Made by a program: the position numbers and the translations under genes. The notes beneath the pieces are model-generated. The model saw only the letters and a program-made list of their open reading frames with translations. It was not told the origin of the DNA and did not search any database. Below, piece after piece: positions 1-64,000 of a stretch of 64,000 bases of DNA; positions within the stretch are counted from its first letter, which is position 1, and every line of letters begins with the position of its first letter. Location of the stretch: positions 192,001 to 256,000 of the forward strand of contig CBDASZ010000001.1 of assembly GCA_965199755.1 (NCBI GenBank). The letters run 5' to 3'. This DNA is from an uncultured candidatus Porisulfidus sp. (GTDB taxonomy: Bacteria > Pseudomonadota > Gammaproteobacteria > Poriferisulfidales > Poriferisulfidaceae).

Positions 1-10
1 GGGAGAAATA

Positions 11-29
11 GAGAATAATAATCATTCTC
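11..29. promoter_or_regulatory. Fur box upstream of the Fe(III) ABC transporter
   Basis: GAGAATAATAATCATTCTC matches the 19-bp consensus GATAATGATAATCATTATC at 16/19, has GAGAAT/ATTCTC dyad arms and lies 26 bp before the fbpA start. Confidence 0.8.
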
Positions 30-55
30 ATATTCATTGTTTAGGGAAACAATTA

Positions 56-1054
56 ATGAAGCACTGCGTGCGCAGCGTTGCGGCACTGGCGCTTTTGGGC
101 GCCACGCTGACGATATCAGCGGACCCGGTCACACTCACGATCTACTCTTCGCGGCAAGAGCATTTGATTCAGCCGGTGCTGGATATGTACACCGAGAAGA
201 TGGGGGTTCAGTTCCGCCTGCATACCGGCAAGCCCGGGCCGCTGATCGAGCGGCTGTCTGCGTCGGAGGGAGAAGGAGATATTCTTCTGACGGTGGATGC
301 CGGGAATTTGTGGCATGCGACGCAACGCGGCTTGCTGCAGCCGCTGGACTCTCCGGTCTTGCAGGAATTGATCCCTCAAGCGCTTCGGGACTCGGAGAAC
401 CACTGGTTCGGGTTCTCGAAGCGGGTGCGCACCATTGCGTATAACACGCGAATCGTCTCGCCCGAACAACTGTCCACCTATGAAGCGCTGGCTGAAGAAG
501 AATGGAAAGGCCACCTGTGTCTGCGCACTTCGCAAAAAGTCTACAACCAGTCCCTGACGGCGATGATGATCGCCCATCATGGTGAGGAGAAAACCGAGCA
601 AATCACTTCCGGCTGGGTGGCGAATCTGGCCATGGAGCCTCTCTCCAACGACACCAAGGCCCTGCGCGCGGTCGCCGGCGGACAGTGTGGGGCGACGCTG
701 ATCAACACGTATTATTTCGGCCGCCTCATACGCGAGGAGCCGGATTTGAACTTGGCGTTGTTCTGGCCCAATCAGGAAGATCGCGGCGTGCATGTCAATA
801 TCTCCGGCGGCGGCATGCTGCGCAGCACCCAACAGCCTGAGGCGACGCAGGCATTTCTGGAGTGGCTGGCGCAAGACGAAGCGCAACGCCTGTTCGCGGA
901 ATTAAATCAGGAATTTCCGGCCAATCCCACCGTGCCGGCATCAGCGGAAGTCCAAGCCTGGGGTGCATTCAAGGAGGATCAGATCAACCTCGGTGAAGCC
1001 GGACGCTTGCAGGCTGTCGCGATTGAGTTGATGGACCGGGTCGATTGGCGATGA
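56..1054 (+). CDS. fbpA: Fe(III) ABC transporter periplasmic binding protein (FbpA/FutA family)
   Basis: Signal peptide; IYSSR, TVDAG, YNQSL, NTYY (iron-ligand tyrosines) and GVHVNISG motifs. Confidence 0.9.
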   Translation: MKHCVRSVAALALLGATLTISADPVTLTIYSSRQEHLIQPVLDMYTEKMGVQFRLHTGKPGPLIERLSASEGEGDILLTVDAGNLWHATQRGLLQPLDSPVLQELIPQALRDSENHWFGFSKRVRTIAYNTRIVSPEQLSTYEALAEEEWKGHLCLRTSQKVYNQSLTAMMIAHHGEEKTEQITSGWVANLAMEPLSNDTKALRAVAGGQCGATLINTYYFGRLIREEPDLNLALFWPNQEDRGVHVNISGGGMLRSTQQPEATQAFLEWLAQDEAQRLFAELNQEFPANPTVPASAEVQAWGAFKEDQINLGEAGRLQAVAIELMDRVDWR

Positions 1055-1070
1055 ACCGGATTCACTAGAA

Positions 1071-2672
1071 GTGCCGGTTTTTTTCTGGCGCTGGGGAAGC
1101 GGAGCGCTTGCAGCCGGCATCCTGATTCCCTTGTTGATTATTTTCGGTGCCTGGCTACAGCCGGCGACCGAGATCTGGGCGCACCTGGCGGAGACGGTGC
1201 TTCCACGCCTGATTGGCAACACACTCATTCTGATGGCTGGCGTGGCCGTGGGCACCACAGTATTGGGGGTGGGTTTGGCTTGGCTGGTGTCGGCTTACCG
1301 GTTTCCGGGCAGCCGCATTTTCGACTGGGCACTGATGCTGCCGTTAGCCGTGCCGGCCTATGTGATGGCTTTCGTATTTTTGGGGTTGATGGATTTTCAG
1401 GGGCCGGCGCAAGAGGTAATACGGACGATATTCGGCCTGCCGAGCTCGTGGTTTCTGGAAGTGCGCAATCCGATAGGAGTGCTGGTTGTGATGACGCTGG
1501 TGCTGTACCCGTATGTCTATATGCTGTCGCGCGCGACGTTTCTGAAGCAGGGCATGGCACCGCTGGAAGCGGCGCGCACGATGGGCATGACTTCATGGGA
1601 AAGTTTCCGCCACGTGGCGCTGCCGATGGCGCGCCCGGCCATCATTGCCGGTGTCAGTCTGGCGATTATGGAGGCGCTGGCGGATTTCGGTGCGGTCGCA
1701 GTGTTCAATTTCGACACCTTCACTACCGCAATTTACAAGGCATGGTTTGGGTTCTATGACTTGCGCGCGGCAAGCCAGCTGGCCTCGATGCTGCTGGCCT
1801 TTGCTTTTGCACTGCTTCTTTTGGAGCGATACAGCCGTGCCCGGGCCCGCTACACAATGCAAGGCCGCCCGGTCGGCCAACAGCCGCCGCAATTGCGCGG
1901 AGTGCACGCGGCGCTGGCGTGCGGGTTTTGCTCTCTGGTACTGCTGCTGGCGTTTCTCGTGCCCATGCTGCAGTTGCTGATCTGGGCATGGACCAACCTC
2001 CAGAATCTCGATCAAGAGTATCTGGCATTGGTTGGGCACACCTTGTTGCTGGGCGCAATCGCCGCGGCTGTGACTACGGTGGGCGCTTTCGTGATTGCGT
2101 ACGCTCAGCGTCAGGCTCCGAATCGCATGATGCGCGTGAACGCCCGCATTAGCACCTTGGGCTATGCCGTGCCGGGCTCGGTGCTGGCGGTCGCGGTCAT
2201 GTTATCCTTGAGTTGGATCGATCGCCAGATTGCGATGGTCTGGGAACAGTTCACCGGCGTATCGCTGAATGCCGTGCTGGTCGGGAGCGTTCTTAGTCTG
2301 GTTTTGGCATACTACGCGCGCTTTCTTGCCTTGGCGTTCAACCCGATTGAGGCCGGTCTGGAGCAGATCAAGCCCCACCTTCGCGAGGCGGCGCAATCAC
2401 TTGGATTGCGAGGAATTGAAATCGTGCGCCAGTTGTACCTTCCGATGTTGCGCCCCGGGTTGCTGACGGCGGCGCTGCTGGTGATGGTGGACGTGATGAA
2501 GGAGATGCCAGCGACCTTACTGTTGCGGCCTTATGGCTGGGACACGCTCGCCATACGGATTCACGGGTTGTCTTCAGAAGGCTTGTGGGAGCGAGCGGCC
2601 CTGCCGGCGGTGACGCTGGTGCTGATAGGCTTAATCCCGGTATTTTTGCTGTCGGCGCGAAGTCGCCGCTAG
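1071..2672 (+). CDS. fbpB: Fe(III) ABC transporter permease (two fused TM domains)
   Basis: Two EAA loops (LEAARTMG, REAAQSLG), EALADFG and KEMPATL motifs; follows fbpA. Confidence 0.9.
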   Translation: MPVFFWRWGSGALAAGILIPLLIIFGAWLQPATEIWAHLAETVLPRLIGNTLILMAGVAVGTTVLGVGLAWLVSAYRFPGSRIFDWALMLPLAVPAYVMAFVFLGLMDFQGPAQEVIRTIFGLPSSWFLEVRNPIGVLVVMTLVLYPYVYMLSRATFLKQGMAPLEAARTMGMTSWESFRHVALPMARPAIIAGVSLAIMEALADFGAVAVFNFDTFTTAIYKAWFGFYDLRAASQLASMLLAFAFALLLLERYSRARARYTMQGRPVGQQPPQLRGVHAALACGFCSLVLLLAFLVPMLQLLIWAWTNLQNLDQEYLALVGHTLLLGAIAAAVTTVGAFVIAYAQRQAPNRMMRVNARISTLGYAVPGSVLAVAVMLSLSWIDRQIAMVWEQFTGVSLNAVLVGSVLSLVLAYYARFLALAFNPIEAGLEQIKPHLREAAQSLGLRGIEIVRQLYLPMLRPGLLTAALLVMVDVMKEMPATLLLRPYGWDTLAIRIHGLSSEGLWERAALPAVTLVLIGLIPVFLLSARSRR

Positions 2673-2680
2673 GAGCAATC

Positions 2681-3751
2681 ATGGCGCACCTGGAAATGGA
2701 TCAGGTTTATTGCGCTCCGGGCGAGTATCCGGTGCTGCGCGGGTTTTCTCTGGAAATTAATCGCGGGGAGATTGTCGCTTTGCTGGGGCCTTCGGGTTGC
2801 GGCAAAACCACGGTGCTGCGCACCATTGCCGGTTTTGAGACGGTGCATCGGGGGGAGGTTCGCATTGCTGAACAGGTGGTGGCACGCCCGGGTTTCAGCA
2901 TGCCGACCGAGCGGCGCGCTGTCGGTGTAGTGTTTCAGGATTTCGCGCTGTTCCCGCACTTGACCGTGGCAGAGAATGTCGCCTTGGGCTTGCGCGGCAA
3001 GCCTGGTGCAGAGCAGCGTCAGCGTGTGCGTGAGATGCTGAAGAAAACCTATTTGGTCTCCGATCAGGATCACAGACTGGAAGGGCGTTATCCGCATGAA
3101 CTTTCAGGCGGCCAGCAAGCCCGAGTCGCGCTGGCGCGCGCCTTGGCGCCGCAGCCGAGCCTGCTTCTTTTGGATGAGCCGTTTGCCGATCTGGATGAGA
3201 ATTTGCGTGAGCGTCTGGCTGGGGATGTGCGTGACATTCTGCGAGAAATGGGCACCACAGCGTTGCTGGTGACACACCATCACGAGGAGGCGTTCGCACT
3301 CGGCGGTAGGGTTGGCATGATGCGCGAAGGTGCGATTTTGCAACTGGATACGCCCTTTAACCTCTACCATGAGCCCACCTCTCGTGAGGTGGCGACCTTT
3401 TTGGATCGCGGGCTGTTTTTGCCGGCCGAGCTGCGCTCGGCGCATGATTTTGAGACAGAACTTGGGCAGGTGCACAGCAAGAAACCGTACCCACAGTCAC
3501 CCGGCACGCGCATGGAGATGCTGCTGCACCGCAGTGATGTCTTGCCGGATCCGCAGGGCCCACTGGTCGGCGTGGTGGTGGAAAAGACCTTTCAGGGGGA
3601 TTCCACTTTATACAGCGTGCGTATGGAGTCCGGGTTTTGCGTGCAGGTGGTTACGTCCAGCCATACGGATCTGGAGTGTGGCGAGACCTTACGTATGCGT
3701 CTTGATCTGGAGCACGTCGTCGCCTTCCCTGTCTCTGAGCCGGAGGTGTGA
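2681..3751 (+). CDS. fbpC: Fe(III) ABC transporter ATP-binding protein
   Basis: Walker A GPSGCGKT, LSGGQ signature, LLLLDEPF; ATG at 2681 preceded by AGGAG. Confidence 0.88.
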   Translation: MAHLEMDQVYCAPGEYPVLRGFSLEINRGEIVALLGPSGCGKTTVLRTIAGFETVHRGEVRIAEQVVARPGFSMPTERRAVGVVFQDFALFPHLTVAENVALGLRGKPGAEQRQRVREMLKKTYLVSDQDHRLEGRYPHELSGGQQARVALARALAPQPSLLLLDEPFADLDENLRERLAGDVRDILREMGTTALLVTHHHEEAFALGGRVGMMREGAILQLDTPFNLYHEPTSREVATFLDRGLFLPAELRSAHDFETELGQVHSKKPYPQSPGTRMEMLLHRSDVLPDPQGPLVGVVVEKTFQGDSTLYSVRMESGFCVQVVTSSHTDLECGETLRMRLDLEHVVAFPVSEPEV

Positions 3752-3764
3752 CTGCGCTGGGGTT

Positions 3765-4277
3765 TCAGTGGTGCGTTTGTTCGTGTGCGAGCAGGCGGCG
3801 CTTGATTTCCAGCATGTGCGCTGACGCTGAAGGAGCCAGCGGTCCGCCATAGCCGCCCAGACTTCCATCTTTGCGAATCACGCGATGGCAAGGCACCACC
3901 ACACAAAGAGGATTGCGGCCATTGGCAGAGCCGACCGAACGAGGACTGCCGCCGGCACGGTGGGCGAGTTCACTGTATGAGCAGGTCTCGCCATAAGGGA
4001 TATCCAGCAAGGTGCGCCAGACTGTGAGACGCTGTGTGCCGTCGACAGGCGCGTCCTGCGCAAAAGGCGCGAGCGGCAAATCAAAATGTTTCCGCTTACC
4101 GGAGAAGTATTCCTGCAGTTGCGCGGCTGCAGTGTGCGTGAGATCGGTGGGTTGATCATGCAAGGCATCATCGCCCAGCACAAAATATACCGCTTCCAGT
4201 CCTTGCGGGCTGGCTAGCAACTGGATACGCGCGCCGAGCGGCGTATCGAAACTGTGTCGGGCTGTGATGTCGCCCAT
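3765..4277 (-). CDS. ogt: Methylated-DNA--protein-cysteine S-methyltransferase
   Basis: IPYGET.SY, RSVGSANGRNP and active-site PCHRV. Confidence 0.92.
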   Translation of the reverse strand: MGDITARHSFDTPLGARIQLLASPQGLEAVYFVLGDDALHDQPTDLTHTAAAQLQEYFSGKRKHFDLPLAPFAQDAPVDGTQRLTVWRTLLDIPYGETCSYSELAHRAGGSPRSVGSANGRNPLCVVVPCHRVIRKDGSLGGYGGPLAPSASAHMLEIKRRLLAHEQTHH

Positions 4278-4286
4278 GGCCGAGGG

Positions 4287-4643
4287 TCAGCGCTTGAGTT
4301 TTTCCTTAATGCGCGCGGCCTTGCCGGTGCGGGAGCGCAGATAGTACAACTTGGCGCGGCGTACTTTGCCCCGCCGTTTCACCGTGATTGAATCAATCAG
4401 CGGGCTGTGCGTCTGAAACACTCGCTCGACGCCTTCGCCGTGTGAGATCTTGCGTACTGTGAACGAAGAGTTCAGTCCGCGGTTTCGCTGTGCGATCACC
4501 ACGCCTTCGAAAGTCTGTAAGCGCTCGCGCTCGCCCTCGCGAACTTTTACCGCCACCGCCACCGTGTCGCCGGACGAAAACTCCACGTCCGCCAGATCCG
4601 GGCGCATCTGCGCCGCTTCCAGTTGTTCAATTATTGCGCTCAC
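4287..4643 (-). CDS. rplS: 50S ribosomal protein L19
   Basis: [36 protein letters not shown]; GTG start at 4643 chosen to fit L19 length. Confidence 0.95.
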
Positions 4644-5388
4644 GATCTGATTCCTTTGCTTTGGTGTTGCGGTATTCGTCGAGAATCGCCTGATCCTCTG
4701 CTGATAGCGAGGCTTTTTCAAGCAAGTCAGGACGGCGCAGCCAGGTTCGGATCAATGCCTTCCGGCGTCGCCAGCGGCCTATTTTGCCATGATTTCCAGA
4801 TAAAAGCACGTCCGGGGTTTTCATGCCGTCGATCTCTTCCGGTCGCGTGTAGTGGGGGCAGTCCAGAAGACTATCGTCAAAGGAGTCCTGCTCGGCGGAT
4901 TCCGCGCAGCCCAGAACGCCCGGCAGCAATCGGGCAATAGCGTCAATGACGACGGCGGCTGCCAGTTCGCCGCCGCTGATCACGTAATCTCCGAGTGACC
5001 ATTCAGTATCCGCATGACGTTGCAGAAAACGCTCATCAATACCCTCGTAACGCCCAGCCACCAGAATCAGCGCCTCTTCATTAGCCGCTTCCCGGGCGAG
5101 GGTTTGTGTGAATGGAACGCCTTGCGGGCTCAGCACGATGGTGCGCGCTTCAAGCGCGCTTTCGCACGCGGCGGCATGCGCCCGGGCCAAGGGTTCGTAA
5201 CACATGACCATGCCAGGGCCGCCACCGTAGGGGCGATCGTCAACAGTGCGGTGCACGTCGGTGGCGAAATCACGCGGGTTGACGCATTGCAAATCCAGAA
5301 GACCGCTCTCCCGAGCGCGGCCAATCACACCTTGGCTGGTTGCCGATTCCAGAATGTCCGCCAGCAGGCACAAAGTGACGATGCGCAT
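4627..5388 (-). CDS. trmD: tRNA (guanine37-N1)-methyltransferase
   Basis: [45 protein letters not shown]. Confidence 0.96.
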
Positions 5389-5391
5389 CGC

Positions 5392-5925
5392 TTACTCCAG
5401 CACACCGTCCCAGCGCACCTCAATGCGCCCGGACTCAAGAGAGACACTGCGCACGGTGTCGTCAGGAAGATAAGGAATCAGATACTCAGCATAGCCGCGC
5501 ACCAGCAGAACGTCATGGGCGGGGGACTCCAGAATTTCGGAGACTTCTCCGAGTACAGCGCCGTGCTGGTCCACCGCCTGCAATCCGAGCAGTTGATGGT
5601 GATAGTACTCGCCCGGCGGCAGTGCAGGAAATTGCGCCGGGTCAATGAGAATGTCGCGCCCGCACAGGGCCAGCGCCTGGTCCCGATCATCAATGCCGCG
5701 CAGTTTCGCAATCAGGGCTTTCTGATGGGGGCGCGCTTCTTCAAGTTCGTAGTCTTGCTCGTCCTCACCGTCACTCACTCGCCATGGTTGGTACTGGATC
5801 AGATTCTGTTGCGGGCGGGTGTAAGAGAACACGCGGACCCAGCCGCGCACACCGTAAGCGCTCCCGATGCGGCCGCATGGAGCGAAGCGGGGGACAGTGG
5901 GTGAGGGAGGTGTGGAGGAGGCCAG
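5392..5925 (-). CDS. rimM: Ribosome maturation factor RimM (start uncertain, possibly CTG at 5925)
   Basis: The N-terminal motif GRIGSAYGVRGWVRV begins upstream of the ORF-track start (5850); EYYHHQLLGL and LIPY PRC barrel; lies between rpsP and trmD. Confidence 0.88.
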   Translation of the reverse strand: MASSTPPSPTVPRFAPCGRIGSAYGVRGWVRVFSYTRPQQNLIQYQPWRVSDGEDEQDYELEEARPHQKALIAKLRGIDDRDQALALCGRDILIDPAQFPALPPGEYYHHQLLGLQAVDQHGAVLGEVSEILESPAHDVLLVRGYAEYLIPYLPDDTVRSVSLESGRIEVRWDGVLE

Positions 5926-5940
5926 AATGCTGGCGGAGGC

Positions 5941-6195
5941 TCAAGCCGCTTGCGCTGCCGCGTGCTGACGAATCAGTTTAGAGGCGCGCTCGGACATTTT
6001 GGCACCGACTTCAAGCCAGTGCGTCACGCGCTCCTGATCCACGCGCAAAGATTCTTCCCCGCCTCTGGCGGAAGGGTTGAAAAATCCAAGGCGCTCGATG
6101 TAGCCGCTGTCACGCGGACGGCGTGAGTCAGTGACTACCAGATGGTAGAACGGACGCTTTTTGGCCCCCGCGCGCGAAAGACGAATAACGACCAA
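5941..6195 (-). CDS. rpsP: 30S ribosomal protein S16
   Basis: [36 protein letters not shown]; TTG start with GCAGGAG SD. Confidence 0.97.
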
Positions 6196-6238
6196 TTCAG
6201 GCTCCTGCTTGAGTCATGTCACGTAATGTGAGGGGGTG

Positions 6239-6247
6239 ATTTTAGCA
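6239..6247 (-). promoter_or_regulatory. Putative extended -10 promoter element for the rpsP operon
   Basis: TGCTAAAAT (TGn + TAAAAT) on the minus strand ~45 bp upstream of rpsP. Confidence 0.45.
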
Positions 6248-6391
6248 GAAACGGGATAGTGGCAGTTTGCGGCGACCACAACTGTGTGACGATCCCAATG
6301 GCCATCTGTTCCTGCATCAGTAAGTGGGGGTCTTTGTCCGAGGCATACATAGTGCTGTCCAGCAAACAACCAGCAAACAAATTAGGTTCAT

Positions 6392-6888
6392 CTATTCGTC
6401 ACTCGGGCGGGCCCAAAATGGTAGGTATGTCCGACTTCGTGTTCCCACAGAGTGGTCTTCTATAACAATTTTTTCGTCCTCCACAGCCTCTTTCAGCAAA
6501 CGGGAAGCACCTGCAGCATTTTTATCACTGAGACCAAACCTTTTCCGCAGTATCGCATTTGTCATTTTGCTGGAAGTCACGTAACACAGGCAGGCGTGCA
6601 AATAGCATGCGCGGATGCGATCGCTCTTACCCATGTCTTTAAGATCTTTATGCGCGAACAGTACCGAGCGCGTAGATTTATCAGAAGCTTCGAACAACGG
6701 AGCGGGCAACTGAAAAAGTTCTATTCACCATTCAGAGCTGCGGAATTGGAAAGCGCGGAAATATACTCTCCGATTTCTTGTGGACCCGCTTTGTTACGCT
6801 TGAACTTCGCCCATTCCGTTTCGCCGACAGAACGGCACCCCTCCCGAACCAGACCGGTCAGATATTTGGCAGAGTAAGCAGGGCTCAT
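6392..6888 (-). pseudogene. Internally deleted AlbA_2(Schlafen)/HATPase_c_4/wHTH (MloB-like) gene
   Basis: 6888-6721 reads MSPAYSAKYLTGLVREGCRSVGETEWAKFKRN..PQEIGEYISALSNSAALNG (family N-terminus). It abuts, out of frame, IELFQLPAPLFE..DRIRACYLHACL..YLPFWA (family C-terminus); the middle of the gene is missing. Confidence 0.7.
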
Positions 6889-6942
6889 GGTCAATATTGC
6901 CTTGTGGCTCTTGCTCCCTCAGTAAGGCCATCTGCATATAGA

Positions 6943-7019
6943 TGGTGGGCCCGGCAGGATTCGAACCTGCGACCAAAGGATTATGAGTCCCCTGCTCTGA
7001 CCAGCTGAGCTACAGGCCC
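6943..7019 (-). tRNA. ileX: tRNA-Ile2 (CAT anticodon, lysidine type)
   Basis: GGGCCTGTAGCTCAG..GGGGA-CTCATAA-TCCTT..GGTTCGAATCC..GGGCCCACCA, 77 nt with encoded CCA; immediately downstream of rpoD as for E. coli ileX; lacks initiator features. Confidence 0.9.
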
Positions 7020-7027
7020 CAGCAGTA

Positions 7028-8806
7028 TTATTCTACGCCGAGGCAGCTGCGTAGACGCTCGAAGCGCCCGGGCGTGCGCAGTTTCCGCAGGGCTTGCGCC
7101 TCTATCTGGCGGACGCGCTCGCGCGTCACATTCAACTGCTTGCCGATTTCTTCCAGAGTGTGATCGTGGCTCATGCCCACCCCGAAGCGCATGAGCAAGA
7201 CCTTGATCTCATCGGGTTTCAGTTCTTTCAGTGCTTCCTGAACCGCCAGCTTAATTTCATCACGATGCGCTTCACTGTCGGGTTTTTCGGTTATCGAATC
7301 TTCCAGCCGGTCGCCGATGCGCAGATCAGTGTCCTCACCGCGAATGGGCATCTCCGTAGACAACGTGTTGCGCGATGCCTCCATGGCTTGGCGAATCTTG
7401 GCGGGTTCCATGTCCAGTTTCTCGGCCAGTTCTTCCACCGTGGGCTCGCGGCCGTTTTCCTGCATCAACTGTCCAGTGGTGCGGTTGACCTTGTTGATCA
7501 GTTCACGCATGTGTACCGGCACGCGGATGGTTTGGCTCTGATCCGAGATGGCCCGATTGATTGCCTGACGCACCCACCAGGTCGCATAAGTTGAGAATTT
7601 GAATCCGCGGCGGTACTCGAACTTGTCCACCGCCTTCATCAGGCCGATATTGCCTTCTTCAATCAGGTCCAGAAATGGCAGCCCGTGTTTGGTGTGCTTG
7701 CGGGCGATGGAAACCACCAGTCGCAGGTTCGCATTGATCATCTTGTCTTTCGCCACTTTGGCGCGCGCATCGGCCTCGCGCAGATCAACGCCGAGCCGCT
7801 TGATGTTGGTGAGTTCGATTCCCATGGTCTCTTGCATCTGGATCAGCCGGTCTTGAGTACGCGCCACTTGTTGTTGCACCGGGATGAGGGTGGAGCGTTT
7901 CGAGACACGCTTCTTGACCAGCTCGCGGGTCCACTTGGGGTCAGTTCCCTTCGTTGCGAATTCCTTGTCGAAGCGCGCCGCAGGCATGCCTACGCGCAGA
8001 CAGTCGCGACGGAAAGACTTCTCCAGCTTTCGCAGCTCCTTGTCGGATTTTTCCAACACCTCACGCATTTCCAACACGATCGTCGGCGCGAGATTGAAGC
8101 GCAGCAGATATTCAGCCACTTCCCGGCGGCGGCGTTCGTAAGCGTTGGGGCTGCGGCGCACAGAGCTGTGCTGCGCCCGTTTGTGGCGTCCGGCCAGTAC
8201 GCGGAAGCGGCCTTCCACCATGCGGCGAGTCGGCGGCGGCTTCTTCTGGCTTTCCTTGCTGTCCTTGGTGATCTTGCTGTTGTCCGGCTGAATGCGCGGG
8301 TCGCTGTTGACAAAACCGGAGACCAGTTCGTTGATTTTCAGGGTTTGATTGCGAAACTCGTCGTACTTTTCAAAAAGCAAATCAATGATGGCCGGGCATT
8401 GACCCAATGCAAACAGCGCATCCAGACGCGCGCGCTCGAAGTTCTTGGCCAACTGGATCTCCTCATTGCGCTGCAACAGCGGGAAGGAACCCATCGCCCG
8501 CATGTACATGCGCACCGGATCGGAAGTCGGCGCGTCATCATCGGGTTGTTCAGCGAGGGCTGGCGGGGTGTCGCCGTCGAGCAGTACATCGCCGCCGTCT
8601 TCATCCTCTTCCAGAATCTCGAAATGCGCATCGATCATCTGCTCGATGAGATCGGTGATTTCCTCCGCGCTGTAATCGTCCGACAATTCCTTGAAAATGT
8701 CGGAGCGCGTCAGGTGTCCCTGTTTTCGGCCGCGTTCAATCAGGTCGCCGTAGCCGGCCTGTCGCAGGCTTTTCAGATCGAGTTTTTTGTTTGAGGAGTC
8801 TTCCAT
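7028..8806 (-). CDS. rpoD: RNA polymerase sigma-70 factor RpoD (divergent)
   Basis: Region 1.1, DPVRMYMR (1.2), [45 protein letters not shown]. Confidence 0.9.
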
Positions 8807-9068
8807 GAAATAAGATTGAATTAAAGTTGTTAATTATAATAATACTGTTCTGCAACCCCAATATCAAGTCTTGGTAAATTTTGGGGAAACCTTAGCAATG
8901 ATGCTGTTTCATCAAGCAGTTATCATGTGAGGTGAGCATAATAATGGGGGGCGGAAGCGTTCATATGCAAGCCCAAAATAACGCATTGGGTGGTGTTTTT
9001 GTGCCGCTTTCTGCCGGATACATAATGAAATCATACGAAAGTGGATACTAAATAGCCAAATAAGTACA

Positions 9069-9500
9069 ATGGGTGGCATGGAAAAGCAATCCAATCGCGC
9101 CGCTAGTGTGAGCGAAGTGACGGCGCTCTTGCGGTCACACCGGATTCGCCCGACCCGCCAACGGGTGCGGATCGGTGCCTCCCTGTTTGCCTGTGACCAG
9201 CATGTTACCGCTGCCGACTTGTGGAGGCAACTGCGTTACAGCGCGGCACCGGTAGCGCGGGCCACGGTGTACAACACACTGGAATTGTTCGCATCCAAGG
9301 GGTTGATTCGTGAACTCGACATGGGAGCGGGCGGACGGATATACGACACCAATCTGGAGCCGCACTACCACATGCACTATCTGGACAGCGGGCGAATCGA
9401 GGATCTGGATCCGGGTCAGGTCACGGTGCATGTTGCCGACCAGGCGCTGGAGCAGGCGCAGTTGGTCGGTGTGGATGTGACGGTGCGGGTCAACGGCTGA
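9069..9500 (+). CDS. Fur-family transcriptional regulator, Irr/PerR-like
   Basis: RPTRQR, QHVTA, ARATVYNTLELFASKGL, YDTNLEPHYH; no CxxC zinc site. Confidence 0.8.
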   Translation: MGGMEKQSNRAASVSEVTALLRSHRIRPTRQRVRIGASLFACDQHVTAADLWRQLRYSAAPVARATVYNTLELFASKGLIRELDMGAGGRIYDTNLEPHYHMHYLDSGRIEDLDPGQVTVHVADQALEQAQLVGVDVTVRVNG

Positions 9501-9564
9501 GCCCGTGTGGTGCTCCGACACAGCCGGGGCGTGTTGTCGGTTTTTACATCAATTGATTTCCTCA

Positions 9565-10305
9565 ATGCGCAGTCTCATTGCCGCCGCGCTGATGCTGGCG
9601 ACTGCGGGGGTGTTGGCAGAAGCGCCGGCGGACAACGAATATCCGCAAAGCCGCGCGCTGATGCGCTCCATTCTTGAGCAGGCCAATGATGCGGCGCTGC
9701 AGGCGCAGAAGAAATATTTCCCCGAACACTATGACGCGCTGACGCTGCAGCTGACACAGTGGCAGCGTGCGGACGGCTCTCGTGAGGCGACCGAGAAACT
9801 GGTGAATACGTCCAACCAAAACTGGGCGCGTTACAACGAACTGGTTCGCCAGGGCGCTCCGCAGGACTGGAGGCAACTGGTCCGCATGCGCCGGGATGTG
9901 TTCGCGGTGATCGCCGAGCGAGAAGGCGCGCAGTTGTGCATGAGTTACGAATACCGGGGCAGTCAGGCATTGACCGGCGGCGGGCGTGAGTTCTACCGAC
10001 CGCAGATCAGTGCGTATATTGCGAAATTTCTGGAAGCAGCGGCGGCCGCGCGGGACAATCCAGCGCAGTGGGAAGAGGCGCACGCGGAGGATATGGGGCT
10101 GCTGTATGACACGGCGCGCGGTAGTGGAACGACGGAAGAACTGCTGCAAGCGCTGCGGCCGACTGCGGAGACGCATCCGCAATTTTGTGACGCCATGATC
10201 GCGATTCTGGATGCCGCGCTGGTGCTGGAAGGCCCGCCGGCGCAACGGGTCTGGCGCTTTCTGGTGACGGTGGCACCAAAGCCGGCTGAAGATGCCTCCG
10301 AGTGA
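9565..10305 (+). CDS. Hypothetical exported protein
   Basis: ATG at 9565 gives a signal peptide (MRSLIAAALMLATAGVLA); host-like codon usage; no recognised motif. Confidence 0.65.
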   Translation: MRSLIAAALMLATAGVLAEAPADNEYPQSRALMRSILEQANDAALQAQKKYFPEHYDALTLQLTQWQRADGSREATEKLVNTSNQNWARYNELVRQGAPQDWRQLVRMRRDVFAVIAEREGAQLCMSYEYRGSQALTGGGREFYRPQISAYIAKFLEAAAAARDNPAQWEEAHAEDMGLLYDTARGSGTTEELLQALRPTAETHPQFCDAMIAILDAALVLEGPPAQRVWRFLVTVAPKPAEDASE

Positions 10306-10380
10306 AGAGTGGCCGGTGGCTGTCGCTGTCGGGGACGCTAGAATGTTGGGAAACTACTTCCCCAAGCAACGTTCAGGTGT

Positions 10381-10650
10381 ATGGCAATGCTGTCAAAATT
10401 TTTCTCTCTGTTTCTGATCGCCTTTGTGGTTCTGCATATCACGCCGTCCGCGTTCGCGTGCAGTCCCCGCGCCATTTGCGGCGATGGCCATTCATACAGT
10501 GATCCGGCGCACAAGTTTGATCGTGAAGAACGAGCACAAATGCAACGGTTCTGCGAAAACATGGCGGAACGGGTCTGCAATCAGATCAAGCAGCAAGCGG
10601 AGAAGAACGCCAAGCTGGAGATCAGGCGGCACCAAAGGCAGGAACACTAG
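10381..10650 (+). CDS. Small exported protein with four Cys
   Basis: Signal peptide ending AFA-C; mature part has 4 Cys; TAGAAT -10-like element upstream. Confidence 0.55.
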   Translation: MAMLSKFFSLFLIAFVVLHITPSAFACSPRAICGDGHSYSDPAHKFDREERAQMQRFCENMAERVCNQIKQQAEKNAKLEIRRHQRQEH

Positions 10651-10668
10651 ACCGCGCTGTCTCACGGA

Positions 10669-11244
10669 TTACTGCTGCGGTGCGTTCTCCGTATCCGCCG
10701 CTTGCGCGACACATTCTGTCTCGTCCATTTCAACACTGGGACAGGCGGCCAGCACGGCTTCCAACGCATCCGCTTCACGGCGGTCAATCGTCAACTGGTA
10801 CTTGAGGCGCACCTGCAAGACGCGGTGGGCGAACCAGCACGAGTTGCGCTGCGGCATCCATTCGGTGGCGTCCTTGGCGCCTTTCTTCCGATTGACCGAG
10901 GGGGCCGCCAGAGTCAGGTTGAGCAGGTCTGAACCAAAAGCGCGTCGCGTGGCCATATCAGCGCTGCACAATCCGCTTTTATGCGCTTCGTAGATGGCGA
11001 CAATGTGTTCGATCTGTGTCTGCCTAAGATTGCTGAAGCATTCTCCGGTGTAGGGGCTGATGATTTTGCCGAGTTGTTCGGCGATTTTGGGCTCCACCGA
11101 TTGGGAGTAAGCGTAATCCTTTCGGTTGTAATGGCTGCAACGATCTTCTGGCGCGATCACCAGTCCGCGCCAGTGCGTGGGTTCCGAAGCTTGCGCGGCC
11201 GCATGGCCAAAAAGCAGCAGCGCGAACAGGAATGGCCGCGCCAT
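10669..11244 (-). CDS. Exported DUF1524/HNH-type nuclease-domain protein
   Basis: Signal peptide; IEHIVA..EAH.SG, NLTL...VNRKKG.KD..EWMP, VRLKYQLTID. Confidence 0.75.
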   Translation of the reverse strand: MARPFLFALLLFGHAAAQASEPTHWRGLVIAPEDRCSHYNRKDYAYSQSVEPKIAEQLGKIISPYTGECFSNLRQTQIEHIVAIYEAHKSGLCSADMATRRAFGSDLLNLTLAAPSVNRKKGAKDATEWMPQRNSCWFAHRVLQVRLKYQLTIDRREADALEAVLAACPSVEMDETECVAQAADTENAPQQ

Positions 11245-11247
11245 CGT

Positions 11248-12246
11248 TCAGGCTAGCCGCAGCAACTTGGGGACGACGGCCGCCACACCGACGTTCAGTT
11301 GCGCGGGATCGAACCAGCGCCCATCGCGCTCGAAACAAGTTTTGTCGTCTTCGGGTACTTCCGCATGCAAAGGATGCAGCGCCAGTTTCAGATGAGTCAA
11401 GCGATGTACCAGCATGGGTTTCTTCTGCCAGTGCAAGGGTCTGCCGCGCTTATCTGCCCAGTGGCGAATCTGCGCGTCATCAGCAAACTCCGGGAATCCC
11501 CACAATCCGCCCCACAGGCCATCGCGCTCGCGCTGGCGCAACAGAATCTGGCCATCGTGACTGCGCAACACCGCCAGCCACATTGTTCGATCACGTACCT
11601 GTACGGATGTGGTGCGTGCTGTTGCGGTATTTGGATTTTGGCGGTGGTGGCAATCCTTGCGCAGCGGGCAGCGAGCGCACTCAGGGTTGCGCGTCGTGCA
11701 TAGCGTCGCACCCAGATCCATCAGTCCCTGCGTATAGGCCGCCGCGCTTTCTTCAGGGAGCAGCGCCTCGGCGCGTTCCCACAAGACCCGGTTGTTTTGA
11801 GGCAGCAGGCCCTGATGTCGCGCCAGCACCCGCCGCGCGTTGCCGTCGAGCATGACGGCGGGCTGATTCAATCCCAGCGAGACGATGGCACCGGCGGTAC
11901 TGCGCCCGACCCCCGGCAATTGCATCCACTGTTCGACCGTACGCGGCAGGCGTCCGCCTTCAGCGCGGAGCAGGCGTGCGGCCTGATGCAAGTTGCGGGC
12001 GCGGGCGTAGTAGCCCAGCCCGGACCAGTGCGCGAGCACGGAGTCTAGTGGCGCTTCCGCCAGCTGCTTGAGGTTGGGGAAACTGCGCACAAAGCGGCGG
12101 AAGTAGGGGATGACAGTGGCGACCTGAGTCTGCTGCAGCATGATTTCGGAGACCCAGATGCGATACAGATTGCCGGGGCGCTGCCACGGGAGATCGCGCC
12201 GGCCATGCCGCTTCTGCCAGGCGATGATGCGGGATGCGAGCGACAC
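11248..12246 (-). CDS. mutY: A/G-specific adenine glycosylase
   Basis: WVSEIMLQQTQV, WSGLGYYARARNL, HhH LPGVGRSTAGAI, FeS motif C-x6-C-x2-C-x5-C. Confidence 0.95.
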   Translation of the reverse strand: MSLASRIIAWQKRHGRRDLPWQRPGNLYRIWVSEIMLQQTQVATVIPYFRRFVRSFPNLKQLAEAPLDSVLAHWSGLGYYARARNLHQAARLLRAEGGRLPRTVEQWMQLPGVGRSTAGAIVSLGLNQPAVMLDGNARRVLARHQGLLPQNNRVLWERAEALLPEESAAAYTQGLMDLGATLCTTRNPECARCPLRKDCHHRQNPNTATARTTSVQVRDRTMWLAVLRSHDGQILLRQRERDGLWGGLWGFPEFADDAQIRHWADKRGRPLHWQKKPMLVHRLTHLKLALHPLHAEVPEDDKTCFERDGRWFDPAQLNVGVAAVVPKLLRLA

Positions 12247-12254
12247 GGAGTGGC

Positions 12255-14396
12255 TCAGAACAGTTTGTCGAGAAGATTGCGAACGGCGTCTTCGGCTTCT
12301 TCCGGCACCCCCAACTCCTCTCGGATTTTTTCTTCAACCCGCTCTTGTGCTTTTTTCTTGATCTTCTCGATGCCTTCGTCGATCTGAACCTTGGCCAGCG
12401 CCGAGAGGTCCAGAGAATGAGACAGATCATCGAACGGGCCGGAAATCCGCACCGGAATCCGCACGCTGTCTTCTGAACCGACGTTGAGCTGGTATTCCAG
12501 TTGTGAGGCCGGCAGATCCACGTGGCCTTGTCCGGTCACATTGATGGCTCCCGCCGCCAGCATCAGGTCATGGTTGAGCAGTCGCCCGTCGGTCGCGTTC
12601 CAGGTGGCGCTCAGGTGATCGAACAGCAACCGCCCCTCACTGGTACTTTGCTTTGGGCGCTTCTGCAAGGCGGCGACAGCCCCTTCAATGGCACTGGCGA
12701 CCTCGCCGATCTGTAGTGAGCCGTTACGCAGTGACAGACCGATAAAGCCGCGCAGCGAAGGCAGGAATGTATTGGCCTGCAAGCCGCGCGCACTGAGTGC
12801 CAGTTCCAGATCGGTAGCCCCTTCGATAGGCGAGTGGTCCATCTTGAGAAATCGGGTAAGCAGAGCGCCGAGTTCGAGCCGGGACAGATTCAGGTTCAAT
12901 CGATATTCGGGAATGCCGCTGGCGGCATTGAGCTGGGCGTCAGCCAAGAACGAGCCGCTGTTGAGGGTTCCGGTCAATTCCTGAAGGTTCCAGTGTCCGT
13001 TGCTGGCAATCAGTTTCAATCGGGGATGCTCGACGCTCAGGTCTTGCCAGTTCAGCTGGTCAATTTCCAGTTGCACATCGAGACGCTGTTCGCGCAGCCA
13101 GTCCACTGGCAGGACAATCGGCATATCTGCGCTGGTATCCTCCGCGGCGGTCGGCTCCTCGGCGTTCGGAATTGGGGTTTGGGCTTGCGGCAAGTACTGA
13201 TCCAGCACCAGTTGATCCAGTTGCAAGTGCGCGGCCAGCCGGGGCTGCTCCGGGTCCAGGATGGACACATCGCCTTGGATATGCATGTCATTCAGTTGCG
13301 CGTCCAGCCCTGAGATATGCAGGCCATGCGGATGCGCGCGAAAGTCCCCAGACAGCGTGAGGGTGCGCAGGGTCTCGGCGGCCATGCCTTGAGGCTGTTC
13401 GATCTGCCACAAGGTAAGCCATTGCGGGATATCAATGTCGCGGCCACGGATATGACCGGAGGCTTCCGGTTCGCTGGACAGGTTTTGCAGCTTCAGATGA
13501 TCCACATCAAATTCTGCGCCCAGAGTGCGGGCCCGCGCATCGGTGGCCTCGAAGTTGTCGTCATTTCGATTCCAGAGAAAGGAGCGCGCCTCCAAAGTGC
13601 CTTCCAGTTGCGAGAACGCCAGCGCCGGACCGGCGAGGCGCACGCCGAGGTTCAGATCCTGACCGTTGAGGCTTTGCTTATCAGTGTTCCAGTGCAGATC
13701 GGTGTCCATATTCAGTTGCGCGTTGACGCGGCCTTCCGGTGACGCATCCAGCCACAGCATGAGTTCGCCCGCCAGATCCATGGCGATGCTGCTGCCGAGT
13801 GTTGAGGCGTCCAGAGTCAGGTCCATGTCCGAGAGACGGACCCGGCGCTCGTTGAGATCGTCCCAGAATGCGATGGTGCTGTCGGTCAGTTGCAGCGCTT
13901 GCACTTCCAGCGCAATGGAGGACTCGACAGGCTCGCCGGTGTCGTCACGCAGCACGTGCCGCGGCGTGTCCGTGAGAGGGCGGGTCAAGGGCAGCCAGTT
14001 GACGCTACCGCTGGAACTGCGATGCAGGCGCAGTTGCAGGCCGTCGAAGCGAATGGAGTGGATGTAGAGTCGCCCAAACAGCAACGGCATTGGCTGCAGA
14101 TAAATTTCGGCGCGCTGCACCGTCAGCATCGGTTCCTGACCGAAGCCGGTGGCGTTGTCGAGAGTGGCTTCGTGCACCTCAAACCCGACCTGCGGCGGGT
14201 CCAGATGCAATTCCAGATCGCCGGCCAGCACAAACGCGCGACCGGTGTGTTCCGTAACCAGATCCTCCAGTTCGTCGCGGTAGTCGTTGGGCTCGAATGT
14301 CACTGTGAGATAGCCCAGCGTGAGTAGGCCAAGCAACAACAGTGCGAGGAGGCCGAACCCGGTCAGGCGCAGGATTCGGACGGTGTGCGCGATCAT
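12255..14396 (-). CDS. asmA: AsmA family protein
   Basis: N-terminal anchor then [13 protein letters not shown]; C-terminal IPVRISGPF; ATG at 14396 overlaps the moaC stop (ATGA); conserved asmA-mutY order. Confidence 0.85.
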
Positions 14397-14875
14397 GTGT
14401 CGTCGCGGCTCCAGTCGCCGGATCGTCCTCCTGATTTTCGCAGCAGGGCAATGCCGTCTATTTGCATACCACGATCGATCGCCTTGCACATGTCATAGAT
14501 TGTCAGCAAGGCGATATGCACGGCGGTCAGCGCTTCCATTTCTACGCCGGTGTTCGCATGCGTCTCGCATCGGGCTTGAGCGCAGACCGCTGGCGGAGTC
14601 TCTTCCAGCAAGAACTCAATGGAGACATGATTCAGCGGCAGAGGGTGGCACAACGGGATCAGATCCGGGGTACGCTTGGCCGCCATGATGCCGGCGACGC
14701 GCGCGACGGCGAGCACATCACCCTTACGACTGGTGCCGTCTCGAACTTGCTGCAAGGTCTCCGCCTGCATGTGAATGCGGCCTTCGGCTACGGCGATGCG
14801 GTGCGTGTCAGGCTTGTCGGAGACGTCGACCATCCGGGCTTCGCCGTCGGCATTGAAATGGGTGAGTTCAACCAC
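14393..14875 (-). CDS. moaC: Cyclic pyranopterin monophosphate synthase
   Basis: [49 protein letters not shown]. Confidence 0.95.
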
Positions 14876-14924
14876 GATGCGCTGGGAGGTGGGGGGCTGG
14901 AAGGGATTATAGAGGGTGCGTGTT

Positions 14925-15467
14925 TCAGGAGGGTTTCCCGGCCCGCCACAGCACCTCTGTTTTGCCCGCATTGCCGTCGGCAGTGCGCGCCAGCACGAAC
15001 AGCAAATCCGACAGACGATTCAGATAAATCTGCCCCTGCTTCAGCTCCGGGGCGAGTGCGGCCAGCCGGCGTTCCGCCCGCCGGCAGACGGCCCGCGCGA
15101 TATGCCATTGCGCGCCTGTCGCGCTGCTGCCAGGCAGCACGAATTCTTCAAGCGGCGGCAGTAGCGCGTTGTATTTCGTGATGCGGGCCTCCAGCAGATC
15201 AATGCGATCATCACCCAGCAACGGGCGATCGCTGCCGGCAATCAGCGCGCCGAGGTCGAACAGATCCTGCTGCAACTCCAGCACGAGGGCGCACAGTTCC
15301 GGGGTGTCATCGGTTGCGCGCAACACGCCGAGTTGACAGTTGAGTTCGTCGACTGCGCCGAGTGCCTCGACGCGGGCGTCGGTTTTGGGCACCCGTTCGC
15401 CGCTGCCCAAGGAGGTGGTGCCGTCGTCGCCGCTTTTGGTGGTGACTCGGGAGATTCGCCGAGCCAT
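14925..15467 (-). CDS. Cob(I)alamin adenosyltransferase, PduO/MMAB type
   Basis: [46 protein letters not shown]. Confidence 0.92.
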
Positions 15468-15472
15468 TGGTT

Positions 15473-16009
15473 TCAGGGTGCGCTTTGCAGCGTGTTTAGG
15501 AGACCGCTGATTTCATGGGCATGTTCTTTGGCAGCTACGTTGCGCCAGAGATGCTGGATGATGCCGTCGGGGTCAATCAGAAAAGTGTGGCGCTTGGCGA
15601 ATCGAAATCCAGGGAAGCCGCCCATCGCGCCGTACTGGTCGACCACGTCTCCGTCCGGGTCGGACAGGATGGGGAACGGCAGCTGGTATTTCTCGGCAAA
15701 GGCCTCATGGCTTTTCATGGTGTTCATGCTGACGCCGAGCACTTGCGTGTTTTGGTGTTTCAGGAGGGAGTATTCGTCGCGAAAGGCGCAGCCTTCGGCG
15801 ACGCATCCGGGCGTGTCGTCCCACGGGTAGAAGTACAGCACCACCCATTGGCCGGCGTAGTCCTCAAGCCGATGGATCTGCCCGTTGCCATCCGGCAACT
15901 CGAAGTTTGGAGCGGGTTCGCCTGTATCAATCATTTCTGCCTGAAGGGGTGCGCACAGGCCCAAAAGCAAAAGGCCGTGGTGGAGTTTCGGGAGGGGGTC
16001 ATCAGTCAT
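15473..16009 (-). CDS. bcp: Peroxiredoxin, BCP/PrxQ type
   Basis: VVLYFYPWDDTPGCVAEGC (PxxxTxxCxxxxC), RHTFLID. Confidence 0.88.
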   Translation of the reverse strand: MTDDPLPKLHHGLLLLGLCAPLQAEMIDTGEPAPNFELPDGNGQIHRLEDYAGQWVVLYFYPWDDTPGCVAEGCAFRDEYSLLKHQNTQVLGVSMNTMKSHEAFAEKYQLPFPILSDPDGDVVDQYGAMGGFPGFRFAKRHTFLIDPDGIIQHLWRNVAAKEHAHEISGLLNTLQSAP

Positions 16010-16012
16010 GTC

Positions 16013-17428
16013 TTATGAGGACGGGGCCGCAGGGGCATTGATATCGCTGCCGGTTTGGTACCAGCGCAACTGCTCTCGCAATTCTACCACCTTACCGACG
16101 ATGATTAAGGTGGGCGGGACCACTTCTCGCGTGGTGACCAGTTCCGGCAAGTCCTGCAAGGTGCCGGTGAGCACCTGCTGCTCAGGGGTGGTGCCGCGCA
16201 TGATTAACGCCGTGGGGGTATTCGCTTCCAGCCCATGGCCGATGAGTTGGCGACAAATCTCGGCGCAGCCGGCCAGTCCCATGTAGAACACCAGAGTCTG
16301 ATTGGGGTGTGCCAGCATCTCCCAGTTCAGATTGACGCTGCCGTCCTTGAGGTGGCCGGTGACAAAGATACAGGCTTGCGCATGATCGCGGTGCGTCAGC
16401 GGGATGCCGGCGTAACTGGCGCAGCCGTTGGCGGCGGTGATGCCGGGGACGATCTGAAACGGGATGCCTTCCTCCATTAAGGTGGCGATTTCCTCGCCGC
16501 CGCGCCCGAACACCAGCGGGTCGCCGCCTTTCAGCCGCAACACCCGTTTGCCTTCGCGGGCCAGCCGCACCAGCAAGGCGTTGATCGACTCCTGCGCGAT
16601 GGTATGACGGTCGCGCTCCTTGCCGGCATAGATTTTCTCGACGTCCTGACGCAGCAGCGCCATGATTGGATCGCTGACCAGACGGTCGTAGACCACCACA
16701 TCGGCCTGTCGGATTAGCCGCTGTGCGCGGAAGGTCAGCAGGTCCGGATCACCGGGGCCTGCGCCGACAAGATACACCTCGCCCGCGCTGGGGATGGCAC
16801 CGCGATCAATGGCGGCACCGAGTTCGGCCTGCGCCTCGGTTTCGCGCCCGTCCAGTACTTGCTCGGCGATCGGTCCGGTTAGCGCGGCTTCCCAGAAACG
16901 GCGGCGCGAGCGGCGCTCGCTGAAGGCTTCGCGCACACGCGAACGGGAGTTCTCGACCAAGGTCGCCAGCCGCCCGAATGCGCCGGGGATGAAACTTTCG
17001 AGTTGGTCGCGCAACAGCCGTCCCAGCATAGGGGAGGCACCGCCTGTGCAAATGGCGATCTGAATGGGGGCACGGTGAATGACGGAGGGCATCAGCACGT
17101 CACCGGAACTGGCCTGATGCGCGGCGTTGACCAGCACGCCGCGTTCGCGCGCCAGCTGGGTCAGGCGCTGGTTGAGTTCAGCATTATCGCTGGCGATGAC
17201 CAGCAGGAACGCCTCATTGAGATCGTCGTCTTCCGCTGCTCGTGCGAGATATTCGAGATGACCGTCATCGGCGTGCGCCGTGATGTCTTCGGTGGCTTCG
17301 GGCGCGATCACGCGCACTTGTGCGCCGGCACCCAGCAGCGCTTCGATCTTGCGCTGGGCGACCAGACCTGCGCCGATCACCACGCAGAGGCGATCGCGGA
17401 CGTCAACGAACAGGGCAAGCGAATCCAT
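16013..17428 (-). CDS. cysG: Siroheme synthase (multifunctional)
   Basis: N-terminal GAGLVAQRK dehydrogenase/ferrochelatase; LVGAGPGDPDLLT, RLKGGDP..FGRGGEE methyltransferase. Confidence 0.95.
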   Translation of the reverse strand: MDSLALFVDVRDRLCVVIGAGLVAQRKIEALLGAGAQVRVIAPEATEDITAHADDGHLEYLARAAEDDDLNEAFLLVIASDNAELNQRLTQLARERGVLVNAAHQASSGDVLMPSVIHRAPIQIAICTGGASPMLGRLLRDQLESFIPGAFGRLATLVENSRSRVREAFSERRSRRRFWEAALTGPIAEQVLDGRETEAQAELGAAIDRGAIPSAGEVYLVGAGPGDPDLLTFRAQRLIRQADVVVYDRLVSDPIMALLRQDVEKIYAGKERDRHTIAQESINALLVRLAREGKRVLRLKGGDPLVFGRGGEEIATLMEEGIPFQIVPGITAANGCASYAGIPLTHRDHAQACIFVTGHLKDGSVNLNWEMLAHPNQTLVFYMGLAGCAEICRQLIGHGLEANTPTALIMRGTTPEQQVLTGTLQDLPELVTTREVVPPTLIIVGKVVELREQLRWYQTGSDINAPAAPSS

Positions 17429-17486
17429 GGCGACAATCAGATAGAGTAAAATTCCTTCAGCTCATCTTAAGCAGGAAAACACCTTT

Positions 17487-17564
17487 ATGGACTCCTTTCG
17501 CCTAGTTGCCATTGCCATCGGTCTCGCCATTATTGGCTCGGCCGTGTGGATGGCGCTTACCTGA
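17487..17564 (+). CDS. Candidate 25-aa single-pass membrane microprotein
   Basis: MDSFRLVAIAIGLAIIGSAVWMALT* in the cysG-lspA gap; GCAGGA SD-like sequence and TAAAAT upstream. Confidence 0.45.
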   Translation: MDSFRLVAIAIGLAIIGSAVWMALT

Positions 17565-17611
17565 AACGGTCTGCCCTAACTGTTTGATGAAGTCGGCGGG
17601 CCGCGCGGCGG

Positions 17612-18094
17612 TCATGCGCCGGCGGTGGGCTTGTCGTTGCGCAAGCCCCATAGCAAACCCACGACGCCCAGCGTGATGGCGGTGTCGGCCACATTGAAAG
17701 TCGGCCACTGCCAGCCTTGATAGTGCAACACAATGAAATCCGCGACTGCACCGGTGTGCAGGCGATCGAACAGATTGCCGGCCGCGCCGCCCAAAACCAA
17801 TGCGACTGAGACCACCGGAAGTCGAGGGGTGGCCTCCATGCGGTGCAGCCAGACGGCGAGCCACGCCATGATGGCGATGCTGACGACCGACAGCAGCGGG
17901 CGCTGCCAGCCGCCGGCGTCGTGCAGCAGACTGAAAGCGGCACCGGTGTTGTAGGTGCGCTGAAAGGCGAGAAACGGCAGCAGAGTCCAGGTTTCCTGCA
18001 TCGGCAGGCTGCGTTCGATGAGGGCTTTGCTGAACTGATCCAGTACCAGCGTCGCGCCGGCGATGGGGGCGGCAAGCCGCCAGGTATCAGACAT
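17612..18094 (-). CDS. lspA: Lipoprotein signal peptidase II
   Basis: LDQFSK, NTGAAFSLL, GGAAGNLFDR, ADFI, WPTFNVAD. Confidence 0.95.
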   Translation of the reverse strand: MSDTWRLAAPIAGATLVLDQFSKALIERSLPMQETWTLLPFLAFQRTYNTGAAFSLLHDAGGWQRPLLSVVSIAIMAWLAVWLHRMEATPRLPVVSVALVLGGAAGNLFDRLHTGAVADFIVLHYQGWQWPTFNVADTAITLGVVGLLWGLRNDKPTAGA

Positions 18095-20864
18095 AAAAGC
18101 GCTGCTCACCGTTGCCTTCCACATTGTTATGACAGCGAGAGCACAACTCCGGGTGCCCGTCGATCGTGCTGACGCTTTCGCAGTGATGCCAGCAGCGGGT
18201 GCACTTGGGATGTTCTGAGGCGCGCACCTGAATGTCTGTCTCCTTGTTGTCTGCCGCGGCGTCCACCTCTGCGCTGGAGCAGATGAACAGGAAGTGCAAT
18301 TCATGGCCAAGTTTGTTGAGCATGGTGCCGGTATTCGTGTCTGTAGTCAGTTTCACGTCAGCATCCAGTCCGGCACCAATCTTGTCGTCCTGGCGCAGTT
18401 GTTCGAGTTTCTCATTGACGCGATCGCGCACCTCCAGCAGGATCGCCCACTCCTTATCGCTGATGACCGGCACGTCGCATTGCCAGGGGCTGAGGTCAAA
18501 CCATTCGCACAAATGCACTGAGTCTTCGCGCGGGCCGGGGATGTGCTCGTAGATCTCATCCGCGGTGAACGGACAGGCGGGTGCCAGCCAGCGCGACAGC
18601 GCCTCGGCCAATACGTACATGACGGTTTGCGCACTGCGTCGCGCCGGGTGCGTGTCCGGCAGTGTGTAAGTGCGATCTTTGGTGACATCCAGATACAGGG
18701 AGCCCAGTTCTGTGACACAAAAGTTATGCAATCGCTGGATGACGCGGTGGAACTGGTAGCGCTGATAGTTTCCTCGAATGCTCTCATCTTCTTCCGTGAT
18801 ACGGCGCAGCATCCATTGATCAAGCGCGACCATGTCTTCGGGCGGTACGGTGTGGGTGGCGGGATCGAAGTCATGCAGGCTGGAGAGCAGATAGCGCGCG
18901 GTATTGCGAATGCGGCGGTAGGCCTCGGAGGTGTGGCTGAGGATCTCATCCGATACCGCCATCTCGCCGCTGGTGTCGGTGGAGGCGACCCACAGGCGCA
19001 GCACGTCGGCTCCCATCTTGTCGATGACTTTCTGCGGCAGGATCACATTGCCGCGGGACTTTGACATCTTGTGGCCCTTCGCGTCGACCACGAATCCGTG
19101 AGTCAACACGCCTGTGTAAGGCGCGGCACCGTCGTTGAGGGCGACCGAAGTCAGCAGTGAAGACTGGAACCAGCCGCGGTGTTGGTCGGAGCCTTCCAGA
19201 TACAGTTCGGCCTGAATCCCGTCGCCGTATTCGGGGGTCAGCACGGTGCGGTGCGTGACGCCGGAATCAAACCAGACGTCCAGCGTGTCGGAAGACTTGA
19301 CCCATTCATTGGCATCGTCACCGAGGAGTTCGGCGGGGTCCAGATCGGACCAGGCGTCAATACCGTCTTCTTCAATGCGTTCGGCGACTCGCTCAATCAG
19401 GGCCGGAGAGTCCGGGTGTAGTCGGCCGTCGTCGCGATGCGTGAACACGGCGATCGGCACGCCCCAGTTGCGCTGGCGGCTGATGCACCAGTCGGGCCGC
19501 CCTTCCACCATGCCGCGGATGCGCTCGCGTCCCCAGTCAGGATGCCAGGTGACGTGCATGGTCGCTTCCAGCGCCTGATCGCGCAGTTCGTGTGTCTTCA
19601 TATCAATGAACCATTGCGGCGCAGAGCGAAACAGCAGCGGGGTGTGGTGACGCCAGCAGTGCGGGTAACTGTGTTCGTAAGCCTCATGCGCGAGCAGATG
19701 GCCGCTGGTTTGGAGCGTCTCCAGGATGCGAGTGTTGGCATCCTTGGTGGGAAGGTCGCCGACGATGGGGGTGTCGTGCAGAAAATGTCCGTCCACGTCG
19801 ACCGGGCAGTGCACCGGGAGATCAAACTTCAGGCCGATGGCGTGGTCATCCGGGCCGTGTGCGGGCGCGGTGTGTACGCAGCCGGTGCCGTCTTCAGCGG
19901 TGACGTGCGTCCCGACAATAACCGGCACGGTCTTGTCCAGAAATGGGTGATGCAGCATGACTCCGGACAGTTGCGCACCGGTGACTGTAGCGTTGCTTGC
20001 GGCTTGCGCGCCAGTGCGCGCGGCGAAGGATTCCTGCAGGTCTGCGGCGATGACCAGGTGGCGGCCGTCGTGTTGAGTGAGGGTGTATTTCAGTTCCGGG
20101 TGCAGGCAGACCGCTTCGTTGGCGAGCAATGTCCATGGCGTAGTGGTCCAGATCACTACAGAAATAGCGGTATCTGCAGACAGCCCGAAATGCTCCGCCA
20201 GCGCCCCATCCGCGGCATCGAAGCGCACGTCAATCGCGGGTGACGTATAGGGTTCATACTCCACTTCGGCTTCCGCCAGCGCCGAGTGGCAGTCGGCGCA
20301 CCAGTAGACCGGTTTGGTGCCGCGTGTGAGGTAGCCTTTCTCAAGCAACTGGCCCAAAGCCCGGACAATGCCGGCCTCAGTGGCCGGTGCCATGGTCAGA
20401 TACGGATCATCCCATTGTCCGAGCACGCCCATGCGGATAAACTCCTCGCGCTGCAGATCGATCTGTTCGGTGGCGTATTCCCGGCAGGCGGCGCGAAAGG
20501 CGCGGCCGTCGGCGCGTTGCTCGCGGGACAGATTCTTCTCAACTTGCAATTCGATCGGCAGGCCGTGGCAGTCCCAGCCAGGCCGATAAGGGGCATCGAA
20601 GCCGTCAAGATTGCGGGCGCGCACGATAATGTCCTTGAGTGTTTTGTTGACGGCGTGGCCCATGTGCAGAGCGCCGTTGGCGTACGGCGGGCCGTCATGC
20701 AGTAAAAACCGTTCTCTGCCGGCGCGCGCTTCGCGTAGCCGTGCATACAGATCAAGTTCCTGCCACTTCTCAAGGCGTTCGGGTTCGCGCACGGCAAGAT
20801 TGCCGCGCATCGCGAACTCGGTGCGTGGCAAATTCAGGGTGTCGCGGTAGGGATTAGGCGGCAT
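18087..20864 (-). CDS. ileS: Isoleucine--tRNA ligase (type 1)
   Basis: LHDGPPYANG.LHMGH, WDCHGLPIE, WCISRQR, EGSDQHRGWF, KMSKS, C-terminal Zn knuckle. Confidence 0.97.
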   Translation of the reverse strand: MPPNPYRDTLNLPRTEFAMRGNLAVREPERLEKWQELDLYARLREARAGRERFLLHDGPPYANGALHMGHAVNKTLKDIIVRARNLDGFDAPYRPGWDCHGLPIELQVEKNLSREQRADGRAFRAACREYATEQIDLQREEFIRMGVLGQWDDPYLTMAPATEAGIVRALGQLLEKGYLTRGTKPVYWCADCHSALAEAEVEYEPYTSPAIDVRFDAADGALAEHFGLSADTAISVVIWTTTPWTLLANEAVCLHPELKYTLTQHDGRHLVIAADLQESFAARTGAQAASNATVTGAQLSGVMLHHPFLDKTVPVIVGTHVTAEDGTGCVHTAPAHGPDDHAIGLKFDLPVHCPVDVDGHFLHDTPIVGDLPTKDANTRILETLQTSGHLLAHEAYEHSYPHCWRHHTPLLFRSAPQWFIDMKTHELRDQALEATMHVTWHPDWGRERIRGMVEGRPDWCISRQRNWGVPIAVFTHRDDGRLHPDSPALIERVAERIEEDGIDAWSDLDPAELLGDDANEWVKSSDTLDVWFDSGVTHRTVLTPEYGDGIQAELYLEGSDQHRGWFQSSLLTSVALNDGAAPYTGVLTHGFVVDAKGHKMSKSRGNVILPQKVIDKMGADVLRLWVASTDTSGEMAVSDEILSHTSEAYRRIRNTARYLLSSLHDFDPATHTVPPEDMVALDQWMLRRITEEDESIRGNYQRYQFHRVIQRLHNFCVTELGSLYLDVTKDRTYTLPDTHPARRSAQTVMYVLAEALSRWLAPACPFTADEIYEHIPGPREDSVHLCEWFDLSPWQCDVPVISDKEWAILLEVRDRVNEKLEQLRQDDKIGAGLDADVKLTTDTNTGTMLNKLGHELHFLFICSSAEVDAAADNKETDIQVRASEHPKCTRCWHHCESVSTIDGHPELCSRCHNNVEGNGEQRFYV

Positions 20865-21825
20865 CGGCGAAATAGGCTCTGGCATCGTCGATGTCGCGGG
20901 CGATCTGTTTGCGCAGGTGCTGGACGGATGAAAATTTTTCCTCGGCGCGCAGGCGGCGACAAAACTCCACGGTGAATCGCTTTCCGTACAGATCTCCGGC
21001 AAAGTCTAGCAGATGAACTTCAATAACAAGGCGTGTGCCATCGACCGTGGGACGGACTCCGACATTGGCGACTGCAGGGTATTCCTGATCTGCGCTATGC
21101 GCCAGCACCGCGAACACGCCTCGCACCGGTGGTATATGTGGGAAATCAAGATTGGCGGTCGGGAAGCCGATTTCGCGCCCGCGGGCGTCACCGCGAATGA
21201 CTGTTGCACTGATGGCGTAAGGATGACCAAGCAGATCCACGGCCAGATCAATGTCTCCGGCACTTAAGGCTTCGCGGATTCGGGTGCTGCTGATGCGCAG
21301 TTGGTTTCCAGCATCGTCGGCGTGGTCGATCGTGGTGGTGAGTTCGAACTCGAAGCTGTAATTTCCGGACTCTTTTATTAGCAGTCCTACATCACCTTCG
21401 CGACCGCGCCCGAACCGAAAATCCTCACCTACCGTCAAGTAGCGCGTATTCAGTTGGCCCCACAGAAAATTCCGTATGAATTCATGAGCGCTTATATTGG
21501 AGAGCATATCATTGAACGGGAGGACGGCGATGTTATCCAGTTGTGGGCAGTGCGTGTCAATCAGTTGGGCCTTGTCCTCCAGTGCGCTGATGCGTGGCGG
21601 CGCATTATTGCCAAAAAAGAACTCTTGCGGAGAAGGCTCGAAACTCAGCAACAGGGATTGCAGCCCGCGTTCCTTTGCGGTGGCAGTGAGTTGTTGCAGC
21701 ACTGCCTGATGGCCGCGGTGGAGGCCGTCGTAATTACCGATGGTGACCGCGCGCGGGAACGGCCTGAGGTCCATAAGGGATTGCACCCGGTGGTATCCGG
21801 GGCAATCGTCAGGCAACAGGCTCAT
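20854..21825 (-). CDS. ribF: Bifunctional riboflavin kinase/FAD synthetase
   Basis: TIGNYDGLHRGHQ, VGEDFRFG, ISSTRIR, GR.IGFPTAN, NVGVRPT, EVHLLDF. Confidence 0.95.
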   Translation of the reverse strand: MSLLPDDCPGYHRVQSLMDLRPFPRAVTIGNYDGLHRGHQAVLQQLTATAKERGLQSLLLSFEPSPQEFFFGNNAPPRISALEDKAQLIDTHCPQLDNIAVLPFNDMLSNISAHEFIRNFLWGQLNTRYLTVGEDFRFGRGREGDVGLLIKESGNYSFEFELTTTIDHADDAGNQLRISSTRIREALSAGDIDLAVDLLGHPYAISATVIRGDARGREIGFPTANLDFPHIPPVRGVFAVLAHSADQEYPAVANVGVRPTVDGTRLVIEVHLLDFAGDLYGKRFTVEFCRRLRAEEKFSSVQHLRKQIARDIDDARAYFADAA

Positions 21826-23395
21826 CGTGACTGGAAGTGGAGATCGCGCGGAACTGGTGCGGGCGGATTCCCATGGCAAGCAGGGAGACCAGATAGAGGA
21901 CGGAGCCCAAGGCGATCAAAAAGAGCAAATGCAGCAGGCGTTCCCAGAAGGGCCAAGCGGCCCACTCGCTGGTGGATGGGATCAGCAAAAACAGGATGCT
22001 GCCCATGATAATGCAGGCAAGACCCGCTTGGAGGGTTAGGCGGCTTGTCTGACGCGCGACGCGGTAGTGTCCGCGTGTGCGTAGTCCTTTGTAGAGAAGA
22101 GCGGCGTTGAGGTAGGCGGCCAGCGCGGTCGCCATTGCCAGTCCGGTATGCGCGCCGGGTTCGTCGGTCGCCAGCCAGCCGAGTACGAATACGCCTGTCA
22201 GCACCATATTGGCCAGCATGGCGATGACGCCGATTTTGACCGGGGTGCGGGTGTCCTGATGGGCGAAGAAGCCGGGCGCGAAGACTTTGATCATGATGTA
22301 AGCGGGCAGGCCGAGTGCGAAGGCGGCCAGTGACAAGCCGGCCATTTGCGTGTCAAACATCGAAAATTCGCGGTACTGCAGCAGTGTAATCAGAATCGGC
22401 TCGGCCAGCAATACCAGACCCACGGTTGAAGGCAGCGCCACTATCAGCCCGACGCGCACGCCCCACTCAATGCTTTCTTGAAATCCCTCGGTGTCATCAT
22501 GCTCGCGGCATTGCGCGAGTTTCGGCAGCAGCACCGTACCCATGGAGACACCGAACAATGCGAGCGGTAATTCCACAAAACGGTCTGAAAGGTATAGCCA
22601 ACTGATGCTGCCGACGGCGAGGAATGAAGCGACCAGCGTGTCGAACAGCAGATTGATTTGCACCACGGAGGAGCCGAACAAAGCAGGCAGCATGAGTTTG
22701 GCGATGCGCCGAAATCCGCTGTGCTGCCAGTCCCAGCGCGGGCGCGGTAGCAGACCATGGCGAATCAGTGCTGGTAGTTGCACGGCCAACTGCAGAACGC
22801 CGGCGGCAAATACGCCCCAAGCCAAGGCGTAGACGGGTTGCTCCATCATCGGTGCGAGCCACATCACGGCCGCGATCATGGAGAGGTTGAGTACGGCCGG
22901 GGTCAGGGCCGGCAGCGCGAAGCGGCCGATGGCATTCAGCATGCCCCAAGCCATGGCGGTCAGCGAGATAAACAGTACATACGGGAATGTGATCTGCAGC
23001 AGATCCACGGCCATGTCAGCGCGCGGGTCATTGTCGAGTGAGAAGCCTGGCGCGAAAATCAAAATCAATACCGGTGCTGCCAAGATGCCGATGGTGGTGA
23101 TGACGAGCAGCACGACGGCTAAAGCGCCGGAAGTCGCGTCAATCAGTGAGCGCAGTTGCTCCGGGCGTTTCTCGCGGTATTCCGTGAATACGGGCACGAA
23201 GGCTTGTGAGAAGGCACCTTCCGCAGACAGGCGGCGCAGGAAGTTTGGAATGCGAAAGGCGACAATGAAGGCGTCCAGCGCACCGTGGGCGTTGCTGATG
23301 AAGATGAAAATGGCCGCGTCACGGGCATAGCCCAGCACGCGCGACAGCGCAGTCATTACGGCGGTGGTTGCCAAGGCGCGGAATAAACGGATCAT
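21809..23395 (-). CDS. murJ: Lipid II flippase MurJ (MviN)
   Basis: SRVLGYARD, DAFIVAFRIPNFLRRL.AEGAFSQAFVP, F.AHQDTRTPV. Confidence 0.95.
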   Translation of the reverse strand: MIRLFRALATTAVMTALSRVLGYARDAAIFIFISNAHGALDAFIVAFRIPNFLRRLSAEGAFSQAFVPVFTEYREKRPEQLRSLIDATSGALAVVLLVITTIGILAAPVLILIFAPGFSLDNDPRADMAVDLLQITFPYVLFISLTAMAWGMLNAIGRFALPALTPAVLNLSMIAAVMWLAPMMEQPVYALAWGVFAAGVLQLAVQLPALIRHGLLPRPRWDWQHSGFRRIAKLMLPALFGSSVVQINLLFDTLVASFLAVGSISWLYLSDRFVELPLALFGVSMGTVLLPKLAQCREHDDTEGFQESIEWGVRVGLIVALPSTVGLVLLAEPILITLLQYREFSMFDTQMAGLSLAAFALGLPAYIMIKVFAPGFFAHQDTRTPVKIGVIAMLANMVLTGVFVLGWLATDEPGAHTGLAMATALAAYLNAALLYKGLRTRGHYRVARQTSRLTLQAGLACIIMGSILFLLIPSTSEWAAWPFWERLLHLLFLIALGSVLYLVSLLAMGIRPHQFRAISTSSHDEPVA

Positions 23396-23615
23396 CCCCG
23401 GGGGCTTCTGTGGGAGCGAAAAGGCGACGGATCGCCGGTGACTTGGAAGTTCAGTGCGGCTTCGATTGAAGGATTCGAAGGGGTTCAATTATAAGGCTCA
23501 GGAAGAAATGTTGTCGAAACGAGTACTTGCATTACACAATGCAACTAGGATCAAGACTCCCGTAATATAATTGCCTTTCCTAGACTCCAAAAGCGTTCAG
23601 CAACCGCCTGGTTTT

Positions 23616-23985
23616 ATGAAGGTTCACGAAACCAAACTCATTAAATTTCTTAAACAAAGACGAACCTGCACAATTCTCGATTCCTATCTACCAGCGCAAG
23701 TATAGTTGGGGAAAGCCGGAATGCAAACAACTTTGGGATGACATTCGGAGAGCGGGTTCCAATCCTATGCGGCAACTCATTTCACTGGTTATATAGTCTA
23801 TATAGACCCAGGCCTTAATACAAGGCGGGTTAGCCGAATTGGTAGTAATTGATGGTCAGCAGCGTTTGACGACCTGATGCTTTTACTTGAAGCACTTGGG
23901 CGACACATTGAAAATTAAAGATTATGGAGCAGTAGTGGGAAAAGGGTTTTCTGCTAACGATATTCGCAGCAAATACTTAAAAATA
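23616..23985 (+). pseudogene. GmrSD (DUF262) type IV restriction gene, 5' fragment
   Basis: Frameshifted pieces MKVHETKL.., QFSIPIYQRKYSW..CKQLWDDI.RAG, HFTGYIVYI, VIDGQQRLTT; ends at the IS target duplication. Confidence 0.8.
23978..23985 (+). repeat. 8-bp target-site duplication, left copy (TAAAAATA)
   Basis: Identical to 26633-26640; both copies directly flank the inverted repeats. Confidence 0.9.
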
Positions 23986-24002
23986 GGGAATTATATACAA
24001 TG

Positions 24003-24878
24003 TTATCCATAAGGTATCTCGTGGCGAGAAAGTGATTGCGGGCACCCCTCTAACTGCACATCAAATTTAAGGGATGGGAGTATTTTACTTTCTGCGTTAT
24101 GCACACGGAATGATACCTGCCAACCACGATCCATGGTCATTATTGCCGTTGTCTTACTTCTTGGTTTCATTGAGATTTCAACTATCCTTTTAGGCATGGG
24201 AATCCGGCTACCCCATTGCAGATTTCCGCTCATATTAAATGACTGGATTGAGATATGACCGTTTTCTTTAATAATCTTGTAAAAATCGTGCCTACCAAGT
24301 AAATATCGCAACATCTTTTCCGGGTCGGCATTTTCTTCTATTTCCCTGATAAAAGCATTCAGAAGAGGTATATAGACTCCCTCATGTTTATCGTCTAGGT
24401 CGCGCCACAACTGACCTGTTTTCTTTTGCAACTTGTGGAAAACAGGCAATACTGCTTCCCAGTACTTTGTAGTGCAATGCTGACCATACCAAATTTCCCC
24501 GAAATCTAACTGGTCTGATAAACGGGGGTGCTTAAGTGCCTTGTGCCGATGTTTTGCTGATATGCCAATAATTGTCTCTGGTGTGTATATGAGAATATCC
24601 CGAACATCCCCAGACTGACCCGTGCTGTCCGCTTGCAACTCTATCCGTCGAGCATCCAATAAGCGAGAGTCATGTGTGCGTAGGAAAACCACGGCCTCGC
24701 CTGCCGCACGATCAATACGGCGGCGGTCATTGTTGTTAAGCAAGTCGTATGAATTTTGGGACTTGTTCCCCGCCCCATTTACTACTAGATTGATCTCGTT
24801 ATTCAAGACATCTACAAATTGACGGGCTAACCCATACTCCCAAGCCTTGCCGCTTTCAGTCTGAGTTATCTTCTTCAT
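24003..24878 (-). CDS. HaeIII-family type II restriction endonuclease
   Basis: GKAWEY, LQAD..GQSGDVRDILI, GISAKH.H.ALKH.RLS..LDFG, VY.PLL.AF, YLLG..DFYK, GWQVSFRVHNA, PSLKFDVQL; uninterrupted. Confidence 0.85.
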   Translation of the reverse strand: MKKITQTESGKAWEYGLARQFVDVLNNEINLVVNGAGNKSQNSYDLLNNNDRRRIDRAAGEAVVFLRTHDSRLLDARRIELQADSTGQSGDVRDILIYTPETIIGISAKHRHKALKHPRLSDQLDFGEIWYGQHCTTKYWEAVLPVFHKLQKKTGQLWRDLDDKHEGVYIPLLNAFIREIEENADPEKMLRYLLGRHDFYKIIKENGHISIQSFNMSGNLQWGSRIPMPKRIVEISMKPRSKTTAIMTMDRGWQVSFRVHNAESKILPSLKFDVQLEGCPQSLSRHEIPYG

Positions 24879-24879
24879 A

Positions 24880-25713
24880 TTAGAGATTGACGATAAGAAC
24901 TTCCTTTGATTGTTTGTCGCCGGACATTCCATAATTCCAAGATGGTGTAAGTATATCGTATTGGCTATACATCTGTCTGATTTTTTTGCTGTCGTTGTAA
25001 CTCATTATCCAGCCATTTCTCTGCTTCAATTCTTCTGCAAGTTCCTCGTGGTTAAATCCTTCATGCATATCGCCGCGGTCGCCGTATAACTTTTCACCAT
25101 TAGCATAGGGAGGGTCAAGGTAGAGTAATTTTTCAGAATGACGCTTGATTGTGTCTTTGTAATCAGCATAACGCACATTCAAGTTGCGGGCGCGGAAATC
25201 GCGCAATCTCTCTATCGCACTGGGTGTAAAACGAGGATGCCCCGGAGACATCCCACCAGATAGCGTAGTACCAGAAAAAGACGATCGATTCAGCACATAA
25301 AAAACGGCCGCTCTATCTAGCGCATCTGTAATATCTTCATAACCCTTCTGCAAATTGTAGAACTTTGTCTTTGTTAGGGGGTGATAAACACGGACGTGCT
25401 CGGCAAGTAAAACAGGACTGTTTTTCGCGTGTCGCCAGAAATTCACAAGTGGCTCAAAAGCATCTGCTCCATAAACCTTTATTCCGTCTGCGGCACAAGA
25501 CAACTCAACACTGCCCCCTCCTAAAAATGGTGCAGCTATCTTGTCTGTTCCCTCTGGAATGTATGCCTTGATCGTCTCGACTGCTCGGAACTTCCCACCG
25601 GGATAACGGAGAGGAGATTTTGCGCTGTGCGGCAAGCGTGGTGTCGATACAACACGAGATAGTGCAGGTTCAAATCCTCCTGCCAACCCCGGAATTACAC
25701 TCGGAGTTCTCAT
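24880..25713 (-). CDS. DNA amino-methyltransferase, Dam/D12 (alpha) class
   Basis: KSPLRYPGGK, PFLGGGSV (motif I), FYVLNRSSFSG, LYLDPPY (motif IV), WIMSYND; uninterrupted. Confidence 0.9.
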   Translation of the reverse strand: MRTPSVIPGLAGGFEPALSRVVSTPRLPHSAKSPLRYPGGKFRAVETIKAYIPEGTDKIAAPFLGGGSVELSCAADGIKVYGADAFEPLVNFWRHAKNSPVLLAEHVRVYHPLTKTKFYNLQKGYEDITDALDRAAVFYVLNRSSFSGTTLSGGMSPGHPRFTPSAIERLRDFRARNLNVRYADYKDTIKRHSEKLLYLDPPYANGEKLYGDRGDMHEGFNHEELAEELKQRNGWIMSYNDSKKIRQMYSQYDILTPSWNYGMSGDKQSKEVLIVNL

Positions 25714-26546
25714 CGCACTAATTCGGTATAGTGGAGTTCAGTTCCTGTGCCGCCTGTTACCGTGTGCTCTATCTTCGCAAGAGTTCCCTGTTTCCGCATA
25801 TTATGCCGTGTTAAAAACTCATCAATGTAGCGGTGCAAGTGCTTCTGTGACATTGAATGATGAGTGCCATAGCGTCCACGCTTCAATAGCGCCCAGAAGG
25901 ACTCAATGCCGTTGGTATGCGCCATATCACGCACATACTCTCCAACGCTATGGCACACTGCGCTATGATCAAAATCAACCATGCCAAGATAACTCCTGTA
26001 GTCATCAGTATAAACTACTTTCCCCCCTTCGTGGCCTCCCGGACAAATCCCTGCAACTCGTTGTTGTCAGTGTGTTGCACATGACGCGCTTGAACTTTTC
26101 CACCTCGCCGAGTATGTGTGCCGACAACAGCAGCTTTCCCAACAGCACCGCGTCCAGCACGAAGTTTCTTGTTGGAGTGCTTGTTCTTCTTCTTTCCCCC
26201 AATGTATGTTTCATCAACTTCTACTGGGCCAGTGATCAAACCACCCATCTGCTCCCATGCTTTGCGAATGCGGTGTGCTAGAAACCATGCTGATGTTTGT
26301 TGTGCCATAATCGTGTTGGTTCGCACACTGAAATGTTGTCTGCATGAGCGACAACGGAATGGCTGGGGCTTGCGGTTTCTAGTCTCGGCTATATTCTCAC
26401 TGCTACACTTGGGGCAAACTGGCTCCTCTCTCCACCGCAACTCAATCAAATATCTTTCGGCGGTTTGTTCGTTAGGGATTCGTTGCAGAAACTACGCACA
26501 TGCTGATTTCGTTATTCGGCTTGTATGTGTCGGTCTTTTTAGGCAT
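25710..26546 (-). pseudogene. IS1595-family (ISXO2-like DDE) transposase, disrupted
   Basis: CPKC..CRSC Zn ribbon, GPVEVDETYIGG, VYTD, HTNGIESFWALLKRG..GTHH; frameshifts near 26495 and 26020; HTH segment absent between TIMA and QQTSAWF. Confidence 0.88.
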
Positions 26547-26632
26547 GGGTTAACTCCGTTGTATGGCTAACATTGCTACCATACTATGAAGCAGATTTCA
26601 AGCTCGGTTGGTTAGCATTGTATATAGTTCCC

Positions 26633-26640
26633 TAAAAATA
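26633..26640 (+). repeat. 8-bp target-site duplication, right copy (TAAAAATA)
   Basis: Identical to 23978-23985. Confidence 0.9.
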
Positions 26641-27106
26641 GATGGCCGTACCAAACTTCTTTTGAATCAGGTAGATGAAGGCAGTCTGACTGCTATATTG
26701 ATAAATCGAGAGTTTCCCCAGGGGGTCAGACCGAATTAGCGAAAATTTTGAGTACTTTGATCAGGAAATTAGGGAACTTGATGCCACTGAATTGAGAGAA
26801 CTTTGTGGCGGGTTAAGAAAACTTATAGTTATTAGTGTCGGTGTTGGGCCGGGGGACGATAATCCTCAAAGAATCTTTGGAAGTATGAACGCAAAAGGAC
26901 TAGAGCTGACGCAGGCTGACAAGATTCTCAATTTTATCCTCATGGATTTAGAACTGGGCAAGCAAGAGGAATTATATGAAGATTACTGGCTAAAAATGGA
27001 ACAAGAGTTTGGGCAAGAAGAATATAGAGAAAGGTTTGATATGCTTATCTCCCCAAACTCCCGCAGAATATACGGCTTGCTAATGGTGAAAATTTTGTCT
27101 ATATAA
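26633..27106 (+). pseudogene. GmrSD (DUF262) gene, 3' fragment, truncated before the HNH domain
   Basis: KIDGRTKLLLNQVD.., ENFEYF, DDNPQRIFGSMNAKGLELTQADKILNFILM..LYEDYW.KME continue the 5' fragment. Confidence 0.8.
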
Positions 27107-27344
27107 GCCATCAGGGCATCAGTCTCGGATAAGTTACGGGGCTACCGCTTATTATGCGGACAGGTTATTGCGCCTACCCCCCGGTACTCTCACTTTATCA
27201 TGCTCCCAAGGCGCGTCCGTGAATACAAATGCGGCGCTTTAGATGCCGCCAGAAGATCAAAACAAAGCCTGTCTAAAATGCCTGGCAACAGTATTTGCAG
27301 GCAAATACTGGCACCCCACAATAAATGCACAGCCTAGTGCGCTG

Positions 27345-27353
27345 TGCTAAAAT
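27345..27353 (+). promoter_or_regulatory. Putative extended -10 element of the atp operon
   Basis: TGCTAAAAT ~70 bp upstream of atpI; identical to the element upstream of rpsP. Confidence 0.45.
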
Positions 27354-27420
27354 TCATCGCGCAAATTGAAGGTGTCGCGGGAGCAATCCACGATGCCGGG
27401 GATGCGCCACCGTAAAGGCC

Positions 27421-28651
<1,231 letters not shown>

Positions 28652-28662
28652 CGGATTTTTAA

Positions 28663-28932
<270 letters not shown>

Positions 28933-28952
28933 TCCCGCTGAGTGCGTAACTC

Positions 28953-29423
28953 ATGAACATCAATCTCACCATCATCGGTCAGGCGATATCGTTCGCGATT
29001 TTCGTCTGGTTCTGCATGCGTTTCGTATGGCCGCCGGTGATCAACGCACTGGAGGCGCGCAAGAAGCGCATTGCGGACGGCTTGGCGGCTGCCGAAGCGG
29101 CCGCGGCCGATCGCGAGCGTGCCGCACAAGAGGCGACGCAGACCACGGGCGAGGCACGCGAGGAGGCCACGCGCATTCTGGCGCAAGCCGAGCGCCGCGC
29201 CGATGAGATTGTCGCCGAAGCCAAACAGGAAGCCGAAGCCGTTGCTGAGCGCACCACGGCGCGTGCGCAAGCCGAGATAGAACAGCAGGAACAGCAGGCG
29301 CGCGAGCGGCTGCGTTCGGAAGTGTCGACGCTGGCCGTCGCAGGCGCTGAAGCGGTGTTGCGTCGTGAAGTGGACGCGGACGCGCATGCGCAGGCGTTAG
29401 AAGAGGTCGCGGGACGACTGTGA
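28953..29423 (+). CDS. atpF: F0 subunit b
   Basis: [32 protein letters not shown]. Confidence 0.96.
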
Positions 29424-29950
29424 GCGCCATCACCACAGCCCGGCCTTATGCCCGCGCGGTGTTTGCGCACGCCCGGGAGCATGACGCGCTGGGCGGGTTG
29501 TCGGACATGCTGCGTCTGGCGGCGGATCTGGTGGAAGAGCCGCGGCTGCAGACCTTGCTGAAAGACCCCCGACTGACGCGCGAGCGGCGCGTGGACATGA
29601 TGCTGGCCTTGGGCGCTGAGCGTTTCGATGCCGCCATGCAACAGTTTCTGCGCGTACTTGGTGAGCGCGACCGTCTGCTGGTGCTGCCCCAGATACTGGA
29701 GCAATTCGAGGCATTACGCGCGGATCAGGAACAACGCCTGAGCGCGGAGGTCATCAGCGCAATGGAACTTGACGAGACCCAGCAGGAGCGCATCCGCTCC
29801 GAGTTGGCGGAGCGCACCGGGCGCACCGTCGAGTTGGTCTCGCAACTTGACGAACAACTGCTGGGCGGTGCGGTGATCCGCGCTGGCGACCGGGTGCTGG
29901 ATGCCTCTCTTCAGGGGCGCTTGCAACGGCTCGCGCAAAGCCTGGCCTAA
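29420..29950 (+). CDS. atpH: F1 subunit delta
   Basis: [25 protein letters not shown]. Confidence 0.95.
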
Positions 29951-29978
29951 ATCAATTGGAATATCGGAGTAAGACCGA

Positions 29979-31523
29979 ATGTCTGCCTTAAACCCGACAG
30001 AAATATCAGAACTGATCAAACAGCGGATTGCCGAATTTGATGTGGCTCCGCAAGCGGCCAGCGAAGGCACCGTGGTGATGGTCACCGACGGCATCCTGCG
30101 CATTCATGGTCTGCAGGACGTCATGTCCGGCGAGATGATCGCCTTGCCGGGCGACAGTTACGCCATCGCGCTGAATCTGGAGCGTGACTCGGTGGGCGCT
30201 GTGGTGCTCGGCGATTATCGCCATATCAGCGAAGGCGACACCGCGCGCTGCACCGGACGCATTCTCGAAGTCCCCGTAGGCCGGGAACTACTCGGGCGGG
30301 TGGTCAACTCGCTGGGTGAGCCGATTGACGGCAAGGGCGCGCTGGACTGTAAGGATCGCTCGCCGATTGAGAAAATCGCCCCCGGTGTGATCGAGCGCCA
30401 GTCGGTCAGCCAGCCGGTACAGACCGGACTGAAGTCCATTGACGCCATGGTGCCGATCGGTCGCGGTCAGCGCGAACTGATCATCGGTGACCGCCAGACC
30501 GGCAAGACCGCGCTGGCGATTGACACCATCATCAATCAGAAGGGCGCGGACCTGACCTGCATTTATGTGGCGATCGGGCAGAAAGCCTCCTCCATCGCTG
30601 GCGTGGTCAGCAAACTTGAAGAGCACGGTGCGCTGGAGCACACCATTGTGGTTGCCGCCTCCGCATCAGAATCCGCCGCGATGCAATACATCGCGCCTTA
30701 CGCCGGTTGCGCCATGGGCGAGTTCTTCCGCGACCGCGGTGAAGACGCACTGATCATCTATGACGATCTGACCAAGCAGGCATGGGCCTATCGCCAGGTC
30801 TCCCTGCTGCTGCGTCGCCCGCCGGGCCGCGAAGCCTATCCGGGTGATGTGTTCTACCTGCACTCGCGACTGTTGGAACGCGCCTCGCGTGTGAACGCGA
30901 AGTACGTCGAGGATCTGACCGACGGTGAGGTGACCGGACGCACCGGCAGTCTGACCGCCTTGCCGGTGATTGAAACTCAGGCCGGTGACGTCTCGGCATT
31001 CGTGCCGACCAATGTGATCTCGATTACGGACGGCCAGATCTTCCTGCAAACGGACTTGTTCAACGCGGGCTTTCGCCCGGCCATCAACGCCGGCCTGTCG
31101 GTCTCGCGCGTCGGTGGTGCCGCGCAGACCCCCCTGATCAAGAAGTTGGGAGGCGGTGTGCGTCTGGCGCTGGCGCAGTACCGCGAACTCGCGGCCTTCT
31201 CGCAGTTCGCCTCTGATCTGGACGAGCAGACGCGCAAGCAGTTGGAGCGTGGTGAGCGGGTCATGGAGTTGATGAAGCAGGCGCAATACCGCCCGATGAA
31301 CATCGCGGACATGGCGCTGTCATTGTTCGCGGTCAACGAAGGCTGGCTTGATGAAGTGGCAGTGGACAAGGTGCGCGCTTTCGAGGCGGCCTTGCACAGT
31401 TACGCAAACGCCGAGCATGCCGAGTTCCTGCAAGAGCTGAACGAATCCGGTGCCTACGACGACGGCATCAAGGAACGTTTCGGGGAAATCCTCAAGACCT
31501 TCACCGAGACGCAGAGCTACTAA
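29979..31523 (+). CDS. atpA: F1 subunit alpha
   Basis: [31 protein letters not shown]. Confidence 0.98.
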
Positions 31524-31549
31524 GCGAACGGGATCGAACGGGCAGCATC

Positions 31550-32416
31550 ATGGCGGGCGAGAAAGAAATTCGCGGCAAGATCGAGAGTATTCGCAATACT
31601 CAGAAGATCACCAAGGCGATGGAGATGGTGGCCGCCAGCAAGATGCGCCGCGCCCAGGATCGCATGGCAGCGACGCGCCCTTACGCTGAACGAATCCGTC
31701 AGGTGATCGGCAATCTGGCGCATGCGCGATCAGAGTATCGCCATCCGTTTCTGGAGGCGCGCGAGGAAGTGCGCAGTGTCGGCTACATTGTCATGTCGAC
31801 TGACCGTGGCCTGTGCGGTGGCCTCAACGTCAATCTGTTCAAAGCGGTGGTGCGTGAGATTCATGAATGGCGCGAGAAGGACGTGTCGGTGCGTCTGTGC
31901 ATCCTCGGTGCCAAGGGCATGGCCTACTTCAAGCGATTGCGTGATGTGGAGATCGTGGCGCAAGCGGCGCATCTCGGCGACGCGCCGAAACTCGAAGAGA
32001 TCATCGGCCAGGTCAAGATCATGCTGGACGACTTCACCAATGGTGAGACCGATCGCGTGTATGTGGCGGAGAACAGTTTCGTCAACACCATGTCGCAGTC
32101 GCCGCGCATCCAGCCGCTGTTGCCGACTCCGCCGAACGAAGTTGAGGACATGGATTACTACTGGGACTATCTGTATGAGCCGGATGCCCGCGACGTGCTC
32201 GACAGCCTGCTGACGCGCTACATTGAATCGCAGGTGTATCAGGGCGTGGTGGAGAACGTGGCCTGCGAGATGGCGGCACGCATGGTGGCCATGAAGAGCG
32301 CGTCGGACAACGCCGGAGATCTGATTGACGAGTTGCAGTTGATCTACAACAAGGCGCGGCAGGCGGCCATCACCCAGGAAATTTCAGAAATCGTCGGCGG
32401 CGCAGCCGCTGTCTAA
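31550..32416 (+). CDS. atpG: F1 subunit gamma
   Basis: [34 protein letters not shown]. Confidence 0.98.
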
Positions 32417-34260
<1,844 letters not shown>

Positions 34261-34304
34261 CGCACGGCTACAATATTTCGCGCCTTTATTCTGAGCGCGC
34301 CCCC

Positions 34305-35681
34305 ATGACGATAGAAGCCATTATCCTCGCTGGAGGCAGCGGCAAGCGCATGCGGTTGCCGGTGCGCAAGCCCATGCTGGATTTGTTCGGCAAGCCCTTG
34401 CTGCAGCATGTGCTGGAAACCGCGGCCGGGGAGTCGGATCGTCGCCACGTTGTGCATGCGCCGGGTATGGAGGCGGATCTTGAGGCGCTGGCGCAAGCAT
34501 CAGGACAGGAATTCACATGCCACGTACAGCCTGAACCGCGCGGTACCGCGGATGCGTTCGCGTGCGCTTTGGGCGCGTTGGTGGATGACGCCGTCGCCGT
34601 CGCTTTGTGCGCGGATATGCCGATGCTGTCGGCGAAGACGCTGGCTACCTTGCTCGAAGCCACGCCTCAGAGCGGTCTGGTGGTTCTGACGATGAAGAGT
34701 CTGTTGCCAAGCGATACGTGTGGCCGGCTTATTCGGGATGAGGACGATCAGGTGATCGCCATTCGCGAGCACGCGGACGCGAGCGACGAAGAGAAGATGA
34801 TCATGGAGTCCAATACCGGGGTGCTGGCGGCGCGCGTGGCGGACTGGAAGCGCTGGGTTGCCAAATTGGATACGGACAACGCGCAAGGCGAGTTGTATTT
34901 GTCGGATTGCGTGGCGCAAGCCGTGGCTGAAGGTGCGCCGGTTGCCACCTGTGAAAGCATTTTGAGCGAGGCCAGAGGGATTAATACTGCAAATGATTAC
35001 GCGGATATCGCAAGCAGTTGGCAGCATCGCGCACGCAGGCGTTTGAGAGATCAGGGCGTGTTCATGGATGATTCGGGTTCGGTGCAACTGTCGGCGTACA
35101 CAGAAGTGGAGGAGGGCGCGGCGGTCTGGATCGGTCCAAATGTGATTTTCGAGGGCAAGGTTCGACTGGGCGAAGGCGTGCGAATCGGTGCGTGCACGGT
35201 GCTGCGGGATTGTGACATTGGCGCGGATGTCCGCATTGAACCCTTCAGCGTGATTGAGCGGGCGATTGTTGGGCGGCGCTGCCGGATCGGTCCGTTTGCG
35301 CGCATCCGACCAGAGACCGTGCTGGCCGAAGAAGTTCGGATTGGCAATTTCGTGGAAGTGAAGAAGTCTGAGATAGGTGCAGGCTCCAAAGTCAATCATC
35401 TGTCTTATGTGGGAGATACCCAAGTCGGACGTGATGTCAACATCGGCGCTGGCACCATCACCTGCAATTACGATGGCGCGGCCAAGCACCAGACCGTCAT
35501 CGGCGATGATGTGTTCATTGGTTCGGGTACGCAACTGGTCGCACCGGTCACGGTAGAGGATGGCGCGACCATCGGGGCGGGTTCCACCATCACCAAGGAC
35601 GCCCCCGCGGATGCGCTGACCTTGACGCGGGCCGAGCAGAAGACGGTGGATGGCTGGCGACGCCTAAAGAAGGAGTCCTGA
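34305..35681 (+). CDS. glmU: Bifunctional UDP-GlcNAc pyrophosphorylase/glucosamine-1-P acetyltransferase
   Basis: ILAGGSGKRM, NAQGELYL.D, hexapeptide repeats, GNFVEVK, HLSYVGD, CNYDG. Confidence 0.93.
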   Translation: MTIEAIILAGGSGKRMRLPVRKPMLDLFGKPLLQHVLETAAGESDRRHVVHAPGMEADLEALAQASGQEFTCHVQPEPRGTADAFACALGALVDDAVAVALCADMPMLSAKTLATLLEATPQSGLVVLTMKSLLPSDTCGRLIRDEDDQVIAIREHADASDEEKMIMESNTGVLAARVADWKRWVAKLDTDNAQGELYLSDCVAQAVAEGAPVATCESILSEARGINTANDYADIASSWQHRARRRLRDQGVFMDDSGSVQLSAYTEVEEGAAVWIGPNVIFEGKVRLGEGVRIGACTVLRDCDIGADVRIEPFSVIERAIVGRRCRIGPFARIRPETVLAEEVRIGNFVEVKKSEIGAGSKVNHLSYVGDTQVGRDVNIGAGTITCNYDGAAKHQTVIGDDVFIGSGTQLVAPVTVEDGATIGAGSTITKDAPADALTLTRAEQKTVDGWRRLKKES

Positions 35682-37516
35682 TGTGCGGCATTGTCGGCGC
35701 GGTCGCTCGCCAGAATATCGTCCCAATCCTGCTTGAGGGCTTGCAGCGGCTGGAATATCGCGGATATGACTCGGCCGGTGTGGCCGTCATTCAAAGCGAC
35801 CAGTTAAACCGCCTGCGCTGCAACGGCAAGGTCGAGGAATTGTCGCGTCAGACTGACTCAGCCAAACTCGAAGGGGAAATCGGAATCGCGCATACTCGCT
35901 GGGCGACGCATGGCCCGGCGGAAGTACGCAACGCGCACCCGCATGTGGCGGGCGAAGACGGCCGCGTCGCGGTAGTACACAACGGCATTATTGAAAACCA
36001 TAAAGAACTGCGCGAACAGCAACAGGCGCAGGGTGTGCAGCACGACTCGGACACCGACTCCGAAATCATGGCCTGCCAGATCGCGGCGCACTTGAATGGC
36101 AAGGCAGACTTGTTCGATGCCGTGTCACAGGCGGTCGGGGAACTAGAAGGGAGTTTCGCGCTGGTGGCGGCGGACAAACAGGACCCAAGCCGATTGGTCG
36201 GTGCGCGGCGCAATAGTCCTCTGGCGATCGGTCGCGGCGCGAAGGGCTGCTACCTGGCTTCTGACCCGCAGGCGCTGGTGTCCGTGGCTACCCATTACTG
36301 CCGACTGGAAAACGATGACATTGTGTCTGTCGCTGAGTCAGAGGTTGTGATCTGGAACAACGGGGCCGTGGTTGAGCGGGAATGGCAGGAGTTGCCGCCA
36401 GAGGATGCGGTGCTGGAACTGGGCGATTACGACCATCACATGCAGCGGGAGATTTTTGAGCAGCCAGATTGTGTGGCGCAGACGCTCGAAGGCCGCATTG
36501 AAACCGGGCGCGTGGACGACGGGATTCTGGGCCCGGACGCGGAGAAGATTTTGGACGCCACGAAGAGCGTGCAGATTGCCGCTTGCGGCACCAGTTATCA
36601 CGCGGCGTTGGTGGCGCGGCATTGGCTGGAGCGCTATGGAGGGGTGCCTTGCCAGGTCGAGATCGCCAGTGAGTTTCGTTATCGCCAGCATGTACGGCGT
36701 CCCGACACCTTGTTCGTGGCAATCTCGCAATCAGGAGAGACGGCGGACACGCTGGCTGCGCTGGAAATGTCTAACGAAGATCCGGCCTATCACGCCAGTC
36801 TCGCGGTGTGCAATGTGGCGCACAGCACGATGGTGCGCGCAGCCGATCTGACATTACTGACGCACGCCGGCCCGGAAATCGGGGTGGCGTCCACCAAGGC
36901 ATTTGTCACCCAGTTGGCGGCCTTGATGTTGCTGGTGTTGTTGCTGGGACGGCGGCATTCACTGACTCGTGAAGTGGAAGATGACCTGGTCGCCCAGTTG
37001 GCAAACCTGCCGACAAGAATGAGCCGCGTACTGGAACTGGATGCCGGAATTGCCGCCTTGTCGAAACAGTTCGCAGACAAGCAACATGCGCTGTTTCTGG
37101 GACGTGGGTCACACTATCCGATCGCCATGGAAGGGGCGCTGAAACTGAAAGAGATTTCCTACATTCATGCGGAGGCTTATGCTTCCGGTGAACTCAAGCA
37201 TGGACCTTTGGCGTTGGTGGATGCGGAGATGCCGGTGGTGGCGGTCGCGCCGAACAACCGCCTGCTACAGAAACTCAAAAGCAATCTGGAGGAAGTTCGG
37301 GCGCGCGGCGGGAAGCTTTATGTGTTCGCGGATCGGACTGCGGGATTTGAGAGCGACGAGTTGATGGAGGTGTTTGAACTGGACGCGCCGGAGAATGCTG
37401 TGGCACCGATTCTGTTCACCATTCCGTTGCAGTTGCTGGCGTACCACTGCGCGAAGATTAAGGGAACCGATATTGATCAGCCGCGCAATTTGGCGAAGTC
37501 TGTAACAGTGGAGTAA
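35681..37516 (+). CDS. glmS: Glutamine--fructose-6-phosphate aminotransferase
   Basis: MCGIVG, LEYRGYDSAG, HTRWATHG, SQSGETAD, PRNLAKSVTVE. Confidence 0.98.
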   Translation: MCGIVGAVARQNIVPILLEGLQRLEYRGYDSAGVAVIQSDQLNRLRCNGKVEELSRQTDSAKLEGEIGIAHTRWATHGPAEVRNAHPHVAGEDGRVAVVHNGIIENHKELREQQQAQGVQHDSDTDSEIMACQIAAHLNGKADLFDAVSQAVGELEGSFALVAADKQDPSRLVGARRNSPLAIGRGAKGCYLASDPQALVSVATHYCRLENDDIVSVAESEVVIWNNGAVVEREWQELPPEDAVLELGDYDHHMQREIFEQPDCVAQTLEGRIETGRVDDGILGPDAEKILDATKSVQIAACGTSYHAALVARHWLERYGGVPCQVEIASEFRYRQHVRRPDTLFVAISQSGETADTLAALEMSNEDPAYHASLAVCNVAHSTMVRAADLTLLTHAGPEIGVASTKAFVTQLAALMLLVLLLGRRHSLTREVEDDLVAQLANLPTRMSRVLELDAGIAALSKQFADKQHALFLGRGSHYPIAMEGALKLKEISYIHAEAYASGELKHGPLALVDAEMPVVAVAPNNRLLQKLKSNLEEVRARGGKLYVFADRTAGFESDELMEVFELDAPENAVAPILFTIPLQLLAYHCAKIKGTDIDQPRNLAKSVTVE

Positions 37517-37576
37517 AGAGTCTTTTCTCATTCTGCATGAGACAAGACTGCGGACATGTCAGATTACTACAAGAAT

Positions 37577-38227
37577 TTAGTCGGAGTCATCCTCCAAACG
37601 TAATCGCATTTCTGTGAGTATTTCGCCCTGAAACAGCCAAAAATCAGAACCACGTACACCTGTCCAATCTTTTCCCCAAGACTCTTTCCCAACGTTTTCG
37701 CTCAAAATTTTCTTAGTGATTTGTGTAAGGAAATAGTCAGTGCCCTCGTAGCGGACTTTTCTGTCTTCCACAACGGTGGCAATCAGTGTCTCGTCATGCA
37801 GGAAAGTTAGTTCAGCCCCGACCGGGATATCAAGCATAGAGAAGGTGGTGATAGGCTTCCTTTTTACTTTCCGATGTAGCGAATCTTTCTCTTCCTGACT
37901 TTCAGCGATATCCTCTTGGGGGATCGCATATCTTATTGCCCACCCTTCGAGAAGGGTTTTGACTCTTTCGGGACTGATTCGGAAAAACTCCCGTTTAGGA
38001 TTGATCCTATGGTCCCCCAGTCCAAAATGGAGCCGCCTTTCAACGTCTGATCCGCTCTCAACTTCGCCGCAGTAGTAACAGTGAAATGGAACAGGGACAC
38101 CGGCATGCGAAGAAAGTGATTGTAATCGCTGCTCGATGTCTTCAGTCCGCCCGATTTTCACGAGGTCAGGGATTGTAGGGTTTGTCAATATGCATACGAA
38201 GTGAGGCATGTTTATCAGATGATTCAT
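37577..38227 (-). CDS. T5orf172/GIY-YIG nuclease-domain protein with an extra C-terminal domain
   Basis: ILTNP.IPDLVKIGRT..IEQRL, GVP.PF.C, ERRLH, RINPKREFF; C-terminal DIPVGAELTF..RGSDFW. Confidence 0.78.
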   Translation of the reverse strand: MNHLINMPHFVCILTNPTIPDLVKIGRTEDIEQRLQSLSSHAGVPVPFHCYYCGEVESGSDVERRLHFGLGDHRINPKREFFRISPERVKTLLEGWAIRYAIPQEDIAESQEEKDSLHRKVKRKPITTFSMLDIPVGAELTFLHDETLIATVVEDRKVRYEGTDYFLTQITKKILSENVGKESWGKDWTGVRGSDFWLFQGEILTEMRLRLEDDSD

Positions 38228-38258
38228 TAGTCAATGATCATCCCAAGGGGGGCAGATG

Positions 38259-39212
38259 TCAAGTTGCTTTTTGAAATTCCTCGTAGCGCATTTCTAGGCG
38301 ATCTTGGTCGGGATAGTCTTTCTTCCGCTTAGGCAGATGTAGTCGCAGGCCGGAAAGTTCCTTCAGGGTCTCCATCACGGGGCCATCTTTAATCTCCAGC
38401 AGTTTTTCAGACACTTTCAATTCATAATCCGGTGTGATCCCCAAGAAATTCTGATCAAAAGCAGCGTGGTGAAGTTTTGACAGCGCAAGTCCGTTCTGAA
38501 CAACAGGCTGACCAAAATCCGGGTCACGGTCGGGGATAATGTGAGCAGCATCCAGCAAATTCGGCATGGGCAACCCGGAAATAGCGCATCGTCCACTATA
38601 TGCTGACACTACGACAGCGCGGAATTTTGCTTGGTGTAAGCGCTGCTCCACTGGGCGAAGAACATATTCACGATGTTGCTTGGGACTCAGTTCGCTTCCC
38701 GGGCCTATCTCAATTGGATTTGTAATACTGTCGCATAGCAAGCCTTGACAGTTGACACGAGCTTTCTGCGCCATGTCATCACAATGAGCGATGCGGGCAA
38801 GAAGGGGCATATATAGTTGAGGCGCGATCCCGCGGAAATAAACAACAAAGATATTGTGTTTATGGGCGTTGTGCAGGTGCTGGTTTTGAGCCTTTTTAAT
38901 GCCTCCGCGCATATAGTCGTATGAGATCAGTCCATTGGGATCAAAAACTTCCTCCCGGCCCATTCTCTGATCGTCGTACCAAATCCTGCTTCCGGGCTTC
39001 TTGATCGAAGTGGTGATTGATAGCAGGAATTCCATGCCTTGCGGCCTATAAATACCTTGCTGTGGGTTTATTAGAGCGATGCGTTTCCCCTCAAACTGGA
39101 ATTTCTGTAGGATCTGTTTACGGGTGACACATCCGTCTGGAGTACGTGGCAGTTCACACACGTGTCGGAAAGCCGCTTTGCGGATTCTTTGGCTGAGGGG
39201 GTTCTCGGACAC
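38259..39212 (-). CDS. HNH endonuclease, putative modification-dependent restriction enzyme
   Basis: C-terminal RLHQAKFR..V..AY..RCAISGL..LLDAAHII..NGLALSKLHHAAFD (HNH_2); N-terminal domain QQGIYRP..LSITT..YDD..Y.Y..N..L..VYF.GI. Confidence 0.82.
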   Translation of the reverse strand: MSENPLSQRIRKAAFRHVCELPRTPDGCVTRKQILQKFQFEGKRIALINPQQGIYRPQGMEFLLSITTSIKKPGSRIWYDDQRMGREEVFDPNGLISYDYMRGGIKKAQNQHLHNAHKHNIFVVYFRGIAPQLYMPLLARIAHCDDMAQKARVNCQGLLCDSITNPIEIGPGSELSPKQHREYVLRPVEQRLHQAKFRAVVVSAYSGRCAISGLPMPNLLDAAHIIPDRDPDFGQPVVQNGLALSKLHHAAFDQNFLGITPDYELKVSEKLLEIKDGPVMETLKELSGLRLHLPKRKKDYPDQDRLEMRYEEFQKAT

Positions 39213-39292
39213 AGTTGCTTTGGTTTGGATAAGTGCTGCCGTTTTATCCTACCAGGTTGCGTCGCTCCCATGACTTTCCATGCTTCATTTCC

Positions 39293-40360
39293 TTATTCAC
39301 CCAATACCGCAGCCAGTGACTTGGCTGATGACGCAGGTGACCATAGCGGACTCTTTTGAGAGGGTTCCCATAGTGCCCATATAGGGACAGCATACAAACG
39401 CTCGTCAAACTGTTCGACAAACCGTCCGTCATATAGAGCACGACACCGGCCACGAAATCTTTTCCGGCCATCTTTTGAAGTTTGCGCAACCCGCGGAAGT
39501 CTTTTGGCGTGACTGTTTCTGATGCCTTGACCTCTACACCGGCAACTTCTGAATAACTACGTTGGATCACAAAATCCACCTTTGGGCCGTCATAGTGCAA
39601 GAAGTGAGAGAAGGAGTGTTCAGTGCTGCCGCACTTGTCGATTCCCAAAAGTTCGTGGAACACGAAGGTTTTCAGAAAGCGACCGAATATTTCTCTATCC
39701 CGATATAGCGTTGGCGCACTTAACTTCAACAGGGTGCACGCGAGACCTGTGTCGCAAAAGTGAAGCTCGAACTTTTTGGAAAGGCGGCCATGTCGTGTGT
39801 CCGAATCAGACAATCCTGTCTTGATATTGCGCCAAGCTGATAATGAAGCCAGGTGAAATGTGTGAATCAGGAGCCCCAAATAATGGTCTATCGTGCCGCG
39901 GTTCAAATTAAACTCTGATGCCAGACTGGCAATCTTAGGAGGCTGCGCTGTACGAGCTGCCATCATTTTTAGAAGTTGCGGCATGACGTTTAAGGCGTGG
40001 ATGCTTGACAGTTCGCGCAACTCCCTCCGCACGACGGCTTCAACATAACCTTCAGCCCATTCCGTACGTTCCCGTTCAGAGGAAGCAGTGATCATTTCCG
40101 GGTACCCCCCCGGTGACAATCCTGTCGGCGAGGCTTTCTCCCATCCGTTCGCCTGTAGCGAAATCGAATTCTCCATTGAACAATGTATCAAGGAAGCCGG
40201 GGTGCCGCACCTTCAATTCGCCCTGAATCAGAGTCCCCATTGGGTGCATGGTCACCCGCCCGACAAAAGGCAGTTTTGGTGTAATCAGGATGTTGGCGGA
40301 CCCAACAAAAATGAAACGCCCGGGAATACGATTTGCATCCACCATGCTTTTGATGGCGCA
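39293..40360 (-). pseudogene. AAA_14 ATPase / DUF4143 gene, 5'-truncated and frameshifted
   Basis: AIK.MVD..R.PGRFIFVGSAN, TGG|YPE (extra G in run 40105-40111), FCDTGL, VDFV..GVEVKAS, GVVLY|DG..LYAVPI.ALW (second shift); Walker A/B region absent. Confidence 0.78.
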
Positions 40361-40389
40361 TTGACAAGATGCGCTGACACCTACACAAT
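40361..40389 (+). promoter_or_regulatory. Putative sigma-70 promoter for cbbQ
   Basis: TTGACA-17 nt-CACAAT, 27 bp upstream of the ATG. Confidence 0.55.
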
Positions 40390-40416
40390 GGGCGCACTGC
40401 CATTGCAGGTTTTCAC

Positions 40417-41232
40417 ATGAGTGAGGCGCGTACCCTGAAGCCGGAAGAGTACCGGGTCGAGACTGAACCGTATTACGAGCCGGTCGGTTCTGAGATCGAC
40501 GTGTTCGAGTCCGCGTGGCGCAACCAGTTGCCGGTCCTGCTCAAAGGCCCGACCGGCTGCGGCAAGACCCGCTTCATGGAATACATGGCGTGGAAGTTGA
40601 AACGCCCGCTCATCACGGTGTCATGCCATGATGATTTAACCTCTTCAGACTTGGTCGGGCGCTATCTGATTGCGGGTGGTGAGACGGTCTGGGTGGATGG
40701 ACCGCTGGCGCGTGCTGTGCGCTCTGGCAGCATTTGCTATCTGGATGAAGTGGTCGAGGCGCGCAAGGACACCACGGTGGTCATACATCCCTTGTGTGAT
40801 GACCGGCGCGTACTGCCGATGGAGAAACACGGCGAATTGCTGGAGGCCCCCGATGAGTTCTGCATGGCGATTTCCTACAATCCGGGCTATCAGAGCGTCC
40901 TGAAGGATCTCAAGCAAAGCACCCGTCAGCGTTTTGTGGCGCTGGAATTTGATTATCCGCAAGCGGACACGGAGCGCAAGATCGTGGTGCAGGAGACGGA
41001 CGTGGATGAGGAGGTTGCCCGATTGCTGGTGAAGTTCGCGGAAATGACCCGCAACCTGAAAGGCAACGGACTTGATGAAGGGGCTAGCACGCGCTTGCTG
41101 GTGCATGCCGGCAAGTTGATTCAGTCTGGCGTGGATCCGGTGGTGGCCTGTTCCAGCGCGGTATCGCAGGCGTTGACGGATGACCCGGAGATGCTGCAGG
41201 CGGTCAACGAATTGAGTTCCTCGGTGTTTTGA
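40417..41232 (+). CDS. cbbQ: CbbQ/NirQ/NorQ-family MoxR AAA+ ATPase
   Basis: [63 protein letters not shown]. Confidence 0.88.
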
Positions 41233-41260
41233 GTCCGCGGGTAAGTATTGACAGACGTAA

Positions 41261-43744
41261 ATGATTGAACGATTGCGCGGCTGGTACGACTGGTTAGTAC
41301 TGGACACTCCCTGGCTTCCGCTGCTGCTGCTGGCGCTTGTCGTCGGTGCGATGGGCACGCAGGTCACGGATTTTCGGCTGGACGCATCAGCCGACTCACT
41401 GCTGTTGGAGGACGACGAAGACCTCCGCTACTACCGAGACAAGGTGGCGAGCTACGGCGGTCAGGATTTTCTGATCATCACGTATCGGCCGCAGGGTCAC
41501 CTGCTGGATGAGGACACGCTGGAGCATATAGAGGCTTTGCGTGAAGACTTGCTGGCGCTGGAAGCGATCGAGGATGTGATCACGATTCTGGACGTGCCGC
41601 TGCTCAATTCTCCGCCGATTGATTTTGCGGAACTGGGCTACATCAACCGAACCTTGCGGTATACGGATGTGGATCGGAAGCTGGCGTTTGACGAGTTCCG
41701 CACCAGCCCGTTCTATCAAAACATGCTGTCGAGCTCAGACGGCAAGACCACCGCGCTAATCGCATTTCTGCCAACCGATGAAGTGGCTGATGAATTACTG
41801 CGTGAGCGCACCGAGTTGCGTGATGCGCACCGCGCGGGCACGTTGGACGAAGAAGGGCAGCAACAACTGACTGAGGTGTCCAACCGCTACGCGGATCATC
41901 AGGCGGCCGCCTCCGAGCGGCGTACTGAAAACATTGCCGCGGTTCGCGCGATTCTGGATCGCCACCGCGACCACGCCCGCATCTTTCTCGGCGGCATCTC
42001 CATGATCGCCTCCGACATGATCGATTTCATTGATAACGATCTGAAGGTTTTCGGGACCACTGTGTTTGTGTTTCTGATTGGCATGCTGGCGGTGATCTTT
42101 CGGCGGCTTCGCTGGATCGTTCTGCCGCTGATGGGTTGCGCGGCCTCGGTGGTGTTAATGATGGGCTTGCTGTCGCTGTCGCGCTGGCCGGTGACGGTGA
42201 TCTCCTCAAACTTCGTGTCGCTACTTTTGATCATCACCATGTCGATGACGATTCATCTGGTGGTGCGTTTTCGTGAACTGCAGGCACTGGAGCCGGAAGG
42301 CCGCCCGCGTGAACTGGTCGGGCGCGCGGTGCACTTCATGTTCACACCGATTCTCTACAGCGCGCTCACCACCATGGTGGCGTTCACTTCGCTGCTGGTT
42401 TCCGGCATTCGCCCGGTGATTGACTTCGGTTACATGATGACGGCGGGAATCGCCATGGCGCTGGCGGTGATTTTTCTGCTGTTCCCGGCGCTGGTCGCGC
42501 TGCTTCCTCGAGTACAAGGTGAAGAGCGCGACTTCACGCGCGGTGTCACACTGGCGTTTGCGCGCTTCACGGAACGTCGGCGCAAAAGCATTCTGGCGGC
42601 GGCGGCAGGGCTGGCCGTCTTCGGCGCGCTGGGCGCGAACCAACTGGACGTCGAGAACCGGTTCATTGATTACTTCGAGCCTGAGACGGAAATTCATCAG
42701 GGCATGCTGGAGATCGACCGCCACCTGGGCGGCACCACCACGCTGGATATTATTCTGGAGGCCGATCCCGATTGGCAGCCGGTCTTTGAAGATGAATTTG
42801 CCGAGGAGGATGATTTCTACGCCGAGTTTGGAGATGTGGAGGAAGAGCCGGAGAGTTACTGGTTCAACACATTGCGCTTGCAGGAATTGCGGCGCATCCA
42901 TGACTGGCTGGAAGCGCAGCCGGAAACCGGCAAGGTTCTGTCTCTGGACACCATTATCCGCATGGCGGAAAGCGTCAACGATGGTGAGCCGTTGGACGAT
43001 CTGAAGATCGGCCTGTTGCGCGAAGGGCTGTCGCATCTGGACGAAGACATGCAGGATGTTCTGGTGTCGCCTTATTTGTCGCAGGACGGCAATACACTGC
43101 GAATCCAGTTGCGCGTGATTGACTCGGATCCCGAATTGCGTCGCGCCGAGTTGCTGGAGCGCGTGGAGACATTCTTGCGCGAGGAAATGTCCTACGGCGA
43201 AGATCGTTTCCGGCTGAGCGGGCTGTTGGTGCTCTACAACAACATGCTGCAAAGTCTGTTCGCCTCACAGATCCAGACCATTGGCTTTGTCTTTCTGGCG
43301 ATTCTGGGCATGTTTCTGGTGCTGTTTCGCTCATTGCGTCTGGCGCTGATCGCGATCTTGCCGAACATGCTGCCGGCGCTGCTGGTGCTGGGTGTGATGG
43401 GGTGGCTGGGTGTACCTCTGGACCTGATGACCATCACGATTGCGGCCATTAGTGTCGGGATCGCGGTGGACAACACCATTCATTACATTGTGCGGTTCCG
43501 CAGGGAGTTTCCTCAGGATCGGGATTATCTGGCCGCCATGCGTCGCTGCCACGGTAGCATTGGCCGCGCCATGTACTACACCTCGCTGACTATCGTGGTG
43601 GGCTTTTCGATTCTGATGCTGTCGAACTTCACGCCGACCTTTTACTTCGGCCTGTTCACCTCGTTCGCCATGCTGACCGCGCTGGTCGCGTCACTGGCCT
43701 TGTTGCCGGCGATGCTGCTGACCTTGCGTCCATTGGGTCGTTGA
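41261..43744 (+). CDS. MMPL/RND-family transporter
   Basis: Two RND repeats, LDASADSLL, GIAVDNTIHY, about 12 TM segments. Confidence 0.85.
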   Translation: MIERLRGWYDWLVLDTPWLPLLLLALVVGAMGTQVTDFRLDASADSLLLEDDEDLRYYRDKVASYGGQDFLIITYRPQGHLLDEDTLEHIEALREDLLALEAIEDVITILDVPLLNSPPIDFAELGYINRTLRYTDVDRKLAFDEFRTSPFYQNMLSSSDGKTTALIAFLPTDEVADELLRERTELRDAHRAGTLDEEGQQQLTEVSNRYADHQAAASERRTENIAAVRAILDRHRDHARIFLGGISMIASDMIDFIDNDLKVFGTTVFVFLIGMLAVIFRRLRWIVLPLMGCAASVVLMMGLLSLSRWPVTVISSNFVSLLLIITMSMTIHLVVRFRELQALEPEGRPRELVGRAVHFMFTPILYSALTTMVAFTSLLVSGIRPVIDFGYMMTAGIAMALAVIFLLFPALVALLPRVQGEERDFTRGVTLAFARFTERRRKSILAAAAGLAVFGALGANQLDVENRFIDYFEPETEIHQGMLEIDRHLGGTTTLDIILEADPDWQPVFEDEFAEEDDFYAEFGDVEEEPESYWFNTLRLQELRRIHDWLEAQPETGKVLSLDTIIRMAESVNDGEPLDDLKIGLLREGLSHLDEDMQDVLVSPYLSQDGNTLRIQLRVIDSDPELRRAELLERVETFLREEMSYGEDRFRLSGLLVLYNNMLQSLFASQIQTIGFVFLAILGMFLVLFRSLRLALIAILPNMLPALLVLGVMGWLGVPLDLMTITIAAISVGIAVDNTIHYIVRFRREFPQDRDYLAAMRRCHGSIGRAMYYTSLTIVVGFSILMLSNFTPTFYFGLFTSFAMLTALVASLALLPAMLLTLRPLGR

Positions 43745-43810
43745 CGCGGGCGTGTGCATTTTGAACTTCGTGCTCAAGGAAGATAGTGAGGGTGGCAGCT
43801 TGTCTGCGCG

Positions 43811-44187
43811 CTGGATGTGACCATTGATTATTTCCTCATTACCGTGGACGACCGCATCACAGTGACGACCGAAAGGCCTTTGGATTGCCAACCATACGGT
43901 CCACCAGATTGAGGAGGCGCTTCCCAAACTACGGTTCACACTGAGCGTGGATCATCAGGACGGTCCGTGGCGGACTTTGGGCCGACTGCGCTACTACGGC
44001 AAGCATTTCAACTATCACGCCAATCAATCAGCCTGAGTTCCCGCAGTCCGTGGATGCCCGTTTCCTGTTTGACGTGGATCCCTCGAAGAACGCTTATGCG
44101 TCAATTCTGGGTTCCGAATACCCGGGAAACTCCGTCGTTGATTTCAACGGCGGCTTCTACTACGCCAAGGCCACCTTTGAGTTTTGA
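43811..44187 (+). pseudogene. TonB-dependent receptor relic (C-terminal barrel fragments)
   Basis: Three frames give LDVTIDYFLITVDDRI, IEEALPKLRFTLSVDHQDGPWRTLGRLRYYG and ..YPGNSVVDFNGGFYYAKATFEF* (terminal Phe beta-signal). Confidence 0.68.
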
Positions 44188-44199
44188 GCCGACGCTGAT

Positions 44200-44475
44200 C
44201 TAGTCGGTATCAGGGAAGGAGTAATAGCGCGCGTTGAGATACGTGCGCATTACGCTGATTTCCTCGTCATTCCAGGACAATGGCACGCCGCGTTGGCAAT
44301 GATCAATGCGTGCGTGCAACTGTTTTAAATCGCGCACCAGTCCGCGATCACTGCGATAAAGTACCGCGCCCTCGCCGCCGGTGATGCGCGCATGACAGCC
44401 AGCGCAGTGGCTCTGATGTAAACTCTCCGCATCAAACCCGGACGCTCCGGGTGACAACAGCAGCGCTGCGAGCAA
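44200..44475 (-). CDS. Small monoheme cytochrome c, possible His/Cys ligation
   Basis: CAGCH heme motif after a short hydrophobic leader; distal HC..W.DEE...YLNARYY.F; start uncertain (TTG at 44475). Confidence 0.75.
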
Positions 44476-44491
44476 TATTCCGCACTTAGCT

Positions 44492-45055
44492 ATGCCTTCC
44501 GAACACAACTTGATCTGGCTGGACCTGGAGATGACCGGGCTGGACCCGGATTCAGATCGTATTCTGGAGATCGCCACAGTGGTTACGGATTCAGAGCTGC
44601 GCCCGCTTGCGACCGGCCCGGAACTGGTCATTCATCAGTCGCGGGAATGTCTGGACGCCATGGATGAATGGAATCAGCGCCAGCATGGCGGCTCCGGCCT
44701 GATCGAGGCGGTGCTGCAGTCGCAGTGCAGTGAGACGGATGCGCAGCAGCAAACCCTGGAGTTTCTGCGCCAGCATGTCCCCGCTGGTGCCTCGCCGATG
44801 TGTGGCAACAGCATTTGCATGGATCGGCGTTTTCTGGTGCGCTGGATGCCGGAGTTGGCGCAATATTTTCATTATCGCAACCTTGATGTCAGTACGCTCA
44901 AGGAGCTGACGCACCGCTGGGCCCCAGCGCTGGCGGAGGCCATGCCGCCGAAAGGACAGTCGCATCGAGCGTTGCAGGACATTGAAGATTCAATTCGCGA
45001 ACTGGAGTATTACCGCCGGCATTTTATGGCTTCGGCTTACGCCGGCAATTCCTGA
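44492..45055 (+). CDS. orn: Oligoribonuclease
   Basis: [41 protein letters not shown]. Confidence 0.97.
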
Positions 45056-46641
45056 GACGTCTTCTCAGGGTGCAGCACTGTGTCTTGCGGGGTCGCTCGT
45101 GTTTCATCCTTGCCGGGGAAATCCAGCGTGTAATGCAGTCCACGGCTTTCGTGCCGTGCCAATGCGCAGCGGATAATCAATTCCGCGATCTGGGCCAGAT
45201 TGCGCAGTTCAATCAAATCGCGTGTGACCCGGAAGTCCCGGTAGTACTCATCGATTTCTTCTTGCAGCATGGTGCAGCGGCGTTGCGCGCGCTCCAACCG
45301 TTTGGTGGTGCGCACAATGCCGACGTAATCCCACATAAACCGGCGCAGTTCGTCCCAGTTGTGTGATACCACCACCTCTTCATCAGAGTCCGACACCTGA
45401 CTCTCGTCCCATGGCACAACTTCGGGCGGAGGGGTCGCTGTATCCAGAGCCGCATTGATATGGTGGCTGGCGGCATGACCGAACACCAGGCATTCCAGCA
45501 GGGAGTTGCTGGCCATGCGGTTGGCACCATGCAGTCCGGTATGCGCAATCTCTCCGATGGCGTACAGCCCCGGGAGATCGGTGCAGCCGTCCAGATCGGT
45601 GACTACGCCGCCACAGGTGTAATGGGCAGCCGGCACCACCGGGATCGGCTGGCGGGTAATGTCAATGTCGTATTCCAGACAGCGCGCGTACGCATTGGGG
45701 AATGATTGCCGGATGGTCGCGGAGGGCTCATGGCTGATGTCCAGATGCACGTAATCCAGTCCCAGCCGCTTCATTTCATAGTCGATGGCACGGGCCACGA
45801 TGTCGCGTGGTGCCAGAGCGCCGCGTTCATCGAAGCGGTGCATGAACTCATCGCCGCTGGGTAGCCGCAGCCGCGCGCCTTCGCCGCGCAGCGCCTCCGT
45901 CACCAGAAACGAACGGGCCCGATGGTCGTACAGGCAGGTCGGGTGAAACTGAATGAATTCCATGTTGGCGACGCGTACGCCAGCGCGCCAGGCCATGGCC
46001 AGACCATCGCCGGAGGAGGTATCCGGGTTGGAGGTGTAGAGGTAGACCTTGCTGCAGCCGCCGGTGGCCAGCACCACGCAACGGGCACGAAAGGTGTCAA
46101 TCGAGCCGGTATGGGTGTTTTTGCCATAAAACCCGACACAGCGACGTTCTCCGGCCTGTTCCGAGACAATCAGATCAATCGCAATGCGGTGGCTCATCAG
46201 TCGGATATTGGAGCGCTGGGCGACCTGGGCCAGCAGCGATTCCTGGATACTGCGTCCGGTGTGGTCGGCGACGTGCGCGACCCGGCGCTGCGTATGTCCG
46301 CCTTCTTTGGTCAGGTGCAGTTGCCCGGATGGCGGATAAGGTGTGAAGTCGACGCCTTGACGTTGCAGCCAGTGGATCATGTCGCGGCCCCGGTCGGCGA
46401 CATGCTGCACCACCGCTTTCTGGCACAAACCATCTCCGGAATCCAGAGTGTCCGCGACATGCGTCTCAATACTGTCGGAGTCGCCGAGCACCGCGGCAAT
46501 GCCGCCTTGCGCGTACGCGGTGGAACTCTCGAACGGGTTTTCCTTGCACAAAACGGTGATGCGCAAGGAGGGATCCAGTTCAAGCGCAGTGCACAGACCA
46601 GCAGCACCCGCTCCCAAAATCAGAACATCAGTGTCGTACAT
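45037..46641 (-). CDS. nadB: L-aspartate oxidase
   Basis: [46 protein letters not shown]; divergent from rpoE. Confidence 0.96.
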
Positions 46642-46760
46642 GAGGCAAATTATGTCCCAAAACCCGCAAGTGGACAATCACCCTGTGCTGGTAGGGCGCA
46701 TTCGGTGCGTGCCTGATGCGGTCGCGGCACGCAAACCTTTATAATGTGAGCGACCCTCTG

Positions 46761-46788
46761 GGAACTTGCATGACTAGTTCGGGTCTTA
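46761..46788 (+). promoter_or_regulatory. Sigma-E (RpoE/AlgU) autoregulatory promoter
   Basis: GGAACTT-16 nt-TCTTA, 44 bp upstream of the rpoE ATG. Confidence 0.72.
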
Positions 46789-46832
46789 CCTCAAGATGCG
46801 ACGAACAAGGCAGTCAGAGAACGGCCAGACTA

Positions 46833-47405
46833 ATGAGCGACAAGAGTGACCGGGTACTGGTTCGCCGCGCCAAAGCCGGAGAGATCAATGCCTTTGATGT
46901 ATTGGTCGAAAAATACCAAAATCGCATCCTGCACCTGGCGGCGCGCTATGTCTCCGATCAGGCCGCAGTGCACGACATTGCTCAGGAAACCTTTATCAGC
47001 GCGTGGCGCGGTCTGGGCGGTTTCCATGGTCGCAGCCAGTTTTACACCTGGCTGTTCCGCATCGCCGTCAACACCTCCAAGAATTATCTGGCGAAGCAGC
47101 GCCGCAGAAAAGAGCAGCCGCTTCCGGGAGACGAGGAAGACGGGCCATCCTTGGAGGAGTCGCTGCCGGATTACAGCACGCCCCTGCAGGAGGTGGAAGC
47201 GGCCGATATTGAAGCGGCAGTGAACAAAGCCATCTCTGAATTGTCAGAAGAATTGCGCGTCGCTATCACGCTGCGGGAATTGGAATTGATGAGTTACGAC
47301 GAAATCGCCTACATCATGAAGTGCCCGGTGGGTACTGTGCGGTCACGGATTTTCCGGGCGCGCGAGGTGATTGATGAGAAAATTCGACCTCTGCTGGAAG
47401 CATGA
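46833..47405 (+). CDS. rpoE: ECF sigma factor RpoE
   Basis: AFDVLV.KYQ, FYTWLFRIAVNT.KNYL, SYDEIA.IM.CPVGTVRSRIFRARE. Confidence 0.95.
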   Translation: MSDKSDRVLVRRAKAGEINAFDVLVEKYQNRILHLAARYVSDQAAVHDIAQETFISAWRGLGGFHGRSQFYTWLFRIAVNTSKNYLAKQRRRKEQPLPGDEEDGPSLEESLPDYSTPLQEVEAADIEAAVNKAISELSEELRVAITLRELELMSYDEIAYIMKCPVGTVRSRIFRAREVIDEKIRPLLEA

Positions 47406-47977
47406 GATTCGAGGAGGAAGCCCCCATGAAGGAAATGCCTGAAAAAGAAATGCCAGACGAGTGGATTTCCGCATATCTGGACGATGAAATGTCGCCGCTG
47501 CAGCGCCATCGTGGCGTGCAGGAATTATGCCGCGACCAGGACGCACGTGATCGCCTCGGACGCTACCAGTTGATCGGCGACGCCATTCGCTACGATTTGC
47601 CGGAACATCTGGAGCCGCGCTTCGCAATGCAGATGCGCGATGCGGTGAAAGCGGAGGTGGCGCAGTCGCATGAACCGCCGCACTGGAGTATTGAGCGCTT
47701 CTTCTACTGGATTTTGCATCCGGGCCCGAAAGTGGCGTTCGCCAGCGTCGCCGCCGTCGCACTGATGGTAGGGCTGTGGGGAATGGCCGGATTGCTGGAG
47801 GAAAGCAAGCAGATGACGGCGTACACCACTACCATCGTGGAGCCGGAACTGGTGCACAGTAAAGATGTCATCAAGGAACATCATCGCGCCGTACAGTTGT
47901 ATCTGGCAACGCATGCCGAATACGCCGCGCCGCAGGCGATGTTGCCGTACCTGCAATTGGTGGACTATGGAGACTAA
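47402..47977 (+). CDS. rseA: Anti-sigma factor RseA/MucA
   Basis: ISAYLDDE, RYQLIGDAIR, one TM segment, YL..H.EY. Confidence 0.88.
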   Translation: MRFEEEAPMKEMPEKEMPDEWISAYLDDEMSPLQRHRGVQELCRDQDARDRLGRYQLIGDAIRYDLPEHLEPRFAMQMRDAVKAEVAQSHEPPHWSIERFFYWILHPGPKVAFASVAAVALMVGLWGMAGLLEESKQMTAYTTTIVEPELVHSKDVIKEHHRAVQLYLATHAEYAAPQAMLPYLQLVDYGD

Positions 47978-48941
47978 GGTCCTGTACGCGGGACTGCTCG
48001 GGATCGCTCTGGCGATGCCGGCGGCGGCCGATGAAGCTCTGGTCGCATGGGTGGAGCGGGCGCAAGAGGCATCGCAACGCGCCAACTATAGCGGCACACT
48101 GGCCTTGATGCGCGGCGAGAAATTGCGCGTGCTGGAAGTCCGTCAAGGCTTTGACGGCGAACGCCGCATGCGCTACCTGCGCTCGGTGTCCGGCCCGCAA
48201 ATCGAATTCTTGAGATTGGGCACCGCCAGCCGCGTGGTGTACCCAACCCACAAACTGGTGATTCAGGGTGTTGGGGCCGGCGGGCCTGCCGGCGCGGTTC
48301 TGGCGCGACTCGATGAGAGCATGCAACACGTGCCGGAGCACTACGAACTGCACGACCAAGGCGTCGAGCAGGTGGCCGGGCGCAACTGCCGCCACGTGCG
48401 TTTTATGCCGCGCGATCACTATCGCTATGGCTGTGATTTGTGCGTCGATCAACTGTCCGGTTTGTTGCTGCAGGCGCGCGTGCTGTCGCCGGAGGGTGAG
48501 ATGCTGGAGCAGTTCTCGTTTACGTCCATGGAACTGCATGAGGCGTTTTCAGACTTTTCCTCCGAAAGTTTCAAGTTGCGAACCGACATGAGAGGCTTTG
48601 CGCGCAAACAGTTGCCGCATGACGCGCAGCCGGCCAGCGCGCAATGGCAGGTGCAGGAGATGCCGCCAGGCTTTGCGGTTCGCCAGACCATGGCGCGCAA
48701 GCGAGGCGAGGACGAGCAGCCGATGCTGCACATGGTAGTGTCGGACGCGCTGTCCCGGGTGTCAGTGTTCATCGAAGGCGTGCCTGTGCACCTTCCGATC
48801 AGCCGGGCGCGGGAGCACTTCATTCGCCACGCGCATCACGGCTATATGACGACGCGCGACGGTTATCTCATCACTGTAGTTGGCAATGCGCCCTTCGAGA
48901 CGGTGCGAATGATCGCGGACTCCCTGAGGCGGAATCCATGA
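47967..48941 (+). CDS. rseB: RseB/MucB periplasmic regulator
   Basis: NYSGT, VAGRNC, PRDHYRYG, LEQFSFT, SDALSRVSVFIE. Confidence 0.9.
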   Translation: METKVLYAGLLGIALAMPAAADEALVAWVERAQEASQRANYSGTLALMRGEKLRVLEVRQGFDGERRMRYLRSVSGPQIEFLRLGTASRVVYPTHKLVIQGVGAGGPAGAVLARLDESMQHVPEHYELHDQGVEQVAGRNCRHVRFMPRDHYRYGCDLCVDQLSGLLLQARVLSPEGEMLEQFSFTSMELHEAFSDFSSESFKLRTDMRGFARKQLPHDAQPASAQWQVQEMPPGFAVRQTMARKRGEDEQPMLHMVVSDALSRVSVFIEGVPVHLPISRAREHFIRHAHHGYMTTRDGYLITVVGNAPFETVRMIADSLRRNP

Positions 48942-50389
48942 ATACCAGGCGGGTGTCTCATGCCCGCGGCACGCGACTCCTGGTAGCAGGATTCGCGGGA
49001 ACCTTTCTGGCGCTCTCGGCGACTTCCGCGACAGCGCGGGATCTGCCGGATTTCAGCGAGCTGATTGAGAGGCACGCGCCAGTGGTGGTCAACATCACCA
49101 CGTTTGAAGCCGCCAAGGATTCACAGAAAAGCGAGCGCGCGCAGCCAGATAATCTGCCAGAGGATATGCCGGACTTCTTTCGGAGATTCTTCGAGCAGAT
49201 GCCGAACCAGCCCCGGTCGCCGCGCCCGCGTTCAGGTACCGGATCAGGACTAATCTACTCGGAAGACGGCTACATAGTGACCAACCACCACGTGGTGGAC
49301 GGCGCGGACAAAGTCATTGTCAAATTAAGCGATCGGCGTGAGTTCACCGCCGAACGAGTGGGGTCCGATCCACGCAGCGATCTGGCCCTGCTGAAGATTG
49401 ACGCCAGTGGCCTCCCCACAGCGCGGCTCGGCAACTCGGAACAGTTGAAAGTCGGACAGTGGGTGTTGGCGATCGGCTCGCCGTTTGGATTCGAGCATTC
49501 AGCCACGGTGGGCATTGTCAGCGCCAAGGGCCGCAGCCTGCCGAGCGAAAACTACATCCCGTTTATCCAGACCGACGTGGCCATCAATCCGGGCAATTCC
49601 GGCGGGCCGCTGTTTGACCTGGACGGCAATGTGGTGGGCATCAACGCGCAGATCTACACCCGCACCGGCGGTTTCATGGGCCTGTCTTTTGCGATCCCGA
49701 TCGATATTGTGTCGGAGGTAATCGCACAGATCCGTGCGGAAGGGCGCGTCGCGCGCGGCTGGCTCGGCGTATACATTCAGGAAATCACGCGCGATCTGGC
49801 CCAATCCTTTGGTATGGACCACCCGATGGGCGCGCTGGTCTCTTCCATTACAGAAGACAGCCCCGCGGCGGATTCCGACCTTGAGGTCGGTGACATTATT
49901 GTCGAGTTCGAAGGGCGCGAGGTAGAAAGTTCCAATACCTTGCCGCCAATGGTGGGGCAGACCCAGCCGGGCAAGGAAGTCACCCTGAAAGTGTTGCGTG
50001 GCGGTGAGTACAAGAACATTAAAGTGACGCTTGGCGAATTGCCGGATAGCGAGCAGGGGATGGCGGCACCGGGATCTGATGATGAGGACAGCGATGCCCT
50101 CGATGACCTGGGCATGACGCTGGGCGAATTGACCGCCGAAGAGCGCAAACGCTTTGAGGATGGCGGCGTGCGGGTGCGGGAAGTCACCGGAGACCCGGCG
50201 CGTTCCGCAGGCATTTTGCGCGGCGATGTCATCCAGATGTTTGCCGGCAAGAAGATCGAGAATCTGGAGGGTTTTCGTGCCGCGGTCAAGGACATGGAAA
50301 TCGACCGTCCGCAACCGGTTCTGGTGTTGCGATCGCAGGGACCGCGCTGGCTGGCGCTGCCACCGACCCCTGAGTCATCTGACGAATAG
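48938..50389 (+). CDS. mucD: DegP/MucD-type serine protease with two PDZ domains
   Basis: TNHHV, DLALLK, FIQTDVAINPGNSGGPL; PDZ domains. Confidence 0.9.
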   Translation: MNTRRVSHARGTRLLVAGFAGTFLALSATSATARDLPDFSELIERHAPVVVNITTFEAAKDSQKSERAQPDNLPEDMPDFFRRFFEQMPNQPRSPRPRSGTGSGLIYSEDGYIVTNHHVVDGADKVIVKLSDRREFTAERVGSDPRSDLALLKIDASGLPTARLGNSEQLKVGQWVLAIGSPFGFEHSATVGIVSAKGRSLPSENYIPFIQTDVAINPGNSGGPLFDLDGNVVGINAQIYTRTGGFMGLSFAIPIDIVSEVIAQIRAEGRVARGWLGVYIQEITRDLAQSFGMDHPMGALVSSITEDSPAADSDLEVGDIIVEFEGREVESSNTLPPMVGQTQPGKEVTLKVLRGGEYKNIKVTLGELPDSEQGMAAPGSDDEDSDALDDLGMTLGELTAEERKRFEDGGVRVREVTGDPARSAGILRGDVIQMFAGKKIENLEGFRAAVKDMEIDRPQPVLVLRSQGPRWLALPPTPESSDE

Positions 50390-50392
50390 ATC

Positions 50393-52201
50393 GTGCCTGA
50401 AACGTCTGCGCAAAGTCGCATTCGCAACTTTGCCATCATCGCCCACATCGATCACGGAAAGTCTACGCTGGCGGACCGCTTCATCGAGTTGTGTGGCGCG
50501 GTGTCCGCGCGCGAGATGAGCAGCCAGGTGCTGGACGACATGGAGTTGGAGCGGGAACGCGGCATCACTATCAAGGCGCGCAGCGTCGCGCTGGACTATC
50601 AGGCTGAAGATGGCGAGAGCTACCGGCTGAATCTGATTGACACCCCCGGCCACGTTGACTTCTCTTATGAGGTGTCGCGCTCGCTCGCTGCATGTGAGGG
50701 AGGATTGCTGGTGGTCGATGCCTCACAGGGTGTGGAAGCGCAGACTTTGGCGAATTGCTACAGTGCGCTGGAACAGGACCTCGTGATTGTTCCAGTGCTC
50801 AACAAAATGGATCTACCGCAGGCGGATGCCGAGCGCGTGTGCGGGGAGATTGAAGAGATTATCGGGCTGCCGGCCGATGACGCCATTGCGATCAGCGCCA
50901 AAACAGGCGAGGGAGTCCCGGGTGTTCTGGAACGTCTGGTGCAGGAGATTCCGCCGCCGCAGGGCGATCCCGACGGGCCTCTGCAGGCATTGATTATCGA
51001 TTCCTGGTTCGACAGCTACATTGGCGTGGTGTCTTTGGTGCGCGTGTTCTCAGGACGCCTCAAGGCCGGCGCTCGCGTGACCGTCATGTCCACCGGGCAG
51101 AGTTATCGTGTGGAATCGCTGGGTTGGTACGCCCCGCAGGCGCACAAAACCGACGAACTGCAATGCGGACAGGTCGGGTTCGTGGTGGCTGGAATCCGGG
51201 ATATTGAGGGCGCTCCGGTGGGCGACACATTGACGCATGATCGGCGCGGCGCGGAGGAGGCGCTGGCCGGCTTTCAAGTGGTGCAGCCGAAAGTGTTCGC
51301 GGGGCTGTTTCCGGTCAATTCGGATGATTATGAGCAGTTGCGCGACGCACTGGGCAAACTGCGGCTCAATGACGCGGCGTTCAGTTACGAGCCGGAGACC
51401 TCAAAAGCACTGGGCTTCGGATTTCGCTGCGGCTTTCTGGGACTGCTGCACATGGAAATCGTGCAGGAGCGTCTGGAGCGGGAGTATCGGTTGAACCTGC
51501 TGTCGACGGCACCGACCGTGGCGTGCCAGGTGGAACGGGCGGACGGCGAGGTGCTGGAGACCGGTAATCCGAGCCAGTTGCCGGAGTCGCATGAAATTGC
51601 CGAGATTCGAGAACCTTATATTGAGGCCAACATTCTCGTACCGCAGGATCATGTCGGCGCGGTCATCACCTTGTGCGAGGAACGGCGCGGCCGGCAGAAA
51701 CGCCTGCACTACGTTCACAATCAGGTGAGCCTGATGTACCATTTGCCATTGTCCGAGACCGTAACGGACTTCTATGACCGGCTGAAGTCAGTCAGCCGCG
51801 GTTATGCATCTTTTGACTATCAGTTATCGCACTTCGAGGCGGCACCGCTGGTGCGGCTGGATCTGTTGATTAATGGCGAGCGCGTAGATGCATTATCAGT
51901 AATTGTACATCAGTCCCGCGCCATGGCGCTTGGGCGAGACCTGACGCAGCGCATGAAAGACCTGATTCCGCGACAGATGTTTGACGTCGCTATCCAGGCG
52001 GCGATCGGATCACGCATTATCGCGCGCACCACTACCAAGGCTCTGCGCAAGAACGTGACGGCCAAATGCTATGGCGGCGACGTGACGCGCAAGCGCAAAT
52101 TGCTGGAGAAACAGAAGGCCGGCAAGAAACGAATGAAGCGCGTCGGCAATGTGGACATTCCACAGGAAGCGTTTATGGCTATTCTGAAGACCGACTCATG
52201 A
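50393..52201 (+). CDS. lepA: Elongation factor 4
   Basis: [47 protein letters not shown]. Confidence 0.98.
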
Positions 52202-53106
52202 AGTGGCTTGCAGGTACGGCGCTGGCGCTGCTGTTGGCGCAGTCGGCGGTCGCGCAGATTCTGACGGTAACCATGCTGGGCACCGGTACGCCGCGCCCGG
52301 ACGCTGAACGCTTCAGCGCTGCGGTACTGGTGGAGACCTCCGAGGGAGATCAATTGCTGTTTGACGCAGGTCGCGGCGCCGTATTGCGGATGCAGCAGTT
52401 GGCGATGTCGACCGATGAGTTGGATCATATCTTCATCACGCACTTGCATTTCGACCATGTAGTGGGACTCGACGATGTGTGGTTGGTGGCGCGGCTGTGG
52501 CAGCGCAAGGAACCGTTGCCGGTGTCTGGCCCGACCGGTACGCAAGTGTTGACCGAGCATTTGAGGCAGGCGTATATACGCGACCATGAGGTGCGATACC
52601 GTCAAAGTGGCCTGCCGCTGGAGACGGGAGATCTGGCAGGCGCGGATATTGAGCCGGGGGTGATTTATACGCGAGGCGACTTGCGCGTGACCGCGTTTGC
52701 AGTTGATCACGGGCACGCCAAGCCGGCATTCGGTTATCGGGTGGATTATGGAGAGCACAGCGTGGTGATTTCTGGCGATACGACATATTCGGAGAATCTG
52801 CTGCGTCATGCGCAGGATGCGGATGTGCTTATCCATGAAGTGGCGATGGCGAGTGAGAAGATTCTGGCGCAGAATCCGCGCCTGCAAAAAGTCATGGCCT
52901 ATCACAGCACGCCACAGCAGGTCGCAAAAGTCCTGAGTAAAACTCAGCCGCGGCTGGCGCTGCTGACGCATATGCTGCGTTACGGAGTGAGTGAAGGTCA
53001 AGTACTGCAGGCGGTTCAAGAGGGGTATTCGGGGGATGTACGGCTCGGACAAGACCTGATGGCTGTGGATATTGGTGAGTTCGTGTATGTGTATCAGCGT
53101 CGCTGA
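52198..53106 (+). CDS. Exported MBL-fold hydrolase, RNase Z/arylsulfatase AtsA-like
   Basis: Signal peptide; [33 protein letters not shown]. Confidence 0.8.
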
Positions 53107-53155
53107 CGTGGGCGTGCGGTGTAGAATGTGAGGGGTTTATCTTTAGGGCACCAAA

Positions 53156-53539
53156 ATGGGTTGGGAAGACAAAGGCAACGACGACGTCTACAGTGACGAA
53201 GAAATTGAAGCGCGGCTGAAAGAGGAATTGCCGGAGTGGTATCTCGAATCCGGCTGGATCCGTCGCAAATACCGCACGGAAAGCTGGAAGGGCACGCTAA
53301 TGGCGGTCACCACGATCGGACATTTGGCCGAACAGGCGTGGCATCATCCGGATCTGACTGTCTCTTATGCGTTTTTGATCGTGAAGTTGACCACGCACTC
53401 ACAGAAAGGGGTCACCAACCGGGATTTCGAGCTCGCCGCGCGCATTGAAGAGACCTTGATGTGGCGTCCTTCGGAAGGTTCGGCGCTGGAGGGTACGCCC
53501 TCAGACCCCCGGTTTGCCTATATTCGCCACAGCGAGTGA
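53156..53539 (+). CDS. Pterin-4-alpha-carbinolamine dehydratase family protein
   Basis: AEQAWHHPDL, LTTHS.KGVT.RDFELA. Confidence 0.88.
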   Translation: MGWEDKGNDDVYSDEEIEARLKEELPEWYLESGWIRRKYRTESWKGTLMAVTTIGHLAEQAWHHPDLTVSYAFLIVKLTTHSQKGVTNRDFELAARIEETLMWRPSEGSALEGTPSDPRFAYIRHSE

Positions 53540-54136
53540 TCAAAGGGCGCCGTCAGGACGCTCCAAATAACCACGCAGGTGCTCGCGCACCTCTTCCAGT
53601 CCGGTCTTGGTACGCGCCGAGACCAGATCGGCGGGGACGCCGCATTCCTGTTGCACCGCACGCTGTGCCTGCATAGCCTTGCTCCGCGACAACTTGTCAG
53701 CCTTGTTGAGCAGAAGATGCACGGGCAATTCTTGGCTGGCGCACCACTCCAGCAGCAGCTGGTCGCTGTCGCGCAGAGGGCGGCGGATGTCCATAATCAG
53801 CATGAGGCGCATCAGGCTTTGCCGATGCGTCAGATAGCCTTCGACCATCTTTTCCCAGCCCGCGCGCGCATCGCGCGACACTTTCGCAAACCCGTAGCCT
53901 GGCAAATCCACCAGCCGTTTCCCTTCCTCAATCTCGAAGAAATGCAGCAAACGCGTACGGCCCGGATCAGAACTGGTGCGTGCGATGCCGCGTCGCTCGC
54001 ACAGGGCATTGATCAGGCTGGACTTGCCAACATTTGAGCGACCGGCGAACGCGACCTCCGCGCCGTGATCCGGCGGGCAGTCTCGCAGTCGGGGGTGGCC
54101 GGACATATAGGTGATCCGGCGCAGATCCAGGCTCAT
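53540..54136 (-). CDS. engB: Ribosome biogenesis GTPase EngB/YihA
   Basis: FAGRSNVGKSSLIN, PGRT, DLPGYG, NKADK. Confidence 0.95.
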   Translation of the reverse strand: MSLDLRRITYMSGHPRLRDCPPDHGAEVAFAGRSNVGKSSLINALCERRGIARTSSDPGRTRLLHFFEIEEGKRLVDLPGYGFAKVSRDARAGWEKMVEGYLTHRQSLMRLMLIMDIRRPLRDSDQLLLEWCASQELPVHLLLNKADKLSRSKAMQAQRAVQQECGVPADLVSARTKTGLEEVREHLRGYLERPDGAL

Positions 54137-54303
54137 GCTTATCCTGTGGATTGGGTGGGGGGTGTCCCATTTTAAGGGCAGCTTGGCATTCCCGTCTCGC
54201 ACGTGCACTGTTTCGTTCTAGCACCTCAAAAGATCGGTTTGCGAGCGGTACGCTGTATAATTGTCCGCTCATTCAGGACGGTCTACACCTGCTTTTCTGA
54301 CTC

Positions 54304-54930
54304 ATGGCACCGCGTCACGTTTTCGTGCTGTTCGCACTTGGCATGTTGCCGGGTTCTTTGGCCGTTGCCGAAGGAGACCCTGTCAAGGGTCAGGAACTTT
54401 CGGTGACCTGCGCCGCCTGTCATGGGCCTGAGGGTAAAAGTATCAACCCGGAATGGCCAAGTCTGGCGGGCCAAAGCGCGTACTACATGATCACCCAGTT
54501 GAACCGCTTCAAGTCTGGAGAGCGTTACCATGAGATCATGGGCCCACAGGCAATGTTGCTGTCAGAACAGGACATTCATGATGTGTCGGTGTACTACTCG
54601 ATGCAGACACCGAAGATCGGGACTGCTCAGGGCGACGAGAAAACTCTCGAACTTGGGGAACTCATCTACCGGGGAGGGCTGGTGTCGCGCAACTTGCCGG
54701 CTTGTATGTCCTGTCATGGTCCGAGTGGCTCCGGGAATGATCCGGCAGGGTTTCCGATGCTGTCCGGCCAGCATGCGAACTACACGATCCAGCAACTGAA
54801 GATTTTCCGCGAGGGGTATCGTCCGCACAAGGATCACACCCGCCAGAATCCCATGATGAACTCAATCGCTGCAGACATGACGGATGCGGAAATTGAAGCG
54901 GTTGCGCACTACATTTCAGGCTTGTATTGA
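54304..54930 (+). CDS. Diheme cytochrome c4
   Basis: CAACH and CMSCH, P.LAGQ and P.LSGQH; divergent from engB. Confidence 0.92.
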   Translation: MAPRHVFVLFALGMLPGSLAVAEGDPVKGQELSVTCAACHGPEGKSINPEWPSLAGQSAYYMITQLNRFKSGERYHEIMGPQAMLLSEQDIHDVSVYYSMQTPKIGTAQGDEKTLELGELIYRGGLVSRNLPACMSCHGPSGSGNDPAGFPMLSGQHANYTIQQLKIFREGYRPHKDHTRQNPMMNSIAADMTDAEIEAVAHYISGLY

Positions 54931-55595
54931 TGCTGCGCACTCGCCGCTGGATGCTGCCGCTTTGCGGTCTGTTCGCGGTCTCAATCGTCATGGCGCAAGA
55001 GGAAGCGCCATCCGCGGAGGAAGCCTCCGCATCGGAAGTGGTGTACGAAGCGGGGACACACTACACTGTCGTTGACGGCCTGCCGTCGCCAGACACACCG
55101 GAAGGCAAGACCGAGTTGGTGGAGTTCTTTTGGTATGGCTGTCCGCATTGTTTCAGGCTGGAGCCGTTGCTAAACGAATGGCTTGAGGAACGCGCCGACA
55201 CCGTGCATCTGACTTTGGTGCCGGCGGTGTTCAGTGCCCGTTGGGCGATAGGGGCGCGGTTGTATTACACGCTGGCGGAGATGGATCGCCTTGACCTGCA
55301 TACCACGGTATTTCATCTGGTGCACGAGCAGGGCCGCCCGCTCAAGAGCAGCGAAGGTATCGCCCGAATGCTCGGTACCTTTGACGTGGATGCGGCCGAG
55401 TTCAGCAAAATCTATAGGTCCCAGGCGGTGACAGACCGGCTGGAAGCGGAAGCCAAGGAACTTCCGAAGCGCTATGGCATCAACGGCGTACCGGCGCTGG
55501 TGGTCGGTGGGCGCTACATGATCAGCACCCGCAATGCTTCTTCGTATCAGGAACTGCTGAATATCGCGGACTATCTGATCCGCAAGGCCCCCTGA
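54930..55595 (+). CDS. dsbA: Thiol:disulfide interchange protein DsbA
   Basis: EFFWYGCPHC, cis-Pro loop GVPA; signal peptide. Confidence 0.92.
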   Translation: MLRTRRWMLPLCGLFAVSIVMAQEEAPSAEEASASEVVYEAGTHYTVVDGLPSPDTPEGKTELVEFFWYGCPHCFRLEPLLNEWLEERADTVHLTLVPAVFSARWAIGARLYYTLAEMDRLDLHTTVFHLVHEQGRPLKSSEGIARMLGTFDVDAAEFSKIYRSQAVTDRLEAEAKELPKRYGINGVPALVVGGRYMISTRNASSYQELLNIADYLIRKAP

Positions 55596-55610
55596 AACCC
55601 CCTGCACAAA

Positions 55611-55646
55611 GAAATCAGGCGGAAGCATCGCTTCCGCCTGTCTTTT
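55611..55646. terminator. Rho-independent terminator, probably bidirectional
   Basis: CAGGCGGAAGC-ATC-GCTTCCGCCTG 11-bp stem with TCTTTT after it and an A-rich tract before it. Confidence 0.8.
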
Positions 55647-55746
55647 GGTGTTAGGTGGCTTCGGTACAAGAGCGGGTAACTTTGACCGAAGCCTTATCGC
55701 GAGTTGGCAGGGGAACCAACTGCGACGTTGACTGTATCTCGAAGTG
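55611..55746 (-). ncRNA. Candidate three-hairpin small RNA near the polA-engB locus
   Basis: Hairpins at 55697-55725 and 55657-55693 plus the terminator; C-rich loops on the minus strand; TACAAT at 55753-55758. Confidence 0.45.
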
Positions 55747-55809
55747 GCGCTTATTGTACCCTACCTGATGTCCAAGTGTTATTCGGGTCAGACCGAGAGA
55801 ATTTCCGAC

Positions 55810-56205
55810 GTGCCAGATCCAGATATTCAGGAATTTGAGTCCATGATTGAGCGGGTCTTGCAAGAGATCCCGGTGGAATTTTCCATACACATAAAGTCGG
55901 TGATCATTCAGGTAGAGGATCTGCCGGATGAGGAAATCTGCCAAGAGATGGAACTTGACAGCCCGATGGAATTGCTCGGTCTGTACCAAGGCATCAGTCT
56001 GGAGCAGAAGTCAGTCGAAGACCTGCCTGAGGATCTTGACCATGTCTACCTGTATCGCCTGCCGCTGCTCGACTACTGGCGCGAGCAGGGAGGAGAACTG
56101 GAAGATCACGTGCGTGAAACCCTGCTGCACGAACTCGGCCATCACTTCGGATTCTCGGACGCCGACATGGAGCGCATTTGCGCACAAGCGCGCCCGCGCA
56201 GTTGA
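55810..56205 (+). CDS. Zincin-like minimal metallopeptidase
   Basis: LLGLYQG, LYRLP, HELGHHFG (HExxH). Confidence 0.85.
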   Translation: MPDPDIQEFESMIERVLQEIPVEFSIHIKSVIIQVEDLPDEEICQEMELDSPMELLGLYQGISLEQKSVEDLPEDLDHVYLYRLPLLDYWREQGGELEDHVRETLLHELGHHFGFSDADMERICAQARPRS

Positions 56206-56216
56206 TTAATGCGGCG

Positions 56217-59009
56217 CTAGTGCGCCTGATCCCAGTTGTCCGCCCAGCGCGCTTCGACTTTGACGGGCACCTCCAGTGTGGTCGCCCGTTCCATACGCTC
56301 GCAGACGCCCTTCGTGATTTCTTCAGCGTGATTCTGCGGCACCTCCAGAACCAGTTCGTCATGAACTTGCAGGACCAGAGCGCAATCCGGGTGTTCCTCT
56401 TTCAGCCAGCGGTGCACGTCGATCATCGCCCGTTTGATGATGTCGGCGGCGGTGCCCTGCATCGGGGCGTTGATGGCAAAGCGTTCTGCGTGGCGGCGCT
56501 GATTGAAGTTGCGTGACTGGATCGCGTCGACGTGCAGTCGCCGACCGTAGATTGTCTCCACGTAACCCTGCTCTTTCGCCTGCTGCTTGATGCTGTCCAT
56601 GTAGTCCTTGACCTTCGGATAGCGCGAGAAATAAGTCTCGATGTAGCGGTCAGCGTCTTCTCTGGAAATATGCAACTGTCGGGCCAGTCCAAAAGAGCCC
56701 ATTCCGTACATCAGCCCGAAATTGATCGCTTTCGCAGCGCGGCGCTGCTCCGCGCTGACCGCATCGTGCGGCGTCCCGAACACTTCCGCCGCGGTGGACT
56801 GATGGATGTCCGCCCCTTCAGAGAAGGCCCGGCACAAAGTGGGGTCATGTGAAATGTGCGCCATGATGCGCAACTCGATTTGCGAATAGTCCGCGGCAAT
56901 CAGTACGCAGCCTTCAGGAGCGGAGAATGCTTGGCGAATGCGCCGGCCTGCCGGCGTGCGAATCGGGATGTTTTGCAGATTGGGATCGGACGAAGACAGT
57001 CTTCCGGTGTCCGTCCCGGCCTGGTGGAAGGAGGTGTGCACACGACCGGTGTCGGGGTTGATCATCTGCGGCAATTTTCTCATGTAGGTGTTGAGCAATT
57101 TGAACCGCTCCCGGTAGTTCAGAATGATCTGCGGCAATTTGTCTTCCCCAGCCAGTTCGGTGAGCACTTCCTCGTCCACCGAATAAGAGCCGCCGCGGGT
57201 TTTCTTGACCGGCTTCAGGTTGCGTTCCTCGAACAGGATCTGCTGCAGGTCTTTGGTAGAACTGAGGTTGAACGGGTGTCCGCATTCGCGGATCGCCTCC
57301 TCTTTGATTCCCGTCAGCTCGCGGGTTAATTCCTCGGCATGCTCCTGCAGCAGCGCGGTGTCAATGGCGACGCCATGGCGCTCCATGTCGGTTAGCACCA
57401 GTGACAGCGGCAACTCCATGTTCTGGTAGATTTCCCGCGCGGCCGATTCCGCCTCAAGTTGCGGCCAGAAGTACTGATGCAGCCGTAGGCTCATGTCGGC
57501 ATCCTCAGCAGCATAAGCCGTGGCTTTCTCAATCGCGACCTGATCGAAGCGCAATTGCGTCTTGCCGCGGCCGCGCTCGGTGACGGTTTCAAACGAAGTG
57601 GGCTCCTCATTCAGATAAAGGCGGGCCAGATCCTCAAGACTGTGGCGGTTGTTGGCGGAAGCCTTGATGACATGCGATTCCAGCATGCTGTCGTGAAACG
57701 GCCCGGCCAGTTCCATGCCGTGTCGGCGCAGGACCGTGCGATCATATTTCAGGTGATGTCCGAGTTTAGTCAGTTCGGGATCCTTCAGTACCGGCTCCAG
57801 ATGTTGCATGACCTGTTCCAGTTCCAGCTGCCGTGGATCGCGGCCCAGATTCTGTGCCGGATTGGCTTCAAACAAAGGGACATTTTTCTCAACGACGTCA
57901 TCGCATTTGGTGTGGCCGATAGGGATGTAGGCCGCTTCAGCGGCATCAACGGCCAGTGAAAGACCCACCAGAGTCGCGCGTTGCGGGTCCAGACTGGTGG
58001 TCTCGGTTCGGACGGCGAAGGTGCCGGTCTTGCGAATACGGGTGATCCATTTCTTCAACTCGGATTCCGTCAGGATGGGGGTGTACGCGCTTTGGCTGCC
58101 TTTGCCGAAAGCCGCGCTGCTGTCGGCGGTGGAGTTTTGCGCGTTGCTCGTACGCAGATTTTTCAGGAAGGTTTGGAAATTAAATCTCTCGTATAACTCG
58201 GCCAGACGCTCGTGGTCGGTTTCTTGCGGACGCAGGGCGTCGACACCCATCTCCAGTTCCACGTCGCACTTGATCGTGGTCAACTGGCGATAAAGCGGCA
58301 ACCGATCTATATTGGCGCGCAAGTATTCGCCAACTTTTCCGGTGATTTCGTCCGCGTGCGTGATCAGATTATCCAGCGTTTCGTATTTTTGCAGCCAGTT
58401 TGCGGCAGTCTTGGCTCCGACCTTGGGGATGCCCGGAATATTGTCAGCAGCATCTCCCGCCAGTGCAAGGTAGTCCACGATCTGATCCGGGCGCAGAGAA
58501 AACTTCTGCTTCACACCTTCAGCGTCCCAGGGATCGTGCGTACTGTCGTGGAGTGTGACATCCGCATCAACCAACTGCGCCATATCCTTGTCGCCGCTCA
58601 AAATGGCGACTGTCATCCCGGCTGCCTTGCCTTGTCGCACCAGAGTACCGATGACATCGTCCGCTTCGACTCCGGGAATAACCAGCAGCGGTAGTCCCAG
58701 CGCATTGATGATTTCGTGCAACGGTTCGATCTGCATGCGCAGTTCCTCGTCCATCGGCTTGCGGTTGGCTTTGTATTCGGGGTAGAGGTCATGGCGAAAG
58801 TTTTTGCCTGGCGCATCCATCATCACCGCGATGTGGTCCGGGCGGATAAGGCGCTGGTACTTCTGCAGCGCATTGACCACCCCGTAAATGGCACCCGTGG
58901 GCCGGTTTCGGTGGTCGCGCAGCGAGTTGTGCGCGTGGTAGGCTCGATGCAGATACGTGGAGCCGTCTACCAACAGCAGAATCGGGCGCGGGTCGGCAGA
59001 GTCGGTCAT
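56217..59009 (-). CDS. polA: DNA polymerase I
   Basis: 5'-3' exonuclease (LVDGS, EADDVIG), GRLSSSDPNLQNIP, ADYSQIELR, AKAINFG..YG, LQVHDELV. Confidence 0.98.
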   Translation of the reverse strand: MTDSADPRPILLLVDGSTYLHRAYHAHNSLRDHRNRPTGAIYGVVNALQKYQRLIRPDHIAVMMDAPGKNFRHDLYPEYKANRKPMDEELRMQIEPLHEIINALGLPLLVIPGVEADDVIGTLVRQGKAAGMTVAILSGDKDMAQLVDADVTLHDSTHDPWDAEGVKQKFSLRPDQIVDYLALAGDAADNIPGIPKVGAKTAANWLQKYETLDNLITHADEITGKVGEYLRANIDRLPLYRQLTTIKCDVELEMGVDALRPQETDHERLAELYERFNFQTFLKNLRTSNAQNSTADSSAAFGKGSQSAYTPILTESELKKWITRIRKTGTFAVRTETTSLDPQRATLVGLSLAVDAAEAAYIPIGHTKCDDVVEKNVPLFEANPAQNLGRDPRQLELEQVMQHLEPVLKDPELTKLGHHLKYDRTVLRRHGMELAGPFHDSMLESHVIKASANNRHSLEDLARLYLNEEPTSFETVTERGRGKTQLRFDQVAIEKATAYAAEDADMSLRLHQYFWPQLEAESAAREIYQNMELPLSLVLTDMERHGVAIDTALLQEHAEELTRELTGIKEEAIRECGHPFNLSSTKDLQQILFEERNLKPVKKTRGGSYSVDEEVLTELAGEDKLPQIILNYRERFKLLNTYMRKLPQMINPDTGRVHTSFHQAGTDTGRLSSSDPNLQNIPIRTPAGRRIRQAFSAPEGCVLIAADYSQIELRIMAHISHDPTLCRAFSEGADIHQSTAAEVFGTPHDAVSAEQRRAAKAINFGLMYGMGSFGLARQLHISREDADRYIETYFSRYPKVKDYMDSIKQQAKEQGYVETIYGRRLHVDAIQSRNFNQRRHAERFAINAPMQGTAADIIKRAMIDVHRWLKEEHPDCALVLQVHDELVLEVPQNHAEEITKGVCERMERATTLEVPVKVEARWADNWDQAH

Positions 59010-59074
59010 GAGCTCAGGGGGAAGCGCGAGGGATTATAGGCGGTGTGCTGCAAATGGCGCATAATGCCACGCCT

Positions 59075-59590
59075 ATGGTGGACTTTCTCGCCGCGGTTGA
59101 TCGCGTACTCAGTGCGGTATCTGCGGGCGTCGGGCGTTTCGTTGCCTGGTTTACGCCGATTATGGTGCTGTTGACCTTCGCCATCGTGGTGATGCGTTAC
59201 GGCTTTGATTTTGGTCGCATCTATCTCCAGGAGATCGTCGTGTACCTGCATGGCGCTGTGCTGATGCTGGCGGCGGCCTGGACTCTGAAGCAGGACGGAC
59301 ACGTTCGGGTGGATGTGCTGTACCGGAGCCTGTCGCCGCGCCATGAGGCGTGGATCGATATTTGTGGCACGCTGTTTCTGCTGTGGCCAACCGCAGGGGT
59401 GCTGTTGGTGTTCTCTTTTGATTACGCGCAACAGGCGTGGGCATTGAGCGAAGGCTCACGAGAGACCGGCGGTTTGCCGTTTTTGTATGTGCTCAAAACG
59501 GTGATTCCGCTGATGGCCGGACTGTTGATAGTGCAGGGGGTGGCTGAACTGGCGCGTCGGATCCGACAGTTGATGGTGCATGAGCCATGA
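59075..59590 (+). CDS. dctQ: TRAP transporter small permease
   Basis: VVMRY.F, HVRVDV.Y, four TM segments. Confidence 0.88.
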   Translation: MVDFLAAVDRVLSAVSAGVGRFVAWFTPIMVLLTFAIVVMRYGFDFGRIYLQEIVVYLHGAVLMLAAAWTLKQDGHVRVDVLYRSLSPRHEAWIDICGTLFLLWPTAGVLLVFSFDYAQQAWALSEGSRETGGLPFLYVLKTVIPLMAGLLIVQGVAELARRIRQLMVHEP

Positions 59591-60963
59591 TGTGGCCGCT
59601 GCTGCTGTTTGGTGCCATCATTGTGGTGCTGCTGGCCGGATACCCGGTCGCGTTCACGTTGGCGGGAGTCTCTTTGCTGGTGGCCGCTCTGGCCATGGCG
59701 TTTGGTGCCTTTGAGCCGGCCTTGCTGCTGACGCTGCCGTTCCGAATTTTCGGGATTATGACCAATGAAATTCTGGTCGCCGTGCCGCTGTTTGTGTTCA
59801 TGGGGGTGACGCTGCAGCGTTCGCGAGTGGCGGAAGATCTGCTGGAGACGCTGAGTCGGCTTTGCGCAGCATTGCCGGCAGGTCTGGGCATCTCGGTATT
59901 GCTGGTGGGCACCTTGCTGGCCGCGAGCACCGGGATTGTCGGTGCGACAGTGGTCACGCTGGGACTGCTTGCTCTTCCGGGCATGTTGCGCCGTGGCTAC
60001 GATCCGGCGCTTTCCTGTGGTGTGATCTGCACGTCGGGCACATTGGGACAAATTCTGCCGCCTTCAATTGTGCTGGTGCTACTTGGTGATGTGATCTCGG
60101 CCGCCTATCAGAAAGCGCAACTGGACATGGGGATGTTCTCGCCGAAGACGGTATCGGTGGCGGACTTGTTCGCAGGTGCAGTGATGCCTGCGCTGCTACT
60201 GGTCGGTTTGTATCTGCTGTATGTGATGTTCACGGCATGGCGGTACCCGGAGCGCGTATCTGATCCGGACCATGAGGAGGAAGAGGGGCCGGAGTTGACT
60301 TTCGGACAGGTCGGCGGTGCGCTGGTCGCGCCGGTGGCGTTGATTGTGCTGGTGCTGGGGGCGATCATGGCCGGGTTCGCCACGCCGACAGAAGCGGCTT
60401 CGCTTGGCGCGGCTGGCAGTCTGGTTCTGGCGGTGCGTGAAAAATCCCTCAATATCGAGATAGTGCGCGGAGTCGCTTATGAGACGGCGCGCGTCACCAG
60501 CATGGTATTTCTGGTGCTGATAGGCGCGTCCATATTCTCACTGGTGTTTCGCGGTCTGGGCGGAGACGGTCTGGTGCATCAGGGCCTGTCGAATCTTCCG
60601 GGAGGCGTTTGGGGCGCGATGTTGGTGGTGATGCTGCTGATGTTCGCGCTGGGGTTTGTGCTCGACTTCATTGAGATCACGTATGTGGTGGTGCCGCTGG
60701 TCGGCCCGGTGCTGCTGATGATGGGTCTGGACCCGATATGGCTGGGGGTGATGATCGCAATCAACCTGCAGACGTCGTTTCTGACGCCGCCGTTCGGGTT
60801 TGCGCTGTTCTACTTGCGTGGGGTCGCACCTGCGTCAGTCGCGACGCCGGAGATTTATCGCGGGGTGATGCCGTTTATCGGCATCCAGTTGCTGATGCTG
60901 GGGATCCTGGCACTATGGCCGGGACTTGCGACATGGCTGCCGCAACAGATTTTTGGCTATTGA
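59587..60963 (+). CDS. dctM: TRAP transporter large permease
   Basis: GYPVAF, AVPLFVFMG, SGTLGQILPPS, ATPTEAA, SFLTPPFG. Confidence 0.92.
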   Translation: MMWPLLLFGAIIVVLLAGYPVAFTLAGVSLLVAALAMAFGAFEPALLLTLPFRIFGIMTNEILVAVPLFVFMGVTLQRSRVAEDLLETLSRLCAALPAGLGISVLLVGTLLAASTGIVGATVVTLGLLALPGMLRRGYDPALSCGVICTSGTLGQILPPSIVLVLLGDVISAAYQKAQLDMGMFSPKTVSVADLFAGAVMPALLLVGLYLLYVMFTAWRYPERVSDPDHEEEEGPELTFGQVGGALVAPVALIVLVLGAIMAGFATPTEAASLGAAGSLVLAVREKSLNIEIVRGVAYETARVTSMVFLVLIGASIFSLVFRGLGGDGLVHQGLSNLPGGVWGAMLVVMLLMFALGFVLDFIEITYVVVPLVGPVLLMMGLDPIWLGVMIAINLQTSFLTPPFGFALFYLRGVAPASVATPEIYRGVMPFIGIQLLMLGILALWPGLATWLPQQIFGY

Positions 60964-61014
60964 TGGGGAGCTTTTGGTGCAAACTTCCGAATTAATCAGG
61001 AGTGTTTCCCGGAA

Positions 61015-61665
61015 TCAATAAGGCGATTCCAGAATCATCTGCATGGTGCCCGCAGCCGTGACGACCAGTCCGAAATAAATCACAGACACACCAAGATATC
61101 CCAGCCGCTTCATAGGGGGCCGGTCAGTAGTCTTGAGCGAATTGCCGATCATCCAGGTGGCGGCGGCCAAATTGGCGGCATAAAAGCCGAAATAGGTTGC
61201 GAGTTCGCCAAATGCGTTCTGCTCCATGAACACGATATAGGTGCCCCAAGCAGCGATGATTGCGGTGATGTAAGTAACCAGCCGCATGACTGTATCCGGG
61301 ATTGCCATGCCTGCGAATTTCAGCAGCATCATGACGCCGAGAATCGGCGCCACCCACATCCAGAAAACGTGAATAGTTGTCGCATCACTGGCGAAGATGC
61401 TCTTGAAAATCAAAGACGAAAAACCGGGGTCAACTACGGATTCCGGCGGCGGATATTGCGGCGGTGCGAACAAGGACACCGTGATGATGGCGTAAGCGAG
61501 ACCGATCACTGTGATGCTGGTGCGCATCAGCCACCAATCCGATTCGCGCATATGGACTGAGGCGGATGCCAACCACAGGGCTGCCATGAAATTCAGCAGA
61601 CAGGCCGCAAGATAAATGGAGTATTCAAACGTTGAGACGAATTGAAGTGGAATAAAAGTTTCCAT
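61015..61665 (-). CDS. Hypothetical membrane protein with about six TM helices
   Basis: 216-aa ORF with six hydrophobic segments, downstream of dctP. Confidence 0.7.
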   Translation of the reverse strand: METFIPLQFVSTFEYSIYLAACLLNFMAALWLASASVHMRESDWWLMRTSITVIGLAYAIITVSLFAPPQYPPPESVVDPGFSSLIFKSIFASDATTIHVFWMWVAPILGVMMLLKFAGMAIPDTVMRLVTYITAIIAAWGTYIVFMEQNAFGELATYFGFYAANLAAATWMIGNSLKTTDRPPMKRLGYLGVSVIYFGLVVTAAGTMQMILESPY

Positions 61666-61730
61666 AAGCGCTCGTAAATTTCAGGCGGTTTTGTGGGTCG
61701 GGCGCGGTCAGCGCCGCTCACAGACGGGCT

Positions 61731-62804
61731 TTATTTTATACCATCACGCGCATTCAGATACGCTTTCTCGGAAATGTCCGTCCATTGCTTCACGCTGGCA
61801 TAGAATTTTTGGTAGCTGTCGTGTACGCGGCGGGTGAATTCGGAACTATCAGCCAATTCCGCAATCATCTCCTCGGCGTGGGTGCGCATCACCTGCAGGA
61901 CTTCATCAGGAAACTGCCGCAACTGCACCTTATAGGTGTCAATGAGCATGCGCAGGGCTTCATGGTTATGCGCGACGTAATCGCACATCATGTCCTCATT
62001 GGTGGCGCGCGCGGCCTGGCGCACAATCGCGCGAAGATCGTCCGGCAAAGCCTCAAATGCGGACAGATTGACCAGACATTCGAGCGTGGTTCCGGGCTCG
62101 TGCCAGCCGGGGTAGTAGTAATAGGTCGCGGCGCGATGCAGGCCGAAGGCCAGATCATTCCATGGGCCGACCCACTCCGTGGCGTCGATGGCTCCAGTCT
62201 GCAGTGAGACCAGCAATTCGTTGCCGCTCAAAGTGACCGGAACGCCGCCGGCGCGGCCCAGCACCTCGCCACCCAGCCCTGGGATGCGCATACGCAGCCC
62301 GCGGAGATCTTCAACGCTGTTGATTTCCTTATTAAACCAGCCGCCCATCTGAACCATGGTGTTGCCTGCGGCCAGCGGCAATACGCCGAACGGCGCGTAT
62401 GCTTCTTCCCATAATTCCATGCCGCCCCCCTTGTGCAGCCAGCTGTTCATTTCGTTGGCATTCATGCCAAACGGCATGGTGGAGAAAAACTGAAAGGCCA
62501 GATTCTTGCCTTTCCAGTAATAGGCGGAACCATGGCCCATCTGCGCGGCCCCTTGGCTTACGGCATCGAAAATCTCCAGTGCTGGAACCAGTTCTCCCGC
62601 TCCATACACCTTCACCTGCAAGCGTCCCCCGGACATCTCGCCGATCTGCTGCGCCAGCATTTCCGCGCCGGTGCCAAGACCGGGGAAATTTTTTGGCCAT
62701 GAGGTGACCATCTTCCAGCGCATTGGCTCATCAGCCTTGCTGTGTGTTGCCCAGCCAAGGGATCCGACCGCTGCCGCGGCCCCAAGAAAATCACGTCTTC
62801 GCAT
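61731..62804 (-). CDS. dctP: TRAP substrate-binding protein, TakP-like, Tat-exported
   Basis: MRRRDFL Tat motif, W.MVTSWPKNFPG, QMGGWFNKEI, GL.MRIPGLGG, YYPGWHEP. Confidence 0.9.
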   Translation of the reverse strand: MRRRDFLGAAAAVGSLGWATHSKADEPMRWKMVTSWPKNFPGLGTGAEMLAQQIGEMSGGRLQVKVYGAGELVPALEIFDAVSQGAAQMGHGSAYYWKGKNLAFQFFSTMPFGMNANEMNSWLHKGGGMELWEEAYAPFGVLPLAAGNTMVQMGGWFNKEINSVEDLRGLRMRIPGLGGEVLGRAGGVPVTLSGNELLVSLQTGAIDATEWVGPWNDLAFGLHRAATYYYYPGWHEPGTTLECLVNLSAFEALPDDLRAIVRQAARATNEDMMCDYVAHNHEALRMLIDTYKVQLRQFPDEVLQVMRTHAEEMIAELADSSEFTRRVHDSYQKFYASVKQWTDISEKAYLNARDGIK

Positions 62805-62821
62805 CTGTACTCCTGTTATTC

Positions 62822-64000
62822 CTAGCCCGGCACCAGTTCCAGTTTGGCATAACTGTACATCAGCCATTTCGGGCCCTTGTCCTGAAAATCCACCATCACG
62901 CGCAACTGCGGCGGTCGGCCTTCGTAGCGGGTGATTATGCCTTGTCCGAGCGTTTGATGTGATACCAGCGTGCCGATCTCCGGGACCTCCCATGTGGTGG
63001 TGTCCGGCGGCGGCTTGGGTGCTGGCGCGTAGGTGTTGACTTCCGACGCGGTTTCACGATCAAGGGCGACGTACTCTCTCGGCAACTCAAACAAAAAATC
63101 CGAAGGCATGCTGGCTGCGACGTGCCCGTATTGCCAGCGGCTGTTGGCGAAACTCAAAATCAGTTTCTTCTCCGCGCGCGTCATACCGACATAGCACAGC
63201 CGGCGTTCCTCTTCGGGATCGGAATCCTCCAGCGTCATGGGTAGCAAACCCTGCTCGAACCCGGCGATGAAAACCAGCGGGAACTCCAGTCCTTTGGCCT
63301 TGTGCAGCGTCATCATCTGTACGGCGTCCCCTTCCGTTCCAGCGCTTTCCTCACCGGCATCCAGCACGGTGGTGTCCAGATAAATCTGCAACGGGCTGCG
63401 TTTATCATTGGGTTCCGTATCATGCCGCCATTCAAATTGCGCGGCCGAGTTGACCAGTTCCTTGAGGTTGTCGACGCGCTGCTCGTCCAGTTTCCGGTCC
63501 TGCTCCTGATACATGGCCTGCAGCCCTGAATCCGCCAGTGCGTGGCGTACCGATTCAACCAGTCCGAGTTCGGCAGTTTGTAGGCGCAGCCCTTCGAGCA
63601 GTTCCTGAAATTGGGCGAGCGCCTCGACTCCGCGTCCACCGTTGCCGGCATTCACAAGGGCGCGGCAGGCTGCCGCCAGCGATGTCCCGTCCTGTTGCGC
63701 CTGCTGTCGGACCCGCGCAACCGTGCTGTCTCCGATGCGGCGTGGCGGAATATTGCAGATGCGCGCCCAAGAGACATCGTCATCGGGATTGTGGCACAGA
63801 CGCAGATAAGCCAGCGCGTTTTTAATCTCGGTGCGCTCAAAAAATCGCGTGCCACCGTAAATGCGGTACGGGACGCCTTCGCGCACGAAGCAACTCTCGA
63901 AGTCCCTGGACTGCTGATTGGTGCGGTACAGCAGCGCGCAGTCGCTCCAGCGGCCATGCTGTTGCTGCCATGCCTGAAAGTGTTCGAGGGCGGCTTCAGG
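62822..64000 (-). CDS. uvrD: UvrD/Rep helicase, C-terminal part (runs off the window)
   Basis: LLYRTN.QSR, MTLHKAKGLEFP.VF, EEERRLCYVGMTRA. Confidence 0.93.
   Translation of the reverse strand, partial: PEAALEHFQAWQQQHGRWSDCALLYRTNQQSRDFESCFVREGVPYRIYGGTRFFERTEIKNALAYLRLCHNPDDDVSWARICNIPPRRIGDSTVARVRQQAQQDGTSLAAACRALVNAGNGGRGVEALAQFQELLEGLRLQTAELGLVESVRHALADSGLQAMYQEQDRKLDEQRVDNLKELVNSAAQFEWRHDTEPNDKRSPLQIYLDTTVLDAGEESAGTEGDAVQMMTLHKAKGLEFPLVFIAGFEQGLLPMTLEDSDPEEERRLCYVGMTRAEKKLILSFANSRWQYGHVAASMPSDFLFELPREYVALDRETASEVNTYAPAPKPPPDTTTWEVPEIGTLVSHQTLGQGIITRYEGRPPQLRVMVDFQDKGPKWLMYSYAKLELVPG

Follow-up and report, generated by a model that had tools for sequence, protein, structure and literature searches.

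A predicted type II restriction-modification operon as the cargo of an apparently immobile IS1595-family transposon in a candidatus Porisulfidus genome

In the ISfinder scheme, the ISNwi1 subgroup has ends of the form ggnnatTAT, an 8-bp duplication and a DDEK transposase, and includes a '+' class of 1.75-4.75 kb elements with passengers. Passenger-carrying insertion sequences (tIS) are confined, according to one preprint, to the IS1595 and IS66 families (bioRxiv 10.1101/2021.05.26.445724). MTnSag1/tISSag10 and tISCpe8 combine a single IS1595-type DDE transposase with one or more passengers between ends of about 25 bp, generate 8-bp duplications in AT-rich targets, and measure 1.7-2.0 kb (PMC5704250). 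Restriction-modification (R-M) genes lying between imperfect inverted repeats and bordered by an 8-bp duplication were reported by Furuta, Abe and Kobayashi in 2010; in the unit from N. gonorrhoeae the repeats are 26 bp long and one gene, likely an inactivated derivative (COG3677), contains a transposase motif. The authors could not decide if the unit had been moved by its transposase or by its R-M genes, and they showed no intact siblings (PMC2853133).

The locus described here belongs to an uncultured candidatus Porisulfidus sp. and lies in a stretch of 64,000 nucleotides, the window (positions 192,001 to 256,000 of contig CBDASZ010000001.1). Like MTnSag1/tISSag10 and tISCpe8, its lineage has 23-27-bp repeats and 8-bp A+T-rich duplications, with element sizes of 2.6-4.2 kb, whereas those elements carry a gene for lincosamide resistance and a fortuitous oriT and are found in Firmicutes. 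Here a type II R-M operon of two genes makes up the cargo; it overlaps the transposase stop and ends inside the repeat, and most of the carriers are uncultured bacteria of marine or sponge-associated origin, from several phyla. With the N. gonorrhoeae unit it has in common that the R-M genes were kept while the transposase is dead, but the cargo there is a truncated type IIG gene with an S subunit, and the present element goes beyond the 2010 units in its intact siblings, its co-divergence and its series of cargo variants (PMC2853133). Judged from its genes and ends, the element is a new example of a kind of tIS already known in print. The novelty first claimed for it was overstated, since IS1595 tIS, and repeat-flanked R-M genes with an 8-bp duplication and an inactivated transposase, have already been published; our literature search found no IS1595 lineage with type II R-M operons besides the 2010 report, and an earlier description is possible.

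Anatomy of the element and its insertion site

The element is a unit of 2647 bp (23986-26632) whose ends, GGGAATTATATACAATGTTATCC and GGGAACTATATACAATGCTAACC, are inverted repeats matching at 20 of 23 positions and form the longest inverted repeat of the region (I1). The repeat on the REase side occupies 23986..24008 and that on the transposase side 26610..26632, and the unit is flanked by an exact 8-bp target-site duplication, TAAAAATA, with its left copy at 23978..23985 and its right copy at 26633..26640. The ends (GGGAATTAT...) and the element sizes would fit the ISNwi1 subgroup. On the minus strand, the unit holds a broken IS1595-family transposase gene, a gene for a D12-class adenine methyltransferase (MTase) and a gene for a HaeIII-family endonuclease (REase), in that order, and its GC content is 42-50%, the flanks having about 60%. 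In an ATGA overlap (25710-25713), the stop codon of the transposase gene shares bases with the start codon of the MTase gene, which terminates at 24880-24882; the ATG of the REase gene follows at 24878-24876. As befits the passengers of a tIS, both cargo genes are enclosed by the repeats, the REase gene even terminating inside one of them (stop codon 24003-24005), an arrangement matched in the siblings. The coordinates of the 2647-bp unit, its 20/23 ends, the exact duplication and the gene junctions given in the original prediction were reproduced with small corrections, and its claim of an IS1595-family transposon whose cargo fills the element to its edge is borne out by the repeats, the duplication and the position of the REase stop.

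The unit interrupts a GmrSD/DUF262 pseudogene on the plus strand. The left part (23620..23985), with several stops and frameshifts, matches PF03235 over 23620-23793 with 7e-09, and the right part (26641..27106) matches profile positions 160-198 with 6.3e-4, below the cut-off. When the unit is excised in silico, the frame of this GmrSD (type IV restriction) gene continues across the junction. The gene sits in a low-GC island of a small host genome (1.39 Mb, 58% GC, 98.9% complete) that also contains other decayed mobile and defence genes. This genome has only two IS1595-family loci, both broken; it contains no second copy of the unit, only a 72-bp weak match to the other IS1595 relic, and no convincing solo ends, and the right end of that relic (contig C2) was looked for and not found. 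None of 15 genomes of the same genus has the unit or the GmrSD gene, so that no precise empty site was found among them. Contigs in sequencing runs X2 and X4 join 23816 to 27208, and strains lacking the whole unit (23817-27207) therefore exist.

The three genes and a degraded promoter

The transposase pseudogene (25710..26546, minus strand) was identified with Pfam, with NCBIfam and by comparison with an intact 312-aa counterpart (P0245). It carries three lesions, two of them 1-base frameshifts (an extra base at 26494 and a base missing in the G-run behind 26021) and the third a 102-bp in-frame deletion at 26299/26304, at the cost of 34 residues from the segment linking zinc ribbon to DDE domain. 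The break that had been predicted thus stood, amended to a gene start at 26546 and to three lesions rather than one. Two pieces of the protein match PF12762 (DDE_Tnp_IS1595), the zinc ribbon is PF12760, and the match to NF033547 falls below its cut-off, the gene being split. Alignment positions E248 and K255 are 7 apart, which is compatible with DDEK.

Both cargo genes, also on the minus strand, are intact. The D12-class (Dam-like) N6-adenine MTase (24880..25713, 277 aa) matches PF02086 with 2.9e-28 and TIGR00571 with 6.5e-23, the latter below its cut-off; its motifs FLGGG and DPPY are at residues 63 and 200, its best solved relative is 7m6b (6.2e-35), and no obvious ribosome-binding site precedes it. 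The HaeIII-family REase (24003..24878, 291 aa) matches PF09556 with 1.6e-73 across profile positions 1-298, and a profile search of structures returned no solved homologue. Its reading frame had been listed with 309 aa; the listed start lies 18 codons upstream of that of the homologues of about 290 aa. The MTase keeps 92 of 93 strongly conserved columns and the REase 71 of 72 columns that are at least 90% conserved in 33 homologues, which, together with the three transposase lesions, agrees with the earlier statement that the transposase is broken while both R-M genes are intact. As read from the sequence, the cargo is a type II R-M operon in which an m6A methyltransferase gene is followed by one for a HaeIII-family endonuclease.

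The classical HaeIII system recognizes GGCC and uses an m5C methylase. The endonuclease family (RE_HaeIII) is common to both systems, but the partner there is a cytosine-5 methylase and here a D12-class adenine methylase, so that the recognition site would have to include an A, which makes GGCC improbable. Because this HaeIII-family subgroup is always paired with an adenine methylase, a new specificity should be expected.

A degraded promoter-like site, TTGAAA-17-TAGCAA, can be read at 26573..26601 on the minus strand, although a promoter scan of the window found nothing there. Siblings have TTGACA-17-TAGAAT or TACAAT at the equivalent place, with 11 of 12 matches in L016 and L015, and the -10 box (TAGCAA) is degraded compared with four siblings. 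The inner repeat motif has a second, subterminal copy (CAATGTTAGCCA, 26562..26575, inverted repeat I10), which overlaps the -10 box and then extends past it; this candidate transposase operator is present within 2 mismatches in four of the seven elements checked. Judging from the siblings, transposase, methylase and nuclease would be transcribed in this order from a sigma-70-type promoter situated about 30-60 bp inward of the transposase-side end. As the -10 box abuts the second motif copy, the transposase probably acts as a repressor of this promoter, and so of the cargo too, a layout of autoregulation that can be tested. The methylase-first order and the overlap of start and stop suggest that protection should precede cutting.

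Relatives carrying the same R-M pair

A survey with the REase profile found 41 loci, in all of which an MTase gene adjoins the REase gene. A transposase gene lies directly upstream on the same strand in nine, six of them with intact frames of 311-325 aa, and is absent beside the pair in the other 32. Five loci are complete elements with matching ends (L015, L016, L022, L035 and L054), and all of these except L035 have exact 8-bp duplications. The sibling ends match over 24 to 27 consecutive bases from the tip, or up to 34 of 38 with mismatches, and the repeat at the REase stop is present not only in these five but also in L045, L025, L044 and L072. The insertion sites with duplications are independent, that of L016 being inside another IS1595-type transposase gene, and each of five sibling genomes searched has one copy, thus giving no sign of recent bursts. 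Since the same ends and 8-bp duplications surround the same three genes in other genomes, the arrangement is not a matter of chance. The predicted combination of IS1595 transposase, D12 MTase and RE_HaeIII accordingly recurs (9/41 loci), and there are siblings that share these ends as well as intact helpers, namely the five complete elements, the six intact frames and P0245.

Transposase and cargo identities co-vary (r = 0.94; 15 of 5040 permutations were as high). The cargo tree places the window in a six-row group whose members all have a transposase or repeat (SH-aLRT 86), and the tree requires about five changes of transposase/repeat state. No trace of the repeats was found in 30 of the 32 loci without transposase, so that many such R-M pairs now lack the insertion sequence or never had it. 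Phages yielded no REase relative, and those on plasmids were distant, with identities of 43.5% at most; the best of them, at 43.5%, adjoins a cytosine-5 methylase gene, as in the classical HaeIII system. The pairing of HaeIII-family and D12 genes occurs on cyanobacterial plasmids too, with 25-28% identity.

A close sibling was detected in runs X1 and X2, where contigs align with the unit at about 96% DNA identity, the alignment beginning precisely at 23986, with a different flank beyond. These contigs carry none of the three transposase lesions and thus provide a timing reference for them. X1 also contains the window's own G-run allele, with zero differences and at a depth equal to that of the host flanks. 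The proteins P0121 (REase, 92% identical to the window), P0123 (MTase, 97%) and P0245 are encoded on one 2.63-Mb contig of another organism. P0245 is 89-93% identical to the window's transposase pieces and matches PF12760 and PF12762 at full length; it was found through an exact-cluster look-up, the best match among longer proteins being 73%. Between the REase genes of window and sibling, among the 40 of about 110 differences listed, 37 codons are changed, of which 22 replace the residue and 15 are silent, and the replacements are at variable positions and divide about equally over both copies (10 to 8).

History of the unit and competing readings

We consider it very likely that the unit is a tIS of the IS1595 family, with ends of about 24 bp and a type II R-M operon coupled to its transposase, and that it is now an immobile resident. 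As its anatomy shows, the whole unit transposed into an AT-rich 8-bp target inside the GmrSD-type restriction gene; since then the transposase has gained two frameshifts and a 34-aa deletion, and the R-M genes have stayed whole. In such an element the transposase would supply mobility to the R-M pair, and the pair may help the element to persist by restricting phage or foreign DNA, and possibly by killing cells that lose it; what is left after the decay of the transposase would be a resident R-M system. As its own transposase is broken and the genome offers no other intact one of the IS1595 family, the unit is fixed in place.

That an ordinary IS1595 element merely came to lie beside a resident R-M pair, the repeat on the REase side being coincidental, would be in keeping with the 32 of 41 loci where the pair has no adjoining transposase. 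However, the three genes together lie between the copies of the 8-bp duplication and the halves of the restorable GmrSD frame, nine other loci have the same repeat at the REase stop, and transposase and cargo co-diverge; we regard this reading as refuted by the outer duplication, the sibling repeats and the co-divergence, and its remaining probability as negligible. Programmed frameshifting is employed by IS1, a relative of IS1595, and continued mobility of the element, either by such frameshifting or with the aid of a helper in its host cell, would fit with ends that are still alike at 20 of 23 positions and with the presence, in the same samples, of a 96% sibling whose transposase is intact. 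Against it, the six siblings and P0245 have one uninterrupted transposase frame, 34 residues are missing between zinc ribbon and DDE domain, and the 98.9%-complete genome has no intact family member, the sibling being on another organism's 2.63-Mb contig. Mobility is thus very improbable, and the suggestion that the element might be mobilized in trans is not upheld, the intact helper residing in a different organism.

The case that the whole unit, R-M genes included, is a silent relic, whose genes are whole only through recency and are neither expressed nor under selection, is less one-sided. It draws on the -10 box degraded relative to four siblings, with no promoter-like site found by the scan, on the translational coupling to an upstream frame that is now broken, on the small host genome with its further decayed mobile and defence genes, on the strain variant without 23817-27207, and on the fact that replacements are not rare in the REase (22 of 37 changed codons among those listed). 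On the other side, three disabling lesions fall in the 0.94 kb of the transposase and none in the 1.71 kb of the R-M genes, for which equal rates give a probability of (939/2649)^3 = 0.045, conserved positions are retained at 92/93 and 71/72, and the replacements are at variable sites and evenly divided with the intact sibling. We therefore judge a silent relic to be unlikely, though by no means negligibly so, and somewhat favor an R-M pair that is still expressed and active in this genome; no RNA run is listed as containing the stretch. Retention by selection, as originally proposed, is thus not shown: the confinement of all three lesions to the transposase (neutral chance about 0.045) speaks for it, the degraded -10 box and the strains without the unit against it. 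Strict addiction is not favored, as the unit-less strains count against it, although the order of events leaves room.

One transposase backbone with different cargoes

The movement of R-M systems between distant bacteria is only partly understood, and while the outcome for the window alone is mostly a tidy annotation, the locus and its relatives make up a full series for one route. The series runs from empty insertion sequences through loaded intact elements, the live 96% sibling and the copy with a dead transposase to loci with one repeat and loci with the R-M pair only, and illustrates how a simple insertion sequence with a single transposase may deliver a defence system and then leave the R-M pair behind. 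Going further, we tentatively propose, as a possibility somewhat short of even chances, that the IS1595 lineage with ends GGGAATTATATAC... is a dedicated and modular vehicle for type II R-M systems, that is, an autoregulated fused unit with long co-divergence, moving as single copies across phyla in sponge and other communities with a preference for AT-rich defence islands, in which its transposase would decay and the host would be left with a resident R-M system; in that case the D12 and HaeIII pair would be largely its product and the loci without transposase its fossils.

Relatives of the transposase bear other R-M pairs in the equivalent slot. Among the best 80 of 581 confirmed loci in a metagenome survey, 26 were complete elements, 17 of which had exact 8-bp duplications; five of the 26 were cargo-less and 21 loaded. 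According to Pfam, DNA methyltransferases are encoded in eight of the 21 loaded elements, five of them with a named nuclease partner; among these five is L072 of the metagenome set, one more element with D12 and RE_HaeIII genes. Empty elements measure 1.0-1.45 kb and loaded ones 1.9-4.2 kb, and 22 exact duplications have an A+T content of 86%.

A decayed transposon with an R-M operon in a GmrSD pseudogene

The original prediction had described a compact IS1595-family transposon whose whole cargo is a restriction-modification (R-M) system, and both the observation and its structural reading were borne out by the ends, the duplication and the three-gene minus-strand layout. The unit is 2647 bp long (window 23986-26632), and its terminal inverted repeats, GGGAATTATATACAATGTTATCC and GGGAACTATATACAATGCTAACC, are identical at 20 of 23 positions and form the longest inverted repeat of the region; the 8-bp duplication TAAAAATA lies on either side, at 23978-23985 and 26633-26640. 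The minus strand encodes an IS1595-family transposase that is split (two PF12762 pieces and the zinc ribbon PF12760; NCBIfam NF033547 matches below its cut-off), a D12-class adenine methyltransferase (MTase; PF02086, 2.9e-28), and a HaeIII-family endonuclease (REase) that matches PF09556 over the whole profile length (1.6e-73). The stop codon of the transposase and the start codon of the MTase overlap (ATGA, 25710-25713), the REase ATG (24878) lies one base past the MTase stop, and the REase stop codon (24003-24005) is within the terminal repeat.

In-silico excision of the unit together with one duplication copy left a single frame spanning the junction (...SKYLKI|DGRTKLL...) and restored a much decayed GmrSD/DUF262 gene, to which PF03235 matched on the left piece at 7e-09 and on the right at 6.3e-4, under the cut-off. 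The unit is a decayed IS1595-family transporter IS (tIS), an IS with passenger genes, carrying a D12 plus HaeIII-family R-M operon within a GmrSD pseudogene. Its GC content is 42-50%, and it is surrounded by an island of 41-50% GC with flanks of about 60%, in a host genome of 1.39 Mb, four contigs and 58% GC. This low-GC island (23500-27400) separates a murJ-like gene from the ATP synthase operon and is variable: its flanks are conserved in 15 same-genus genomes, and its interior had no match in these 15 except short transposase-like stretches elsewhere. Contigs in two public sequencing runs, X2 and X4, fuse 23816 to 27208 with five other letters between. Strains of this organism without 23817-27207, a segment comprising the whole transposon and most of the GmrSD pseudogene, therefore exist, so either cells tolerate losing the unit or it was never fixed.

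Transposase decay and an intact sibling

Aligned with the intact transposase of the family locus L015, the window transposase falls into two frames with a 34-residue gap. The exact lesions were read from contigs of public runs: one extra base at 26494, 102 bp missing from the window at 26299/26304 (106 letters in the contigs versus 4), and one base missing from the G-run behind 26021. A 136-base contig from run X1, as deep as the host flanks, matches the window's own allele over the G-run with zero differences. The frameshift there is therefore no artefact of this one assembly, with the qualification that X1 may itself be the assembly's source run. Of the columns conserved at 90% or more among relatives, 92 of 93 are retained in the MTase and 71 of 72 in the REase, compared with 74 of 87 in the transposase, where nine are gone with the deletion and four are substituted. 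If lesions were spread evenly over the 2649 coding bases, the chance of all three falling in the transposase would be about 0.045, and their distribution argues weakly for retention of the R-M pair.

Clustering at 90% identity placed one other protein with each of the window REase, MTase and C-terminal transposase piece, and these three proteins are encoded on the same 2,634,738-bp contig. The sibling REase (P0121) is identical to the window's at 283 of 309 positions and the sibling MTase at 270 of 277, and the sibling transposase (P0245) is intact, with 312 aa and both Pfam domains at full length. Among the REase codons changed relative to the sibling, 22 of the 37 listed alter the residue (40 of about 110 differences being listed), and the altered residues are at variable columns, split 10 to 8 between the window copy and the sibling. 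The residue differences of P0121 are the same as those in run contigs, which match the unit from exactly 23986 and then enter a different flank, and the sibling-type contigs have a depth of 53-68 versus 9-17 for the window flanks; the live sibling and the dead copy therefore share samples but belong to different organisms. A live 96% sibling resides in a neighbouring organism.

The unit's own genome has just one other IS1595-family locus (contig C2, about 343260-344184), and it is broken, so no helper is aboard this genome. The surrounding locus (L003, C2 about 343220-345700), within an island of 42-52% GC, consists of a decayed transposase in two frames and, behind it, an N6_N4 (PF01555) methylase represented by its N-terminal part, with the C-terminal part of a methylase fused to an HNH nuclease on the opposite strand. 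The relic is located where another methylase-like frame, of the SPPY type, ends; a right-hand repeat was looked for on C2 and was not found.

A family with D12 and HaeIII-type cargo

A search with an REase profile built from 32 homologues against one-genome-per-species contigs yielded 41 loci (L015-L055), in all of which a D12 methylase immediately precedes the REase or its remnant. Hosts include many sponge-associated and other uncultured bacteria from at least six phyla. A same-strand transposase is directly upstream in nine loci (L015, L016, L017, L019, L022, L030, L035, L045 and L054), with an uninterrupted frame of 311-325 aa in six. Siblings with the unit's type of ends were found: L015, L016, L022, L035 and L054 have both ends (consensus GGGAATTATATACAATGTTAGCCA), and four of them have exact 8-bp duplications (AAAAAAAT, CAAGGAAT, TAAGTTTT and TTATTTTA), none being found at L035. 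Only the REase-side repeat is left in L045, L025 and L044, the latter two without transposase, and the repeat is absent from the other 30 transposase-less loci in a search allowing up to seven mismatches in 24. Each of five sibling genomes searched has one copy. Because its partner in the 41 loci is always the D12 adenine methylase and never a cytosine-5 methylase, the recognition site of this HaeIII-family nuclease subgroup is probably not GGCC.

In a tree of concatenated MTase and REase (34 rows, after removal of eight loci, L037, L040, L044, L050-L053 and L055, whose matches were broken or short), the window groups with L015, L016, L022, L045 and L025 (SH-aLRT 86), and every member of this group bears a transposase or repeat. 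The transposase-bearing state requires five changes on the tree versus a mean of 8.9 after shuffling, with 2 of 500 shuffles as low, and pairwise identities of transposase and cargo across seven elements correlate at r = 0.94 (15 of 5040 permutations as high). We read these sequence comparisons as pointing to one old transposase-cargo association, after which transposase and ends were lost repeatedly; a possible alternative is repeated capture.

Several loci have further features. The L054 element (4166 bp, 1731-5896, duplication TTATTTTA) has an extra 322-aa ORF without Pfam match between its left end and the transposase. The L016 tIS (3125-5887, duplication CAAGGAAT) interrupts the transposase of a second IS1595-type element (963-6647), which has its own ends (GGAAATTATAAAGAAAGG...) and a cargo including an N6_N4 methylase fused to a T5orf172 domain. 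At L030 (1847-4156), a tandem pair of IS1595-type transposase remnants, separated by a beta-class methylase-like frame (DPPF motif), precedes the D12 and HaeIII-family pair. At L020 (1187-1195), two GGGAATTATATAC-type ends stand face to face seven bases apart, far from that locus's R-M pair, and may represent abutting or nested elements.

Putative promoter layout and cargo diversity

L016 and L015 have an 11/12 sigma-70-type site (TTGACA-17-TAGAAT or TACAAT) 32-70 bp inside the transposase-side end, and L022, L072, L035 and the window share this layout with a 17-base spacer, as judged by eye. The inner repeat motif AATGTTAGCCA occurs a second time next to the -10 box and in part overlapping it (inverted-repeat entry I10 of the region's repeat list); this second copy was detected with at most two mismatches in four of seven elements checked. 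This arrangement suggests that a single promoter would drive transposase, methylase and nuclease, and that the transposase, by binding the motif copy, may repress both its own promoter and the cargo. The -10 box of the window unit is TAGCAA and a promoter scan reported none at the transposase-side site, which leaves expression of the R-M pair there uncertain.

Earlier work defines tIS as IS-like elements with passenger genes, said to occur in the IS1595 and IS66 families only (bioRxiv 10.1101/2021.05.26.445724; also PMC9330008), and describes 25-bp repeats, 8-bp duplications and AT-rich targets for MTnSag1 and tISCpe8 (PMC5704250). Furuta et al. 2010 (PMC2853133) report R-M genes between inverted repeats with 8-bp duplications, including an N. 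gonorrhoeae unit whose repeats are 26 bp long and whose transposase is likely inactivated. No published IS1595 lineage systematically carrying type II R-M operons was found in the literature searched, outside which key ISfinder papers lay. The family-level picture of modular R-M cargo, co-divergence and a possibly autoregulated single operon is worth following up.

With a profile built from six intact transposases, 581 metagenome-contig stretches were confirmed, of which the best 80 were analysed. Among them are 26 complete elements with GGGAATTATATAC-type ends, 17 with exact 8-bp duplications; five are cargo-less (1026-1451 bp) and 21 bear 0.9-2.25 kb behind the transposase. Pfam typing of 40 cargo ORFs identified a DNA methyltransferase in eight of these 21 elements, five with a named nuclease partner, and gave no match in ten. 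Cargoes include D12 with RE_HaeIII as in the window unit (L072), D12 with PDDEXK_11 (L140), C5 with HNH (L126), N6_N4 with MvaI_BcnI (L092), C5 with NgoBV (L139), and C5 with an unassigned ORF and Vsr (L097), as well as a SocA/Panacea protein (L076), a KilA-N protein (L083) and a weak tRNA_anti-like match (L073). Pooled, 22 exact 8-bp duplications, the metagenome ones from the best 80 of 581, are 86% A+T.
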